DNA of 64,000 bases from an uncultured Gemmatimonadaceae bacterium (GCA_964642475.1 CAZXRC010000002.1:148028-212027); one strand, 5' to 3'; shown: positions 1 to 64,000, counted from the first letter of the stretch. Translations and numbers: made by a program. Notes: generated from the letters alone by a model not told the origin.

Positions 1-130
1 CTTCTCCATCTACAGCAAGGCGGAGCTGGTGTTCAACGAGGGATGGCTGGTCTTCGACCGCAAGGATCCCCGGCATCAGCCGGCGACCGATTTCAACCTG
101 GGAATCACCGAGCCGGGGGTGGGCCGATGA
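1..130 (+). CDS. 3' end of a CDS starting upstream of the window (family not assignable from 42 aa)
   Basis: The frame of nt 2 is open from the window edge to TGA 128-130 (..FSIYSKAELVFNEGWLVFDRKDPRHQPATDFNLGITEPGVGR*). The stop overlaps ATG 127 of the next gene (ATGA). Confidence 0.5.
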   Translation, partial: FSIYSKAELVFNEGWLVFDRKDPRHQPATDFNLGITEPGVGR

Positions 131-1437
131 GGCGGACTTGGGGACGGGCGGTCAGCCGGTTGGCGCCGGCGTGGAGAGGGATGCGGACGATCGCGGGGGC
201 CACGGTCGTGCCATTGCTGTTCAGCGCCTGGCCGTCTGACCGACTGACCGCCCAGACGATCGCGATCACCAACGCCACGGTCCATCCCGTCTCCGGGCCC
301 AGGCTCGAGCATGCCACGGTGGTGATCCAGGACGGTCGGATCGCGGCGGTGGGCGCCAGCGTGACCATTCCCGCCGGGGCGACCCGGATCGACGGCACCG
401 GCAAGATCGTGACGCCGGGGCTGGTGCATGCCCGGACCACGTTGGGACTGAGTGACGTCGGCTCGATCGACGCCACCAACGAGTCGGGGCACGAGGGAGA
501 CGTCAACGCCGCATTCACGGTTACGGAAGGGATCGATCCCGCCACGCCGCTGATCGCCATCGCCCGCCTGGAAGGGGTGACCACCGCCCTCACGGTGCCG
601 ACCAGCGGCCTGGTGCAGGGCCAGGCGGCGCTCATCGGGCTCGCCGGTGACCGGATCGAAGCCCTGGTGCGGAAGTCGCCGGCGGCGCTGGTGATCGACC
701 TGAGCGAAGACACCAAGAGCGCGGGGGGCGGGAGCCGCGCGGGGGTGCTGCAGCGGCTCAGACAGCTCTTCCTCGACGCCCAGGAGTACGATCGTCGCAA
801 GGCGGAATATCGGAAGAACGCCATTCAACAGCTCTCCGCTCCGGCGGCCGATCTGGAAGCGCTGGGCCCGGCGCTCAGGGGGGAGGAACCGGTTCTCGCC
901 CGGGCCAACCGGGAAAGCGACATCGCCAGCGCGCTCCGTCTGGCTCGCGAATTCCGCCTGCGGTTGGTGATCCTCGGCGGGATCGACGGCTGGAAGGTGA
1001 CACCCGCCCTGGTGGCCCAGAAGGTGCCGGTGATCATCAATCCGATCAACAACATTCCCACCTTCGACGGGCTGGGGGCGCGCTTCGACGCCCCGGCGCT
1101 GATGGCACAGGCCGGGGTCCCGGTGGTGATCATCGAAGGAGAGAGTGGCGGTCCCCGCAATCTCCGCTGGGCCGCGGGCCACGCAGTGCGCTTCGGGCTA
1201 CCCTGGGAGGCGGCGCTCGCCGCCGTCACCCTCAATCCGGCTCGGGCACTCGGCGTCGAGGACCGCTACGGCTCGCTCGAGCCCGGGAAGGTCGCTGATG
1301 TGGTGGTCTGGTCGGGCGACCCGCTCGACTATGCGAGCCGAGCGGAGCACGTGTTCATCGGAGGAGTGGAGATGCCGCGCACCAGCCGACAGACCGAGCT
1401 GCTGGAGCGATATCGGACGTTGCCGCCGAAGTACTAG
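127..1437 (+). CDS. amidohydrolase-superfamily protein with signal-peptide-like N-terminus
   Basis: Track frame 43..1437. I place the start at ATG 127 (ATGA overlap with the upstream stop; MRRTWGRAVSRLAPAWRGMRTIAGATVVPLLFSAW looks like a signal peptide). ITNATVHPVSG..VVIQDGRIAAVG..GKIVTPGLVHA and GSLEPGKVADVVVWSGDPL are the usual amidohydrolase landmarks. The HxH metal motif is degenerate (VHARTT). Confidence 0.8.
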   Translation: MRRTWGRAVSRLAPAWRGMRTIAGATVVPLLFSAWPSDRLTAQTIAITNATVHPVSGPRLEHATVVIQDGRIAAVGASVTIPAGATRIDGTGKIVTPGLVHARTTLGLSDVGSIDATNESGHEGDVNAAFTVTEGIDPATPLIAIARLEGVTTALTVPTSGLVQGQAALIGLAGDRIEALVRKSPAALVIDLSEDTKSAGGGSRAGVLQRLRQLFLDAQEYDRRKAEYRKNAIQQLSAPAADLEALGPALRGEEPVLARANRESDIASALRLAREFRLRLVILGGIDGWKVTPALVAQKVPVIINPINNIPTFDGLGARFDAPALMAQAGVPVVIIEGESGGPRNLRWAAGHAVRFGLPWEAALAAVTLNPARALGVEDRYGSLEPGKVADVVVWSGDPLDYASRAEHVFIGGVEMPRTSRQTELLERYRTLPPKY

Positions 1438-1501
1438 GGCCGTTGGCCGTTGGCCATTGGTCGTTGGCCGTTGGTAAGTGCCGACGGCCAATGGCCAACT
1501 G
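1438..1501. repeat. inverted tandem-heptamer hairpin, (GGCCGTT)5 versus AACGGCC-type arm
   Basis: Units GGCCGTT GGCCGTT GGCCATT GGTCGTT GGCCGTT at 1438-1472. A short spacer follows, then CCGACGGCCAATGGCCAACTG (1481-1501), complementary to units 2-4. The element fills the gap between convergent stops 1435-1437 and 1503-1505. Confidence 0.85.
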
Positions 1502-1502
1502 C

Positions 1503-1844
1503 CTACTTCACGACCTCCGCCTCCCCCGTCTCCACCCCGGCCGGCGCCGGTGCCTCGCTCACAGTCACGGCCTCGCCCTTGGCGGCGGACATCTCCCGGT
1601 CAACCTTGGCGATGGAGGCATCGAGCGTGTCCATCCGGACCATCCAGGCATCGATCTCAAGCGAATCGACCACCGTGCCGCGGTCGCGACGGTGAACCAG
1701 GTAGCCCAGCTTCCTGGCCGCCTCGTCCCGTTCCCGCGCCAGCCGAAAACGCTCGATTTGGAGCCGGCCCTCGTCCAGGGCCTGTTGCGCCCGCTTGCCG
1801 AAGGTCTCGAGTTCGCTGTTGAGCCGATCCAGGATCCCCGCCAT
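1503..1844 (-). CDS. hypothetical coiled-coil-like protein (113 aa)
   Basis: It is the only long ORF in this gap and has strong G/C third-position bias. The sequence is charged and heptad-like (LDRLNSELETFGKRAQQALDEGRLQIERFRLARERDEAARKL). No family recognised. Confidence 0.55.
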   Translation of the reverse strand: MAGILDRLNSELETFGKRAQQALDEGRLQIERFRLARERDEAARKLGYLVHRRDRGTVVDSLEIDAWMVRMDTLDASIAKVDREMSAAKGEAVTVSEAPAPAGVETGEAEVVK

Positions 1845-1903
1845 GTGCCCCTCGGAGTTGAGTGCTGGGACAATCTAACGGCTTGGCGGCGGGGCGTGTT
1901 TCA

Positions 1904-2035
1904 GGTTGGGCCGTTGGCTGGTTGGCGCGTCAGCCGCAGGGCACTGGCTGCACCCGGGAAAGCAAAACCCTCCGCGATCAGGCGCGGAGGGCAGCTTCAC
2001 ACGGGGTCAGCGAGCGGCTAACGGCCAACGGCCGG
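1904..2035. repeat. GGCCGTT-family inverted arms bracketing the rpmA terminator
   Basis: Left arm GGTTGGGCCGTTGGCTGGTTGGCG (1904-1927). Right arm GCGGCTAACGGCCAACGGCCGG (2014-2035). About 70% complementary by hand. The right arm overlaps the last codons of rpmA. Confidence 0.6.
1959..1991 (-). terminator. intrinsic terminator of rplU-rpmA
   Basis: On the minus strand: CCCTCCGCG-CCTGAT-CGCGGAGGG (9-bp perfect stem, 1968-1991) followed by TTTTGCTTT (1959-1967), 27 nt downstream of the rpmA stop. Confidence 0.75.
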
Positions 2036-2281
2036 ATACACCGAGACCTTCATCCGCTTCTTGTCCTTGTGCTCGAACTTCACCACGCCATCGACCGTCG
2101 CGAAGATGGTGTGGTCGGTGCCCAGCCCGACACCCTTGCCGGGATGGAACTTGGTGCCGCGCTGGCGGACGATGATGTTGCCGGCGATGACCTGCTCCCC
2201 GCCGTAGCGCTTTACCCCCAGAAACTGGGGATTGGAATCGCGGCCGTTGCGGCTGGAGCCGACGCCCTTCTTATGTGCCAT
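2018..2281 (-). CDS. rpmA: 50S ribosomal protein L27
   Basis: [48 protein letters not shown].. is the canonical L27 sequence. Confidence 0.97.
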
Positions 2282-2288
2282 GGTATCC

Positions 2289-2606
2289 TCAGCCGACCGT
2301 AACGTCGGTAATGCGGACTTCGGTGTACTTCTGCCGATGCCCGGTCTTCCGGCGATAGTTCTTCCGCCGCTTGAACTTCCAGACGTAGATCTTGACGCCC
2401 TTGGCCAGGCCGACCACTTCGGCGGTGACCTTGGCGCCCTTTACCAGCGGCGTGCCGGCGGAGACGCTGGTGCCATCCGAGGCGAGCAGCACCTCGTCGA
2501 ACGTGAGGGTGCTGCCGGGCTCCGCGTCATCGATGAGCGGAATCTGGAGCGTGGTGCCCTTCTCGGCGCGGAACTGCTTCCCCGCGGTGCGGAAGATCGC
2601 GTACAT
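2289..2606 (-). CDS. rplU: 50S ribosomal protein L21
   Basis: [17 protein letters not shown]...[23 protein letters not shown] is canonical L21. It lies 7 nt upstream of rpmA. Confidence 0.97.
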
Positions 2607-2739
2607 GGACAGGCTCGTGGTCGAAAATGCCGGACTTCAAGAGCCCGTAAGTCTAGCGGGGGGATGGGTTTCTGGCAAGGGTAGGGAATCGATGGTCAGG
2701 AGTCATCGGTCGTGTCGGTATCCCGCGACCCATGCCCCC

Positions 2740-4362
2740 TCAAGCCACCGCGTAAAGTTCGGTAACGTCCCTGCCCCCCGGCCGACTCATGAGCCGGAAC
2801 TCGTCCAGCCGCATCATCGGGTCATCCCGAAGCTCCAGCTCCAGGCCGGTGGCCTTACCCAGCGTGGGGATAAGCTTCGGCTCCTCCTCCAGAAGGTACA
2901 GCGCCACCTCGGGATGGAGCCGGACCGAGAGCTGCCGCTCCCGCCGTTCCCGCCCGGCCCGCTTGAGTGAACGCTCCAACCGCCGGGCCACGACCTCGGG
3001 GGTAAAGACCCGGCCGGTGCCGCTGCAGGCGGGACATTCGGTGGTCATCGAATGCCATAGCGAGGGGCGGACCCGCTGCCTGGTCATCTCGATCAGCCCG
3101 AGTTCCGACACGGCAAATGCCTTGGTCCGCGCCCGGTCCCGCCCCAGGTGGGTTCGGAGCTCCTGGAGGACCCGGTCGCGGTTGGCCCGGGTTTCCATGT
3201 CGATGAAATCGCACACGATGATTCCACCGATGTCGCGCAGCCGGATCTGCCGCGCGACCTCGCGCGCGGCCTCCAGGTTGGTCTTCAGGATGGTCTTCTC
3301 GGGGTCCTTCTTGCCGGTGTACCGCCCGGTATTCACATCGATCGAGACCAACGCCTCGGTCGGCTGGATGATGATGTAGCCGCCGGTGGGCAGGTCGCAG
3401 CGGGCCTTGAAGAGGTCCCGAATCTCGTTCTCGATGTCGAACTTGTCGAACAGGGGGACGGGCTCGTTGTACAGATTGACCCGGCCCACCAGTTCCGGAT
3501 CGACCTGCTTGAGGTATCCCTCGATCTCGTTGAACAGCTCCTTCGAGTCGACATGCAACGCATCGACTTTGGCGCTGAAGAGATCGCGGATAATCCCGCG
3601 GGTGAGCGAGGTCTCCCGCTGCACCAGCGCCGGGGCCCGGACGAAGTTCTTCTTGCGGTTGATCTTGCGCCAGATGTTGAGGAGCGACTCGACTTCGTGC
3701 TTGAAGTGCTCCTCGGTGACGTCCTCGGCCACGGTGCGGACGATCATCCCACCCTGGTCCTTGGGGAGCATGCCGCCCACCATGTCGCGCAGCTTGGAGC
3801 GAAGCTCCTTGCTCTCGATCTTGCGGCTGACGCCGACCTTCGAGGCGAAGGGCATGTAGACCAGGAACCGCCCCGGCAGGGAAATCTGCGCCGTGACTCG
3901 GCAACCCTTGGTGCTGATCGGCTCCTTGGTGACCTGCACCAGCAGGGTCTGGCCCTTCTTGAGCAGGTCGGAGACATCCGGCAGCGCGCGACGGGACTTC
4001 ACCTCCCGCTGTCGCGGCTCTCCGTTCCCCGGGCGCCCCCGCCCCTTCCCCCGCCCGCTCTCGACGTCGGGTTCGGCCTCCGCCTCCTCGAACGCCTCAT
4101 CCCCCTCCTCGCCGGTCGGTTCCTCGTCCTCCTCGGGCTCGAGGAGGTCGGAGGCGTGGAGGAAGGCGGATTTTTCCAGCCCGATGTCAACGAAGGCTGC
4201 TTGGATCCCGGGAAGGACTGCCTCGACCCGGCCGAGGTAGATGTCGCCGACGATGCGGCGGTGGTCCGGCCGGTCGATGAGGAGTTCGACCAGTCGGTCG
4301 TCCTCCAGAATGGCCACGCGGGTTTCCCGCTGGCTTCCGTTGATGAGAATCTCGCGCTTCAC
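2740..4362 (-). CDS. rng: RNase E/G-family endoribonuclease (RNase G-like, 540 aa)
   Basis: S1-like N-terminus (GDIYLGRVEAVLPGIQAAFVDIGLEKSAFLH). Core motifs GGYIIIQPTEALVSIDVNTG and NLEAAREVARQIRLRDIGGIIVCDFIDM. Zn-link CPACSGTGRV. GTG start 4362. Confidence 0.9.
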   Translation of the reverse strand: MKREILINGSQRETRVAILEDDRLVELLIDRPDHRRIVGDIYLGRVEAVLPGIQAAFVDIGLEKSAFLHASDLLEPEEDEEPTGEEGDEAFEEAEAEPDVESGRGKGRGRPGNGEPRQREVKSRRALPDVSDLLKKGQTLLVQVTKEPISTKGCRVTAQISLPGRFLVYMPFASKVGVSRKIESKELRSKLRDMVGGMLPKDQGGMIVRTVAEDVTEEHFKHEVESLLNIWRKINRKKNFVRAPALVQRETSLTRGIIRDLFSAKVDALHVDSKELFNEIEGYLKQVDPELVGRVNLYNEPVPLFDKFDIENEIRDLFKARCDLPTGGYIIIQPTEALVSIDVNTGRYTGKKDPEKTILKTNLEAAREVARQIRLRDIGGIIVCDFIDMETRANRDRVLQELRTHLGRDRARTKAFAVSELGLIEMTRQRVRPSLWHSMTTECPACSGTGRVFTPEVVARRLERSLKRAGRERRERQLSVRLHPEVALYLLEEEPKLIPTLGKATGLELELRDDPMMRLDEFRLMSRPGGRDVTELYAVA

Positions 4363-4784
4363 GCGGGTGAACCTCGACCGGGCCGAGCCGGGCCCGTCTC
4401 GCCGGAGAGCGAGTCGGAGCCGGCAACCTGGTCATGAGAGTCTGGAGCCCAGGCGGGGAGCCGGGTCGGGCCATGGGCCCTTCCCGCACCCGTCGCCGGG
4501 AACGCCCCGCGGCCGGAGCGGCCGCCAGGGGCAAGGAGGGACATGCGGGTGCTGCCGGGTGCCCCCCGCTCGACGCCGGAGGATCGATCCTCTCGGCTCC
4601 GATCGGATGGCGAAGTTCCTGAACTACACGCGGGGCGACGGCCCTCGGCCGCCACCCCGCCAGACGCAGCCGGGCGTCCCGGAGTCGTCCCCCCAGAAGG
4701 AGAACCACTGCCGCCGGTGAAATCCGGACGCCCAGCCAACTCGATAGCATGGGCTAAAGATAGGAGTTACCACGGGTTAGGCAA
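4363..4784 (-). promoter_or_regulatory. candidate sigma-70 promoter plus ~390-nt 5' leader of rng
   Basis: Minus strand: TTGCCT (4784-4779), 16-nt spacer, TATCTT (4762-4757), in the only A+T-richer patch of a 501-nt non-coding gap. No convincing ORF lies between it and GTG 4362. Confidence 0.3.
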
Positions 4785-4820
4785 TAGGAGCAGCCGCAGG
4801 CGAACCGGAAGCAGGGGGTG

Positions 4821-4853
4821 CCGCCCGGGGGTTGAGCCAAAGCCCCCGGGCGG
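4821..4853 (-). terminator. GC hairpin downstream of the acyl-CoA dehydrogenase gene
   Basis: Perfect 11-bp stem CCGCCCGGGGG / CCCCCGGGCGG with an 11-nt loop, starting 11 nt after stop 4864-4866. There is no U-tract. Confidence 0.45.
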
Positions 4854-4863
4854 TCGTTCGCCC

Positions 4864-6081
4864 TCAGGCCACGACATCCCCCAGGATGTGCCGGGCAATG
4901 ACGATCCGCTGGATCTCGCTGGTTCCCTCGCCGATCTCGCACACCTTGGCATCGCGCATCATCCGCTCGACCGGGTACTCGGTGGTGTAGCCGTACCCGC
5001 CGAAGATCTGCACCGCCTTGGTGGTTACCCGCATGGCCAGCTCCGAGCAGAAGAGCTTGGCCATGGCCGCTTCCTTCTTGAACGGCCTGCCGTTCTGCTT
5101 GAGCCAGGCGGCGTGGTAGAGGAGATGGGTCCCAGCCTCGATCTCGAGCGCCATGTCGGCCAGCTGGAAGTGCACCCCCTGGAAACTGCCGATGGCCTTG
5201 CCGAACTGCTTGCGGACGCCGGCGTAGCGCAGGGCCTCCTCATAGGCACCTTCCGCAATGCCAAGGGACAGGGCGGCGATTCCGATCCGGCCTCCATCGA
5301 GGGTCTTGAGGAAGTTGATGAACCCCTGTCCCGGCGCACCGAGCTGATTCTCCTTCGGGACGATCGCATCCTCGAAGATGAGCTCCCGGGTGTCGCTGGC
5401 GCGCCAGCCCATCTTGTCTTCCTTCTTGCCGGCCTTGAAGCCCTTGATGCGGGGCAGGCTGGCCTCGTGACCCACCCCCGCGGCCAGGCAGGCCTCGAGG
5501 TCGCAGCTCTCCTTGGTCAGGATGAAGCTGGTGATACCCTTGTTGCCGCTGCCGGGCGTGGTCCGGGCCGTCACCACGAAGACTTCGCCTACGCCGGCAT
5601 GGGTGATGAAGACCTTGGAGCCGTTCAGCACGAAGTGATCGCCCTTGTCCACCGCGGTCGTCGCGGTGCCGCCCGCGTCGCTCCCGGCTCCAGGCTCGGT
5701 CAGCCCGAAGCCGCCCAGGACCTTCCCCGAGGCCAGCAGCGGCACGTAGCGCCGTCGCTGTTCCGGGGTGCCGAAATCGACGATGGGGGAGGTGCCGAGG
5801 TTGGTATGAGCGCTGATGGTCAGGGCATGACTGGCGTCGATCTTGGCCAGCTCATGGATGGTGATGTAGTACGACAGCTGATCCATGCCCGCGCCCCCCA
5901 ACTCTTCCGGCCATGGCACGCCGAGGAGCCCGAGTTCACCCATCTTGCGAATGTTCTGCCAGGGGAAGGAGGAGGTGCGATCCAACTCGCGGGCCACGGG
6001 GGCGACTTCCTGCCGGCCGAACTCGCGGACCATCTCGCGCACTTGTTGATGCTGGTCGCTGAAGTAGAGAGAGGAATCCAT
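4864..6081 (-). CDS. acyl-CoA dehydrogenase
   Basis: 405 aa. GFGLTEPGAGSD, the FAD/substrate-region layout and the C-terminal ..CEIGEGTSEIQRIVIARHIL are classic ACAD family features. Confidence 0.92.
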   Translation of the reverse strand: MDSSLYFSDQHQQVREMVREFGRQEVAPVARELDRTSSFPWQNIRKMGELGLLGVPWPEELGGAGMDQLSYYITIHELAKIDASHALTISAHTNLGTSPIVDFGTPEQRRRYVPLLASGKVLGGFGLTEPGAGSDAGGTATTAVDKGDHFVLNGSKVFITHAGVGEVFVVTARTTPGSGNKGITSFILTKESCDLEACLAAGVGHEASLPRIKGFKAGKKEDKMGWRASDTRELIFEDAIVPKENQLGAPGQGFINFLKTLDGGRIGIAALSLGIAEGAYEEALRYAGVRKQFGKAIGSFQGVHFQLADMALEIEAGTHLLYHAAWLKQNGRPFKKEAAMAKLFCSELAMRVTTKAVQIFGGYGYTTEYPVERMMRDAKVCEIGEGTSEIQRIVIARHILGDVVA

Positions 6082-6121
6082 GACCGTGATCGATTAGAGT
6101 GTCGGACCGGGCGTCAGGGGC

Positions 6122-6149
6122 TTGCCTGATCCACCCGGGCACATAAGAT
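6122..6149 (+). promoter_or_regulatory. candidate sigma-70 promoter for the hybrid kinase gene
   Basis: TTGCCT (6122-6127), 16-nt spacer, TAAGAT (6144-6149). It lies 48 nt upstream of GTG 6197 in the divergent gap. Confidence 0.3.
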
Positions 6150-6196
6150 AGCCAGACCCCTGCCCTCCCTGCTGCCAGGGCTACGCGAACTGGAAC

Positions 6197-8431
6197 GTGA
6201 TGCCGGTTACCCTCCGGTCAAAAGTAGGAATCACCCTGGGCGGCTTCCTCCTGCTGGCGGCTGGGCCGATGCTCCTGGCCTACCGCTCGAGCACCGCGTT
6301 TCTGGCGAGCTCCACCGAAATCGTGGCCGACCAGGCAGCGGTGGCCGAGCTCCGGGCCGTCTTCTCCCTCCTCCAGGACCTCGAGAGCGGCCAGCGAGGC
6401 TTCACCCTGACCGGGGACGAGGCGTTCCTCACATTCTACGACGTGGCGCACGACCAGATCCTGCCGCGATTGCGGGCCCTCCGACCGCTCCTTTCGATCA
6501 CCATCCAGGGTCCGGCCCTGGCCGACAGCCTGGAGCTCCTGGCCCAGGCGAAGGTCGATCAGATGGAGCGAGTGATCGAGGCGCGCCGCACCCGAGGGTT
6601 CGCCGCCGCCCGAGACATGGTGGCGGAAGGCAGGGGCCGGCTCCTGATGGACCAGATCCGCGGCCGGGTAGCGCTGGTCGACGCGGTGGCCCGCAGCGAA
6701 CTCTCGGTGGCTCGAGATCAGGCGGCGGCGCAGCGGCGCGGCGCCTTGCTGGGTCTGCTCGTCTCCGGCGTCGCGGCCCTCGGCCTGGCGCTCGGCGCGG
6801 GGCTCCTCATCAGCCGTGACATCGCCGCTGACCGGGCCCAGCGAGAGGCGCTGCGTCATGAGGGCGCCGAGCTGAGCAGCCGCCTCGCCGGCGTCTCGGC
6901 CACGCTGGCGGCCCACGATGCCCAGCTCCGGGCAATCGTGGCCGCCGTGCCAGTGGCCCTGATCAGCGTGGATCGCAGCTGGGCGGTCACATTCTGGAGC
7001 CCGGCGGCCGAGCAGCTGTTCGGCTATCGCCCGGAGGAGGTGCTGGGTCAGCGGTTGCCGATCGTTCCGCCGGAGCGTGAGGAGGAGCACCGCCGTTTCG
7101 GGGCGGAGGTGTTCGCCGGCAAGGCCTTCACCGGTCGTGAAACCCGGCGGCGGCGTAAGGACGGCGCGGAGGTGGATGTGGCGGTCTCGACGGCCGCGCT
7201 CCGGAGCCCCGACGGGGAGATCACCGGCCTGGTCGCCGCGTACGTGGATGTCCGGTCGCAACGGCTCCTGCAGGAAGAACTCCGGCAGTCGCAGAAGATG
7301 GAAGCGCTGGGGCGGCTCGCCGGGAGCGTGGCGCACGATTTCAACAACCTGCTGACCGCCATCCTCGGCTTTGCCGACCGGACCCGCCACGGCCTGCCCG
7401 AGGGCAGCCCGCACCTCAAGGACCTCGACGAGGTCTCCGCGGCGGCCAACCGGGCGGCGGCCCTGACCCGTCAGCTTCTCACCTTCAGCCGTCCCCAGGC
7501 CGTGGCCCCACAGGTCATCGATGTGGCGGTCGTGGTCCGGGCGATGGAGCCGATGCTGCGCCGCCTGCTGGGGGAGCAGATCGACCTCCGTTGCCACCTG
7601 GCGCCCGACAGCGGCCGGGTCCTGGCCGACCAGCACCACATCGAGCAGGTTCTCCTCAACCTCTGCATCAACGCCCGGGATGCGATGCCGGGAGGCGGGC
7701 AGCTGGTGATCGAGACCGCCACCACCGTGCTGGGCGGCGCCTATCTCGCGCAGCACCCGGAACTCGCAGCCGGGGCCTACGCGATGCTGGTGGTGACCGA
7801 CACCGGCAGCGGCATGGACGAAGTCACCCAGGCGCGCCTGTTCGAGCCCTTCTTCACCACCAAGGGAGGGATGGGCACCGGGCTCGGCCTGGCCACGGTC
7901 CACGGCATCGTGAAGCAGGCGGGCGGGGGCATCGTGGTATACAGCGAGCCGGGCCACGGGACCACCTTCAAGGTGTACCTGCCGCTGACCTCGGCCGACC
8001 TCCCGGAGAAGCCGGCCGCGTCCCTGACCCCTGCCACGCCGCTCCCGGAAGGGACGGTCGTGGCCGTGGTCGACGACAACCCCGCGGTCCGCTCATTGAC
8101 GGTGGCGCTCCTGGAGGACGAGGGGTTCGTGGTCCAGGACTTTGCCAGCGCCGAAGAGGCGTTGCGGCACCTCACCGGCACCGACCGACTCGACCTCCTG
8201 ATCACCGACGTGGTGCTGGGTGCAATGGATGGCGCGCTGCTGGCCGCCGGGCTGCGGGGGCGCTATCCCGGGTTACCGGTGATCTTCATGTCGGGCTACA
8301 CGGCGGACACCGAGCTGGTGCGAGGGCTCGCGCGTCAGCCGCTCGTCCGGTATCTGGACAAGCCGTTCCGAAGCGCGACCCTCCTGGGCTCCATTGCCGA
8401 GGTCATGGCCGAGGCGGCGCCCGGAACCTGA
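6197..8431 (+). CDS. hybrid sensor histidine kinase (TM-CHASE3-TM-PAS-HisKA-HATPase-REC)
   Basis: CHASE3-like sensor (LESGQRGFTLTGDEAFLTFYD) between two TM segments. PAS (WAVTFWSPAAEQLFGYRPEEVLG), H-box GSVAHDFNNLLTAILGF, HATPase boxes (DTGSGMD, GTGLGLA) and a C-terminal receiver (VVAVVDDN..DLLITDVVL..VIFMSGY). Confidence 0.9.
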   Translation: MMPVTLRSKVGITLGGFLLLAAGPMLLAYRSSTAFLASSTEIVADQAAVAELRAVFSLLQDLESGQRGFTLTGDEAFLTFYDVAHDQILPRLRALRPLLSITIQGPALADSLELLAQAKVDQMERVIEARRTRGFAAARDMVAEGRGRLLMDQIRGRVALVDAVARSELSVARDQAAAQRRGALLGLLVSGVAALGLALGAGLLISRDIAADRAQREALRHEGAELSSRLAGVSATLAAHDAQLRAIVAAVPVALISVDRSWAVTFWSPAAEQLFGYRPEEVLGQRLPIVPPEREEEHRRFGAEVFAGKAFTGRETRRRRKDGAEVDVAVSTAALRSPDGEITGLVAAYVDVRSQRLLQEELRQSQKMEALGRLAGSVAHDFNNLLTAILGFADRTRHGLPEGSPHLKDLDEVSAAANRAAALTRQLLTFSRPQAVAPQVIDVAVVVRAMEPMLRRLLGEQIDLRCHLAPDSGRVLADQHHIEQVLLNLCINARDAMPGGGQLVIETATTVLGGAYLAQHPELAAGAYAMLVVTDTGSGMDEVTQARLFEPFFTTKGGMGTGLGLATVHGIVKQAGGGIVVYSEPGHGTTFKVYLPLTSADLPEKPAASLTPATPLPEGTVVAVVDDNPAVRSLTVALLEDEGFVVQDFASAEEALRHLTGTDRLDLLITDVVLGAMDGALLAAGLRGRYPGLPVIFMSGYTADTELVRGLARQPLVRYLDKPFRSATLLGSIAEVMAEAAPGT

Positions 8432-8435
8432 GCGG

Positions 8436-8464
8436 CGCCCGGCGGGGCTCTCTTCCGCCGGGCG
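8436..8464 (+). terminator. perfect 10-bp GC hairpin between the hybrid kinase and the ECF sigma gene
   Basis: CGCCCGGCGG (8436-8445), 9-nt loop, CCGCCGGGCG (8455-8464). It starts 5 nt after stop 8429-8431 and has no U-tract. It could be a terminator or an attenuator. Confidence 0.4.
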
Positions 8465-8487
8465 GGGAGTTCCGCCACCTTCCCTGC

Positions 8488-9066
8488 ATGCCCCTGCCCA
8501 ATTCGCCCCCCAATCACGAGGTCACCCAGCTCCTGCAGCGGCTCCGCGCCGGCGATGCCGCCGCCCGGGAGCGCCTGTTCCCACTGGTGTACGAGGAGTT
8601 GAGGCGGGTGGCCCGGCGAGCCCTCCGCCGGGAGCGGGTGGACCACACCCTCCGTCCAACCGAACTGGTACACGAGGCCTTCCTGAAGCTCGGCAGTGCC
8701 GACGGGCCCTGGCAGGATCGGGCCCACTTCCTGGGGGTAGCGGCCAGGGCCATGCGCCAGATCCTGGTCGACCACGCCCGGCGGCGGCTCGCCGGGAAGC
8801 GGGGCGGCGGGGTGGTCGCCACCACCCTCGAAGACGTGCGGGCCGACTCCGGGCTCCCACCGGAGGATCTGCTGGCGCTGGACGCCGCGCTCGACCGGTT
8901 GGAGCGGCAGGACCCGCGCCTCCGCGCCCTGGTGGAGTATCGCTTCTTCGGCGGGCTGACCGACAAGGAAATCTCCGAGCTGCTCGAGATCAGCGAGCGG
9001 ACGGTGAATCGTGACTGGGCCCGTGCCCGCGCCTGGCTGCACAAGGAAGTGTATTCCGCCTCATGA
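8488..9066 (+). CDS. ECF-type RNA polymerase sigma factor (kinase-associated subfamily)
   Basis: ATG 8488 lies inside track ORF 7591..9066. Region 2 (LVYEELRRVARRALRRERVDHTLRPTELVHEAFLKL) and the region 4 HTH (GGLTDKEISELLEISERTVNRDWARARAWL) resemble the subfamily I remember as TIGR02999/ECF43-like. Confidence 0.88.
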   Translation: MPLPNSPPNHEVTQLLQRLRAGDAAARERLFPLVYEELRRVARRALRRERVDHTLRPTELVHEAFLKLGSADGPWQDRAHFLGVAARAMRQILVDHARRRLAGKRGGGVVATTLEDVRADSGLPPEDLLALDAALDRLERQDPRLRALVEYRFFGGLTDKEISELLEISERTVNRDWARARAWLHKEVYSAS

Positions 9067-11834
9067 GCACGGATGACCGGTGGACCCGGTTGATGGAGCT
9101 GTTCGACCAGGCTCGCGAGGTGGCGCCGGGAGAGCGGGACGAGTGGATCGCCCAGAGCTGCGGGGATGACGACGCCCTGCGCCGGGAGCTGGTCCGTATG
9201 CTGGAGGCCGACAGCGGCAACCGGGGGGGGATCCTCGATCTGGAACTCCAGCTCCCCGTTTCCTTCGACGACTACAGTGCTCTCGCCGCCGACCTGTCGG
9301 AGCGGTATGAGTTGACCCGGGAGCTGGGCGAAGGGGGCATGGCCCGGGTCTTCCTGGCCACCGAGCGGAAGCATGGCCGGGCGGTGGTGCTCAAGGTGCT
9401 CAAGCCGGAGATCGCGCGGCACTTCGGGCAGGACCGGTTCAACCGCGAGGCCCGCATCCTCGCCCAGCTGGCCCATCCCCACATCGTCGGGCTGATCGAC
9501 TCCGGTGAGGCGGGGGGCCATCTCTACTACGTCATGCCGTATCTCGAGGGGGAAACCCTGCGGGAGCGGCTCCAGCGTCTCGGTCCCTTGCCGATCCCGA
9601 TGGCGGTGAGCCTGCTGCGCGACATCGCCGACGCGCTCCGGCATGCGCACCAGGCCGGGGTGGTACACCGCGATCTTAAGCCCAGCAACATCTTCATGGT
9701 GGGCGACCACGCCTTTCTTCTCGACTTCGGGATCGCCAAGCTGCTGGAACCCGAGCCGGGCGGTGACCCGCCGACCGAGAGCGGCGCCGCGATCGGCACG
9801 CCGGCCTACATGGCGCCGGAGCAGCGGATCGGCGACCCCCACCTCGATCACCGGGCCGACCTCTACACCTGGGGGGTGGTCGCCTACGAGTGCATCATCG
9901 GACGCCTCCCCGACAATCAGATCCTCCCGGTCTCGGCCGGCGACATCGTGGATCGGCGCTCCGAGACCCCACCCGCCCTGGCCCGGTTGATCGCCGAGTG
10001 CCTCTCGCCCGCGGCGGAAGACCGGCCGGGCGACGCCGACCGGATCGCGCGCGCGCTCGAGGGGCGGATGAGCGCCGCGGTCCCGGTCCGGGACGGCCCA
10101 GTGGCAGGCCGCCGCTGGCGCCTGACTACCGCGCTCATGGGAGTCCTCGGCGTGGTGGCGCTGGGAGGGACGCTGACCTGGAGGTCCCGGGTGCGCGACG
10201 AGGGCACTCTCCATGCGCCCATCGCGGTGAGTGCGTTCAGCAACGAGACCGGCGACCCTTCTCTCGACACCTGGGGACGCCTGGCCGGCGACTGGATTAC
10301 CGAGGGGCTGCACGGCCTTGGCTCGCTTGGGGTGGTACCGTGGAGCACGTCGCTCAAGGCCTCCGAGCTCATCACTGAGGAGCGCGCCGCCTCCCGGCCG
10401 GTGGATCCGGTCGCGGTGCTTCGCGCCGAGACCGGCGCGGCAACCGTAATCACCGGCTCCTACTACCGGGTAGGCGATTCGCTCCGGTTTCACGCGGAAA
10501 TTGCCGACGCCGAGGCCCGGCGGGTTATCGCCACCCTGCCTCCGGTGACCGCTCCGGTCGCCGCGCCGGAGGGAGGCATCTCGGAACTCCGCCAGCGCGT
10601 GATGGGCATGGTGGCGGTGAGCCAGAACCTGGGGGTGTCGCACGTCAGCGGCCTGACGCGCCGCCCCCCGACCTTCGAGGCCTACCAGGCCTTCGACCGG
10701 GGCCTGACCCTGAGCCGGAACCAGGAGTACGAACAGTCGCTCCCCGAGTTCCTCCGGGCCTTTGAGCTGGACACCCAGTTCGTTTCCGCTCTGCTCTCGG
10801 CCGCCACGAGCAGCTGGAACGCGGGGGAGCCTGAGAAGATGGACTCGTTGCTCAAGGAGGCCCGCAAGCGCGAAGGCTCGCTTTCCGAGTACCAGCGCCT
10901 GCGGCTCGAAGGGATGGAGGCGAGAATTGCCGGCGACGGACAGGCGGAACTCGCCGCGCTACGGCGGGCGGCGGCGGCGGCCCCCAACTCGCAGGCGGTC
11001 TACAACCTGGCGGACGTGGCCCTCAACACCGACCGGCCGGATGAGGCTCGCCAGGCGCTGGAAGGTCTCGATCCCGACCGGGGCGAGATGCGAGGGTGGA
11101 CACCGTACTGGTACGATCTGACCCACGCCTACCACCTGCTGGGACGGCACGATTCGGAGCTGCTTGCCGCCCGCGAGCTTCGGCGTCGCTACCCCGATCG
11201 CCGGGCCGGGCTGGTCTTCGAGGTGCGGGCGCTGGCCGCGGCGGGCGACACCGCCGCGGTCGACCGGGTGCTGGCGGAGGGTCGATCGCTTCCCCCCAAT
11301 ACCTACTGGTCTCAGGGCGCAGCCCTCACGGTGGCGGGGGAGGAACTGCAGGCCCACGGCCTGGGTCAGGCGGGCTGGCGCTATCTCACCGAGGCGGTGA
11401 GCTGGCTCGACCGGCAGCTGGCGCTCACCCCGGGCGACCGATCCCACCGGTACTGGCTGGCCAGTGCACTCTACGATCTGGGCGACTGGCGCCGTTCGCT
11501 GGGGGTATCACGCGATCTGTCGAAGCAGTTTCCCAACCGGATGGACTACCGGATTCTCGCCGCGGTGGCGGCGGCCCGGCTGGGGCTCCCCGAGGCGGAT
11601 AGCACCGTGAGATCGGTCCGCCCGCATGAGCGGGGAGCCGCGGCAATGCTGCGGGCCCGGCTCGCCACGATCCGGGGCCAGCCCGACGCCGCGCTCGGCC
11701 TCTACAGCGAAGCCACTCAACTCGGCGTCAATGGGCTGCCCTGGATTCACGCCTCGGCGGCGTACGACCTCTTCCTTCTGGGCGAGGCGCGCCACCGCCT
11801 GCCCCTTTCGCTCCGGGCGGGCCTCAAGCCCTGA
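9063..11834 (+). CDS. membrane Ser/Thr protein kinase with large extracytoplasmic TPR-like C-terminal region
   Basis: Hanks motifs GEGGMARVF, VVLKVLK, HRDLKPSNIF, DFGIAK and GTPAYMAPE. TM segment WRLTTALMGVLGVVALGGTL. ATG 9063 overlaps the sigma-factor stop (ATGA). Confidence 0.9.
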   Translation: MSTDDRWTRLMELFDQAREVAPGERDEWIAQSCGDDDALRRELVRMLEADSGNRGGILDLELQLPVSFDDYSALAADLSERYELTRELGEGGMARVFLATERKHGRAVVLKVLKPEIARHFGQDRFNREARILAQLAHPHIVGLIDSGEAGGHLYYVMPYLEGETLRERLQRLGPLPIPMAVSLLRDIADALRHAHQAGVVHRDLKPSNIFMVGDHAFLLDFGIAKLLEPEPGGDPPTESGAAIGTPAYMAPEQRIGDPHLDHRADLYTWGVVAYECIIGRLPDNQILPVSAGDIVDRRSETPPALARLIAECLSPAAEDRPGDADRIARALEGRMSAAVPVRDGPVAGRRWRLTTALMGVLGVVALGGTLTWRSRVRDEGTLHAPIAVSAFSNETGDPSLDTWGRLAGDWITEGLHGLGSLGVVPWSTSLKASELITEERAASRPVDPVAVLRAETGAATVITGSYYRVGDSLRFHAEIADAEARRVIATLPPVTAPVAAPEGGISELRQRVMGMVAVSQNLGVSHVSGLTRRPPTFEAYQAFDRGLTLSRNQEYEQSLPEFLRAFELDTQFVSALLSAATSSWNAGEPEKMDSLLKEARKREGSLSEYQRLRLEGMEARIAGDGQAELAALRRAAAAAPNSQAVYNLADVALNTDRPDEARQALEGLDPDRGEMRGWTPYWYDLTHAYHLLGRHDSELLAARELRRRYPDRRAGLVFEVRALAAAGDTAAVDRVLAEGRSLPPNTYWSQGAALTVAGEELQAHGLGQAGWRYLTEAVSWLDRQLALTPGDRSHRYWLASALYDLGDWRRSLGVSRDLSKQFPNRMDYRILAAVAAARLGLPEADSTVRSVRPHERGAAAMLRARLATIRGQPDAALGLYSEATQLGVNGLPWIHASAAYDLFLLGEARHRLPLSLRAGLKP

Positions 11835-11882
11835 TGGGCGGGGTGCGCCCCAGGTCGCACCGGTCACCGGCCCCCTTCGGCT

Positions 11883-12110
11883 GGACTCTCCAATCAGCGG
11901 CTCTCGCAGGGGCGATCCGACGCGGCAGCGCGCTACCTGGTGAGCCAGGGCGTCCGGAAGGGGCGGGTGTCGACCAGGGGCATGGGCGAATCGGAGCTGA
12001 GGGCGAGCGACGAGACCGAAGCCGGGCGGCAGCAGAACCGCCGGGTGTAGCTCGCGATCGACGCCAGCGACTCCCACAAGGCCGAACTGGCCCGGCGCAA
12101 CCCGCGCTGA
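11883..12110 (+). pseudogene. OmpA-family peptidoglycan-binding domain remnant (C-terminal half only, internal TAG)
   Basis: ..GLSNQRLSQGRSDAAARYLVSQGVRKGRVSTRGMGESELRASDETEAGRQQNRRV*LAIDASDSHKAELARRNPR* matches the OmpA_C consensus (N..LS..RA.AV..YL...GV...R....G.GE..P......GR..NRRVE). It has no start codon and no N-terminal half. TAG at 12048-12050 sits where Glu is expected. Confidence 0.6.
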
Positions 12111-12116
12111 GCGCCC

Positions 12117-13469
12117 TCAACCCATGACGAGGGCGGCTGCGCCGGCCAGCAGCACCACGCCGACGAGAGCCGGGGCGAGGTAGCGGATCAGCGCCCGCCA
12201 GAGTCGAAAGTCGCCCGACCGGCCCAGTCCCAACTCGCTCCGCGTCGCCCGACGGGACATGGCCCAACCGGCGAAGATCGCCAGCCCCAGTGCCGCGCCA
12301 GGGAGCAGGAGATCGGCAGCCAGGCGGCGAAGGACGTCGGCCAGGCCCCACTCCGGCCCCGCCAGGGTGGCGAACGTCCCGAGCGCCCAGGCGCTCCCCA
12401 CCGCCCAAAGGACCGCCCGTCCCCGCCCCACCCTGTAGCGCCCCACCAGTTGTTCCACCACCGAATGGAGCACCGCCAGTCCCCCGGCGGCTCCACCCAG
12501 CAGCACCAGCCCATACCATGCTGCGATCAGCAGGGGTTGCCCCAGGTCGGTGTGCAAGGCCGCGGGGACCTGTCCCAGCATCAGCGCGCGCCCCTCGATC
12601 GGCGGCATCCGAACCGGGTGAAGCACCCCTGCGACGAGCGCGACGGCGAGAACGCTCGCCACCAGCGCGATCGATCCGAGACTGACGGAAGTGCGGAGGA
12701 TCGAGCGGCTGGAGGGGAGCGACGCACCGTGCGCCATCACGGTTCCGAGCGTAATCCCCAGGGTGAGGAGGGCCAACCGGGTGGCTTCGATCACACCCCA
12801 CAGCCCCAGGGCCCGGGCATCGAACGAGAGCCTGCCGGCCAACCCCGCGGCCGACCGGTCCGACCCCAGTGCAATCCCCACGAGCAGGAGGAGAAGCAGC
12901 ACCGACGCCAGGGCGATGGCGGCATAGATCCGCGAGCGGAGCCGGCTGGGGGCGGCGGCCACCGCGCCGATCCCGAGGAAGAAGATCACCTCCTCCGCCA
13001 GGCCCGCCGGATGGAAGTAGGTGCCACCGGGGGGGGCCAGGTAGCCGGAAGCGGCCAAGGCACCACAGCCCTGACGGAAGAGCAGCAGTCCGGCCTGGGC
13101 CGCCACCGAGCTCCCGGAAGCGAGGAGGAGCACGCCGGCCAAGCCTCCGATGGCGGCCACCCAGCGCCAGCGACAGGGACGGCCTTCCTCCCGTGCCACC
13201 CGGTCGTAGCACCCGGCGGGGGTGGCCCGACCGCGCCGACCGATCATGAGTTCGGCCATGTGCAGGGGCAGCCCGATCAGCAGCAGTGCCACCAGGTAGG
13301 CCAGCAGGAAGGCACAGCCGCCATACTGATCCAGCAGGCCCGGCAACCGCCAGGCACTGCCCAGTCCCAGGGCCACCCCCACGGTGGCCAGCCCCACAAA
13401 GGCAGGGCCGGACCAGTGGTCTGTGCTGGGTGAGCGGCATGAGGGAATACGCCGCTCCCGGGATGGCAT
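12117..13469 (-). CDS. sodium-dependent transporter, NSS/SNF family (divergent)
   Basis: WSGPAFVGLATVGVALGLGSAWRLPGLLDQYGGCAFLLAYLVALLLIGLPLHMAELMIG resembles the NSS signature (GLGN.WRFPY..NGGGAFL..G.P....E). The protein is polytopic and hydrophobic. Start moved to ATG 13469, because the track ORF runs on to 13691 across the recQ 3' end. Confidence 0.8.
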   Translation of the reverse strand: MPSRERRIPSCRSPSTDHWSGPAFVGLATVGVALGLGSAWRLPGLLDQYGGCAFLLAYLVALLLIGLPLHMAELMIGRRGRATPAGCYDRVAREEGRPCRWRWVAAIGGLAGVLLLASGSSVAAQAGLLLFRQGCGALAASGYLAPPGGTYFHPAGLAEEVIFFLGIGAVAAAPSRLRSRIYAAIALASVLLLLLLVGIALGSDRSAAGLAGRLSFDARALGLWGVIEATRLALLTLGITLGTVMAHGASLPSSRSILRTSVSLGSIALVASVLAVALVAGVLHPVRMPPIEGRALMLGQVPAALHTDLGQPLLIAAWYGLVLLGGAAGGLAVLHSVVEQLVGRYRVGRGRAVLWAVGSAWALGTFATLAGPEWGLADVLRRLAADLLLPGAALGLAIFAGWAMSRRATRSELGLGRSGDFRLWRALIRYLAPALVGVVLLAGAAALVMG

Positions 13470-13545
13470 GACAACTGTGGCCAAGGGCGCCTCCGAGGGG
13501 TCACATCGAGATGCGGATTCCCCCTCATGGCACCGCCAAGCCTGG

Positions 13546-14952
13546 TCAGCCGCTCGCAGTCCGAACCCGCGCCAGGGCGCTCCGCAACCGCCGGAAGGGC
13601 CGGCGATCGGCACAGGCATCGCACCCGGCGCACGGACCCGGCTCTTCCCCGAAATACCGGAGCAGCACTTCCCGGCGGCAGCGGTGCCCACCGGCGTAGC
13701 GCTCCATCACCCTCAGGCGGGCGATGGCAGCGTCCTTTCGGCGCTCGACCCGCCTCCAGTCCACCGACCCGGCCGCGGGCGAGAGTTCCCGGGCCAGCCG
13801 GTCGGCGGAGGCGACCACGGCAGCCGGATGCCGCCGGCGCCGGTCAGGGGAGGCCCAGATCTCTTCCAGCACCCTGCGGGGGGGAAAGGTCACCTCGAGC
13901 TGGCGGTAGTGGATTCCGGCATCGGCCCGGTGATTGAGGAGCAGGCAGGTGGAGGGCTGGCCATCGCGTCCGGCCCGCCCCGCTTCCTGGTAGTACGCCT
14001 CCGGCGTCGGTGGCATCCCCCAGTGCACGACCAATCGAACCCGGGGCGCGTCGATGCCCATTCCGAAGGCCGAGGTCGCCGTTACGACATCCAGGTCCTC
14101 GGCGAGGAACCGCTGCAGCACTTCGTTCCGACGTTCACGGGTAAGGCCGGCGTGGTAGGCCATGGCGCGATGACCGGCAAAGTGGAGCCGGTGCGCCAGA
14201 GCATCCGCGGCATTGCGGGTGGAGACGTAGACGATTGTGAGACCGGGCCGCTCCTCCAGGCGGGACAGAAGCAGTCCCAGGCGGTCACGCCGGTGGCGCA
14301 GCCCGGCCACCCCGAAGGAGAGATTGGGCCGGTCAAACGAGCCGAGGTGGAGGTCCGGCCTCTTGAGGCCCAACGAGGTCACGATGTCCTGCCGCACCGC
14401 CGGCGTGGCGCTCCCGGTTAGCGCGATGGTCGGGGGACCGCCCAGTGCCTCGCGGAACCCTCCGATCAGGCGGTAGCTGGGCCGAAAATCGTGACCCCAT
14501 TCGCTGATGCAGTGGGCCTCGTCGACCGCGAGCAGGGCGGCCCGGATCGACAGCGCCGCGAGCTCTCCCACCGTCCGCTCGGCCCGTTCGGGCGACAGGT
14601 ACAGGAGCCGTAGCGAGCGATCGGCCAGCCGGGCCCGCACCCCCTGTTGCGCCTCGCGGGGCATGAGGCTGTTGAGGCAATCGGCCGGAATGCCCCGGGC
14701 CTTGAGGGCCGCCACCTGGTCCTGCATGAGCGCCACCAGCGGGGAGATGACGATGGTGAGGCCCCCCAGCACCAGGGCCGGGACCTGGAAGCAGATGGAC
14801 TTGCCGCCGCCGGTGGGGAGCACCGCGAGCGCGTCCCGCCCCGCCAGGACCGACTGGACGACCCGGCGCTGGAGGGGGCGGAAATCGCGGAAGCCGTAGC
14901 ACCCGTGGAGCTGGCGGCGTGCCTCACCGAGGCGAGCATGGAGTTGCGACAC
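13546..14952 (-). CDS. recQ: RecQ-family ATP-dependent DNA helicase (short form, no HRDC)
   Basis: PTGGGKS, VDEAHCISEWGHDFRPSY, LTGSATP, AFGMGIDAPRVRLVVHW and QEAGRAGRDG, plus a C-terminal Cys cluster (CAGCDAC). GTG start 14952. Confidence 0.9.
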   Translation of the reverse strand: MSQLHARLGEARRQLHGCYGFRDFRPLQRRVVQSVLAGRDALAVLPTGGGKSICFQVPALVLGGLTIVISPLVALMQDQVAALKARGIPADCLNSLMPREAQQGVRARLADRSLRLLYLSPERAERTVGELAALSIRAALLAVDEAHCISEWGHDFRPSYRLIGGFREALGGPPTIALTGSATPAVRQDIVTSLGLKRPDLHLGSFDRPNLSFGVAGLRHRRDRLGLLLSRLEERPGLTIVYVSTRNAADALAHRLHFAGHRAMAYHAGLTRERRNEVLQRFLAEDLDVVTATSAFGMGIDAPRVRLVVHWGMPPTPEAYYQEAGRAGRDGQPSTCLLLNHRADAGIHYRQLEVTFPPRRVLEEIWASPDRRRRHPAAVVASADRLARELSPAAGSVDWRRVERRKDAAIARLRVMERYAGGHRCRREVLLRYFGEEPGPCAGCDACADRRPFRRLRSALARVRTASG

Positions 14953-15028
14953 GGCGCCAGCATAATTCCCGGCGCTGCTGAGCCGGTCTGCGGAAGAACG
15001 CGGGGGACGGCGAGGAAACGCGGGGGGG

Positions 15029-15199
15029 TCAGCCGCGGTCGGTTGGAGGCTTCTCCCTTCGGCGGGTCCAGAGACGGAGGGCCAGGGCGACGGCCAGCGC
15101 CACCATCGAGGCCCAGACGAGGAGCCGGTTCTCGGTGGCCACTCCAGCCAGCGCCAGGATGAAACCCAGCAGGGCCGAAAAGAGGCGGGCCCGGTTCAT
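15029..15199 (-). CDS. small two-TM membrane protein (56 aa), not in the ORF track
   Basis: Hand translation: MNRARLFSALLGFILALAGVATENRLLVWASMVALAVALALRLWTRRREKPPTDRG*. ATG 15199 overlaps the crotonase stop (ATGA). G/C third-position bias is like that of neighbouring genes. Confidence 0.45.
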   Translation of the reverse strand: MNRARLFSALLGFILALAGVATENRLLVWASMVALAVALALRLWTRRREKPPTDRG

Positions 15200-15945
15200 T
15201 TCTTGAGGAAGGCGGCCACAGCGTTTCGGAAATCGGGGTGCGCCCGAGCCAGGGCGTTGACCTGGGCGCCGAGGGCGATCCCCTCCTCGAAAGTGCGGCC
15301 ATCGAGCTCGTAGAAGAGCCGCTTGATGAGACTCAAGGCCGAGGCGGAGCTGCCGGCCAGTTGGGCGAGTAGGGCGTTGGCCGAGGTCTCGAGTCCCGCG
15401 TCCGGCACCACCTGCGAGACCAACCCCAATTCCAGGGCCTCGGCGGCGGTCACCAGTCGACCGGTGACCACCAGGTCGAAGGCCCGCTTCTCCCCGATCA
15501 GCCGGCGGAGGATCGTCATCACCATGGCCGGGACGAAGCCACGTTGGACCTCGGGGTACCCGAACTGGGCGCTGGCGGCCGCCAGCACCAGATCGCAGGC
15601 GGTGGCGAGACCGGCCCCACCGGCCAGCGCCCGCCCGTGGACCACCGCCACGACCGGTCGAGGCGACCGCCGAATGGCGCTGAACACTGCCCCGAGCCGG
15701 GCCGCGGCCTCGGCGTTTTCCTCCGCGGTGCGCCCGGCCGACGCGAGCAGCTCGTCGAGATCGGCGCCGGCGCAGAAGTCCCTCCCCGCGCCGTTGATTG
15801 CGACCACCCGGACTGCGGGATCGAGCTCGGCCTGCTCCAGCGCCCGGGTCAGCCCGGCGATGGTCGCGGCGTCGAGGGCATTGCGCTTCTCGGGGCGGTT
15901 GAGCGTCAGACGCAGGACACCGTCGGTGAGTTGGGTCAGAAGCAC
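15196..15945 (-). CDS. enoyl-CoA hydratase/isomerase (crotonase) family protein
   Basis: LRLTLNRPEKRNALD and INGAGRDFCAGADL are crotonase-fold landmarks. 249 aa. GTG start 15945. Confidence 0.9.
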   Translation of the reverse strand: MLLTQLTDGVLRLTLNRPEKRNALDAATIAGLTRALEQAELDPAVRVVAINGAGRDFCAGADLDELLASAGRTAEENAEAAARLGAVFSAIRRSPRPVVAVVHGRALAGGAGLATACDLVLAAASAQFGYPEVQRGFVPAMVMTILRRLIGEKRAFDLVVTGRLVTAAEALELGLVSQVVPDAGLETSANALLAQLAGSSASALSLIKRLFYELDGRTFEEGIALGAQVNALARAHPDFRNAVAAFLKK

Positions 15946-15949
15946 GGAT

Positions 15950-15977
15950 GTTCCGAGTTCCGAGTTCCGAGTTCCGA
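15950..15977. repeat. solo tandem heptamer array (GTTCCGA)4
   Basis: Four perfect GTTCCGA units fill most of the 40-nt gap between stop 15986-15988 and GTG 15945. No inverted partner lies nearby. Confidence 0.9.
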
Positions 15978-15985
15978 GGGGACGG

Positions 15986-16372
15986 TCATCGGGCCGGCTT
16001 CACCCGGCGGGCGAGGGCCAGCGGCACCGGGATCTCCATCCGCAGCAACGCGGTGGAGTACACCTTGCCTTGAGCGTCGGTCTTGAGCGAGATGGTCCCG
16101 CCCCCGTCCAGCGCGCCATGCAGCAGGAAGTTGAGCGCCTTGAGGTTGGGGAGCTCGAAGCGGTCCACCCCGCTGACCATCCCCTTGAAGTGCTTCGCCA
16201 CGCGGGCCCGGGTGACTTCCTTCACGAGGATGGGGTAATACTCCTCCTCGAGTGCGATCAGCCCGACATTGGCGGTATCGCCCTTGTCGCCCGACCGGGC
16301 ATGGGCCAGGTAGCGCAACTGGATCGCTCGGGTCCCGCTCGCAGGCGGACGGGCCCTGGTCTTGTTGGTCAC
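15986..16372 (-). CDS. small AtuA-associated protein (AtuA C-terminal-module-like, DUF4387-type)
   Basis: 128 aa (..[22 protein letters not shown]..). It overlaps the upstream AtuA-family gene by ATGA (16369-16372). Family assignment is from memory. Confidence 0.75.
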
Positions 16373-17745
16373 GGTTCCAGAATCTCCACGCGAACATGGG
16401 GCTCGATCTCGGTCCGGTCGATCAGCGCCGGCCAGTAGGCGACCACTTCCTGCACCTCGGGGCGCCCGCCGGCGAAGCCGGTGACACTGGGCGGGCCGGT
16501 GAGCACCAGCGGCGCGATCTCCCGAGTGAAACGCTCGACCGCGGCCTTGTCGCGGGCCCGCACCCCGATGCGGAGCTGTACTTCCGGCGCCTCGGGATCG
16601 GGGGGCCCCGCCAGGGCGCCATGGGTCGCGTTGACACCCACATACTCGGTGAGGATCTGCTCGTACCGCAGGCCCAGGTCCGCGAGGCGTTCCCGGAGGA
16701 TCCGGTCGGCGGCCCTGGCCTTGTCATAGGCCTCGGGCCAGGAGTAGACCAGCGTACCCACCGCCTTGTACCCGTAGAAATACGCGATCGACACCTTGAG
16801 CAGGTCGGTCCGCGGTCGCCCGCGGATCCCGCTCACCCGCACCCGGTCCTTGCCGGCCTGGCGCAGCCGGATCGAGGTGAAGTCGGCGATGCCGTCGGGC
16901 GTGATGTAGGTGTGGGGATCGCCCATTTCGTAGACCAGCTGCTCGGTGACCGACGGCACGCTCACCACGCCGCCGGTCCCGGGATGCTTGGTGATCACAA
17001 AGGTCCCGTCGGCGCTGGCCTCGGCAATGGGGAAGCCGGGATTGACCATCCCCTTCACCTTGCGCCAGTCGCGCAGCAGGTTGCCGCCCGACGACTGGGC
17101 GCCGCATTCGATGATATGTCCCGCCACCGTTCCCGCCGCCACCTTGTCCCAGTCGTCCACCGCCCAGCCGAACTCGTAGAACAGGGGACCGAGGGTCAGC
17201 CCGGTGTCGGTGACCCGGCCGGTAATGACGACGTGGGCCCCGCCCTTGAGGGCCTCCACGATGGGGCTCATCCCCAGGTAGGCGTTGGCGGACAGCACCT
17301 GGTCACGAATGGTCGAGAGCGGGCGACCGGTGTCCATGTCGCGCAGCTCGTGCCCCTTCGCGAGCAGCTCGTCGAGCCGGGGCAGGATATCGTCGCCAGT
17401 CACCAGCGCGATGCGGACCTGGCGCGAGAGCCCCAGCTTCCGGGCCGCCTCGCGCACCGCCTCGGCGCAGGCCCGGGGGTTTACCCCGCCGGCATTGCTG
17501 GTCACCCGGACCCCCCGGGTGGCCAGCTCGGGGAGGATCCGCTCCATCAGCGGGACGAAGTCGCGGGCATATCCGAGCTTCGGGTCGCGCGACTTCTGCT
17601 TCTGCATGATGGACATGGTGACTTCGGCCAGGTAATCCATCATCAGGTAATCGATGGCCCCCCCCTGGACCTGGCGGACCGGCGCTTCGAGCCAGTCGCC
17701 CCAGAAGCCCTGCCCCGCCGCCACCCGCACCGTGCGCGCTGTCAT
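16369..17745 (-). CDS. acyclic-terpene-utilisation AtuA-family protein (DUF1446)
   Basis: [42 protein letters not shown].. matches the AtuA/DUF1446 N-terminus as I remember it. 458 aa. Confidence 0.85.
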
Positions 17746-20612
17746 TGTCCGATCGGAGTCACGGGAGAAGGAAATCCTGCTTCACGAGTCCAGGCCCGCT
17801 GGCCCTCAGGCACCACCACGATCCCCAGCGGGAAGAACGCCTCGCCCAGGGGCAGCTCCGGCTCGCGCCACGGCACGGTGGCGGTCACCTTCTGGCCGGC
17901 GCCCACCGTGACCCGCGGACCCGGCAGCTGACTCACGTGGGCGGAGTCGGCGTAGAGCCGGATCGACAGGAGGGCGGTCCACCGCTGGCCCGCGGCGCCG
18001 TCCGCGAACCCCGGAAAGAGCCCCACTTCGGCCTCCCGGCGGCCGGAGGCGCCGCCGGGAAAGTCCACGTGCACCCGGCCGAAGGCATAGTTGAGCGGCG
18101 ACTGTCCCAGCTGGCGGCCGCTGTCATCGAAGACGGTAAGGCCGAAATCGGTGAAGCGGGACCACTGGGTCCGATCCATGCTCACGTCCACCACCGCATG
18201 CACCGCCCAGGGCGGCAGTGCGAAGCGCACGCGCTGAGTCTCGGAGCCTCGCGCCACCACCCGGGACGTCCGTTCGGCGCCCACCAGGACCACGAAGGGC
18301 TCGGTCTCGAGCGTGGATTCCGTCAGGTTCACGAGGTCGACGGCGACCCCGTCGCGACCGCGGGTGGCATCGATCCGGAAGGGACTCCGGTTCACCTCGA
18401 TCGTGGCCGAGGCGCCGTCGAGTGGCGGGGCTACGGCCACCGCCTCGTACAGGCCGGGGACGACATCGCGGGCATCGACCGACATCGTGGCGGCCTGCTC
18501 GCCCGACCCGGCCCCGAACCCGTTGTCCTCGCGGTAGGGCTGCCCGCCCGGCTCATGCAGGTAGGCCAGCACCTGCTCCCCGGGCCGGCCGGCGGCGAAG
18601 GTTACATCGAACGGACGTCCGGCGGTGGCCTCGAAGAAGACCCGCCCCTCCTGCCCCGCCTCGATCGCGCCGAGGTCGGCCGAAAAATCGCTCCCGGTCC
18701 GGGGCACGACCACGGTATTGACCAGCCGGAAGACCGGCCCGAGCAGCGTGTCCGCCGTCCACCCGGTCACCACTGCGGTGTAGACCCCCGGCCGCACCAG
18801 CGCCCGCGCCTGATAACTCAGGGCGATTCGGTTGGCCCCGCTGCGGAGCCGAACCGTGGCGGGGGCCCGGAGCCAGGAGGCGCTGGAGCGAAGCGTGTAA
18901 GCCGAGTCGCCGCTGGTGCCGGGCAGGGTGACCTCGAACTCCTGCAGGGTATCAGCCGCCGAGGCCAGGCCACCAGCCCGGAAGGCCGCGGTGTTCCCAT
19001 GCCCCTCGGCCCGGACGGCGATCTCGGGCACCGGCCGATCGGCCTTGAGCCAGCGCCAGGCGGCGTCGACATCGGCCAGCCCGGTCCCCTCGTCCAGATA
19101 GGTCTCGGTACCGACCGGGCGGGCGGTGACCATCAGGGCCTGGCGGATCTGACGGGCCTCGATCGGCCGCTTCTCCTGGACCAGCGCCGAGACCAGCAGC
19201 GCCGCGAGGCCGGCGGCGTGGGGCGAGGCCATGCTGGTCCCCCCCTTCTGCTCGTTCCCGATGCTCCAGTTCGGCACCGTCGAGTAGGCCATTCCGGGCG
19301 TCACGATATCGGGCTTGGCGACCTCACCGCCGCGGGAACTGAAGTAGGCGATCGGATCGCCGCCCTTACCCGAGGCGCCGAGAAAGACGGTGGGGAAGGT
19401 AGCTCCGACGGTCAACGCCCGGTTGGCCGACCCGGGGAACCCCATGGTGGAGAGCCCCGGCCCGTCGTTCCCGGCGCTGATGGCGAATACCACGTCGGGA
19501 TGCAGCGCCAGCACCGAGTCGATCAACTCATCCATCCGGGCGCTTCCCTCCACTTCATTGCCGACGCCGAAGCTCATGTTGAGCACCAGCGGGAGGCGCC
19601 GTTCGGCGGCAAAGCGGATCGCATACTCCATGGCCGCGAACATGCTGCCGGTCGTGGAGATCCCGCCCTGGGCGTTGTTGGCGATCTTGAGACCGAGGAG
19701 GAATGCGCCCGGCGCCACCCCGTCGAACCCCTTGACTCCATAGATGTCGTTGGCGGCGGCAATTCCGGCGACGTGAGAGCCGTGGGCGCTGGTGTCGAAG
19801 AAGAGATCGAGGCGGGGCTCGCCTTTCTCCTCGCGGAAGTTGGCGGCCAGGCCCAGCGGCGCGGGGCGCCCGGGGCCGTGCCAGCCAAAGACCTCGCGGG
19901 CGACGAGGAAGTCATGGACCGGCTTCTCGTTGGCGAAGCTCCCGTCGCCATCGGTATCGGCGAACAGGACCCAGCCATCACTGGCTCTCGCCACGACCAG
20001 CGCGAGGGTATCGGCGTCATCCTGGTCGCCATTCAAGTCGCCGGCCGGCGGCGATCCCAGCGGGATCTCGGCCATGGTCCCGGCCCACATCTCGCCCTTG
20101 AGGGCCAGTGCCCGGAGCCGCCCCGCCCCGGCGAAGGTCCGACCGCCGATCACCAGCTGGTCGCCGCTGGGAGCGATCCGTGCCAGCGGGACCGCGCCCT
20201 CGCCGGAGAAGTCCCGCAGGTCGAGCACCTTCCGCTGGCCGGCGGAGGTGGTGGTCAGACCCGGCACCGACGGATCGAGCCCGCTGTCGAGGATGCCGAT
20301 GAGGACGCCGCGGCCATCCCACTCGGGATGGGCCTGGAGAAAGCGGTCAACCCCGGTCGATTTGAGTGGCATCCATCCGCGAGCGTAGGCCTCCGCAGGA
20401 GGGAGCACCCGCTGCCCGGGACCATCGCCACCGGCGGGCGCGGGAGTGGCAACGGACGGCGAAGGTGCGGGCGTGACCGGTGCGGCAGTGCCACCCCCGC
20501 ATCCTATGAGCACGAGCGGGAGAACCGCCTTCCACAGATGACACAGACGATGCACAGACCTGCTCCGGCTCACTCGAGCCTTCTGAACCCCATTCGCCCC
20601 ATCTGTGTTCAT
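17742..20612 (-). CDS. S8 (subtilisin-family) serine peptidase, large, lipoprotein-like N-terminus
   Basis: Triad contexts GILDSGLD (Asp), [12 protein letters not shown] (His) and [17 protein letters not shown] (Ser). A ~200-aa insert lies between Asp and His, as in TPP-II-like S8 members. LVLIGCGG is lipobox-like. The start is ATG 20612 or GTG 20555. The stop overlaps the AtuA-family ATG. Confidence 0.9.
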
Positions 20613-20627
20613 CTGTGTCTTCTGTGG
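20532..20627. repeat. inverted short-tandem-repeat hairpin (CACAGA-type units, period 9-11)
   Basis: CCACAGATGACACAGACGATGCACAGACC (20532-20560) versus CCCCATCTGTGTTCATCTGTGTCTTCTGTGG (20597-20627). About 24 of 29 positions are complementary, with one indel. The loop holds a small GGCTC/GAGCC hairpin. The element spans the S8 start region. Confidence 0.7.
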
Positions 20628-20636
20628 ATGCAGCGT

Positions 20637-22262
20637 TCAGACGGATGGCAGAACGAAAGGCCCCAGGTGCGGCCCGGCGAAGTTGCTGGTGGCACCGAGC
20701 AGGAAAGCCAGCAGGTCGCGGGTCTCGTCCGCCGTGACGATGGCGTCGACGAAGCCCCGGGCGGCGGCGTACTTGGCGTCGAGCTGGTGCTCGTAATCGG
20801 CCCGCATCGCGTCGGCGGCGGCCTTGACCTCCTTGGCCGGCTCGCGCCTCTCGGCCCGGGCCTTGGCCAGCTCGACCCCGTGCACCGCCTCGACGGCCGA
20901 CTCGCCCTCCATCACTGCCATACGGCCGGTGGGCCAGCTGAGCACGAAGTCGGGATCGAACCCCTGCCCGGCCATGGCGTAGTAGCCGGCGCCGGAGGCG
21001 TGATTCACCGTGAGGACGATCTTGGGCACGGTCGCGGTGGACATCGCCTCGACGAACCGGGCGCCGGCACGGATGATCCCGCTCTGCTCGGCATCGGGTC
21101 CCACCATGAAGCCGCTCACGTCCTGCACGAACAGAAGCGGCACCCGCTCCCGGCTGGCGTTCTCGATGAAATAGGCGGCCTTCTCGGCGCTCTCGGTGTA
21201 GATGATGCCCCCGATCCGCGGCATCTGGCCGGCCTTCCCTTTGATCACCTGTCGGGCGTTCGCCAGCACCGCGACCGGGTGGCCTTCGATCCGGGCATGA
21301 CCGCAGAGAAGCTCTTTGGCAACCTCGGGCTGGAATTCGTCGAGCCGCCCTCCGTCGAGGAGGCAGGCCAGCAGGGCGTGGACGTCGTACGACATCCGAT
21401 GATCCACCGGCAGCACCTCGTAGAGGTCGGTCACCGGGCGGGCCGGCGGTTCGGCCGGGAGGAGACGGTGCTGTACCCCGGGCAGGTGCGGCAGGCGGGC
21501 GAGGTATCCCCGGACCATGGTAATGCATTCGCGATCGTTACCGGCGCGATAGTGCGCCACCGCGGAGAGCGCGGTATGCATCCGGGCTCCGCCCAGGGTC
21601 TCGGCGTCGACCACCTGGCCGGTGGCACCCTTCACCAGGTTGGGGCCGCCCAGGCCCATGAAACTGGTGCCCTCCACCATGAAGATCACATCGGAGAGGG
21701 CCGGCAGGTACGCCCCCCCCGCGATGCAGCTTCCCATCACCGCGCTCACTTGCGGCACGTTCAGGTAGCGACGCATGAGCGAGTTGTAATAGAAGATCCG
21801 GGCGGCGCCGTACTGGCCGGGGAAGACGCCGCCCTGGTACGGCAGGTTCACGCCCGCCGAATCGACCAGGTAGATGATGGGGATCCGCTGCCGCATCGCG
21901 ACTTCCTGGGCGCGGAGAATCTTCCGGATCGTCTCGGGCCACCAGGAGCCGGCCTTCACCGTGGAATCGTTGGCCACGATGACGCATTCGCGGCCTTCGA
22001 CCACCCCCAGCCCGGTGATGACCCCGGCGCCGGGGGCCTGACCCTCGTACTGGTCGTACGCCACCAGCAGACCGAGCTCGAGCCAGGGCTGCCCAGGATC
22101 GAGGAGGGCCGTCACCCGCTCGCGGGGACTCAGCTGCCCCTTCTCGTGCATCTTGGCCACCCGGCGGGCGCCGCCCCCCTCGCGCAACTTGGCGGCGAGC
22201 CCAAGGTACTCGTCGGTCAGGGTGCGGAGTCGCGAGGGCCGGGAAGGAGGCGCGGTCGCCAC
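20637..22262 (-). CDS. acyl-CoA carboxylase carboxyltransferase (beta) subunit, MccB/AtuC/PccB family
   Basis: GQLSPRERVTALLDPG, ITGLGVVEGRECVIVANDSTVKAGSW, IYLVDSAGVNLPYQ and VMGSCIAGGAYLPALSD. 541 aa. GTG start 22262. Confidence 0.93.
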   Translation of the reverse strand: MATAPPSRPSRLRTLTDEYLGLAAKLREGGGARRVAKMHEKGQLSPRERVTALLDPGQPWLELGLLVAYDQYEGQAPGAGVITGLGVVEGRECVIVANDSTVKAGSWWPETIRKILRAQEVAMRQRIPIIYLVDSAGVNLPYQGGVFPGQYGAARIFYYNSLMRRYLNVPQVSAVMGSCIAGGAYLPALSDVIFMVEGTSFMGLGGPNLVKGATGQVVDAETLGGARMHTALSAVAHYRAGNDRECITMVRGYLARLPHLPGVQHRLLPAEPPARPVTDLYEVLPVDHRMSYDVHALLACLLDGGRLDEFQPEVAKELLCGHARIEGHPVAVLANARQVIKGKAGQMPRIGGIIYTESAEKAAYFIENASRERVPLLFVQDVSGFMVGPDAEQSGIIRAGARFVEAMSTATVPKIVLTVNHASGAGYYAMAGQGFDPDFVLSWPTGRMAVMEGESAVEAVHGVELAKARAERREPAKEVKAAADAMRADYEHQLDAKYAAARGFVDAIVTADETRDLLAFLLGATSNFAGPHLGPFVLPSV

Positions 22263-22263
22263 G

Positions 22264-22695
22264 CTAGCGCCTCCGCTCGGCGGCCCAGGACTGGATGTAG
22301 CTGATCAGGTCGGCGGTGGGCGTGCCGGGTCCGAACAACTTGCCGGTGCCCTGACGCTCCAGGTCCTCCATGTCCTCGCGGGGGATGATCCCGCCCCCGG
22401 TGAGCAGGATGTCGGGCCGGCCGGCGGCATCGAGCAGCTTGCGGACCCGGGGGAAGAGCGTCATATGCGCCCCGGAGAGAATCGAAAGACCCACCACGTC
22501 GACATCCTCCTGGATCGCGGCGGTAGCGATCATCTCCGGCGTCTGGTGAAGCCCGGTGTAGATCACTTCCATCCCGGCATCCCGGAGGGCGGCCGCGACC
22601 ACCTTGGCGCCGCGGTCGTGGCCATCGAGGCCGGGCTTGGCCACCAGCACCCGGATCGGTGTGGGGGGTGACTTCCTGTCGAGAGTGGCTGCCAT
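22264..22695 (-). CDS. B12-binding small subunit of a split acyl-CoA mutase (IcmB/MCM C-terminal-domain-like)
   Basis: [43 protein letters not shown] carries the DxHxxG cobalamin motif. Start moved to ATG 22695 (143 aa). Confidence 0.88.
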
Positions 22696-22720
22696 GGGGT
22701 TCCGTGTCGAGACGGGTGAA

Positions 22721-23422
22721 TCACTCGGTTGGGGTCGGTACCGGCACGACCCGAGCCAGCAGCAGATCGGCGACGGCACTCACGCTCGCGGCGGTACGGA
22801 CGTCCCGCCCACCGTGTTTCCCCAGCGGATCGAGCAGAATCACGTCGAGACCAGCCCGGCGGGCCCCGACCACGTCGATCTCGTAGAGGTCGCCGACGTA
22901 CAGCGCCTCGGCGGGCGCGAGCGCGAGGCGGGTCAACGCGGCCTCGAAGATACGCGGGTCCGGCTTCTCGAACCCGACCCGCTGGGAGTCGATGACGAAC
23001 TCGAAGCGCGAGAGCAGGTCCGCGTCGGCCAGGGCCTCTTCCGCGCGTCCATCGCTGTTGCTGATGACCGCCAGCCGGTAGCCCGCGGCCAGCAGCCGGT
23101 CGAGCGCGGGGGCGGTCCGGGGATCGACCCCGCTCCAGAGGTGCTTCTCGCCGTGGAGGGCGTAGAGCGTGCTGCGCACCACCTCACCCTGTTCCGGGGG
23201 GACGCCGGCCAGCCGAAAGAGGGTCTCGAGATAGCGCGAGGCCCGCTCTCGGTCGGTGCCATCCTGCCGTTCCATGACCAGTGCGGCCTCGCCGGCCTGG
23301 CTCGCCAGCAGCTCCCCGGTGAGGGGGGCGCCCGTCGCCGCGGCCACCCGAGCGGCCAGGCGGGGGTAGTCGAGGGCGACGAGGGTATTACCGGCGTCGA
23401 AGAGAACCGCCTTGAGGCTCAC
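22721..23422 (-). CDS. HAD-superfamily hydrolase
   Basis: Motif [10 protein letters not shown] (DxG variant), motif II VISNSD, and distal [27 protein letters not shown] 23422 overlaps the upstream stop (GTGA 23419-23422). Confidence 0.85.
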
Positions 23423-24570
23423 CGGAAACGCAGCAGCCCGGCCAGCCCGCTGACCGCGGCGCGAGCCTTCTCGTCGTAGAGCACCTCGACTTCGAGCCGC
23501 TGACGGAGGGCTTCCTCGATCGCGTCGTCCACCACGTCGAGGACCGGCACCACCCCGTTCTCCCCGCGGAGGTCGCGCTCGGCGGCCGCCAGCTGCCCGG
23601 AGACGGATCGGAAGCCGGACTGCTGGGCCTCGCCGTCCACCAGGAGGGTGCGGACCTGGCCCCGGCCCAGGGCCTTGAGGGTCGCTTCCACCCCATTCAC
23701 CGCCCAGCCGGAGCCGACCGCGTCGTCCAGCCCGTGGGCAACCGAACGTTCGGCCTCCCGCTCGTACTCGCTGCGGGCCTCGAGCGTCGCCTGGTACACT
23801 ACCGGGGGCCGAGCCTCCTTGGGATTGAGACTCACGACACCCATGAGCCGCTCGGCCAGGTAGGGATGGAGAAAGGCCGCCACCGCTCCGGCCTCGCGGC
23901 CCGGGCCCGCCAGCACGACGCCATGGACCGCGCGCCGCTGGTGCAGGTCGAAGAGCCGCTGGGCCACGGTGGCGAAGTGGCGCTGCTTCTCTTCCCGGAT
24001 CCGGTTGTTCCAGGTGTGCTCGCCCCGGCCAGGGGAATCGGCGCGGTCGCCGTGAAAGCGGCCGCCGCGGGTGGCGTCGGCCCGGATGTCCTCGACTTCG
24101 GTGGCGCCGAACGCGGTGACCTCGAAGATCCGGGCGGCGGTCCGGTCGAGCACCACGGTCAGGAGAGTACCGATCTCGTCCTCGACCGCGGTCAGCTCCC
24201 GCACCAGCGCGGTGCGATCGACCGCGAGGCGCGAGCGGTGCACGCTCGGCAGGCCCACCATTTCGAACAGCTTGAGGGGGCCGCAGGCGAAGACGGCGAC
24301 TCCCTGGCTGGCCGGGAGGCGCTTGGGTTCGCGCAGCTGCTCCTGGATCCGGCGGAGATCGGCGCTCACCGCCTCCCGGGTGCCCCGGGGCAGCGCCAGG
24401 GCGTCGAGGGCGGATTCCACCTCGCGGATCCGGTTCTTGAGCTTGATCAGGTACTTGCCCCGGGTCCGGTCACGCGGCTCCACCTTGAGATAGCAGGTGA
24501 CGATCCGGTGATCCTCGCTCCGGAGTCGGGTGAGGCGGGTGAGCAGTTTCTGAATGTCGGGGTTGGCCAT
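23419..24570 (-). CDS. eRF1/Pelota-fold protein (bacterial aeRF1-like, baeRF1/Vms1-like family)
   Basis: 383 aa. The central loop ATRGGRFHGDRAD.. sits where eRF1 has ..GGQS..RF. A C-terminal-domain motif is AVNGVEATLKALGRGQVRTLLV (eRF1/Pelota G...AL..GAV..LLV). The terminal GLAGLLRFR resembles eRF1 GGIGAILRY. Confidence 0.7.
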   Translation of the reverse strand: MANPDIQKLLTRLTRLRSEDHRIVTCYLKVEPRDRTRGKYLIKLKNRIREVESALDALALPRGTREAVSADLRRIQEQLREPKRLPASQGVAVFACGPLKLFEMVGLPSVHRSRLAVDRTALVRELTAVEDEIGTLLTVVLDRTAARIFEVTAFGATEVEDIRADATRGGRFHGDRADSPGRGEHTWNNRIREEKQRHFATVAQRLFDLHQRRAVHGVVLAGPGREAGAVAAFLHPYLAERLMGVVSLNPKEARPPVVYQATLEARSEYEREAERSVAHGLDDAVGSGWAVNGVEATLKALGRGQVRTLLVDGEAQQSGFRSVSGQLAAAERDLRGENGVVPVLDVVDDAIEEALRQRLEVEVLYDEKARAAVSGLAGLLRFR

Positions 24571-24574
24571 TGGT

Positions 24575-24668
24575 AGTCACGAGTCATGAGTCACGAGTCG
24601 AGCGTCATGGCGCCGGGTCGGGGATCCGCTGAACGGCCCGCGACTCGCGACTCGTGACGCTCGACTGG
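24575..24668. repeat. inverted tandem-heptamer hairpin (AGTCACG-type versus CGCGACT-type)
   Basis: AGTCACG AGTCATG AGTCACG AGTCGAG CGTCATG (24575-24609) versus CGCGACT CGCGACT CGTGACG CTCGACT (24639-24666). About 80% complementary. It fills the gap between stop 24670-24672 and ATG 24570. Confidence 0.85.
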
Positions 24669-24669
24669 T

Positions 24670-26385
24670 CTAGAAGAACACCGGTTCCCGGTAGGTCCCG
24701 TATACCTTCTCGAGGACCTCTCGGATCTCGTACAAGGTGCAATCGCCCCGAGCGCAGTCGAGCATCGGAGGGATCAGGTTGCGATCCTCCTGGGCCGCCT
24801 GCCGGAGCGCGGTCAGGCGAACCTCGACCTGGGTGGCGTCCCGCCGGGACCGGAGCGCCGCCATCCGCTGGCGCTGCACCTGCTCCGCTTGGTCGCTCAC
24901 CTTGAGGATGGTGACCGGCGGTTCCTCCTCCTCTACAAACTGGTTGACGCCCACCACCAGCCGGCGATCATGCTCGACCTCGGTCTGAAACCGGCTGGCC
25001 GACTGGGCGATCTGGCGCTGGAACCAGCCGTTCTCGATCGCCTTCACTACCCCGCCCTGCGCCTCGATCTCGGCGAAGAGCCCCAGGGCCTCCCGCTCCA
25101 TGCCGTCGGTGAGCGCTTCGACGTAGTACGACCCGCCCAGTGGGTCGACCACGTTGGGCACCCCGGTCTCATAGGCGAGAATCTGCTGGGTGCGCAGCGC
25201 GATCCGGACCGACTCCTCGGTGGGAAGGGCCAGGGTCTCGTCCAGTGCGTTGGTGTGCAGCGACTGGGTCCCCCCCAGCACCGCCGCCAGGCCCTGGTAG
25301 GCCACCCGCACGATATTGTTGTGGGGCTGCTGGGCGGTGAGGGTCACGCCGGCGGTCTGGCAATGAAAACGCATCTGCCAGCTCCGCGGGTTCCGGGCCC
25401 CGAACTTCTCCTTCATGGTCCGAGCCCAGATCCGCCGGGCGGCGCGCAGCTTGGCGATTTCCTCGAAGAAGTCGTTGTGGACGTCCCAGAAAAACGACAG
25501 CCGGGGCGCGAAGCTGTCGACGTCGAGCCCCTGTGCGATCCCGTGCTCGACGTAGCAGAAGCCATTGGCCAGGGTAAAGGCGAGTTCCTGTGCCGCGGTG
25601 GCGCCGGCTTCCCGGATATGATAGCCCGAGATGGAAATGGTGTTCCACTTGGGGGTGTTGGCCGAGGCCCATGCGAAAAGGTCGACGATCACCTTGAGGG
25701 CCGGCTCGACCGGGAAGATCCAGGCATGCTGCGCCATGTACTCTTTCAGCATGTCGTTCTGGATGGTCCCCTGCAGCTTCGCGATGTCGACCCCCTGCCG
25801 CTCCGCCGCCGCCACGTAGAAGCAGAAGAGCATTGCGGCCGGGCCGTTGATGGTCATCGAAGTGGAGACCCGGTCGAGCGGAATCCCGTCGAACAGGTCC
25901 GACATGTCCTCGAGACTCGAGATGGCGACGCCGCACTTCCCCACCTCGCCCTCGGAGCGGGGATGGTCGGCGTCGTAACCCATGAGCGTGGGGAAGTCGA
26001 ACGCCACCGAGAGCCCGGTCTGTCCCCGAGCCAGCAGGAACTTGTAGCGCTCGTTGGTGTCTTTGGCGGTCCCGAATCCGGCGAACTGCCGCATGGTCCA
26101 GAGCTTCCCGCGGTAGCCGGTCGGATGGATGCCGCGGGTGAAGGGGTACTCCCCCGGCAGCGCCTCCAGCAGCCCCCGGTTGGCCGGGACATCGAGCGCG
26201 GTGTAGACCGGCTCCGGCGCCCGACCCGAGACGCTGGTGAAGTCGACGTCGGTCCGCAGCCCATGGGCCCCGAATCGCTCCCGCCAGGCCTGCACTTCCG
26301 CGCGCAGCCGCTCCAGCTCACGCTCCTGGTGGCTCACCCGCGTCTGCATGTCGCGCATGCCCGGCTCCGGTTCCCACATCGTCAT
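24670..26385 (-). CDS. B12-dependent acyl-CoA mutase large subunit, ICM-type signature (Phe101/Gln219)
   Basis: [59 protein letters not shown] and [20 protein letters not shown]. Family membership is unambiguous. MCM has RQY..AGF and ..FMVRNTYI at the two positions flagged. Confidence 0.93.
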
Positions 26386-27413
26386 ACCCGTGACCCCTGC
26401 TTGAGGGCATCCAACACCTCGGCGGCCACCTCATACGGACTGATCCGTCCCTGGGCCAGCTCGTCCAGCCGGTCGCGGATCAGCTGGTCCGCGCCCGTCT
26501 CCTGCCAGATCCACTGCCGGGCGGCTCGGTCCACTACTTCACGGGTCCGGTCGAACAACCGTTGCCGCCGCCGCTCCCCGAGCTCGCCGGTGCGCTCCAG
26601 CTCCAGGTAGTGCCCTTCGAGGGCCGTCACCAGCTCCGCGATCCCTTCGCCCTTCGTCGCCACCGTGGCCAGAACCGGGTGGCTCCAGCCGCTCGAGGCG
26701 TGGGGCCCGGGACTCTCCCCGCGCCCCGTCCGCGGACCATGATGCGCCTTGACGTGGCGGAACGCGTTCCCCGCGCGGATCCCGAGGGTAACCTCGATTT
26801 CCTGTCGCAGCCGGTCGGCCCCCGGCCGGTCGGCCTTGTTGACGACGAAGATGTCGCCGATTTCCATGATCCCCGACTTGAGGGTCTGGATCCCATCCCC
26901 CGATTCGGGCACCAGGACCAGCACGGTGCTGTCGGCGCTCCGCGCCACATCCAGCTCCGACTGACCGACCCCCACCGTCTCGATCACGATCCGGTCGAAA
27001 CCGCCGGCATCGAGGACATCGCACACCTCACGCGTGGTAGTCGCGAGCCCGCCGAGGGAGCCGCGGGTCGCCATCGAGCGGATGAAGACCCCGGCATCGA
27101 GGGCCACCGACTCCATCCGGATCCGGTCACCGAGGAGGGCGCCGCCAGTGAAGGGGCTGGTGGGATCCACCGCCACGACTGCCACGGTGAGTCCTATCTT
27201 CCGGTAGGCTTGGACCAGCTGTTCCGTGAGCGTGGACTTGCCCGCTCCAGGAGGACCGGTAATGCCGATGCGCCGGGCGTGACCCAGGTGGGGATGGAGA
27301 GCGGAAAGCAGCTCCTCGAATCCGGAGCGGCCATTTTCAACGATCGAGATGGCCCGGGCGATCGCGGGGGCCCGCTGGGCCCTGAGATCGACCAGGAGTG
27401 CGGCTCCATTCAT
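26382..27413 (-). CDS. meaB: MeaB/ArgK-family G-protein chaperone of acyl-CoA mutases
   Basis: P-loop [41 protein letters not shown] and VVNKADR. The stop overlaps the mutase ATG (ATGA 26382-26385). Confidence 0.92.
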
Positions 27414-27466
27414 GATGGTAACTTCGCATGGGAGAACGAGCTACGCAACGTCGGAGGGCCGGATGG

Positions 27467-28072
27467 TCAGGCGGCGGGGTGGTCCGGGGGCCTGAGATCG
27501 GGTGCCGGCTTCCGGTCAAGCTTGCGGCGCACCAGGCGGGTGATCAGCCAGACGATGAACGCTCCAGCCACCAGGGCAACCAGCAGGTAGCGTTCGAGGG
27601 CCTTCACCTCACCTGCCAACGCCGTGGTGCCGTGGCCAAGAAGGTAGCCCAGCAGGGCGAAGCCGGTCGAGCCCAGCAGACAGCCGGCGGCATCATAGGA
27701 GAGGAAGCGAGGCAGCGGGAGGCCGTGCTGGCCCCAGAACAACATGCTGGCATTGCGTGTGCCATACACCACCCGGGCGGCGAGCAGTTGCCAGGGTCCC
27801 AGGCGCACCGCGAGCCGCTCGATGCCGGGTCCCACCGACCGGTAGAGTCGGTTCTCCCGGATCCGCCGGCGGAGCCTGCGGCCCACGGTATACCAGGCCA
27901 GATCGCCGACCAGGTTGCCGGCGGCGCCCGCGAGCACCACGCCCGCCAGCGGCAGGACCCCGAGATGGGCCAGCACTCCGGCCAGGAGGATGCTGAGATC
28001 GCCCTCCACCATGGCCAGCAGGAGCAGGGCGATCAGACCATGCTCCGAGAGAAACCGTTCCAGCGGAGTCAT
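27467..28072 (-). CDS. DedA-family membrane protein
   Basis: 201 aa. ..LLLAMVEGDLSILLAGVLAHLG..GNLVGDLAWYTVGRR.. is typical of DedA/SNARE-associated proteins. Confidence 0.85.
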   Translation of the reverse strand: MTPLERFLSEHGLIALLLLAMVEGDLSILLAGVLAHLGVLPLAGVVLAGAAGNLVGDLAWYTVGRRLRRRIRENRLYRSVGPGIERLAVRLGPWQLLAARVVYGTRNASMLFWGQHGLPLPRFLSYDAAGCLLGSTGFALLGYLLGHGTTALAGEVKALERYLLVALVAGAFIVWLITRLVRRKLDRKPAPDLRPPDHPAA

Positions 28073-28101
28073 CCGATCCCAAGTATACCCGGTCCTCGTC
28101 G

Positions 28102-29559
28102 ATGAAACTCACCCTGTCCCGCCGGATCGCGCTCCTGACCGCGGTGCTGGCGCTGCTCCTGGTCACTGGCTCGACCGAGATCGGGCTGCGGCTGTCGGAG
28201 CGTGCCCGCCTCGACGATCTCGAGGTGGAGTCGGTGGACCTGGCGACTACCCTGGCGGACTACCTCACCCGGATCTCCCCCACCGGAGAGGCGTCAGCGC
28301 TGCTGGTGGGGCTGGACGGCTGGTCCCGGCGCCACATCACCGAGACCACCGCCATTGTCTTCGTGGTGGATGAGGGGGAACTGACCCCGATTGCCGCGAG
28401 CGACACCACCTTTGACCTCGACCCCTCGGAGTTCGATCGCCGGGCGCTGATTGAAGGCCGGCCGATCGCCTGGTTCCGAAGCGGCGCCAACCCACCCAGC
28501 CAGGAGGTGGCGGTGCCTCTGGGGGGGCGGACCCGCTACGGGGTTCTCCACATTCGGGTCTCGACGGGACGGCTCGCCGACTGGGCCCGGACCGAGCGTC
28601 GGCGGGCCCTGTTACTCGCGCTGGCGACGGGGGCTCTTCTAGCTATCGGGGTCGGAGTGCTGAGCGCCCGCTGGGTGGGACGGCCCCTGGCCGCCCTCAG
28701 CGGCGCCATGGCCGGCGCCCATGGTGGCGCGGAGGGGTCCCCGGAGGCCCGGGAGGTTGGACCGCCGGAATTCCGCCTGGTGGCCCGGAAGTACAACCAG
28801 CTCCGGGACGCGCTGGTGGGGCGGGAGCGGGAGAGTGAGGCCCGGGCGGCGCTGCTGGCGTTGGAGGACCGGGCCCGCAACTACGACCGGCTGGCCCAGG
28901 CGGAGGAGATAGCGGCCGCCTTCGCGCACGAGATCGGCACCCCGCTGAACACGATCAATGGTCACCTGCAGCTGATGCGGGAAGACCTTCGGGTGCACGG
29001 AGATCGGGAAGGCCAGGAGCGGGTCGAGCTGCTGCTGACCCAGCTCGATCGGGTGGCCAAGATCGTCCGCGGGCGGCTCGAGCGCGGCAGGTGGCCGGCC
29101 CCGGCCGGGGCCGCGGTGGACCTCGAGGGACTGGCCCAGCGGATGCTCAGGTTTCTCCAGCCATCCTTGGAGGCCGCCGGGGTCAGGCCGGTGCTGGTCC
29201 AGCGGAGCAACGGCACCCGGGCTCTGGCGCGGGGAGATGGCGATCTGGTCGAGCAGATTCTGCTCAATCTTCTCAAGAACGCGATCGAAGCGCTTCCCCC
29301 AGGCGGTCAGATTACCCTCTCGACCGGGGCCGGCCCCGAGGGTGCCTATCTGCGCGTGGCCGACAACGGGCCGGGGCTGCCGGAAGAGGCGCGGAGTCAG
29401 CTGTTTCAGCCGTTCGTGACGTCGAAGGCGCAGGGCACCGGTCTCGGGCTGGCCGTGAGCCGGAGGCTGGCGCGTACCCTCGGTGGCGAGTTGGCCCTCA
29501 TTCCCGCGGAACGTGGTACTTGCTGGCAGCTGACGCTGCCGCTCCATGAGGATACATGA
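28102..29559 (+). CDS. sensor histidine kinase (NtrB/AtoS-like partner of the following NtrC-type regulator)
   Basis: Two TM segments with a periplasmic loop. H-box AAFAHEIGTPLNTINGHLQLM. HATPase boxes (LLNLLKNAIEA, DNGPGLP, GTGLGLAV). Confidence 0.88.
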   Translation: MKLTLSRRIALLTAVLALLLVTGSTEIGLRLSERARLDDLEVESVDLATTLADYLTRISPTGEASALLVGLDGWSRRHITETTAIVFVVDEGELTPIAASDTTFDLDPSEFDRRALIEGRPIAWFRSGANPPSQEVAVPLGGRTRYGVLHIRVSTGRLADWARTERRRALLLALATGALLAIGVGVLSARWVGRPLAALSGAMAGAHGGAEGSPEAREVGPPEFRLVARKYNQLRDALVGRERESEARAALLALEDRARNYDRLAQAEEIAAAFAHEIGTPLNTINGHLQLMREDLRVHGDREGQERVELLLTQLDRVAKIVRGRLERGRWPAPAGAAVDLEGLAQRMLRFLQPSLEAAGVRPVLVQRSNGTRALARGDGDLVEQILLNLLKNAIEALPPGGQITLSTGAGPEGAYLRVADNGPGLPEEARSQLFQPFVTSKAQGTGLGLAVSRRLARTLGGELALIPAERGTCWQLTLPLHEDT

Positions 29560-30995
29560 CACCCAAATCGGCTCTGGTCGCCGCACCGCGGCTTCTGCTG
29601 GTGGACGACGACGAAGAGGCCTGCCGGCTCCTGGCCGAGGTGCTCTCGCGCGAGTCGTATCGGGTCTCGCGGGCCCTCTCGGCGCGGGAGGCGCTTCGAC
29701 TGGTCGAGGAGGAAGGCCCCTTCGACGCGGTCCTCACCGACCTCCGGATGCCGGAGGCGAGCGGGCTCGACCTGCTGGCCGACCTCCGCAAGCGGGACCC
29801 CGAGGCGCTGGTGCTGGTGCTCACCGCCTTCGGCGACGGAGCCGGTGCCGCCGAAGCGATCCGTTCCGGCGCATACGATTTCATCAGCAAGCCCTACGAC
29901 CTGGCGGAGCTCCGGGAAACGCTGGCCCGGGCGCTGGAGCGGCGCCAGCTGGTGGCGGACCGCCAATCGGCCGCGATGACCCTGCCGACGACCGCCGGGA
30001 GCCCCACTCCCAGCGGCGGGCTGGTGGGACACAGTCCGGCCATTATCAAGGTGATGAAGCAGGTGGCCCGGGTCGCTCCAACCCAGGCCACCGTGCTCAT
30101 CACCGGCGAAACCGGCACCGGCAAGGAACTGGTGGCGCGGACCATCCACCGCTTCTCCGAGCGGGCCAACCAGCGGATGGTGGCCCTCAACTGCTCGGCG
30201 CTGGCGGAGGGACTGCTCGAGAGCGAGCTCTTCGGCCATGTCCGGGGTGCCTTCACCGGGGCGGTCAACAACCGGGCTGGCCTCTTCCGCGAGGCCGACC
30301 GCGGCACCGTCTTCCTCGATGAGATCGGGGACATCTCCCCGGGGCTGCAGGCCCGCCTGCTCCGGGTGCTCCAGGAGCAGGAAATCGTTCCGGTGGGGGC
30401 GGAACACCCCGTCAAGGTCGACGTACGCGTGATTGCGGCAACCCACCGCGACCTGCCGACCCTGGTGCAGGAGCGAAAGTTCCGGGAGGCTCTCTACTAC
30501 CGGCTCAACGTGGTCACCGTCCACCTGCCGCCGCTCAGAGAACGGCGGCAGGATATCCCCCTGCTCATCGACCACTTCCTTACCACCCTGGCGGGCCGGC
30601 ATGGCCGGGGACCGGTGGCAATGGACCCCGGGGCGCAGGCGCTGCTGCTGGCGCACGACTGGCCCGGCAACGTTCGCGAGCTGGAGAATGTGCTGGAGCG
30701 GGCCCTGGTACTAGCGGAAATCGACGTGATCGGACCGGAGCATCTGCCCGAGGCACTCAGAGCCCCCCGGGCGGCGGTCCCGGTGGCCGGTGGCGCCGAA
30801 CCGACGACGGCGGAAGCGACCCCGGGGGCCGAGACCGAGCTCGTCACCCTCGACGAGCTGGACCGCCGGCATGTCTTCCGAGTCCTGGCAGCGATGAATG
30901 GCAGCCGGGAAACGTCGGCGCGGATCCTGGGGATCTCACGCCGCACCCTCACCCGGATGATCCAGCGCTGGGGGTGGAAGCCAGGGGCGAAGTAG
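29556..30995 (+). CDS. sigma-54-dependent response regulator (NtrC family: REC-AAA+-Fis HTH)
   Basis: Receiver (LLLVDDDEEA..VLTDLRMPE), Walker A GETGTGKE, GAFTGA loop, ESELFGH, and C-terminal HTH (RETSARILGISRRTLTRMIQRWG). ATG 29556 overlaps the kinase stop (ATGA). Confidence 0.93.
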   Translation: MTPKSALVAAPRLLLVDDDEEACRLLAEVLSRESYRVSRALSAREALRLVEEEGPFDAVLTDLRMPEASGLDLLADLRKRDPEALVLVLTAFGDGAGAAEAIRSGAYDFISKPYDLAELRETLARALERRQLVADRQSAAMTLPTTAGSPTPSGGLVGHSPAIIKVMKQVARVAPTQATVLITGETGTGKELVARTIHRFSERANQRMVALNCSALAEGLLESELFGHVRGAFTGAVNNRAGLFREADRGTVFLDEIGDISPGLQARLLRVLQEQEIVPVGAEHPVKVDVRVIAATHRDLPTLVQERKFREALYYRLNVVTVHLPPLRERRQDIPLLIDHFLTTLAGRHGRGPVAMDPGAQALLLAHDWPGNVRELENVLERALVLAEIDVIGPEHLPEALRAPRAAVPVAGGAEPTTAEATPGAETELVTLDELDRRHVFRVLAAMNGSRETSARILGISRRTLTRMIQRWGWKPGAK

Positions 30996-31000
30996 GAGGT

Positions 31001-31077
31001 GGAGAGTCGGGAGACCAAGTCGGGAGTCGAGAGTCGGCGCACCGTCTACACCGGGTGACTCTCGACTCTCGACTCTT
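31001..31077. repeat. inverted tandem-heptamer hairpin (GAGAGTC-type versus GACTCTC-type)
   Basis: GGAGAGTCGGGAGACCAAGTCGGGAGTCGAGAGTCGG (31001-31037), a 17-nt loop, then GTGACTCTCGACTCTCGACTCTT (31055-31077). It starts 6 nt after the ntrC-type stop, in terminator position. Confidence 0.8.
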
Positions 31078-31080
31078 TCA

Positions 31081-31160
31081 CGCCCCACGCTCGCCTACCT
31101 TCCCCCACGCCAATCCGCCCCGCCACTCTGTCCGCCGCGGCGCCACTCTGTCCCGTCCCA
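31081..31160 (+). promoter_or_regulatory. candidate enhancer (UAS) repeats upstream of the sigma-54 promoter
   Basis: Two pairs of direct repeats have 20-nt periodicity. CCCCACGC occurs at 31083 and 31103. CGCCACTCTGTCC occurs at 31121 and 31141. They lie 45-115 nt upstream of the -24 element. Confidence 0.3.
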
Positions 31161-31194
31161 GCCAGTCCACCTGCCAAATACCCGGCGAGAGTCG

Positions 31195-31210
31195 CGGCAC
31201 ACCGATTGCC
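31195..31210 (+). promoter_or_regulatory. sigma-54 (-24/-12) promoter candidate
   Basis: cGGCACaccgaTTGCc matches TGGCAC-N5-TTGC with exact GG-to-GC spacing (GG 31196-31197, GC 31208-31209). It is about 60 nt upstream of ATG 31272 and directly downstream of an NtrC-type activator gene. Confidence 0.55.
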
Positions 31211-31271
31211 CATTCCTACCGCGAAGTCGTGTTGACGGGTGATCGCACGACGTACCCCAACGGAGGAAACC

Positions 31272-31637
31272 ATGATCCGCAGGACTGCCTTTACCGCGCT
31301 CGCCCTGGGCCTGCTCGCCGCGTCGGTCGCATCGGCCCAAAGTGCCGCGACGGCGGCGCCGGCTACACCGGCGGCCAAGCAGCAGCCGGCCGCCAAGCCG
31401 GCGGCCCCGGCCCCGGTCAAGCCGGCGGCCGCGTCGATGAAGAAAGCCGAGGTGCTGGACCTGAACACCGCGACCCGGGACCAGTTGGTGGCCCTGCCGG
31501 GTATCGGCGAGACCTACGCCGACGCGATCATCAAGAACCGTCCCTACAAGTCGAAGGCCGAGCTGGTCTCGAAGAAGGTCATCCCCTCGGCGGCGTACAA
31601 GAAGGTTCGCGCTCACGTGATCGCCCACCAGGGCTGA
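31272..31637 (+). CDS. periplasmic helix-hairpin-helix protein, ComEA-like
   Basis: Start ATG 31272, preceded by GGAGGA (31262-31267). Signal peptide MIRRTAFTALALGLLAASVASAQ, an Ala/Pro/Lys-rich linker, then the HhH motif LDLNTATRDQLVALPGIGETYADAIIKNRPY. Confidence 0.8.
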   Translation: MIRRTAFTALALGLLAASVASAQSAATAAPATPAAKQQPAAKPAAPAPVKPAAASMKKAEVLDLNTATRDQLVALPGIGETYADAIIKNRPYKSKAELVSKKVIPSAAYKKVRAHVIAHQG

Positions 31638-31696
31638 TCCGCCGCCGGGTCTCCCCGCGGAGCACCACGGCAACCCTCCCTCCGCTCCGCGTTCTG

Positions 31697-31728
31697 GCCG
31701 TCCGTCGGACAATTGTCCGGCGGGCGGC
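31697..31728 (+). terminator. GC hairpin around a perfect palindrome CGGACAATTGTCCG
   Basis: GCCGTCCGTCGGACA / TGTCCGGCGGGCGGC (13 Watson-Crick + 2 G-U pairs). It lies 60 nt after the ComEA-like stop and has no U-tract. It could alternatively be an operator. Confidence 0.4.
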
Positions 31729-31750
31729 CCTCTCGGTTCCTCCCCCCGGC

Positions 31751-31779
31751 TTGACGCCGCTCCCGGCGCATCGTAACCT
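31751..31779 (+). promoter_or_regulatory. candidate sigma-70 promoter of the TonB-dependent receptor gene
   Basis: TTGACG (31751-31756), 17-nt spacer, TAACCT (31774-31779). GGAGGG lies just before ATG 31839. Confidence 0.4.
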
Positions 31780-31838
31780 CGGCTGAGGTTCGTGCCCGCC
31801 AAAATTCCCGCATCATCCCCATATCCGGAGGGATCGGC

Positions 31839-34649
31839 ATGTTTCGATCCGTCGTCCGCACGCTTGCCCCCGGCGCCCTCCTGGCGCTCCTCGCGGTGGT
31901 GGCCCGCCCGGTCCAGGCTCAATCCGGCAGCGTGTCGGGGCAGGTCTCCGACAGCACCGGGGGGGCGGTGGCCGGGGCCATCGTCACGGTAGACAAGACC
32001 AGCCTCCGCGCCACCACCAGCGCGAGCGGCCGGTATGTGCTCCGCGGCGTGCCCGCCGGGAGCCAGGTCATCCGGATCCGGGCCATCGGCTTCCTGCCGG
32101 CCAGCGCGACGGTCGAGGTGGCCGGAGACCGGACCCAGGACTTCGCGCTCGTGCGCTCGCCGGTGGAGCTGGCCCCGATCGACATCGTGGTCGGTTCCCG
32201 CGGCCGGCACACCGCGGCCGAGGAGTTGGCGGTTCCGGTGGACGTGTACACCGCGGAGCAGATTCAGCAGCAGGGGACCACCGAAACCAGTCAGATCCTC
32301 CAGAGCCTGTCCCCCTCGGTGAACTTCCCCCGTCAGAGCGTGACGGACGCGAACGACATCATGCGGCCGTTCACGCTGCGGGGGCTCTCGCCCGACCATA
32401 CCCTGGTGCTGGTGAACGGCTGGCGGCGTCACCAGATGGCGGTGCTCAATACCTTCGCCTACGGGATGGGCGCCGGTTCGACCGGGGTCGACATGAACGC
32501 TATCCCCGGCGGCGCGGTGGAACGGATCGAAGTACTGCGCGACGGGGCCGCGGCCCAATACGGCTCCGACGCGATCGCCGGGGTGGTGAACGTCGTGCTC
32601 AAGGAGGGGAAGTTCGCGCCCTTCCTGAGCACCAACGCCGGACAGTACGTGACCGGCAAGGGCTACAAGAACGACGGAACCACGGTCGACATGAACGGCG
32701 GGCTGGGGATCGGGCTGGGGCGCGGCTCGCTCGCGATCTTCGGCGAGTTCCAGCAGCGCGACCGGACCAACCGGGCCTGGGCCGATCCATTCCTGGTCGA
32801 CCGGGCCGGCAACGCCGATTCGATCAACCCCAAGACCGGCGAAGTGATCGTGAAGCGGAACAGTCTCCGCCAGCCGAACCTGCATTGGGGCGACGGGCTC
32901 GAGAAGGACGCGATGACGTTCGCCAACTTCCGGATGCCGCTCAACCCATCCGGGTCGAGCGAGGTGTATGCCTTCAGCGGCTACAGCCACCGGACCGGCA
33001 CCGGGAACGGCTACTGGCGCTACTTCGATGGGAACCGGAACTGGCCGGAGATCTACGCCGACGGCTTCCTTCCCGAGTTCCATCCCACGGACGAGGACTT
33101 CTCGGCCACCGGCGGCGTCCGCACCTCGGCCGGGGGCTGGGGCATCGATTTCGGCGGCTCCTACGGGGTGAACCGCTTCGACTACGATCTCGAGAACACG
33201 CTCAACGCCTCGCTCGGTCCCTGCCTGGTGACGGCCTGCGCCCCCGGCGCCGATGGGGTCCTGGGCACCGGGGATGACCCGGGGATTCCCAATCAGACCA
33301 GCTTCTTCGCCGGCCGGCTGCTCAAGCGGGAGACACTCGGCGCGCTGAACCTGGCGCGCTCGGTGAACGTGGGGCTGCCCGGGCCGCTCAACGTGGCGGT
33401 GGGCGCGGCGGTGCGGCGGGAACAGTTCAAGATCGAGGCGGGCGAGCGGGCCTCGTGGATCAACGGCAACCACCAGGCCCAGGACTCAAGCGGTCCGGCG
33501 CCGGGCGGCTCCTCGGTCTTCGGGGGATTCTCGCCGGGCGACGCGTCCGACCACAGCCGCACCAACTACGGCTTCTACGCCGATCTCGAGAGCAACCTCT
33601 CGAAGGACGTGCTGGCCAATGTGGCGGGTCGGTTCGAGAACTACAGCGACTTCGGGTCCCGGGTCTCCGGGAAGGCGGCACTCCGCTTCCAGCCCAACCG
33701 CCGGCTGGTCCTGCGGGGGGCGGCCAGCACCGGCTTCCGGGCTCCGGGGCTGGCCCAGAACTACTTCAGCCACGTCACCACGAGCTTCATCGCCGGCCAG
33801 CTGGTGGAGGTGGGCAACTTCCCGACCGACCACCCCGCCTCGAAGCTCTTCGGGGCCAAGCCGCTCCGGGAAGAGACGTCGCTCAACCTCAGCGCCGGCC
33901 TGGCGGTGACCCCGCGGGACAATTTCACGCTCACGCTCGACGTCTTCCACATCAAGATCAACGATCGGATCCTGCTGGGCGCCACCTTCGACGACGACAC
34001 CACGCTCGCGATTCTCGCGGCCAACGGTTTCACCGGCATCGGCGGCCTGCAGTACTTCACCAACGGCCTCGACACCAAGACCCAGGGCATCGACCTCGGC
34101 GCCAATCTCCGGGTGCCGGCCGGCGCGAGCGGGACCCTGACGTTCGATCTCGGCGTGAACTACACCAAGAACGAGATCACTCACATCGATCCCCTGCCGG
34201 CGATCCTGGCCAACTCGGACGAACCGGGGCTGATCGACTCGGTGACCTACATCGGCATTACCGAGGAGCGGCCCGACTGGCGCGGCACCCTCACCACCAA
34301 CTACGAGACCGGCCGGTTCCATGCCCTGGGCCGGGCCAGCTACTTCGGCAAGTTCTCTTCGGCCCAGCCGGGATTCTGCGACCTCTGCCGCGAGAACTAC
34401 GGCGCCAAGACGCTGTTCGATCTCGAAGTCGGGTACAATTTCAACCAGATCAAGGTCTCGGTCGGCGCCCGCAACCTCTTCGACACCTATCCCGATTCGC
34501 CGAAGTCGCTGCGAGACGTGGATGGCGCCGGCAGCACTTCGAAGGACTTCAACAACAACTTCGGGACCTTCCCCTGGGCGGCGGCATCGCCGTTCGGGTA
34601 TAACGGGCGGTTCCTGTACAGCCGGGTGGATTTGACGCTGGGATGGTAG
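31839..34649 (+). CDS. TonB-dependent outer-membrane receptor with N-terminal carboxypeptidase-regulatory-like domain
   Basis: Signal peptide, then GSVSGQVSDSTGGAVAGAIVTV..GRYVLRGVPAG (CarbopepD_reg-like), then a plug (IDIVVGSRGRHTAAE.., LRGLSPDHTLVLVNG, NAIPGGAVERIEVLRDGAAAQYGSDAIAGVVN). The barrel ends ..RVDLTLGW. Confidence 0.92.
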   Translation: MFRSVVRTLAPGALLALLAVVARPVQAQSGSVSGQVSDSTGGAVAGAIVTVDKTSLRATTSASGRYVLRGVPAGSQVIRIRAIGFLPASATVEVAGDRTQDFALVRSPVELAPIDIVVGSRGRHTAAEELAVPVDVYTAEQIQQQGTTETSQILQSLSPSVNFPRQSVTDANDIMRPFTLRGLSPDHTLVLVNGWRRHQMAVLNTFAYGMGAGSTGVDMNAIPGGAVERIEVLRDGAAAQYGSDAIAGVVNVVLKEGKFAPFLSTNAGQYVTGKGYKNDGTTVDMNGGLGIGLGRGSLAIFGEFQQRDRTNRAWADPFLVDRAGNADSINPKTGEVIVKRNSLRQPNLHWGDGLEKDAMTFANFRMPLNPSGSSEVYAFSGYSHRTGTGNGYWRYFDGNRNWPEIYADGFLPEFHPTDEDFSATGGVRTSAGGWGIDFGGSYGVNRFDYDLENTLNASLGPCLVTACAPGADGVLGTGDDPGIPNQTSFFAGRLLKRETLGALNLARSVNVGLPGPLNVAVGAAVRREQFKIEAGERASWINGNHQAQDSSGPAPGGSSVFGGFSPGDASDHSRTNYGFYADLESNLSKDVLANVAGRFENYSDFGSRVSGKAALRFQPNRRLVLRGAASTGFRAPGLAQNYFSHVTTSFIAGQLVEVGNFPTDHPASKLFGAKPLREETSLNLSAGLAVTPRDNFTLTLDVFHIKINDRILLGATFDDDTTLAILAANGFTGIGGLQYFTNGLDTKTQGIDLGANLRVPAGASGTLTFDLGVNYTKNEITHIDPLPAILANSDEPGLIDSVTYIGITEERPDWRGTLTTNYETGRFHALGRASYFGKFSSAQPGFCDLCRENYGAKTLFDLEVGYNFNQIKVSVGARNLFDTYPDSPKSLRDVDGAGSTSKDFNNNFGTFPWAAASPFGYNGRFLYSRVDLTLGW

Positions 34650-34713
34650 GCGGTCAGGCGGTCAGGCGGTCAGGCGGTCAGGTGGTCAGGTGGTCAGGTG
34701 GTCAGGTGGTCAG
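34650..34713. repeat. tandem octamer array (GCGGTCAG)4(GTGGTCAG)4, left arm of the four-helix-bundle cassette
   Basis: Eight contiguous 8-nt units start 1 nt after the receptor stop (34647-34649). The last unit contains the stop codon (34710-34712, minus strand) of the cassette gene. Confidence 0.95.
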
Positions 34714-35079
34714 GTCCGGAGGGTGCTTCGCCGCACCGAGGCGTACAAGCCCCAGACGGATCTGCCCGCCTGATCGCGTGTTCCTTCCAGCTGCTCCCAT
34801 AAGGTGGACGAGAGGTAACCAAGGTCTTTGGCGAGCCTCAAGAAGTACCCCACCTCAGCCAGAGAACCGTTGGCCATGTCCAGATAGCGACAGAACTCCC
34901 TTGAGCCCCTCTTTCGCGGAACCCTCGGTGATGTTGGCCGCGGCCGATACCGCCGCTCGCCGCGACTGCGATACCAAGCCAAACAGTTCTTCCCAAGGCC
35001 ACTTGGCCGATGCCTGGTAAATGGCAAGAACAAGCTGGTGACAGAGTTGCCAGGCGACGAAGCGCTCGTGAGGTGGCAT
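34710..35079 (-). pseudogene. four-helix-bundle protein gene (23S rRNA IVS protein / Avd-like family), frameshifted
   Basis: The N-terminal half sits in one frame (MPPHERFVAWQLCHQLVLAIYQASAKWPWEELFGLVSQSRRAAVSAAANITEGSAK). The C-terminal half sits in the +1 frame (RGSREFCRYLDMANGSLAEVGYFLRLAKDLGYLSSTLWEQLEG..). Together they give the family pattern FGL.SQ.RRAAVS...NI.EG...R.S..EF..FL..A.GS..E. The span is 370 nt, one nt more than a multiple of three. Confidence 0.8.
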
Positions 35080-35115
35080 ATCGCATCGTAACCCGAACCA
35101 TCGACACACGCACAA

Positions 35116-35163
35116 CTGACCGCCCGACCGCCTGACCGCCTTGCCGCCTGCCCGCCTCCCTAC
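35116..35163. repeat. degenerate inverted octamer array (CTGACCGC-type), right arm of the cassette
   Basis: CTGACCGC CCGACCGC CTGACCGC CTTGCCGC CTGCCCGC CTCCCTAC. The first five units are complementary to the left array at about 35 of 40 positions. The last unit contains the mgtE stop (35160-35162). Confidence 0.8.
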
Positions 35164-36509
35164 ACCCCCAGCAACACCCCCGCCAACCCGAACAGCAGCG
35201 TGTACCCGCACACGTCCGTGAACGTCGTCACGAAGATCGAGGACGCGATCGCGGGATCGATACCGAACCGATTGAGCAGCAGCGGAATGAACGCCCCGGC
35301 AAACCCGGCCACGAGGAGATTCCCCGTCATCGCGAGGAAGACCACCAGCCCCAGGTTGTGGCCGTGGCCCAGGGCGGTGGCGACCGCCGCCGCGGCGAGC
35401 CCGTTCACCGCCCCGTTGGCCAGACCCGCCGCCATCTCCTTGCCGATGATCGGCAGCGCCTTCCCGACCGGCACCAGCCCCAGCGCCACCCGGCGTACCG
35501 TGACTGCCAGGGCCTGGGTGCCGCCGTTGCCACCCATGCCGGCGATGACCGGCATCCAGAAGATCAGCGCCTGCACCGCCGCCACCTTGCCGCTGAAGTA
35601 GCTCGCCACGGCCCCGGCGGCAAAGGCGGTCACCAGGTTGATCAGCAGCCACGGGAGCCGGCTCCGCACCGCGCCATGCCACGGGGCCGCCAGCTCTTCG
35701 TCGGCCGAGGTTCCGCCGAACTTGAGCAGGTCCTCGGTCTGTTCCGCCTCGACCACGTCGATGACATCGTCGAAGGTGACCTGGCCCAGGAGCTTGCCGG
35801 CTCCATCGACCACCGGCACCGCCGGGACGTTGTAGCGGCCCATCACCCGGGCCACCTCTTCCTGGTCGGTCTCCGGCGCCACCCGGACCTCGGTGTCGTC
35901 CATGATCTCGAGCACGGTCCGGGTGGCCGGCGTGGTTACCAGGCGTTTGATCGGAAGGACCCCCAGGAGATGGGCCTGCTCGTCCACCACGTAGACCTGA
36001 CTGAAGTCCTCGATCTCCTCCGCCTGGCGCCGGAGCGACTCGATGGCCTCGCCCGCCGTGTCGGTGGCCCGGACGGTCACCACCTGCGCCGTCATCAGGC
36101 CGCCGGCCGTCTCCGGGTCGTAGCGGAGCAGCTCCTCGATGTCGGCCCGGTCTTCGACCTCGGCGAGCACCCGTTCCTGATTCTCGGGATCGAGATTCCC
36201 CAGCAGGTCGGCGGCCTCGTCGTCCGGCAGCTCGTCGACGATCTCGCCCGCGGTCTCGGGCGATTCCTCGGCCAGCGTCTCCAGGGTCTCTTCCGCCTGG
36301 GTCTCGTCCGGCATCTCCACCAGCGCGGCACTCGAGAGCCGGGGCGGCAGCGCCTTCACCACCTCGATCCGCTCGTCGTCGTTGAGCGACGACAGCACGT
36401 CGCCCAGGTCCGCCGGCTCGGCCTTCTCCGCGAGGGCCAGAAAGCCCCGCAGGTTGCCCCGCCGCACCAGGTCGAGCATCGACCGGACGATTGCGACGGT
36501 GCGGTTCAT
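35160..36509 (-). CDS. mgtE: magnesium transporter MgtE
   Basis: An N-domain with acidic helices, tandem CBS (VVDEQAHLLGVLPIKRLV, VPVVDGAGKLLGQVTFDDVIDVV), and a C-terminal 5-TM MgtE channel domain (..GMGGNGGTQ..). Confidence 0.93.
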   Translation of the reverse strand: MNRTVAIVRSMLDLVRRGNLRGFLALAEKAEPADLGDVLSSLNDDERIEVVKALPPRLSSAALVEMPDETQAEETLETLAEESPETAGEIVDELPDDEAADLLGNLDPENQERVLAEVEDRADIEELLRYDPETAGGLMTAQVVTVRATDTAGEAIESLRRQAEEIEDFSQVYVVDEQAHLLGVLPIKRLVTTPATRTVLEIMDDTEVRVAPETDQEEVARVMGRYNVPAVPVVDGAGKLLGQVTFDDVIDVVEAEQTEDLLKFGGTSADEELAAPWHGAVRSRLPWLLINLVTAFAAGAVASYFSGKVAAVQALIFWMPVIAGMGGNGGTQALAVTVRRVALGLVPVGKALPIIGKEMAAGLANGAVNGLAAAAVATALGHGHNLGLVVFLAMTGNLLVAGFAGAFIPLLLNRFGIDPAIASSIFVTTFTDVCGYTLLFGLAGVLLGV

Positions 36510-37714
36510 CGGCCGGGGCCCCGTTCGGTCGTGGGGGCCAGGACGATCGGGGCGGGAGGACCGCGCCGGATGACCACCCGCTCCACCCGGGTGGGGCCGG
36601 CCTGGATCACGTCGAACTCGAGACCCCGGACCAGGAACCGCTCCCCCGGCTGGGGAATCCGGCCGGCCAGCTCGGTGAGGAGGCCGCTGGCGGTGCTGGT
36701 CCGGGCGCTGGGCAGCGCCACCTCGAAGCGCTCCTCGATGGCCGAGATCGGGGTCGATCCGTCGGCCTCGAAGACCAGGGGGCCAGTTCCGGCCTCGCCC
36801 TGCGCCTGGGTGTCGTACTCGTCGAAGATCTCGCCCACCAGCTCTTCCAGCAGGTCCTCCAGCGTGACGATGCCGAGCGTGCCGCCGAATTCGTCGAGCA
36901 CCACGGCCAGGTGGCGGCGCTCCCGCTGCAGGTCGAGCAGCAGGTCGCCGCAGGTCCGGCTGGCCGGCGCCTGGGCCACCGGCCGCACCGGGAGCCGGTC
37001 GCCGGGCTTGAGCTTGAAGAGATCGAAGGCGTGCAGCATCCCGACGATCTCGTCGAGCGTGCCCCGGTACACCGGCAGGCGGCTGTACCCACTCTGGGCA
37101 AAGACCTGGGTGATATCGTCGAGGGAGTCGTCCTCGGAGACCGCCACCAGGTTGGTGCGGGGCGTCATGACCTCGCGCACCGGCCGCTCGGTGAAGGTCA
37201 TCACCCCGCCCACCATGATCAGCTCGTCATCCACGGCCAGACCGGCGGCGGCTCCCTCCCGCCACACCGCCCGAAGCTCGCCGGCGCCCGGCACCGGGCG
37301 GGCCGGCAGCAGCAGTCCCACGAACCGCGAGACCGGCCGGAGCAGCGGGACCACGAAGTTGCGGAGCGCCTCCGCGCGGGGCCGTGCCAGCCAGCGGGGA
37401 ATCAGGTAGCCCGCGAGAATCACCGAGGGGACCGCGCCGAGGACCAGCAGCAGCGCCATGGCGGACAAGGTGAAGCCGGTGAGAAGCGCTGGGATGGCGG
37501 CGCCGACCACGATCACGCCCAGCGCGGTCAGGATGGCGGTGACGCTCAGGTACTGCTCCATCTCGGCCAGCCAGCTGATGGAGCCGGTCGCGCCCTTGAG
37601 CTGGGCCGCCACCGCGCGGGTGAGCTCGAGCCGGCTCAACGAGACCAGCGCCGTCCCCGCCACGGCGCCGAAGATGGCAAGCAGCAGCCCGATCGAGAAG
37701 ATGGTCCAGATCAT
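36506..37714 (-). CDS. CNNM/CorB-type protein (DUF21-CBS pair-CorC_HlyC), hemolysin-family
   Basis: N-terminal 4-TM DUF21, a CBS pair (REVMTPRTNLVAV.., VLDEFGGTLGIVTLEDLLEELVGEI) and a CorC_HlyC C-terminus. There are ATGA overlaps at both ends. Confidence 0.88.
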   Translation of the reverse strand: MIWTIFSIGLLLAIFGAVAGTALVSLSRLELTRAVAAQLKGATGSISWLAEMEQYLSVTAILTALGVIVVGAAIPALLTGFTLSAMALLLVLGAVPSVILAGYLIPRWLARPRAEALRNFVVPLLRPVSRFVGLLLPARPVPGAGELRAVWREGAAAGLAVDDELIMVGGVMTFTERPVREVMTPRTNLVAVSEDDSLDDITQVFAQSGYSRLPVYRGTLDEIVGMLHAFDLFKLKPGDRLPVRPVAQAPASRTCGDLLLDLQRERRHLAVVLDEFGGTLGIVTLEDLLEELVGEIFDEYDTQAQGEAGTGPLVFEADGSTPISAIEERFEVALPSARTSTASGLLTELAGRIPQPGERFLVRGLEFDVIQAGPTRVERVVIRRGPPAPIVLAPTTERGPGR

Positions 37715-38901
37715 TCCCCCTCCTCCACCTGCGCCGCGGCCCGGACCGGGCGAACCACCTTCACCCGCCGGACCCGGCGGCGCGCCACCTGTTCCACCGT
37801 CAGGGCGATCCCATCGACCTCGATCCGCTCGCCGGTCTTGGGCACCCGGCCGAACACGTCCAGTACCAGCCCACCCACGGTGGCGACATCTTCCCGCCGG
37901 AAGCTGTGCCCCAGCAGCGACTCCAGCTCGGAGAGCGGCACGCCCCCCTCCACCGAGAGCACCCCCTCGGCATCCTCGATGATCGACTTGGCTTCCTCGA
38001 CGTCATGCTCGTCCTGGATCTCGCCCACCACCTCCTCGAGGATGTCCTCCAGGGTGATGAGTCCCGCCGTACCCCCGAACTCATCGACCACCACGGCGAG
38101 GTGCCCCGGCCCGCGCTGAAAGTCCCGCAGCTGCCGGTCGAGGGTCTTGCCCTCGGGAACGAAGGCCGCCGGGCGGATCAGGGTGTGCCACTCCTCGGGC
38201 GCGTGGCCCGGGGGGAAGCTCCCCATGATGTCCTTGGCGTAGAGAATGCCGACCACCGCGTCGGGATGACCGTCGAAGACCGGGACTCGGGCGTGCTCCG
38301 AGGCGTTCAGGGTCGCGACCACTTCCTCCGGGGTGGCGGCATTGTCGATCGCGACGATGTCGATACGGGGCGTCATCACTTCCGCCACGGTCATGTCGGC
38401 CAGGGAAAAGAGACCCAGCAGCATGTCGCGCCGGACCGCGCCACTCTCGCGGTTGATCGGTGCCGCCGGCGGGCGCACCCGGCTGTCGGCCCAGGCGATG
38501 AGCCGCAGGAGGAAGCCGATGGCGCGCAGGGAGCGGATGGCGCCGGGGCGCACCAGCGGCGGGAGATCGGGGGCCAGCGCCGCCACGAGGCGCGGCAGGA
38601 TACTGGCCACCACCCAGACCAGTGTCACACCCAGGATCAGCCGGCCCAGGGCGCCGAGCGGGCCGAAGGCCCACCACCCCTCCGCCAGGCCGGCGGAGGC
38701 CCCCGCGAGCACCAGCAGGGCGAGGTGCCCGACATAGAGCGCCCGGGCCGGCGGCAGCGAATCGCTGTCGACGTGGCGCTGGTCCGCCAGGATCCGCGGG
38801 ACCTCCGCGTCGGCCTCGCCCGCGAGCGAGAGCCAGGCGGCCCAGATGGAGAAGAAGAGGGTCGCCAGCGGCGTGATGAGGTGGTGGAGCGTCTGGATCA
38901 C
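37711..38901 (-). CDS. second CNNM/CorB-type protein (paralog)
   Basis: Same architecture (AEVMTPRIDIVAI.., VVDEFGGTAGLITLEDILEEVVGEI). I prefer GTG 38901, which forms a GTGA overlap with the ybeY stop. The track ORF extends to ATG 38937. Confidence 0.85.
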   Translation of the reverse strand: MIQTLHHLITPLATLFFSIWAAWLSLAGEADAEVPRILADQRHVDSDSLPPARALYVGHLALLVLAGASAGLAEGWWAFGPLGALGRLILGVTLVWVVASILPRLVAALAPDLPPLVRPGAIRSLRAIGFLLRLIAWADSRVRPPAAPINRESGAVRRDMLLGLFSLADMTVAEVMTPRIDIVAIDNAATPEEVVATLNASEHARVPVFDGHPDAVVGILYAKDIMGSFPPGHAPEEWHTLIRPAAFVPEGKTLDRQLRDFQRGPGHLAVVVDEFGGTAGLITLEDILEEVVGEIQDEHDVEEAKSIIEDAEGVLSVEGGVPLSELESLLGHSFRREDVATVGGLVLDVFGRVPKTGERIEVDGIALTVEQVARRRVRRVKVVRPVRAAAQVEEGE

Positions 38902-39401
38902 GCGAGTGCCTTCACGTAGCGCTCCTGCCGCCGCCACATCGCGGATCGGGTGCGGTGGGGACCTTCGGGGTGGTCATAGCCCAGAACGTGCAGTGTGCCA
39001 TGGACAACCAGCCGGATCAGCTCTTCCCGGGGAGAAATCCCCAGCGCCTGGGCGCCGCTCCGGGCCACGGCGGGGCAGACATACACGTCGCCCAGCAATT
39101 CGCCGTCCGGACCCGGCAGGGCGAAGGAAAGCACGTCGGTGGGAAGGTCATGGCCCTTCCACTCCTGGTTGAGCCTCCGCATCCGCGCGGGACCGAGGAA
39201 GGTGACCGAGATGGTCGCGCTCCGTTTCTCCCCCCGGAGCACTGCCCGCACCAGGCGTTGGACACTCGCGGGGGATAACGCGGTCCCCTTCCGACCGCCT
39301 GGCCTTGAAGGAACCCCTCGCGCCGAGTCGCGCTGCGCGCTCCTCCCGGCGCTCGGTCGCCGCCTGACCGCCCGACCTTCAGCCGTTCTGGTCCTCCGCA
39401 T
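38898..39401 (-). CDS. ybeY: rRNA maturation endoribonuclease YbeY
   Basis: LNQEWKGHDLPTDVLSFALPG and the zinc motif HGTLHVLGYDH. The Arg-rich N-terminal ~45 aa is partly encoded by octamer-repeat-like DNA, so the start is uncertain. Confidence 0.85.
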   Translation of the reverse strand: MRRTRTAEGRAVRRRPSAGRSAQRDSARGVPSRPGGRKGTALSPASVQRLVRAVLRGEKRSATISVTFLGPARMRRLNQEWKGHDLPTDVLSFALPGPDGELLGDVYVCPAVARSGAQALGISPREELIRLVVHGTLHVLGYDHPEGPHRTRSAMWRRQERYVKALA

Positions 39402-40329
39402 AGGCCTTGATGATCTCCCGCACCAGCCGGTGGCGCACCACGTCGGTCTCGTCCAGATAGCAGAAGGCGACCCCGTCGATACCGGGGAGAATCCGCTCGA
39501 CCTGCACCAGTCCGGAGTCCTCCCGCTTGGGCAGATCGATCTGGGTCTTATCGCCGGTCACCACCACCCTGCTGTTCACGCCCAGGCGGGTGAGGAACAT
39601 CTTCATCTGGGCCCCGGTCGCGTTCTGAGCCTCGTCCAGGATGATGAACGCATCGGCCAGGGTCCGGCCCCGCATGTACGCCAGCGGGGCAATCTCGATG
39701 ACCCGGGTCTCGAGCGCCTTCTGCACCCGATCGTGGGGCATCATGTCCTCCAGCGCGTCGTACAGCGGCCGGAGATAGGGATCGACCTTGGCCTGCAGGT
39801 CGCCGGGGAGAAAGCCGAGCGATTCCCCCGCCTCGACCGCCGGCCGGGCGAGCACGATCCGCTTCACCCGCTTGCGGGCCAGCGCCTCGACCGCCTTGGC
39901 GACGGCGAGATAGGTCTTGCCGGTGCCGGCGGGGCCGATCCCCACGACGATGTCATGGGTACTCACCGCCTCGAGGTACTCCCGCTGACCCTGGGTCTTG
40001 GGCGCGATCACCCGCCGCAGCCCCGGCAGGATGATCTTCTGATCCAGCGCTCCCATCGGCTCGACCGAGGGTCCCGCCGCCACCAGGCGGGCCACGTCTT
40101 CGGGCGTCACCGACTCCCCCATGCGGGCCAGTTCCAGCATGCCCTGCACGACCGGGTTGGCCCGTTCCACCGCCTCCAGGCTGCCGCCCAGAAGCAGGGT
40201 GTCGCCCCGAAGGGTGGCCCGCACACCGGTGGCGCGCTGCAGCTCGATCAGGTTGGCGTCGTTCACCCCGGTCAGCAGCAGCGGGTCGGCGCCTTCGGTC
40301 GAGAGACGATGCTGGATGTCGTCAGGCAT
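39379..40329 (-). CDS. phoH: PhoH-like ATPase
   Basis: GPAGTGKTYLAVA (Walker A), ILDEAQN, VVTGDKTQIDLP. Start moved to ATG 40329, because the track ORF's extra 32 codons are hairpin-repeat sequence. Confidence 0.9.
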   Translation of the reverse strand: MPDDIQHRLSTEGADPLLLTGVNDANLIELQRATGVRATLRGDTLLLGGSLEAVERANPVVQGMLELARMGESVTPEDVARLVAAGPSVEPMGALDQKIILPGLRRVIAPKTQGQREYLEAVSTHDIVVGIGPAGTGKTYLAVAKAVEALARKRVKRIVLARPAVEAGESLGFLPGDLQAKVDPYLRPLYDALEDMMPHDRVQKALETRVIEIAPLAYMRGRTLADAFIILDEAQNATGAQMKMFLTRLGVNSRVVVTGDKTQIDLPKREDSGLVQVERILPGIDGVAFCYLDETDVVRHRLVREIIKAYAEDQNG

Positions 40330-40337
40330 GTTCCTCA

Positions 40338-40414
40338 GTTCCGAGTTCCGAGTTCCGGGTTCCGGGTTCCGATTGCAGGGCATGAGTCCAGAGGAGGCAA
40401 CTCGGAACTCCGAA

Positions 40415-40415
<1 letters not shown>
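40338..40415. repeat. inverted tandem-heptamer hairpin, (GTTCCGR)5 versus TCGGAAC-type
   Basis: GTTCCGA GTTCCGA GTTCCGG GTTCCGG GTTCCGA TTGC (40338-40376) versus GCAACTCGGAACTCCGAAC (40397-40415). The right arm touches the aspS stop. The left arm ends 9 nt from the phoH ATG. Confidence 0.85.
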
Positions 40416-42180
<1,765 letters not shown>

Positions 42181-42184
<4 letters not shown>

Positions 42185-42651
42185 CGTTCTTCAGCCTCGA
42201 TGAGCAACTGGTTGAATGCCTCGGCCGACCCCGCCCGCATCAGCGCCTCGCGCACCGACTCCCGACGGACCAGCCGGGCGATTCGCGAGAGGGCTTTGAC
42301 GTGCTGGCCGGCCGCGCTTTCCGGACCGATCAGCAGGAAGAGGAGCCGGACCGGCGCGCCATCGAGCGCGTCGAAGTCGATGCCCTCTGGATGGCTGCCG
42401 CAGACCAGCCAGAGATCCTGAACGGTGGAGACCTTGGCATGGGGGATGGCAATGCCGTGACCGATCCCGGTCGACAGCACCGCTTCGCGCTCCAGCACCG
42501 CACTCAGCAGCGGGGCCGTGTCGACCCCAGCCCGCTCGGCCAGGAGTTGGGTCAACTCGCGCAGCGCGCCCGGCTTGTCGCCGGCCGTGAGGGGCACCCG
42601 GATGCGATCGGGGGTGAGCAGCTCGGTTAGAAGGAGTCCGGAATCTGGCAC
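42181..42651 (-). CDS. ptsN: PTS EIIA(Ntr)-type regulatory protein (PtsN-like)
   Basis: LLTPDRIRVPL....REAVLSTGIGHGIAIPHAKV (phosphorylatable His context) and VRLLFLLIGPE. I prefer GTG 42651; the track ORF runs to 42747 and would collide with rlmN. The stop overlaps the aspS ATG. Confidence 0.75.
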
Positions 42652-42745
42652 AGTTCGGGGAATGCTAACCGGCCGGGGAAAGACGGGCAACCTTTTGGGG
42701 GAATGGCAGTTACAGCGAAGGACCCGGGCCGGGGACGGTGCCAGC

Positions 42746-43834
42746 ATGGTTATTCTTCATCCCATGTCGACCACCCTCCTCGACCAGACCCCCAGCGAAG
42801 CCCGCCAGCTCCTCCTCGACTGGGCCTCGAGTCGGGGCCTCCCGGCCTACCGAGCCCGCCAGCTCCTGCCGCGGCTGTGGGAGCGACCGGTCGCAAGCTG
42901 GCAGGATGCCACCGAGCTGCCGGCCGCGCTCCGGACCGAGCTCCAGCGGGAGCATCCCTTGCCCCGTCTCACGCTCGAAACGGTGCAGCACTCGGCCGAC
43001 GGGACCCGGAAGTATCTCTGGCGTCTTCACGACGGAGAGCTGATCGAGTCGGTCCTGATCCCCTCCGGGACTCGGAAGACTCTCTGCATCTCCTCCCAGG
43101 CCGGGTGCGCCCTCGGCTGTGTCTTCTGCGCCACCGGCCGGATGGGATTCCGGCGGAACCTCACGGCCTTCGAGATCGCCGGCCAGGTTCGGGAACTGGT
43201 CCTCGCCAACCGGGCCGACAAGCCCAGCAACATCGTCTTCATGGGGATGGGGGAACCGCTCCTCAACTGGCCGGCGGTTGACGTGGCGCTCACGATCCTC
43301 AACGACCCAGCGGGCCTCGGGATCGGCGCCCGGCACATCACCATCTCGACCGTCGGGATCATTCCGGGGCTGCAGGCGCTGGCGGCGCGGCCGGAGCAGT
43401 TCCGGCTCGCCATTTCTCTCCACGCCCCCACCAGCGCCCGCCGACTCACGCTCATGCCGATCGAAAAGAAGTACCACCTCGACGAGGTGCTCCGGGCGGC
43501 GGGGGCGTTCAAGAAGCGGATCACCTTCGAATACGTCCTCATCGCCGGAAAGAACGACACCGATGAGGACGCCGATGAGCTGGTGGGGTTGGCCCGACGC
43601 ATGGGCGCGATGGTGAACATCCTGCCGCTCCACCCCGGAGGGGCGCCGGGCCTCACGCCCACCGCGCCGCTCGCCATCCGGGATTTTGCCGACCGATTGC
43701 GAGCCCGCGGGGTCGAAGCGGTGGTGCGCCGGAGCCGCGGCCTCGACATCGCGGCGGCCTGCGGCCAGCTCAGGGTGGAGACCGAACGAAAGCGGAAAAC
43801 GGTCGCGGGCCGCGGGTCAGGGGTCGAGGGATGA
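42746..43834 (+). CDS. rlmN: 23S rRNA/tRNA A2503 methyltransferase RlmN (radical SAM)
   Basis: CISSQAGCALGCVFCATG (CxxxCxxC), GMGEPLLN, ISTVG. Start is ATG 42746 or ATG 42764. Confidence 0.92.
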   Translation: MVILHPMSTTLLDQTPSEARQLLLDWASSRGLPAYRARQLLPRLWERPVASWQDATELPAALRTELQREHPLPRLTLETVQHSADGTRKYLWRLHDGELIESVLIPSGTRKTLCISSQAGCALGCVFCATGRMGFRRNLTAFEIAGQVRELVLANRADKPSNIVFMGMGEPLLNWPAVDVALTILNDPAGLGIGARHITISTVGIIPGLQALAARPEQFRLAISLHAPTSARRLTLMPIEKKYHLDEVLRAAGAFKKRITFEYVLIAGKNDTDEDADELVGLARRMGAMVNILPLHPGGAPGLTPTAPLAIRDFADRLRARGVEAVVRRSRGLDIAAACGQLRVETERKRKTVAGRGSGVEG

Positions 43835-43877
43835 CCGTCGCGGTCACCCCGAGCCCTCCCCCCGGACCCGCGACCTC

Positions 43878-44690
43878 CTATCCCACCCTCTCCCCGCTGC
43901 CAAACCGGTACTTCGGCCCGTAATCGCCCAGGAACATCTGATGGCTGCGTAGCCCACTCCCATCCCACTCGTGGAGCAGGCATCCGGGTGGCTCGTGGAT
44001 GAACACTTCCGGTCCCTCCGGAGCGAGCTCCAGCGGAATCTGGTGGGCCGTGCTCGGCGCGATCAGGCCGATCGCGTGCCCCAGGCGACGAACGACCGTT
44101 CGATGCACATGCCCCGCCAGTACGGCCAGCACCTGGGAATGACGCCCCAGGATGTCGAGGAAGGCCTCCCGATCCACCAGCCCCAACCGATCCATGAATC
44201 CGATGCCGACGTCGAACGGCGGATGATGCAGCGCGATCAGCGTCGGCCGGGCGGTGCCTCCCGCCAGCATCCGCTGGAGCCAACCGAGCTGGTCCGGGCC
44301 GAGCCGCCCCTCCCCCGACCCGGGGATGACCGAATCGAGCGCCACAATCCGCACCGGAAAACGTTCGTCGACATAGGCCAGGCAGTCGTCTCCCACCACC
44401 TGCCCCAGATAGGGTCCCAACGCCGAGCGGCAGGGGCCCCGCGCGTCGTGGTTGCCGGGAAGCACCAGGATGGGCACGCTGAGGCGAGCCAGAGCGGTGG
44501 CGGCCAGCCGGTACTCCTCCGGGAGGCCAAGATCGACGAGGTCGCCGGTGATCAGGACCAGGTCAGGGCGTGGGATCAGGCGTTCGACGTGGGTGACCGC
44601 CGCTTCGAGGAACGGCAGAGTCTCGACCCGCCCCGCGAGCGGGTCGCCGGGGCGCCGCACGTGGGGGTCGGAGAGTTGGAGGATGCGCAC
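43878..44690 (-). CDS. metallophosphoesterase (CpdA/GpdQ-like phosphodiesterase)
   Basis: LSDPH, ITGDLVD, PGNHD, LHHPP and GHVH are the calcineurin-like phosphoesterase motifs in order. GTG start 44690. Confidence 0.85.
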   Translation of the reverse strand: MRILQLSDPHVRRPGDPLAGRVETLPFLEAAVTHVERLIPRPDLVLITGDLVDLGLPEEYRLAATALARLSVPILVLPGNHDARGPCRSALGPYLGQVVGDDCLAYVDERFPVRIVALDSVIPGSGEGRLGPDQLGWLQRMLAGGTARPTLIALHHPPFDVGIGFMDRLGLVDREAFLDILGRHSQVLAVLAGHVHRTVVRRLGHAIGLIAPSTAHQIPLELAPEGPEVFIHEPPGCLLHEWDGSGLRSHQMFLGDYGPKYRFGSGERVG

Positions 44691-44786
44691 AGGTGTAGGC
44701 TAGCAGGCGAGGGGCGGGCTGTGCCAGGGCGAGGGTGGTACCGGCGTCGTCGGTGAGGTCGCTACCGGATGAGCGCCGGCGTCTCT

Positions 44787-45188
44787 TCACCCTTCCTTGT
44801 TCTTGTCGCTCCAGATCCGGGGTTCCCACAGCTCCACCTTGTTGCCGTCCGGATCCATGATCCAGGCGAACTTCCCGTTCTCGTGGGACTCGGGACCGCT
44901 CAGCGGCGTGATGCCGGCCTGGCGGAGTTGCTCAAGGAGACCAGCGAGATCGTCGACGCGATAGTTGATCATGAACGACGCGGGGCTCGGCGCGAACCAC
45001 TCGCTCCCCCGGTCGGCGAGGTGCCAGACCGTCAGGCCGCGATCTTCGGCGTGATCATCGGGCCACCGGAGGATGGCACCGCCAAAGCTCTCGAGAGGCA
45101 GGCCGAGATGACGGTGGTACCAGGCCGCCAGTGCGTCCTTGTCGTCACTCTTGAAAAACACGCCGCCGATCCCGGTGATGCGTGCCAT
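44787..45188 (-). CDS. VOC (glyoxalase/bleomycin-resistance fold) family protein
   Basis: MARITGIGGVFFKSDDKDALAAWYHRHLGL...AWIMDPDGNKVELWEP. Start moved to ATG 45188. Confidence 0.8.
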   Translation of the reverse strand: MARITGIGGVFFKSDDKDALAAWYHRHLGLPLESFGGAILRWPDDHAEDRGLTVWHLADRGSEWFAPSPASFMINYRVDDLAGLLEQLRQAGITPLSGPESHENGKFAWIMDPDGNKVELWEPRIWSDKNKEG

Positions 45189-45208
45189 GGAAGACCCCAC
45201 CCGATGCG

Positions 45209-45238
45209 TTGACGGAGCGATGATGGTCCCCATATTAT
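45209..45238 (+). promoter_or_regulatory. strong sigma-70-like promoter candidate
   Basis: TTGACG (45209-45214), 18-nt spacer, TATTAT (45233-45238). This is the best -10 hexamer I saw in the window. Confidence 0.4.
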
Positions 45239-45442
45239 GGTGAGAATAGTATCCGGTCAATGCCGGCGGTCCCCCGGTTGCGGGGCCACCTGGTGCCGGT
45301 CGATTGCGCGGCGGAGTTGGTCGCCGTGATGGAGCCCTTTCCCGCGCGTGTGACGGAGCCATCGCTCCCGTCACGGCGCCAGGGGCAGATCGAACCGGGC
45401 CCGAGCCGAAGCACCGGGCGTCGAGGGCGCCGTCGGCCGGAG

Positions 45443-46744
45443 ATGGTCAAGCGTAGAGACTTCGGTCGCGGATCCCACAGAAGAAAGGGCGGTACCCACG
45501 TGCGAAAGGTCCTGGCCCTGATCGGGACGCTGGTCGTCGGCTGGGGAAGCGACGGGCACGCACAGGTGGATTCGACTCTGGCGAGCCGGTATCACTCCGA
45601 GATCATGACGCTCTGCCAACGTGACGGCGGCCGGCTGTGGGGCGTGTCCCTCTGCGGACCGATCGCCTTCGGGGACGCTCGGACGAAGACGGTGTGGACC
45701 AGCGAACCGGCTCCGGCCGGCCCGCCACCCACGGCTATGGGATTCGCGAACACGGCGGTCGCCTGGGGTGGCCGGAAGTGGGTCCTGCTGGTGTGGAGCA
45801 TCGTACTGGCGCGTGAGGGCGACCGGGCGCGACTGCTGGCCCACGAGCTGTTTCACCGGGTCCAGGATTCGCTCGGGCTCATGACGCCCGATGGCCAGAA
45901 CGACCATCTCGATGAGCTGGAAGGACGCTACTATCTCCTGCTCGAGTGGCGTGCCCTGGCCGAGGCGGTTCAGGGGGCCGGTCCCGCTCGGCAGCGAGCG
46001 ATTGCCGACGCGCTCAGGTTCCGCCGGGCCCGACGCACCCGGTTCCCGGGGTCGGCGGAGCAGGAACGGCGCGAGGAGATTCGGGAGGGCCTGGCGCAGT
46101 ATACCGGGACGGTCATCGCCGCCGGGAGCGCCGAGGCGGTGCGGGAGGATGTCGGGCGACAACTGGCCTCGGCCGCCAAGGGCGAGTCGCTGGTGCGAAC
46201 CTTCGGGTATCCCTTGGGCGCCGCGTACGGCGTGCTGCTGGACGATCTGATGGATGGGTGGCGTCGCCGAATTACCGCGGACTCGGATCTCGGCGATCTC
46301 CTCCAGGCTGCGGTGGGCGGCGCGGAGAGTGACCTGGCGGCGGCGGAGCTGCGCTACGACGGCCCGTCGCTCCGCACCGCCGAGGAGGAGCGGGCGCGGG
46401 TTCGAGCGGCCCGGATCGCCGAACTTCGGCGGGAGCTGGTCGAGGGCCCGACCCTGCGCCTGCCGGCGGCGCCCGGGTCGTTCGCCACTGCCGGGGTGAC
46501 CCCCCTCCCGGGCATCGGGACCGTGTTCCCGTCGGTCCGGGTCACGGCGGGTTGGGGACAGTTGGTGGCCGAACGCGCGTTGCGAATCGGCAGCGAGTGG
46601 ATCGTGGTCGCGGCCCCGGTGCAGGTAGACTCCACCCGTTGGGATGGGCCGGGCTGGAGCCTGACGGTTTCCCCCGGGTGGAAGGTCCGACAACTGGGGG
46701 CGGGCGGCTTCGAGCTGGTGCGGACGGCGCAGGAAGAGCGATGA
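45443..46744 (+). CDS. hypothetical secreted protein with HExxH motif (putative zinc metallopeptidase)
   Basis: Signal-like RKVLALIGTLVVGWGSDGHAQ. HELFH at 45842-45856 (LLAHELFHRVQD). The start is uncertain (ATG 45443, GTG 45500, or in-frame ATG 45260). No family recognised. Confidence 0.6.
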   Translation: MVKRRDFGRGSHRRKGGTHVRKVLALIGTLVVGWGSDGHAQVDSTLASRYHSEIMTLCQRDGGRLWGVSLCGPIAFGDARTKTVWTSEPAPAGPPPTAMGFANTAVAWGGRKWVLLVWSIVLAREGDRARLLAHELFHRVQDSLGLMTPDGQNDHLDELEGRYYLLLEWRALAEAVQGAGPARQRAIADALRFRRARRTRFPGSAEQERREEIREGLAQYTGTVIAAGSAEAVREDVGRQLASAAKGESLVRTFGYPLGAAYGVLLDDLMDGWRRRITADSDLGDLLQAAVGGAESDLAAAELRYDGPSLRTAEEERARVRAARIAELRRELVEGPTLRLPAAPGSFATAGVTPLPGIGTVFPSVRVTAGWGQLVAERALRIGSEWIVVAAPVQVDSTRWDGPGWSLTVSPGWKVRQLGAGGFELVRTAQEER

Positions 46745-46754
46745 CAGCGGCGAG

Positions 46755-47099
46755 ATGATGAAACGACTGGACCCGATCGAGAAGAACCTGATTCGCGGCG
46801 CGGCGACGACGCTGATCCTGCTGGTGCTCAAGGACCGACCGACCCACGGGTACCAGATCGCCCAACGGATCAAGGCGCGGAGCGCTGACGCGTTCGATTT
46901 TCCGGAAGGGACGATCTACCCGCTCCTGTACGGGCTGGTGGACGGGGGACACATCGAAGGCGAGTGGCAGGAGGGGAACACCGGGCGTCAACGCAAGGTA
47001 TATCGGATCACGCCGGCCGGTCGCAAGGAGCTTGAGCGGCGACTGGGGGCGTGGGAGAAATACGCCAACGGTATGCGGGTGGCGCTTCGAGCGGTGTGA
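46755..47099 (+). CDS. PadR-family transcriptional regulator
   Basis: LILLVLKDRPTHGYQIAQRIK....FPEGTIYPLLYGLVDGGHIEGEW....RKVYRITPAGRKEL is the canonical PadR winged helix. Confidence 0.9.
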   Translation: MMKRLDPIEKNLIRGAATTLILLVLKDRPTHGYQIAQRIKARSADAFDFPEGTIYPLLYGLVDGGHIEGEWQEGNTGRQRKVYRITPAGRKELERRLGAWEKYANGMRVALRAV

Positions 47100-47183
47100 G
47101 ACGCTTGCGCGGGGGATGCCCGGCGAGGCGGCGGGTGGGTCGACATCCGGCGCGGGGTTCGTGGGTCCGACGGACGGATGGGG

Positions 47184-49952
47184 CTACCCCGTCGCGCCGA
47201 AGCCGGACGAAATGCAGTTGATCGAGAGCAGCAGCGAAGAGAGGTACTGCTGGCGTTCCTGCTCCCCGACCGAGGCCCGGAACCGGCGCAGCAGCTCCAC
47301 CTGCTGTCGGCTCACCTGGTTGATGGTCGGCAGGCGCCGGTACAACCGGCGGCGGAACCGGGGGAACCGCTCGGCGGGCACCGTGCTGCCGGTCACCCGG
47401 AGGACCGCCTCCACCGTGCGGGCGTATTCCTCTTTCACCTGCGCGAAGATCTCCTCGCGGAGCCGGACATCGGGCACCAGATCGGCGTACAGCCGGGCGA
47501 TGTCGAGGTCGACGTAGCAGAGCGTCTTGTCGACCTCGTCGATGACCAGCCGGAAGAGGCGCGAGTCGGTGTACATCCGCTGAATCAGCCGCTCCCCCCG
47601 TTCGCCCCGGACCTGGAGGAAGGTGAGCAGACCGCTGCCCACGCCGTACCAGCCGGTGATGAAGTGCCGGTTCTGGGACCAGGCAAAGACCCAGGGAATG
47701 GCGCGCAGGTCGGCCAGGGTGCGGGCCCCGGTCCGCCGGGCGGGCCGGGAGCCGATGTTGAGCAGCGTCAGCTCCTCCAACGGGCTCGCGGCGGCGAAAT
47801 AGCCGATCAGGTCGGGCTGCTCGACAAAGCGCCGGTAGGTCGCCTGGGCCGCCCCCGAGAGCGCCTCCATGGCCTCGTCGAACTCGCTGGTCGGCACCAG
47901 GGCGGCTTCCCGCTCCGAACGCAGGGTATGCTCGATCACGCCGGCCGTGAGGAGCTCGAGCTGGTACTGGGCGGTGCCGCGGTTGGCGTACTTGAAGGAC
48001 ACCACCTCGCCTTGCTCCGTCAGCCGCATCCGCCCGTGCACCGATCCGGCCGGCTGAGCGGCGATCGCGCGCCCGAGCGGCGCCCCGCCCCGGCTGACCG
48101 ACCCCCCGCGGCCGTGGAAGAAGGAGATCGGCACGCCCAGTTCCGCGCCCAGCCGGGTGAGCCGGGCCTGGGCCTTCGATAGCTCCCAGTTGCTGGAGAG
48201 GAAGCCCCCATCCTTGTTGCTGTCGGAGTACCCGATCATCACCTCCTGGGTACCGCCGAGGGCCCGCACCGAGCGGCGCACCACCGGAGTACTCAGGAGC
48301 TCCCGCATGATCGCCGGCGCGCGGTGCAGGTCGTCGATGGTCTCGAACAGCGGCACGATCGGTAGGGTACAGCACTCCAGCGCGGCCTCGTCGGCGAACA
48401 GGCCCGCCTCCTTGGCCAGCAGGTACGCGCCCAGAACGTCCGCCACCTCGCGGGTCATGCTCAGGACAAAGCTGCCGAACGCCTCGCGGTCGAGCTCGGC
48501 CCGCATCGCCCGCACCAGCCGGAACATCCCCATCGTCTCCTGCGCGTCCGGGGGGAGGCCCTCGAGCGGACGATCGCCTTGGCGGGGCCGGGCGAGCTCG
48601 GCCAGGAGCCAGCTCTTCCACTCCTCGGAATCGAGCGCCGGCGGCTCCCCCGGGTTCCCGGTGGAGACCCGCCAGAGCGCGACCAGCGCCTGGGCCAGGC
48701 GGGTGGAGTTTTCCCGCAGATCCAGCCGCACGGTACTGAAGCGGAACGCTTCGGCCTCACGCCGCACCGGTCTGACCAGCGTCGCCGCGAGCCGGGGGCT
48801 CCCACCCTGGGCCAGTCCCAGCTCCACGGTCCGCAGGTCGGCGAGCAGCTCCTCGGCGGTGGCGTACCCCTCGCCCGGCGGCGCGGCGCGGCCCCGCTCG
48901 GCATGCGCGATCGCACCGTGCAGCCGGGCCATCATGCAGGCGAGATAGTGCCGGAAGATCTCCCCCGGATTCCGCGCCACGATCGCGGCGCTGTCGGGCA
49001 CCTGCGCCAGGGCCCGTTCCAGTCCCTGGCGGAATGCCGATCCGGGATCGATCGCCCGTTCGGTGATACTCAGGGTGCGGAGCAGCTCCGTTAGGCGCTG
49101 GCGATAGCGATACAGGCTCGCCAGTCGGTTCTCGTGCAGCGTCCGGCGGGTGACGTCGTTGGTCACGAAGGGATTGCCGTCGCGGTCACCGCCGATCCAC
49201 GACCCGAACTGCAGGAAAGGCGGCAGCAGGAACCGCTCCCCGGGCCAGGTCTGGCTCAAGACCCGATCGAGCTTCTCCAGCGTCTCGGAGGTGGCCTCGA
49301 ACAGGCTTTCGCTGAAGAAGTGAAGCCCCCAGTATACCTCCTGCGGTACGGTGGGTTTCTCCAGCCGGAGCTCCCCCGTCATCCAGAGGAGCTCGATGTC
49401 GTTCTTGAGTCCGTCGATGATCTGGGTCCGTTCCCGAGGGGTCCAGCGGGGCGACTCCAGGTCCACCAGCCGGCGATAGATCCGGCGGTGCTTTTCGAGT
49501 ACCGTCACCCGCTTGGCTTCGGTGGGGTGGGCGGTGATGGTGGGCCGGATGCGGAGCTCGCCCAGGAGCTGGCGGACCTGCTCGGGGGTGACCTGGTCGC
49601 CCGCCGCGTCGTGCAGCACCTGCGCCAGGGTGCCCCGGACCTGCTCGGGGCCCCGCTCGGTCTCGGTCTGCCGCCGGCGCCGCATCCCGGCGTTCTGCTC
49701 CGCGATGGAGAGGAGCTGGAACCAGATTCCCTGGGCCCGGAGCCCGGCCTCGAGCCGATCGGGGGAGGCCAGGTCCGGCTCCCCGCCCCGCAGCACCGCT
49801 TCCAGCCCCGGCTGCCGGGTTCGCACCACATCGACCAGCAGCCCGAACAGGAGCTCGGCCACCTCACTGGCGTAATGGGCCGCTTCCGCCGCCAGCGGGT
49901 CGGCCGAGGCCGGCAGCGTCTCGGGGAACGGACGGGCGCTCTCCTGGGTCAC
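47184..49952 (-). CDS. ppc: phosphoenolpyruvate carboxylase
   Basis: TAHPTEAKR, GYSDSNKDGG and FHGRGGSVSRGGAP, with a C-terminus ..FGATG. The start is placed at GTG 49952 (GTGA overlap with the hprA stop). The track ORF's upstream 188 codons overlap hprA. Confidence 0.93.
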   Translation of the reverse strand: MTQESARPFPETLPASADPLAAEAAHYASEVAELLFGLLVDVVRTRQPGLEAVLRGGEPDLASPDRLEAGLRAQGIWFQLLSIAEQNAGMRRRRQTETERGPEQVRGTLAQVLHDAAGDQVTPEQVRQLLGELRIRPTITAHPTEAKRVTVLEKHRRIYRRLVDLESPRWTPRERTQIIDGLKNDIELLWMTGELRLEKPTVPQEVYWGLHFFSESLFEATSETLEKLDRVLSQTWPGERFLLPPFLQFGSWIGGDRDGNPFVTNDVTRRTLHENRLASLYRYRQRLTELLRTLSITERAIDPGSAFRQGLERALAQVPDSAAIVARNPGEIFRHYLACMMARLHGAIAHAERGRAAPPGEGYATAEELLADLRTVELGLAQGGSPRLAATLVRPVRREAEAFRFSTVRLDLRENSTRLAQALVALWRVSTGNPGEPPALDSEEWKSWLLAELARPRQGDRPLEGLPPDAQETMGMFRLVRAMRAELDREAFGSFVLSMTREVADVLGAYLLAKEAGLFADEAALECCTLPIVPLFETIDDLHRAPAIMRELLSTPVVRRSVRALGGTQEVMIGYSDSNKDGGFLSSNWELSKAQARLTRLGAELGVPISFFHGRGGSVSRGGAPLGRAIAAQPAGSVHGRMRLTEQGEVVSFKYANRGTAQYQLELLTAGVIEHTLRSEREAALVPTSEFDEAMEALSGAAQATYRRFVEQPDLIGYFAAASPLEELTLLNIGSRPARRTGARTLADLRAIPWVFAWSQNRHFITGWYGVGSGLLTFLQVRGERGERLIQRMYTDSRLFRLVIDEVDKTLCYVDLDIARLYADLVPDVRLREEIFAQVKEEYARTVEAVLRVTGSTVPAERFPRFRRRLYRRLPTINQVSRQQVELLRRFRASVGEQERQQYLSSLLLSINCISSGFGATG

Positions 49953-50923
49953 GCGACGCGATCGCGAACCGGTTTGCCGGCGAAGAACAGGGTGAGGTTC
50001 TCGATCGCGCGCATCCCCATCGCCACCCGGGTCTCGAGCGTGGCGCTGCCGAGGTGGGGGAGAAGGGTGACATTGTCCATGGTCAGCAGCTCGGGCGTCA
50101 CCTGCGGCTCCTTCTCGAACACGTCGAGCCCCGCCCCGGCGATGGTGCCGGCCTTGAGCTCGGCGACCAGCGCCGCCTCGTCCACCACATCGCCCCGGGC
50201 GGTGTTGATCAGGAAGGCGTGCTTCTGCATCTGCCGCAGTCTGGTCGCGTCGATCAGGTGACGGGTTTCGGGCGTGGCCGGGCAATGGAGGGACACGAAG
50301 TCCGACTCCGCCAGCACCTGGTCGATCGAGTCGCGGGGCTCCGCGCCCAGCGCCCTCGCCTCCTCCGGCCGAGGCGGGTAGGGGTCGTGGAAGATCACCT
50401 TCATTCCGAAGCCGTGATGCGCCCGGCGCGCCACCGCCCGGGCGATCCGGCCAAACCCCACCAGCCCGAGGGTCTTGCCGGTCACCTTGGCGCCCAGCAT
50501 GTGGGTGGGCCGCCACCCGGTCCAGGCCTTCTGGCGGACGTGGCGGTCACCCTCGGCCGCCCGACGAGCGACCATGAGCAGCAGCGTCATCCCGATGTCG
50601 GCGGTGTCGTCGGTCAGGACGTCGGGGGTGTTGGTGACGGTCAGGCCGCGGGTCCTGGCGGCATCGATGTCGATGTTGTTGAAGCCTACCCCGAAGTTGG
50701 CGATGATCTTCGCCCGAAGCGGCTCGGCCGCCAGCACCGCGGCCGTCACCTTGTCGGTGACGGTGGGCAGCAACCCATCCGCGCCGCGGAGCGCGTCCTG
50801 AAGCCGGTCGGCGGTGAGCGGCGCGTCGTCGTGGTTGAGTACCGCGTCGAAGCGCCGGCTCGCCTCGGCTTCGCAGGCCGCGGGGATCTTCCGGGTGATG
50901 ACCACCCGGGGTTTCGCGCTCAT
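49949..50923 (-). CDS. hprA: D-2-hydroxyacid dehydrogenase (hydroxypyruvate/glyoxylate reductase)
   Basis: GKTLGLVGFGRIARAVARRA (NAD fold), LINTARGDVVDE and PHLGSAT. 324 aa from ATG 50923 (ATGA overlap with the upstream stop). Confidence 0.88.
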   Translation of the reverse strand: MSAKPRVVITRKIPAACEAEASRRFDAVLNHDDAPLTADRLQDALRGADGLLPTVTDKVTAAVLAAEPLRAKIIANFGVGFNNIDIDAARTRGLTVTNTPDVLTDDTADIGMTLLLMVARRAAEGDRHVRQKAWTGWRPTHMLGAKVTGKTLGLVGFGRIARAVARRAHHGFGMKVIFHDPYPPRPEEARALGAEPRDSIDQVLAESDFVSLHCPATPETRHLIDATRLRQMQKHAFLINTARGDVVDEAALVAELKAGTIAGAGLDVFEKEPQVTPELLTMDNVTLLPHLGSATLETRVAMGMRAIENLTLFFAGKPVRDRVA

Positions 50924-51834
50924 CGGGTCACCAGTCGCTTCTTGGGCGGCCGCTTGGCCAGCGCCTCCTGCACCGCCTTCCCCAGCTCCGCCGGGCTCGG
51001 CGCCACCGTCAGACCCAGCGACCGCATGATCTCGGCCTTCTCCGCCGCGGTGTCGCCGAAGGCGGAGATAATGGCGCCGGCATGCCCCATCCGTCGCCCC
51101 TTGGGAGCGGTGAGACCGGCCACGTAGCCGATGACCGGCTTGCTCATGTGCTCCTTGACCCACATCGCGGCCTCGGCCTCCTGGGGCCCGCCGATTTCGC
51201 CGATCATCATGACCGCCTCGGTCTCGGGGTCCTGCTCGAAGAGGCTCAGGATATCGAGGAAGCTCGAGCCGTTCACCGGGTCGCCCCCGATGCCGATGCT
51301 GCTGGAGACCCCGATCCCCAGCTCCTTCATCTGGGAGGCGGCCTCGTACCCCAGGGTGCCGGAGCGGGTCACCAAGCCCACCGAGCCCGGCTTGTAGATA
51401 TGGCCCGGCATGATACCGAGCATGCACTTGCCCGGGCTGATCAGGCCGGCGCAATTGGGGCCGATGAGGGTGGTGCGCCGCTCCTTGGGATAGCGCCGGA
51501 GGTAGCGCTTCACCACCATCATGTCCTGCGCCGGGATGCCGTCGGTGATGCAACAGACCAGCTTGATACCGGCATCGGCCGCTTCCATGATGGCGTCGGC
51601 GCAGAACGCCGCCGGCACGAAGATGATACTGGCGTCGGGGTAGACCCCCTCGACCGCGTCTTTCACCGTGTTGAAGACCGGCAGCCCCATGTGGGTCTGG
51701 CCGCCTTTGCCCGGGGTGACGCCGCCCACGACCTTGGAGCCGTACTCCACCATCTTCTGGGCGTGGAAGGTGGCCTTGTCGCCGGTGAAGCCCTGGACCA
51801 GGACCCGGGTCAGTTCGTTGATGAGGATTGCCAT
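50920..51834 (-). CDS. mtkB: succinyl-CoA-synthetase-alpha-type CoA ligase subunit; by context malate thiokinase small subunit
   Basis: VLVQGFTGDKATFHAQKMVEYGSKVVGGVTPGKGG and MGHAGAII (phospho-His loop). Start moved to ATG 51834. Confidence 0.85.
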   Translation of the reverse strand: MAILINELTRVLVQGFTGDKATFHAQKMVEYGSKVVGGVTPGKGGQTHMGLPVFNTVKDAVEGVYPDASIIFVPAAFCADAIMEAADAGIKLVCCITDGIPAQDMMVVKRYLRRYPKERRTTLIGPNCAGLISPGKCMLGIMPGHIYKPGSVGLVTRSGTLGYEAASQMKELGIGVSSSIGIGGDPVNGSSFLDILSLFEQDPETEAVMMIGEIGGPQEAEAAMWVKEHMSKPVIGYVAGLTAPKGRRMGHAGAIISAFGDTAAEKAEIMRSLGLTVAPSPAELGKAVQEALAKRPPKKRLVTR

Positions 51835-51836
51835 GG

Positions 51837-53012
51837 TCAGTTCCCTTTCGCCTTCTTCCACGCGGCCACGACCTTGTCGGCGGCGTCGGCCAGACTGTCG
51901 GCCTGGATCAGGTTGAGCCCCGATTGGTCCAGGATCCTGCGGCCTTCCTCCACGTTGGTGCCGGCGAGGCGCACCACCAGGGGGACGTTGACCCCAACCT
52001 CCTTCACCGCCTGCACCACCCCCTTGGCCACCCAGTCGCAGCGATTGATGCCCGCGAAGATGTTGACCAGCATGGCCCCGACCTTCCGGTCCTGCAGCAC
52101 CAGCTTGAAGGCCATGGCCACCCGTTCGGGCGAGGCGCCACCCCCCACGTCCAGGAAGTTGGCCGGCGAGCCGCCGGCATGTTTGATCATGTCCATCGTC
52201 GCCATGGCGAGACCGGCGCCATTGATGATGCAGCCGATCTCGCCGTCCAGCGCCACGTAGTTGAGTCCGTGCTCGCCGGCCTGCGCTTCGCGCGGGTCCT
52301 CCTCCGCGTGATCGCGGAGCTCGGCCACCGTGGGCCGGCGGAAGAGGGCGTTGTCGTCGAACCCCATCTTGGCATCGAGCGCCAGCAGCTGGCCGTCCCG
52401 GGTGACCACCAGCGGGTTGATCTCGACCATGGTGGCGTCGAGGTCGCGGAAGGCGCGGTGGCAGCCCAGGAGGATGGTGACCATGCGGTTGATCAGCGGG
52501 CCCGGGAGGCCCAGGCCAAAGGCGATTTCGCGGGCCTGGAACGACTGCATGCCCACGGCCGGCTCCATGACCTGCCGGAGAATGGTCTCGGGCTCGCGCT
52601 GGGCGATCTCCTCGATCTCCACGCCCCCGTGGGGGTGAGCCACCAGCATGATCCGCTCGGTCTTCCGGTCCAGCACGAAGCCGATGTAGAGCTCGCGCTC
52701 GATCGGCACCGCGGCCTCGACATAGAGCCGGTGGACCACCTTCCCCTCGGGACCGGTCTGGTGGGTCACCAGCCGCTTGCCGAGCAGCTCGGTGGCGGCC
52801 TTGCGCACCTCGTCTTCGGTGGTGCAGAGCTTGATGCCGCCGGCCTTGCCGCGGGCGCCGGAGTGGATCTGGGCCTTCACCGCCCAGCGGGCCCCGCCGA
52901 TCTCGGCGGCCCGGTACACCGCCTGCTCGGCGCTGTACGCGACCCCGCCCCGGGGAACCGCGACACCGAAGTTGGCGAGGAGTTCCTTCGCCTGGTATTC
53001 GTGGATGTCCAT
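51837..53012 (-). CDS. mtkA: succinyl-CoA-synthetase-beta-type (ATP-grasp) subunit; by context malate thiokinase large subunit
   Basis: [22 protein letters not shown].., [16 protein letters not shown] and [10 protein letters not shown]. The stop is 2 nt from the mtkB start. Confidence 0.85.
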
Positions 53013-53054
53013 ATTCGCTCCGTGAAGTCCGTCGTCTCGAGCGCAGGGCCTATC

Positions 53055-53126
53055 TCATCCCGAGCGCAGCGAGGGATCTACTCAGGGCCGGCTAGATCCC
53101 TCGGGCGCTCCGTGCCCTCGGGATGA
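53055..53126. repeat. two-tier palindromic (REP-like) element between mcl and mtkA
   Basis: Outer stem TCATCCCGAG (53055-53064) / CTCGGGATGA (53117-53126). Inner stem CGAGGGATCTA (53070-53080) / TAGATCCCTCG (53093-53103). Both are perfect, with an asymmetric internal loop. Confidence 0.75.
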
Positions 53127-53138
53127 CATCGTTTCGAT

Positions 53139-54080
53139 TCACCTCTTCTTCCCGATCGCCGCCGCCATCTCCATCACCACATTCGCCATCCGGGCGCTGG
53201 CCGCGTCGATCATCCTGCCATCGAGCTGGGCCGCGCCCTTCCCTTCCCGCGCCGCCTGGTCCAGGGCCTCGAGGATCCGCCGGGCCCGGTTGACCTCGGC
53301 CTCGGGCGGCGAGAAGACCTGGTTGGCGAGCTCGATCTGGGACGGATGGATGGCCCACTTCCCCTCGATGCCGAGCGCGGCGCCACGGCGGGCCGCGGCG
53401 AGGAAGGCCTCGGGATCCTTGAAGTCGCCGAAGGGACCGTCGATGGGCCGCAGACCGTAGGCCCGGCAGGCCACGATCATCCGGGTGAGCGAGGCATGCC
53501 ACTGGTCGCCCGGGTAATCGGGGTTGAGCCCGCCGATCGAGACCGTGCGGGCCCGCATGCTGGCGGCGTAGTCGGCCACGCCGAAGTGCATCGCCTCGAG
53601 CCGCTTCGAGCTGGTGGCGATGGCCTCGACGTTGGCCATGCCGAGCGCGGTCTCGATCAGCACGTCGATGCCGATCCGGTGGCCCAGCCCCTTCGCGGCC
53701 TCGATCTGGGTCAGCAGCGCGTCGGTGAGATAGACGTCGGCCGGGACCCCGACCTTGGGGACCAGGACCACGTCCAGCCGGTCGCCGGCCTGCTCCACCA
53801 CGTCCACCATGTCGCGGTAGTAGTAGTGGGTGTCGATGCCGTTCACCCGGACACAGACCGTCTTCCCGTGGCCCCGCCAGTCGTACTGCTTCAGAGCCTG
53901 AATCACGTTGATCCGGGCCTGCTCCTTGTCGGCCGGGGCCACGGCGTCTTCGAGATCGAGAAAGACATAGTCGGCGGCGCTGGTGAGCGCCTTCTCGAAC
54001 ATGGCCGGGTTGGAGCCGGGCACGGCCAGCTCGCTCCGCTGCAGCCGCGGGCGCGCCGGTTCGTAACGGGTGTGACTCAC
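53139..54080 (-). CDS. mcl: L-malyl-CoA lyase (HpcH/CitE-like aldolase family)
   Basis: RSELAVPGSNP, FLDLEDAVAPADKEQAR, LIETALGMANVEAIATSSKRLEAMHFGVADYAASMRAR, ACRAYGLRPIDGPFGDFKDP and GKWAIHPSQIELANQVFSP match methylotroph MclA almost motif for motif (from memory). GTG start 54080. Confidence 0.9.
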   Translation of the reverse strand: MSHTRYEPARPRLQRSELAVPGSNPAMFEKALTSAADYVFLDLEDAVAPADKEQARINVIQALKQYDWRGHGKTVCVRVNGIDTHYYYRDMVDVVEQAGDRLDVVLVPKVGVPADVYLTDALLTQIEAAKGLGHRIGIDVLIETALGMANVEAIATSSKRLEAMHFGVADYAASMRARTVSIGGLNPDYPGDQWHASLTRMIVACRAYGLRPIDGPFGDFKDPEAFLAAARRGAALGIEGKWAIHPSQIELANQVFSPPEAEVNRARRILEALDQAAREGKGAAQLDGRMIDAASARMANVVMEMAAAIGKKR

Positions 54081-55315
54081 GCGACCCCCGCCGGCTGCTT
54101 GGCCACGGCGGCCTCCGCGGGCCCGCCGGTGCGTCTGGCGGGGAGCGGCTGCTGGGTCTCAAGCCAGTAGTGCTGGGCCGCGGCCACGCCGGCGCCGAGC
54201 TCGATCTTGATGCCCACATCGCGCATCGCCATCTCGCTCCCGGCAAGGCCGGCGAGAAGGGTGATCTCGTTGAGATCGCCCAGATGGCCGATCCGGAAGA
54301 GCTTGCCCGCTACCTTGTTGAGCCCCGCGCCGAGGGCGAAGTTGTAGCGGCGGTAGGCCACGTCGATCACGTCGGCGCCGTTGAAACCGGCCGGCACCAT
54401 GATGGCGCTGACGGTGTCGGAGTACCACTTGGGCGCCCGCGCGCACAGGGTGAGTCCCCACGCCGCCACCGCCCGCCGGCAGCCCTCGGCCAGGCGGTGA
54501 TGCCGGGCAAAGACGTTTTCCAGCCCCTCTTCCAGCAACATGGTCAACGCCTCCCGCAACCCGTAGAGCATCGGGATCGAGGGGGTGTACGGGAAGTACC
54601 CGGTCCCGTTGGCCTTGATCATGTCCTCGTAGCTCCAGTAGCAGCGCGGGAGCCTGGCGGTCTTGCCCGCCTCGAGGGCGCGCCGGCTGACGCAGACGAT
54701 GCCGGCCCCCGCCGGAAGCATGAAGCCCTTCTGCGACCCAGTCACCACCACGTCGACCTTCCACTCATCCATCCGGAAGTCGATGCTGGCGAGACCCGAC
54801 ACACTGTCGACGAAGAGGAGGGCCGGGTGCTTCGCGGCGTCGATGGCCTTGCGCACCGCGCCGATGTCGCTGGTGACCCCGGTGGCGGTCTCGTTGTGGA
54901 CCACGCAGACCGCCTTGTAGGCGTGCGCGGTGTCCTGACTCAGGATCTCGTGGATCCGCTCCGGGGGAGCGCCCTCGCCCCATTCGACGTCGATGGCGGT
55001 GACATCGAGGCCGAGCCGCTGCATCATGTCGATCCAGAGATGGCTGAACTGGCCGTAGCGGAAGGAGAGCACCTTGTCGCCGGGCGACAGGGTGTTCACC
55101 AGGGCCGATTCCCAGCCACCGGTGCCGGTGCCGGGGAAGACGAAGGGGGTTCCCCCCTCGGTCTTGAAGACCTTGCGGAGATCCCGGAAGATCGGGTTCG
55201 TCAACTCGGGAAAGGACGAAGACCGGTGGTCCTCCATCGGCACGTGCATCGCGCGGAGGATGCGGTCAGGCGAGTTGGTGGGTCCGGGGACGAAAAGAAA
55301 GTTGCGGCCTGGCAT
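54077..55315 (-). CDS. sga: serine--glyoxylate aminotransferase (class V aminotransferase)
   Basis: GRNFLFVPGPTN, FGQFSHLWIDM-type region (YGQFSHLWIDMMQRLGL), VVHNETATGVTSDIGAVRKAIDAAKHPALLFVD, GSQKGFMLPAG and FRIGHLGDLNE closely resemble SgaA as I remember it. Start moved to ATG 55315. Confidence 0.9.
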   Translation of the reverse strand: MPGRNFLFVPGPTNSPDRILRAMHVPMEDHRSSSFPELTNPIFRDLRKVFKTEGGTPFVFPGTGTGGWESALVNTLSPGDKVLSFRYGQFSHLWIDMMQRLGLDVTAIDVEWGEGAPPERIHEILSQDTAHAYKAVCVVHNETATGVTSDIGAVRKAIDAAKHPALLFVDSVSGLASIDFRMDEWKVDVVVTGSQKGFMLPAGAGIVCVSRRALEAGKTARLPRCYWSYEDMIKANGTGYFPYTPSIPMLYGLREALTMLLEEGLENVFARHHRLAEGCRRAVAAWGLTLCARAPKWYSDTVSAIMVPAGFNGADVIDVAYRRYNFALGAGLNKVAGKLFRIGHLGDLNEITLLAGLAGSEMAMRDVGIKIELGAGVAAAQHYWLETQQPLPARRTGGPAEAAVAKQPAGVA

Positions 55316-55430
55316 GACGCGATCCTCGTGCTGGAGAGTCAGTCTGCGGAAGCTCCGGGCTCCCGCGCGAATGCGTGCGGCGGGCTGTATGTTCATACCG
55401 CGCCAGCCGCGAACCTCTACCGGTACTGCG

Positions 55431-56783
55431 ATGACTTCCGCCACCGGGGCCAGCTCCCCCCGGGCCCTGCTCACGGACCTCTACTGGACCGCCGTCACCG
55501 CGGCGGCTCCCGGTCCGGCCCTCACCCGCTCGCTCGAGTCCCACACAGCCCCCACGGCCCGGCCGGTCCACCTCCTTGCTCTAGGCAAGGCGGCCCTGCC
55601 GATGGCGACCGCGGCGGTCCACCTGCTTGGCTCCCGCAACCAGTCGCCCGCCGGCGGCCTGCTCGTGGTTCCCGAGCCGGGGGTTGCGCCTCACCCGGCC
55701 CTGGCCGTGGCGGTGGGCGATCATCCTCAACCGGGCGCGGCTTCGTTCGCCGCGGCGGAGCGGCTGGCCGAGGCCGTGGCCCGGGTGCGACCGGGCGAGG
55801 AGGTCTGGGTGCTCCTGTCGGGAGGCACGACCAGCCTGATCGGAGCGCCGATTCCGGGCATCGCCCCGACCGACCTGAGTGAGCTCTACCGCCTGTTGCT
55901 GGGATCCGGGCTCGATATTACGGCCATGAATCGGATCCGCAAACGCTTCGCACGCTGGGCCGGGGGTCGGCTGGCCGCCGCGCTGGCCCCGGCGCACGTG
56001 AAAAATTTCACAATCTCGGACGTCATCGGCGACGATCTGGGTGCCATCGGTTCAGGTCCCTGCGTGCCGGATGTGTCCAGCGCGGCGGATGTGCGAGCCC
56101 TGCTCGTGACCGCCGGCCTATGGATGAAGATCCCGCCCCCGTTGCGGGATCACCTCGAAGCCGTGGAACGGGGAACTGCGGCCGAGACGCCCAAGCCCGG
56201 CGATCCTGCCTTCGGTACCACCGAAGTCCACCTGGTTGCGAGCAATCGGTTGGCGCTGGAGGCCGTCTGTACCCGGGCGCGGGCCTTGGGGATGACCGCT
56301 CGGTTGCTCAACGCCGAGCTTTCTGGCGAAGCGGCCCACGTGGGACGGGCCCTGGCGTCAACCCTGCTCGATTATGATGGCACACAAGTGTCGGCCACGC
56401 AAGTCATAGAGCCGAATAATCATGCAATAGCTGTTTGGGGGGGTGAGACGACGGTCACCCTCGGCCCCAACCCCGGCCTGGGAGGCCGCTCCCAGGAACT
56501 CGCGCTCGCCGCCAATCAGGTTTTCGCCGGCTCCACCCGGGCAGACGGCAGGGCGGTGCACCTTCTCGCGGCCGGTACCGATGGTCGGGACGGACCGACC
56601 GATGCGGCTGGCGGGTTCGCGGATGCGGCTACCTGGGAGGCCATCAAGCAGGCCGGACGCGATCCCCTGCTGGACCTGGAGCGGCACGAAAGCAATGCCG
56701 CGCTGCGAGCCGGCAATTCTCTCTTCGTCACCGGCATGACCGGCACCAACGTGATGGACCTGGTGATCGGGTTGCTGCGGTAG
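55431..56783 (+). CDS. glycerate kinase, MOFRL/TtuD-type (glycerate 2-kinase family)
   Basis: LLALGKAALPMA.., LLSGGTTSLI, ISDVIGDDLGAIGSGP and WGGETTV..GGRSQELAL fit the DUF4147+MOFRL layout. Start ATG 55431, inside track ORF 55074..56783. Confidence 0.85.
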   Translation: MTSATGASSPRALLTDLYWTAVTAAAPGPALTRSLESHTAPTARPVHLLALGKAALPMATAAVHLLGSRNQSPAGGLLVVPEPGVAPHPALAVAVGDHPQPGAASFAAAERLAEAVARVRPGEEVWVLLSGGTTSLIGAPIPGIAPTDLSELYRLLLGSGLDITAMNRIRKRFARWAGGRLAAALAPAHVKNFTISDVIGDDLGAIGSGPCVPDVSSAADVRALLVTAGLWMKIPPPLRDHLEAVERGTAAETPKPGDPAFGTTEVHLVASNRLALEAVCTRARALGMTARLLNAELSGEAAHVGRALASTLLDYDGTQVSATQVIEPNNHAIAVWGGETTVTLGPNPGLGGRSQELALAANQVFAGSTRADGRAVHLLAAGTDGRDGPTDAAGGFADAATWEAIKQAGRDPLLDLERHESNAALRAGNSLFVTGMTGTNVMDLVIGLLR

Positions 56784-56787
56784 GTCT

Positions 56788-56806
56788 GCCGGCCCTCAGG
56801 GCCGGC
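56788..56806. terminator. palindrome between convergent genes
   Basis: GCCGGCCCT-C-AGGGCCGGC lies between stop 56781-56783 (+) and stop 56796-56798 (-), and overlaps the latter. Confidence 0.4.
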
Positions 56807-57224
56807 CATCCTCGTCGGCCTGAAAGTCCTTCCCCAGGATCACGCTGACATCCACCCGCCGCAACGAGTCCTGCTGCATCGCGACCTGGCCCACCCCCAA
56901 GGCCGCCCGCACCTCTTCGGCCCGCCTCCGATTCCCCCGCCGCGCAATCACCAGGGTGCTCTCGGCCGGCTCCACCGAGGTACCGAAGTAGACCACATCG
57001 ATCCCCATCCGCCGGAGCCGCCGGGTACCCAGCCGGCCCAGGCCGGTGCGGCCGCTGCCGTTGAGCACCTCGACCATGATGCGCCCTTCGGCGGAGGGAA
57101 TGTCGAACGCATGGCCCTCGACCCGGTCCCGCCGGAAAAGGCGGCCCAGCAGCAGGAGGACCAGCAGGCCCAGCAGGAGCCCGCCGGCGATCAGCCAGCG
57201 GCGGGCGGGAGCAGTGAGTTCCAA
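56796..57224 (-). CDS. LytR_C-domain membrane protein
   Basis: A TM segment (RRWLIAGGLLLGLLVLLLLGRLF), then VEVLNGSGRTGLGRLGTRRLRRMGIDVV...VIARRGNRRRAEEVRAALG, typical of the LytR C-terminal domain. There is no in-frame ATG upstream of the TM. TTG 57224 is proposed with low confidence in the start. Confidence 0.65.
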   Translation of the reverse strand: MELTAPARRWLIAGGLLLGLLVLLLLGRLFRRDRVEGHAFDIPSAEGRIMVEVLNGSGRTGLGRLGTRRLRRMGIDVVYFGTSVEPAESTLVIARRGNRRRAEEVRAALGVGQVAMQQDSLRRVDVSVILGKDFQADEDGRP

Positions 57225-57781
57225 AAGCGGACCGTCGGATCGGGGAGAGCCCAGCCGGCCAGCACCGCACGGCTGATGCGATAGCGGGCCACGTCCCGCA
57301 GCACCGCCTGGGAATCGCGGGGAAAGCGCTGGGCCAGCTCCGCCAGCTCGGGGCGGTGATACGGGCGGCCCGGCTCGAGATAGTCGGCGCAGTAGAGCAC
57401 CCGCCCCACCAGGTCCCACTCGGCCAGCCCCATGCTATGGTAGCGCACCGCGTCGAGCACCCCGCGGTCGGTCTCGCCATCGGCCTTGGCGCGGGCCGCG
57501 CTGGCGGGTCCGTGGCGGAACTCGGCGGGTCCCGGCGCCGAGGGGGCCCATTGTTCCAGCTCGGGGGCCGGCGCGTCCCGCAGCGCATCGTGCAACCAGA
57601 CGGCCCGCAGCCAGCGGTTGCGCTCGTTATCCGGTACGCCCATCTCTTCGGCCCAATGCGCCACCAGGCCGGCCACGCGGATGATGTGCTCCATCCGCTC
57701 GGGGCTGACCACCGCCCAGGTGGGGAGTGTGGGGCGGAGGCCCGAGGGTGGCGTGGTACGCGGTTCGCCGGCGGTGGTCAT
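57191..57781 (-). CDS. HD-domain phosphohydrolase (YqeK-like)
   Basis: RMEHIIRVAGLVAHWAEEMG..RAVWLHDALRD carries the H...HD signature. ATG 57781 overlaps the panC stop (ATGA). Confidence 0.75.
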   Translation of the reverse strand: MTTAGEPRTTPPSGLRPTLPTWAVVSPERMEHIIRVAGLVAHWAEEMGVPDNERNRWLRAVWLHDALRDAPAPELEQWAPSAPGPAEFRHGPASAARAKADGETDRGVLDAVRYHSMGLAEWDLVGRVLYCADYLEPGRPYHRPELAELAQRFPRDSQAVLRDVARYRISRAVLAGWALPDPTVRFWNSLLPPAAG

Positions 57782-58632
57782 GCGAACACTCGGCCGAGGA
57801 TGTGATTGTCGATGAGTCGGGTCTGGCCCACCCGCCCGGCCAGCGTCAGGATGGTGCCGGGCTCGGCCCGGGTCACCGGCAACAGCCGGTCCGGATCCAC
57901 TGCGGCGATGTAGTCCGGTGCCAGGCCGGGAAACCGCCGGCACTCGTCCTCCATCAGCGCCACCAGCCGGCCGGCGTCCTGATCCCCGCCCCGCCAGGCC
58001 CGGTCGGCGGCCCTGAGGGCGGCGGAGAGCCCAAGCCCCTGGGCCCGCTCCGCCGCAGTGAGATACGCATTTCGGCTGCTCAGGGCCAGTCCGTCCGCCT
58101 CCCGCACAGTCGGCGCCACCGCCACGTCGACCGGGAAGTCCAGGTCCCGCACCAGCTGCCGGATCAGCGTCGCCTGCTGGATGTCCTTCTGTCCGAACAC
58201 CGCGACATCGGGCTCGACCAGGTGGAAGAGCTTGGTGACCACCGTGAGGACGCCGGCGAAGTGCCCCGGGCGAACCGCCCCTTCGAGCCGATCGGCGGAG
58301 GAGCCGGGGACCACCCGGATCTCCGCCTCGGGGGCATACATCGCCTCCACCGTCGGGGCAAAGAGCACATCGACGGACCGGCGGGCGGCGAGGGCGGCAT
58401 CATGGGCCAGGTCCCGGGGGTAGCGGCCGAAATCCTCCCCGGGCCCGAACTGGAGCGGATTGACGAAAACACTCAGCACCACCGCGTCGGTCCGGCGCCG
58501 TGCTTCGTCCACCAGGGAAAGGTGCCCCTCATGCAGGGCCCCCATTGTGGGTACCAGGCCGACGCGATGCCCCACCAGCCGGGCCTCGGCGAGCCAGGCG
58601 CGCAGCTCGGGGATGGTGGTGAACTCATGCAT
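57778..58632 (-). CDS. panC: pantoate--beta-alanine ligase
   Basis: VGLVPTMGALHEGHLSLV, SVFVNPLQF and VAVFGQKDIQQ. Start moved to ATG 58632, because the track ORF's extra 33 codons are hairpin-repeat sequence. Confidence 0.93.
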   Translation of the reverse strand: MHEFTTIPELRAWLAEARLVGHRVGLVPTMGALHEGHLSLVDEARRRTDAVVLSVFVNPLQFGPGEDFGRYPRDLAHDAALAARRSVDVLFAPTVEAMYAPEAEIRVVPGSSADRLEGAVRPGHFAGVLTVVTKLFHLVEPDVAVFGQKDIQQATLIRQLVRDLDFPVDVAVAPTVREADGLALSSRNAYLTAAERAQGLGLSAALRAADRAWRGGDQDAGRLVALMEDECRRFPGLAPDYIAAVDPDRLLPVTRAEPGTILTLAGRVGQTRLIDNHILGRVFA

Positions 58633-58633
58633 G

Positions 58634-58743
58634 TTGGCGGGCCGTTGGCCATTGGCCGCTGGCCGATAGCCGCTGCTCCTTGGGAGGAAGGATTCGGGGA
58701 AGCGGACCATTCGTCTGAGGCCTACGGCCAACAGCCAATGGCC
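58634..58743. repeat. inverted tandem-heptamer hairpin, GGCCGTT family
   Basis: GCCGTTG GCCATTG GCCGCTG GCCGATA GCC (58641-58671) versus GGCCTACGGCCAACAGCCAATGGCC (58719-58743). About 80% complementary. It runs from 2 nt past the panC ATG to the panB stop codon. Confidence 0.85.
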
Positions 58744-59552
58744 TATTCAAAACTGTGCTCCCTGGTCGGATACCGCCCCGCCCGCACGTCGGTCGCGAAG
58801 GCGCCCGCGGCGGCCCGCACCGTGGCCGCGAGATCGGCGTAGGTCTTGAGAAACCTGGGGTTGAACCCCTCGTTGAGCCCCAGCATATCGTGAAGCACCA
58901 GGACCTGCCCATCGCAGCCGGGGCCAGCGCCGATACCGATCGTCGGTGCGCCGATCGATTTGCTCACCGCCTCCGCCAGCGGCGCGGGGACCAGCTCCAG
59001 CACGATGGCACAGGCGCCGGCGTCCTCCAGGAATTTCGCGTCCGAGCGCACCCGGTCGGCGGCGGCCCGATCCCGACCCTGCACCCTGGGCCCGCCCAGC
59101 TGGTGGATCGCCTGGGGCGTGAGGCCCAGGTGGCCCATCACCGGGATGCCGACGCGCACCAGGGCCCGCACCGTCTCGGCCATCGGCTCCCCCCCCTCGA
59201 GCTTTACCCCGTGGGCTCCGGTCTCCTGCAGGACCCGGCCGGCGTTGCGAATGGCCTCCGCCACCGAGACCTGGTAGGTGAGAAAAGGCAGGTCGACGAA
59301 CACCAGCGAGCGGCCGGCGCCCCGGACCACCGAGGCGGCGTGGTAGATCATCTGGTCGAGCGTGGCGCTCAGGGTGTTCGCTTTCCCGGCGAGGACCTGG
59401 TTCACGGAGTCGCCCACCAGCAGCACGTCGACCACCCCGTCGAGCAACCGCGCGAACAGCGCGTCGTAGCAGGTGAGCACGGCGATCTTCTCGCCGCCGC
59501 GCTTCTTCTCGCGCAGGTCGGGGATGGTCAGCGGCTTTGGGTCGTCAGCCAT
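58743..59552 (-). CDS. panB: 3-methyl-2-oxobutanoate hydroxymethyltransferase
   Basis: IAVLTCYDALFARLLD, LLVGDSVNQVLAG, GAHGVKLEGG and VMGHLGLTPQ. Confidence 0.95.
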   Translation of the reverse strand: MADDPKPLTIPDLREKKRGGEKIAVLTCYDALFARLLDGVVDVLLVGDSVNQVLAGKANTLSATLDQMIYHAASVVRGAGRSLVFVDLPFLTYQVSVAEAIRNAGRVLQETGAHGVKLEGGEPMAETVRALVRVGIPVMGHLGLTPQAIHQLGGPRVQGRDRAAADRVRSDAKFLEDAGACAIVLELVPAPLAEAVSKSIGAPTIGIGAGPGCDGQVLVLHDMLGLNEGFNPRFLKTYADLAATVRAAAGAFATDVRAGRYPTREHSFE

Positions 59553-59715
59553 AGAGTTCCGGGTTCCGAGTTGCAGCTGGACTAGTCGCGGCGAGTTCCG
59601 TCACCGGCACCGAATAGCCTGAGATGGGAACCGAGTTCCGAGTTGCGGTCCCTCCAGTCGCGGCGAAACGCGGCGCCGCCGGCACCGACTCCTCGGAACT
59701 CGGAACTCGGAACTC
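59553..59715. repeat. composite element: GTTCCGA-family inverted arms enclosing a ~72-nt direct duplication
   Basis: The left arm GAGTTCCGGGTTCCGAGTTGC (59554-59574) pairs with (TCGGAAC)3TC (59693-59715) at 19 of 21 positions. Inside, 59563-59613 and 59635-59688 are diverged direct copies sharing GTTCCGAGTTGC, AGTCGCGGCGA and CCGGCACCGA. Confidence 0.8.
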
Positions 59716-60157
59716 ATTCATCGTCCGTGTCCACTTTCACCGGACAGGCCGCATCCAGCTCTTCGATCTCCCGGCCCCACCACGGTCGGTTGGGCAACTC
59801 GGGATGGGGCACCCGCAGGTCGAGGTCGCGGAGCCGTCGGGTCCCGAAGCGGACGATGTCGAGGTCCAGGGTGCGCGGGCCCCACTTCTCACCCCGGGTG
59901 CGGCCGTTCTCGTCCTCGATCTTCTGCAGCAGCTTGAGGAAGCGTCCCGGGTCGAGGGAGGTCTCCAGCAGGACCATCTGGTTGAGGTACTTCCCCTGCC
60001 CGGGCGGCCCCACCGGGTCGGTTTCCTCCACGGTCGACGCACCGAGGAGGGATGTCAGCGGCAACTTGGCGAGCGCCGCCCGGGCCCGCGCCAGATACCC
60101 TTCGCGGTCGCCCAGGTTGGTGCCGAGCGCGACGTAGACCCGCTCACGCGGATTCAT
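59714..60157 (-). CDS. folK: 2-amino-4-hydroxy-6-hydroxymethyldihydropteridine diphosphokinase
   Basis: [12 protein letters not shown], ..ETDPVG.., [10 protein letters not shown] and RTLDLDIV. Confidence 0.92.
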
Positions 60158-62235
60158 AGGTCGTGGGAGAAGTGCTTCGCGATGGTCTCGAGCCGCTCGG
60201 CGATGCCGGCCAGCTCCCGGAGGGCCCGCTCCAGCTCGGCGTGACTCCGGGCGGCCTCGGAAGCGCGGCGGGCGGTGGTGTTGGCGTCCTCTACCGTGCG
60301 GGTGGAGACCGCGGCCACCTGCGACATCTGTTCGCTCAGGCGGAGGGCCGACTGCTCCTGCCGGGCGGCGGTCTCGGCGATGCGGCGGGCGTGGGCGCCG
60401 GCATCGAGCGTCCCGGACACGATCCCCTCCAACGCCTGGGCGGCGTCGGCCGAGAGCTGCTCCACTCCGCGGACGGTCTCGGTCCCGCGCTCCATTTCCT
60501 CGGAAATCTGGGCCACCTGGCCCAGGATGGCAGCCACCAGTCCTCCCGCCTCCCGTGAGGCGGCGCCGCTCTGGGCCGCCAGCTGCCGGACCTCCTCGGC
60601 GACCACCGCGAAGCCCCGACCCTGGTGCCCCGCCCGGGCCGCCTCGATGGCGGCGTTGAGCGAGATCAGGTTGGTCAGGTCGGCGATCTCGCGGATGGAG
60701 CTGATGAACCCGATCAGCCGGTTGGAGACCTGGTAGAGCTCGCCCACCTGCTCGGAGCTGGTGGCGACGAAGCGCTGCAGCTGGACCAGCCGCTCGATGG
60801 CGTCGCGGATCGACTCCCGGTTCCGGGAGGCGACTTCACTGGCGGTGGCGGAGGCGGTGGCGGCGGCGGCTCCGTCGGCGGCGACCTCCCGGGCCTGGCC
60901 CGCGAGGCTGGCGGTGCTCTCCCGCCCCGCCGCCACCAACTGCTCCTGTTCGGCGGCGCCGGCCCGGATGGCATTGGCGGTCTGGGCGACCGAACCGGCG
61001 GCGGAGCGGAGCTGTTCGGAGGTCTGGGCCAGGAGCCGCACCTGGGCCGTCACCTGCTCCACCGTGTCTACCAGCGGGCGGCGCAGATCGGCGATGTGGA
61101 TCGCGGTCGCCAGCTGCCCGGCGAAGGTCGACGCGACGGTGACTTCCTTCTTGGTGTAGACGTGGGGCTTGTGGTGGTCCAGCTCCAGGGTGCCGATGAT
61201 GTCGCTCCCGAAGCGGAGGGGGAGGACCAGCATGCTGATGGCATCGGGGGTCGGGGCCAGCACCCGGTCGTCGTTGCGCGCGTCGCCCACGACCACGGTC
61301 TCGCCCGAGCTGACCGCGAGGGACCGGAGGGTGCCGCTGTCGAACGGCGGATCGCCCCGGTTGGGCCAGCCCAGCGCCCCGCGGTAGACCAGGCTGGCGG
61401 CCCCCTCACGCATCCGGTAGATCCGGAAGTCGCTCCAGTCGAGCACCCGGTTGGCCATCTCCTCGAGTTGGACGAAGGCGTCCTTGAGCGAGACGTTGCT
61501 GGTGATGATCCGCTCGCGGGCGTGGATCTTGTTGAGCTCCTCCGCCCCGATCGCCTCTTCCAGGATCCGCTTGGTCAGGGCCCCGAGCACCCCCACCACC
61601 GCCAGCACCGCCAGCCAGGCCTCGGGCGGCAGCGCGCCGATCGCGCTGGCGGAAATCGCCGCCCCGATGAGCGTGATCATGTAGGAAAGCACTTCGTAGC
61701 GGAGGATCATCAACCGCTCGTGGCTCTCCAGTTTCCCCCGGACCAGCAGGGTGAAGTAGAACAGGGCCCGGGTGAAGAAGAAGTACATCCCGGCCAGGGT
61801 GAGCGCCGGCCCCAGGAACTCGAGGGTGATCCCGCTGGGCTCGGTCCGGAGAAAGACGACGGTGTAGGCCCCGTAGGCGCCCAGGAAGCCGATCACCTCG
61901 CGGCTGGCGTTGATCCACCCGGCGGTGAGCAGCTTCCGGAGCCAGAACACATCGGTGATGAACACCCCGAACCACATCGCGAAGCCCACCATCCCCGGGC
62001 CGACCACCAGGCTGCCCACCAGGGGCACGATGCCGATCTGGGAGAGGTACGAAAACTTGGACAGGGGGATCTGGCCTTTGCGGAGCACCGCCACCAGGGC
62101 GACCATCCCGAGGGTGACCCAGGGGTGTTCCAGCCAGCGGCGGTCGATGGCCAGCGCGCCGAGCCCCAGCAGAATGCCGCCCCAGGCCAGCACCTGGGCA
62201 TAGACCGCGAGCAGCCGGCGAGCGCCGAAGATCAT
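60154..62235 (-). CDS. methyl-accepting chemotaxis-type transducer with polytopic N-terminus and GAF domain
   Basis: About 8 TM segments, a GAF-like region (..[31 protein letters not shown]..), then the MCP signalling hairpin ([37 protein letters not shown]). There are ATGA overlaps with trpA and folK. Confidence 0.85.
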
Positions 62236-63053
62236 GCCGCCTCCCCGCTGGCCGCGTCGAGGGCGGCGCGGAGTTCGGCCAGGAAGCGGCCCGCGGCCAC
62301 CGGTCCTTCCTTCCCCAACCGTTCGACCAGGGCGCTTCCCACCACCACCCCGTCGGCCAGGCCGGCCACCGTCCGGGCCTGGGCCGGCGTGCTGATCCCG
62401 AAGCCCACCGCCAGCGGCAACCGGCTCGCACCGCGGACCCGGGCGATATAGTCGGAGAGCCCGGTGGCGAGCGCGGTACTGGCCCCGGTCACGCCCAGCC
62501 GGGCCACGAGATAGAGGAAGCCCTGGGCATCACGAACCACCTCGCGGAGGCGGGGCCCGGTGGTGGTGGGCGCCACCAACCGGATCAGGTCGAGGGGACT
62601 TTCCCGCACCCGGTCCTCGACCGCGGGATCGCTTCCGGCGGGGAGGTCGGTGAGCAGGAGCCCGGAAGCGCCCACCTCGGTCGCCTCGCGAAGGAAGCGC
62701 TCGACCCCGTAGTGGAGAATCGGGTTGAGATAGCTGAAGACCACGACCGGCTTCTCGAGGCGCGCCTCGGCGATGAGCTCCAGGGTCCGTGGCAGGGTCA
62801 TCCCCTGTCGCAGCGCCTCGAAGCTGGAGCGCTGGATGGTGGGGCCGTCGGCCAGGGGATCGCTGAAGGAAACGCCCACCTCGACCAGGTCGGCGTGCTC
62901 CGCCACCCGCCGCAGCGCCTCGAGGCTCTGGGCGCGGTCGGGGTGGCCGGCGGTGAGATAGGGGATGAGGGCCGTGCGGCCCCGTCCCCTGAGCTCGGTC
63001 CAGGCCCGGCTCAGCCGGGACTCAGACGAAGTAGTCGCCGACAACGAGGCCAT
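62232..63053 (-). CDS. trpA: tryptophan synthase alpha chain
   Basis: [44 protein letters not shown] and AVGFGIS. Confidence 0.92.
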
Positions 63054-64000
63054 ACCGGTCGGGGTTGGTCACCTTGACGATCGACCGCAGGAATCCGCCG
63101 CCGGCGTCGGTCTCCGCCAGGTTCTCCGCCCGTCCGGGCGGGGCCACGAGCGCGCCGTTGACGTCCAGGCAGATCCGCACCAGCGGGCGGTTGAGGAAAT
63201 TCTGGTCCGGATTGGCTGCCGACACGATGGCCACCTCGAACGTATCCAGGATGACGCAGGTGCCCACCGGATAGATGCCGATGAGGTTGATGAGCGCTTT
63301 GACCAGGATCTTGTCGTACCCCCGCCGGGGATTCTCCCACATCTCCCGCAGCACCTGGTCGGGCTGAATCGGCACCGTCTGGTAGCTGCGGCGGGTGGTG
63401 GCCGCGTCGTACCCGTCGGCCACCGACACGATGCGGGAGAAGATCCCCATCTGGCGGGCCCGGATCGCCTTGGGATAGCCGGTGAGATCCACCTTCATAT
63501 GGTGTTCCTGCGAGACCACGATCTGGCGGTAGGGAATCTCGCCATATCCCCGCATGGTGAACAGGGTCAGCACCCCCTGCCACGGGTGGGTCTGCATCAG
63601 CCGCCACTCGTCCTCCGAGAGGCCGGTGGTCTTGTTGAGCACCTCGACCGGAATGCGGGCCTTGCCCACGTCATGGAGCAGCGCGGCCAGGCCCAGGTCG
63701 TACAGCTGGAGGCGCGTCAGGCCGAGCTTCTTTCCGATGGCTACTGCCAGAATACACACATTCACCGAGTGGGTGAAGGTGTACTCGTCGTAATCCCGGA
63801 TGGTGGTCAGGCCGATGAGCGAGGTCTCGTTGTTGAGCACCTGGTCGACGATCGCCTGCACCGCCCGCTTCACCTTGGCCACCGAGGTGGTCCGCCCCAG
63901 GCGGACGCTGTTGATCAGGTCCTTGGTGACCGCCACGCCGTGGGAGTAGGTCCGCTTGGCCTGTTCCCGGGCCCGCTCCGCCTCCGCCACCTTGTCCTCG
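63022..64000 (-). CDS. HD-GYP domain phosphodiesterase (5' end probably beyond the window)
   Basis: LLHDVGKARIP and QEHHMKVDLTGYPK (HD..HHExxDGxGYP pattern). The frame stays open to nt 64000, and the track start at 63990 is only a GTG. Confidence 0.85.
   Translation of the reverse strand, partial: EDKVAEAERAREQAKRTYSHGVAVTKDLINSVRLGRTTSVAKVKRAVQAIVDQVLNNETSLIGLTTIRDYDEYTFTHSVNVCILAVAIGKKLGLTRLQLYDLGLAALLHDVGKARIPVEVLNKTTGLSEDEWRLMQTHPWQGVLTLFTMRGYGEIPYRQIVVSQEHHMKVDLTGYPKAIRARQMGIFSRIVSVADGYDAATTRRSYQTVPIQPDQVLREMWENPRRGYDKILVKALINLIGIYPVGTCVILDTFEVAIVSAANPDQNFLNRPLVRICLDVNGALVAPPGRAENLAETDAGGGFLRSIVKVTNPDRYGLVVGDYFV

What the first reader, a model, noticed from the sequence alone, without database searches (positions are those of the whole stretch)
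47184..56783. Complete serine-cycle enzyme module in one 9.6-kb cluster
Six genes lie on the minus strand, linked by overlaps or small gaps: serine-glyoxylate aminotransferase (54077-55315), malyl-CoA lyase (53139-54080), malate-thiokinase-like ligase (51837-53012 and 50920-51834), hydroxypyruvate reductase (49949-50923) and PEP carboxylase (47184-49952). A divergent glycerate kinase lies at 55431-56783. This is the set that defines the serine cycle of methylotrophs (sga, hpr, mtkA, mtkB, ppc, mcl, gck in Methylobacterium). The Sga and Mcl sequences match my memory of the methylotroph proteins motif for motif. mtdA and fch are not in the cluster. In a bacterium of this apparent type the module would indicate C1 or glyoxylate/glycolate assimilation capacity. 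Acyl-CoA mutase and carboxylase genes that could feed glyoxylate regeneration lie 20-25 kb away.
Basis: partly seen in the sequence, partly recalled or inferred. Interest (0 to 1): 0.6.

Follow-up and report, generated by a model that had tools for sequence, protein, structure and literature searches.

The report
Serine-cycle operon of a Gemmatimonadales bacterium

Summary
MtkAB is a true malate thiokinase, and the genome has a separate housekeeping sucCD. The lyase groups with Methylobacterium malyl-CoA lyase, not CitE. The same genome (Gemmatimonadales, 98.7% complete) carries a XoxF-type methanol dehydrogenase fragment followed by XoxJ-like and XoxG-like genes, pqqC, a full H4MPT formaldehyde-oxidation cluster with fae, ftfL, an mtdA-like gene and glyA. 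No pmoA or RuBisCO was found. In a sample of 301 Gemmatimonadota genomes, 56 have mtkA, and 53 of these also have fae. The nearby acyl-CoA mutase and carboxylase genes do not indicate an ethylmalonyl-CoA pathway: ccr was found in none of the 301 genomes. Glyoxylate is probably regenerated by isocitrate lyase; here the candidate is a divergent 378-aa ICL-family protein that co-occurs with mtkA. XoxF, H4MPT and the serine pathway in soil Gemmatimonadetes were published with proteomics in 2016 (PMC5103831). The finding is therefore already known. Only the ICL link looks new, and it is modest.

The parts
54077..55315 (-). sga: serine-glyoxylate aminotransferase (412 aa), first gene of the operon
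   Evidence: Class-V aminotransferase. The best solved relative is serine-glyoxylate aminotransferase 6PK1 at 487 bits. It is 62-69% identical to the sga gene inside Methylobacterium serine-cycle clusters. The BhcA model scores 601 bits, below its 650 cut-off.
53139..54080 (-). mcl: malyl-CoA lyase (313 aa), GTG start, overlaps sga by 4 nt
   Evidence: 427 bits over its full length to M. extorquens malyl-CoA/beta-methylmalyl-CoA lyase 5UGR and 326 bits to R. sphaeroides Mcl 4L9Y, against about 111 bits for citrate lyase. It is the only copy in the genome.
53053..53129 (-). Imperfect palindrome (about 24 paired bases) in the 126-nt mcl-mtkA gap
   Evidence: The RNA fold gives -51.9 kcal/mol with z = -1.5. 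Relatives carry unrelated hairpins or no gap at this junction. It is therefore a variable REP-like insert and not a conserved regulatory element.
51837..53012 (-). mtkA: malate-CoA ligase (malate thiokinase) beta subunit, 391 aa
   Evidence: NF010647 scores 705 bits (cut-off 604), against 551 bits for the SucC model. It is 65-73% identical to MtkA of known serine-cycle methylotrophs. In the tree it lies inside the malate thiokinase clade.
50920..51834 (-). mtkB: malate-CoA ligase alpha subunit, 304 aa
   Evidence: SucD-family at 443 bits. It is always adjacent to mtkA and 64-79% identical to proteobacterial MtkB. The housekeeping SucD is only 54% identical.
49949..50923 (-). hpr: D-2-hydroxyacid dehydrogenase, inferred hydroxypyruvate (and glyoxylate) reductase, 324 aa
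   Evidence: Pfam 2-Hacid_dh domains. Solved relatives include glyoxylate reductases (256 bits) and 1GDH, D-glycerate dehydrogenase (237 bits); from memory, not from the tool output, 1GDH is the Hyphomicrobium methylovorum serine-pathway enzyme. It is 57-63% identical to the hpr at the same operon position in Aminobacter, Mesorhizobium and gammaproteobacterial clusters, and only about 33% identical to Methylobacterium HprA.
47184..49952 (-). ppc: phosphoenolpyruvate carboxylase, 922 aa, last gene of the operon
   Evidence: PF00311 scores 786 bits. NF000584 scores 762 bits, just under its 815 cut-off. It is the only PEPC hit in the genome.
55316..55430 (.). 115-nt divergent intergenic region between sga and gck; the promoters are presumed to lie here
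   Evidence: Defined by the gene coordinates. The sigma-70 consensus scan found no site here, so promoter function is inferred from position only.
55431..56783 (+). gck: class-II glycerate 2-kinase, 450 aa, divergent from the operon
   Evidence: DUF4147 plus MOFRL domains. Solved relatives are the glycerate kinases 2B8N and 1X3L. The divergent gck-sga arrangement recurs in four related Gemmatimonadales loci.

Best explanation
The cluster is a functional serine-cycle operon that a methanol-oxidising (not methane-oxidising) Gemmatimonadales bacterium uses to assimilate C1 carbon.

Inferred C1 supply: a periplasmic lanthanide-type XoxF oxidises methanol. Formaldehyde is captured by Fae and oxidised to formate through the H4MPT pathway. 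Formate is then reduced to methylene-H4F by FtfL, an Fch-like cyclohydrolase and an MtdA-like dehydrogenase.

Inferred cycle: GlyA joins methylene-H4F with glycine to give serine. Sga transfers the amino group to glyoxylate. Hpr reduces hydroxypyruvate to glycerate. Gck makes 2-phosphoglycerate and enolase makes PEP. Ppc fixes CO2 to give oxaloacetate, and malate dehydrogenase gives malate. MtkAB activates malate to malyl-CoA at the cost of ATP. Mcl splits malyl-CoA into glyoxylate, which is recycled to Sga, and acetyl-CoA.

The second glyoxylate is most likely regenerated from acetyl-CoA through citrate and isocitrate by an isocitrate lyase (the 'icl+' variant of the cycle), not by the ethylmalonyl-CoA pathway. 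In this genome the candidate is a divergent 378-aa ICL-family enzyme.

Shown here: gene identities, orthology, operon structure, genomic co-occurrence and conservation. Inferred: every enzymatic activity, the direction of flux, growth on methanol and the role of the ICL-like protein.
For: Tight coupling of the six genes (4-nt overlaps, one 2-nt gap) suggests a single transcript.

The order sga-mcl-mtkA-mtkB-hpr-ppc is kept in eight other Gemmatimonadales loci. It is shared with Aminobacter, Mesorhizobium and gammaproteobacterial MAG clusters, and Hyphomicrobium loci share the sga-mcl-mtkA-mtkB part.

The same genome carries the rest of the route:
- fae plus mtdB-like, fhc, mch and H4MPT-biosynthesis genes at C20:60-75 kb
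- a XoxF C-terminal fragment whose best solved matches are XoxF 6OC5 and 4MAE, followed by XoxJ-like, cytochrome c (XoxG-like) and YncE-like genes
- two further PQQ alcohol dehydrogenases that carry the D-x-D motif
- pqqC, ftfL and glyA
- an MtdA-like gene 48% identical to M. rhodesianum MtdA, and Fch-like genes
- no pmoA and no RuBisCO.

Phylum sample: 56 of 301 genomes have mtkA, and 53 of these have fae.

Glyoxylate regeneration: ccr scores at most 114 bits here (cut-off 379) and was not found in any of the 301 genomes. An ICL-family gene is present in 45 of the 56 mtkA-positive genomes, against 9 of the 245 others, and 5 of those 9 are fae-positive. The divergent and canonical-like forms are never found together. 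As recalled from the ICL literature, the residues that define ICL are kept in the divergent form (SGW, DxE, CGH, ARTD, NxSxS, and the ICL-type W, F and T). Malate synthase A is also present.

Against: xoxF is truncated by a contig end and ftfL is split over two contig ends, so their integrity cannot be checked.

The Hpr is not the Methylobacterium HprA type (33% identity), so its substrate is inferred from operon position.

The ICL-like protein scores far below the ICL equivalog cut-offs (184 against 562 bits, 178 against 276 bits), and its catalytic loop reads RTCGH in place of KKCGH, followed by a 7-residue insert.

Eleven mtkA-positive genomes show no ICL-family hit. One of them has only about 5 contigs.

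The cluster's Ppc is the only PEPC in the genome, so it must also serve general anaplerosis.

Co-occurrence counts are inflated by shared ancestry.
Confidence: 0.8

Rival explanations
1. The module mainly serves C2 metabolism, that is glycolate or glyoxylate assimilation or detoxification, and not C1 assimilation. Glyoxylate from glycolate oxidation would be transaminated by Sga or condensed with acetyl-CoA by Mcl, and Hpr plus Gck would run a glycerate route.
For: A GlcD-like FAD oxidase with a GlcE-like neighbour exists at C1:184591-186491, at 442 bits against a 568 cut-off. Malate synthase A is present. The Hpr belongs to the glyoxylate/hydroxypyruvate reductase family. Similar mtkAB-mcl clusters occur in Roseobacter-group bacteria, which as far as I know are not classical methanol utilisers.
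Against: MtkAB spends ATP to make malyl-CoA, which is pointless for glyoxylate consumption because malate synthase or Mcl plus a thioesterase would suffice. 53 of 56 mtkA-positive Gemmatimonadota genomes also carry fae. The GlcD-like hit is below its cut-off. No glyoxylate carboligase route was examined. All seven genes are the set that defines the serine cycle.
Confidence: 0.1
2. The operon runs as a C4-to-C2 converter, like a reverse glyoxylate shunt. Malate would be converted through malyl-CoA to acetyl-CoA and glyoxylate, supplying acetyl-CoA and glycine/serine during growth on organic acids, independently of methylotrophy.
For: MtkAB plus Mcl catalyse exactly this conversion. The only PEPC of the genome sits in the operon, which links it to central C3/C4 metabolism. 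Three mtkA-positive genomes lack fae.
Against: This does not explain the co-transcription of sga, hpr and the adjacent gck. It also does not explain the near-complete co-occurrence with the H4MPT pathway, or the published high abundance of methylotrophy proteins in related populations.
Confidence: 0.06
3. The aminotransferase is BhcA, and the locus belongs to a beta-hydroxyaspartate-type glyoxylate assimilation route.
For: The best NCBIfam model for the aminotransferase is BhcA (NF045640) at 601 bits.
Against: The score is below the 650 cut-off. The neighbours are mcl and gck, not bhcB, bhcC or bhcD. The protein is 62-69% identical to the sga gene of Methylobacterium serine-cycle clusters.
Confidence: 0.02

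Closest known systems
Serine-cycle gene clusters of 'icl+' and related proteobacterial methylotrophs (Aminobacter, Mesorhizobium, uncultured Gammaproteobacteria; partly Hyphomicrobium)
   Same: Aminobacter, Mesorhizobium and the gammaproteobacterial MAGs share the order sga-mcl-mtkA-mtkB-hpr, in most cases followed by ppc; Hyphomicrobium loci share sga-mcl-mtkA-mtkB. The Hpr type is the same (57-63% identity), and Mcl is 68-75% and MtkA 65-73% identical. As recalled from the classical literature, Aminobacter is the textbook ICL-positive serine-pathway organism. That matches the absence of ccr and the presence of an ICL-family gene here.
   Different: The host phylum is different. gck is divergent here instead of downstream. 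In the MtkAB tree the Gemmatimonadales sequences group nearer the Methylobacterium/Methylocapsa/Methyloversatilis clade than the clade with the same gene order (SH-aLRT 89, long outgroup branch). The ICL candidate is a divergent short form.
Methylobacterium (Methylorubrum) extorquens serine cycle: sga-hpr-mtdA-fch-mtkA-mtkB-ppc-mcl, gckA, with the ethylmalonyl-CoA pathway
   Same: The enzyme set is the same. Mcl scores 427 bits to the solved M. extorquens enzyme. MtkA is about 70%, Sga about 63% and Ppc about 60% identical. The H4MPT and H4F C1 modules and XoxF are present elsewhere in the genome.
   Different: The gene order differs. mtdA and fch are not in the cluster. Hpr is a different subfamily (33% identity). 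No ccr was found, so there is no ethylmalonyl-CoA pathway. No LysR (QscR-like) regulator lies next to the cluster.
Methylotrophic soil Gemmatimonadetes described by genome-resolved proteogenomics (Butterfield et al. 2016, PMC5103831; xoxF3 systems in PMC10875860)
   Same: The lineage and the gene inventory are the same: XoxF, PQQ synthesis, a complete H4MPT pathway, and the H4F-to-serine pathway with the malate-intermediate branch.
   Different: Those papers do not describe the operon layout, its distribution across the phylum, or how glyoxylate is regenerated in Gemmatimonadetes. They assign 'glycerate kinase' where this genome has a class-II glycerate 2-kinase.

Membership tests
Serine cycle of methylotrophs | Malate thiokinase MtkAB distinct from the housekeeping succinyl-CoA synthetase | tested here: met
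   NF010647 scores 705 bits against a 604 cut-off. A second sucCD pair lies at C2:70972-72974. In the tree, MtkAB sits with proteobacterial MtkAB, and the genome's own SucCD is on a 5.3-substitution branch.
Serine cycle of methylotrophs | Malyl-CoA lyase (Mcl), not the CitE citrate-lyase beta subunit | tested here: met
   5UGR scores 427 bits and 4L9Y 326 bits, against about 111 bits for citrate lyase chains. The CitE model scores 187 bits, below its 443 cut-off.
Serine cycle of methylotrophs | Serine-glyoxylate aminotransferase (SgaA orthologue) | tested here: met
   487 bits to SGAT 6PK1. 62-69% identity to the sga gene inside Methylobacterium clusters, at a conserved position next to mcl. 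Amino-donor preference was not tested.
Serine cycle of methylotrophs | Hydroxypyruvate reductase | tested here: inconclusive
   It belongs to the GyaR/GhrB-type D-2-hydroxyacid dehydrogenases, below all NCBIfam cut-offs. It scores 237 bits to D-glycerate dehydrogenase 1GDH. It is 33% identical to Methylobacterium HprA and 57-63% identical to the hpr of same-order clusters. The substrate is inferred from context.
Serine cycle of methylotrophs | Glycerate kinase and PEP carboxylase | tested here: met
   gck has DUF4147 plus MOFRL domains and matches glycerate kinases 2B8N and 1X3L. ppc scores 786 bits on PF00311 but is slightly under the NF000584 cut-off (762 against 815).
Serine cycle of methylotrophs | Supply of methylene-H4F from C1 substrates (methanol dehydrogenase, formaldehyde oxidation, FtfL/Fch/MtdA, GlyA) | tested here: met
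   fae and the H4MPT cluster. XoxF fragment with XoxJ-like and XoxG-like genes. pqqC, ftfL, MtdA-like and Fch-like genes and glyA. xoxF and ftfL are cut by contig ends.
Serine cycle of methylotrophs | A glyoxylate-regeneration route (ICL or the ethylmalonyl-CoA pathway) | tested here: inconclusive
   ccr was not found. A divergent ICL-family protein scores 184 bits against a 562 cut-off but keeps the ICL-type residues, and it co-occurs with mtkA.
Serine cycle of methylotrophs | Growth on, or 13C assimilation from, C1 compounds; enzyme activities | not testable with these tools
Ethylmalonyl-CoA pathway | Crotonyl-CoA carboxylase/reductase (Ccr, TIGR01751) | tested here: not met
   The best hit in the genome scores 114 bits against a 379 cut-off. 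None of 301 Gemmatimonadota genomes has a hit at E<=1e-70, while the control rang in Caulobacter.
Beta-hydroxyaspartate cycle (BhcABCD) | BhcA above its model cut-off and adjacent bhcB, bhcC and bhcD | tested here: not met
   BhcA scores 601 bits against a 650 cut-off. The neighbours are mcl, gck and a LytR_C protein. bhcBCD elsewhere in the genome were not searched.
Methanotrophy | Particulate methane monooxygenase PmoA | tested here: inconclusive
   There is no PF02461 match in the genome, but the control also rang nowhere, so the search is not validated. sMMO was not searched.

The most novel reading that the evidence does not exclude
Gemmatimonadales run an ICL-dependent serine cycle. In the window's lineage, the glyoxylate-regenerating enzyme is a previously uncharacterised short (about 378 aa) isocitrate-lyase subfamily. 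Its catalytic loop reads RTCGH in place of KKCGH and is followed by a 7-residue insert. It replaces canonical ICL in a mutually exclusive way among serine-cycle-positive genomes: 36 carry the divergent form, 9 the canonical-like form and none carry both. The ethylmalonyl-CoA pathway was not found in any of the 301 genomes sampled from the phylum.
Probability: 0.45. Interest if true: 0.4.

Novelty: already known. Interest (0 to 1): 0.25.

Why it matters
Gemmatimonadota are abundant in soils, and methanol from plant material is a large carbon flux, so knowing which of them can assimilate C1 carbon helps with soil carbon budgets. That point was already made by proteogenomics in 2016.

This analysis adds three things. 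First, it defines the operon (sga-mcl-mtkAB-hpr-ppc with a divergent gck) that can serve as a marker. Second, it gives a distribution: about one in five sampled Gemmatimonadota species, all in two families of one order, and nearly always together with fae. Third, it gives a testable suggestion that glyoxylate regeneration in this lineage depends on an unusual isocitrate-lyase relative and not on the ethylmalonyl-CoA pathway.

Tried and rejected
- Ethylmalonyl-CoA pathway fed by the nearby mutase and carboxylase genes: rejected. These genes are an MCM-type large subunit, MeaB and a carboxyltransferase, and ccr was found neither here nor in 300 other Gemmatimonadota genomes.
- MtkAB as the housekeeping SucCD: rejected.
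- Lyase as CitE: rejected.
- Aminotransferase as BhcA: rejected on score and context.
- A second serine-cycle-like locus on C42, suggested by weak sga, hpr and fch paralogue hits: it is an FTCD-like gene plus serA-serC-serB, which is ordinary serine biosynthesis.
- The mcl-mtkA hairpin as a conserved regulatory structure: rejected. Relatives have unrelated hairpins or no gap, and only 3 such paired sites exist in the genome.
- A terminator after ppc: none convincing.
- Promoter consensus in the divergent gap: none found.
- Methanotrophy: no pmoA match, but the control was silent, so this is weak.
- CBB autotrophy or photorespiration: no RuBisCO.
- Recent horizontal arrival: not supported. The cluster's G+C matches the surrounding window, and the gck-side neighbourhood (panC) recurs in two relatives.

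Full report
**Observation**

Each is in frame, with a start codon, a stop codon and no internal stop.
- The six minus-strand genes are tightly coupled. sga/mcl, mtkB/hpr and hpr/ppc each overlap by 4 nt, mtkA/mtkB are 2 nt apart, and only mcl/mtkA are separated, by 126 nt.
- gck is divergent from sga across a 115-nt gap.
- The window is uniformly about 69-71% G+C, and the cluster does not stand out.

**Gene identities**

NCBIfam and Pfam scans:

| Gene | Result |
|---|---|
| mtkA | 705 bits on the malate-CoA ligase beta equivalog (cut-off 604), against 551 bits on the SucC model |
| mtkB | SucD-like |
| mcl | HpcH/HpaI family |
| hpr | D-2-hydroxyacid dehydrogenase |
| ppc | PEPcase, 786 bits |
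| gck | DUF4147 plus MOFRL |
| sga | class-V aminotransferase; best model is BhcA at 601 bits, below its 650 cut-off |

Comparison with solved structures sharpens this.
- The lyase matches M. extorquens malyl-CoA lyase 5UGR over its full length at 427 bits and R. sphaeroides Mcl at 326 bits. Citrate-lyase chains reach only about 111 bits.
- The aminotransferase matches serine-glyoxylate aminotransferase 6PK1 at 487 bits.
- The dehydrogenase matches glyoxylate reductases and 1GDH, D-glycerate dehydrogenase, at 237 bits. From memory, 1GDH is the Hyphomicrobium methylovorum enzyme.
- The kinase matches the class-II glycerate kinases 2B8N and 1X3L.

**Organism**

The closest homologues of Sga (92% identity) and of the other proteins come from Gemmatimonadales metagenome-assembled genomes. 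The window lies on contig 2 of a 4.17-Mb, 79-contig genome that is 98.7% complete.

1. Not the only sucCD. A second, adjacent sucC-sucD pair lies at C2:70972-72974 (42% and 54% identity). In a maximum-likelihood tree of concatenated MtkA plus MtkB from 77 loci, the window groups with six other Gemmatimonadales sequences (a seventh, L097, is unresolved next to this group) inside the malate thiokinases of Methylobacterium, Methylocapsa, Methyloversatilis, Hyphomicrobium, Aminobacter and others. The genome's own SucCD sits on a very long branch.
2. The lyase is Mcl, not CitE.
3. C1 genes are present.
   - Fae (235 bits) lies in a cluster with an MtdA/B-like dehydrogenase, fhc subunits, mch and H4MPT-biosynthesis genes at C20:60-75 kb. 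These neighbours were named by eye from their translations, apart from the MtdA-like gene, which was matched by BLAST.
   - An 88-aa C-terminal fragment at the start of contig C22 matches XoxF 6OC5 and 4MAE best. It is followed by XoxJ-like, cytochrome c (XoxG-like) and YncE-like genes.
   - Two more PQQ alcohol dehydrogenases carry the D-x-D motif that I recall as typical of lanthanide enzymes.
   - pqqC, glyA and ftfL, which is split across two contig ends, are present.
   - Using the mtdA and fch genes of the M. rhodesianum locus as queries, I found an MtdA-like gene next to fae (48% identity) and two Fch-like sequences. One is a stand-alone protein on C69; the other is the C-terminal domain of an FTCD-like protein.
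   - No pmoA match (control silent) and no RuBisCO were found.

**Conservation and relatives**

The order sga-mcl-mtkA-mtkB-hpr-ppc is found in eight other Gemmatimonadales loci, four of them with the divergent gck and two also with panC nearby. The same order occurs in Aminobacter (with gck in place of ppc), some Mesorhizobium and several gammaproteobacterial MAGs, and Hyphomicrobium loci share the sga-mcl-mtkA-mtkB part. Methylobacterium has sga-hpr-(mtdA-fch)-mtkA-mtkB-ppc-mcl and a different Hpr subfamily.

Identities to proteobacterial enzymes are high for an inter-phylum comparison (MtkA 65-73%, Mcl 60-75%). The Gemmatimonadales clade is nested among proteobacterial lineages when the tree is rooted on SucCD. 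This is compatible with an old transfer. The root sits on a long branch and the key node has only 89% SH-aLRT support, so I leave the direction of transfer open.

**Distribution**

In a sample of 301 Gemmatimonadota species genomes:
- 52 have mtkA above the cut-off and 4 more have it truncated at contig ends. All 56 lie in two families of the window's order.
- 64 have fae.
- 53 genomes have both, 3 have only mtkA and 11 have only fae.

Relatedness inflates any statistic. Even so, the pattern argues that the module works together with H4MPT-linked formaldehyde oxidation.

**Glyoxylate regeneration**

The mutase, MeaB and carboxyltransferase genes at 20.6-27.4 kb of the window look like the ordinary propionyl-CoA/methylmalonyl-CoA route. 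Crotonyl-CoA carboxylase/reductase was not found in this genome (best hit 114 bits against a 379 cut-off) or in any of the 301 genomes, although the control rang in Caulobacter. The ethylmalonyl-CoA pathway is therefore not supported.

Malate synthase A is present (746 bits). The only ICL-family gene is a 378-aa protein at C25:26985-28118.
- It scores far below the ICL equivalog cut-offs (184 against 562 bits) but is closer to ICL than to methylisocitrate lyase.
- Aligned to a solved ICL, it keeps SGW, DxEAGFGG, the Cys-Gly-His of the catalytic loop, ARTD and NxSPS. It also keeps the Trp, Phe and Thr that, from my recollection of the literature, distinguish ICL from PrpB.
- Its loop reads RTCGH where ICL has KKCGH, followed by a 7-residue insert.
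- Hundreds of metagenomic homologues of the same length exist. JGI calls them 'isocitrate lyase', and NCBI calls them 'isocitrate lyase/PEP mutase family protein'.

In the phylum sample, close orthologues (72-91% identity) occur in 39 genomes and canonical-like ICLs (33-36% identity) in 15, never both in one genome. Of these 54 genomes, 45 are mtkA-positive and 5 more are fae-positive. This supports an ICL-dependent ('icl+') serine cycle but does not prove it. Eleven mtkA-positive genomes show no ICL-family hit.

**Other details**

- The cluster's mcl, gck and ppc are single-copy in the genome. Ppc must therefore also serve general anaplerosis.
- Flanking genes are unrelated: a PadR regulator convergent with ppc; a LytR_C protein, an HD-domain protein, panC and panB beyond gck; and rlmN and a phosphodiesterase further upstream.
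- The 126-nt mcl-mtkA gap holds a 77-nt palindrome. Relatives have different hairpins or no gap there, so it is a variable insert and not a conserved regulator.

**Comparison with the literature**

Butterfield et al. 2016 (PMC5103831) reported that soil Gemmatimonadetes genomes encode XoxF, PQQ synthesis, the entire H4MPT pathway and the H4F-to-serine pathway with the malate-intermediate branch. [quoted passage not shown] Later work described xoxF3 systems and serine-pathway genes in Gemmatimonadetes MAGs (PMC10875860). A Gemmatimonadota methanotroph MAG, 'Ca. Methylotropicum kingii', is cited in PMC11102522. The finding as given is therefore an instance of a published capability. I found no paper in the searched library that addresses glyoxylate regeneration or the divergent ICL in this lineage; that search is limited to open-access text.

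**Verdict**

Novelty is low: the finding is already known. The modest new element is the ICL-dependent variant with a divergent ICL-family enzyme and the apparent absence of the ethylmalonyl-CoA pathway in the phylum sample.

Noticed in passing
G000:C25:26985-28118 (outside the window): A divergent 378-aa isocitrate-lyase-family protein. Its catalytic loop reads RTCGH in place of KKCGH and is followed by a 7-residue insert, but it keeps ICL-type residues. It co-occurs with mtkA across Gemmatimonadales and is mutually exclusive with canonical-like ICL.
   Followed up: partly
G000:C22:3-269; C44:22128-23057; C71:6843-7268: The XoxF gene is cut by a contig end, leaving only its last 88 residues. 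ftfL is split across two contig ends. The assembly therefore breaks inside two key methylotrophy genes, possibly because of paralogues or strain variation.
   Followed up: partly
G000:C1:51507-53663: A PQQ alcohol dehydrogenase with an N-terminal cytochrome c domain (CxxCH) and a D-x-D motif. Its best NCBIfam model is 'acido-empty-quinoprotein group A', TIGR04528, at 456 bits (cut-off 650).
   Followed up: no
G000:C3:108342-109019: The pqqC match (303 bits, above the cut-off) is reported with one TGA inside the matched stretch. I did not check whether this is the natural stop, a frameshift or a sequencing error.
   Followed up: no
window 53053-53129 (minus strand): A 77-nt imperfect palindrome in the mcl-mtkA gap. 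One relative (L026) carries a different, near-perfect 70-nt hairpin that begins with the same GTCATCC(T/C)GAG word. Other relatives have none. It looks like a REP-like mobile palindrome.
   Followed up: partly
window 24670-27413: A methylmalonyl-CoA-mutase-type large subunit of 571 aa, covering only the substrate-binding domain, overlaps meaB. No B12-binding small subunit was identified among the neighbouring ORFs that I scanned.
   Followed up: no
G000:C42:471-10426: An FTCD-like formiminotransferase-cyclodeaminase lies near a serA-serC-serB (phosphorylated serine biosynthesis) cluster. This explains the weak second hits for sga, hpr and fch.
   Followed up: yes
window 45260-46744 (+) and 44769-45212 (+): Two ORFs upstream of the PadR gene have no Pfam or NCBIfam match. 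The 494-aa one has a 37%-identical paralogue on C5.
   Followed up: no
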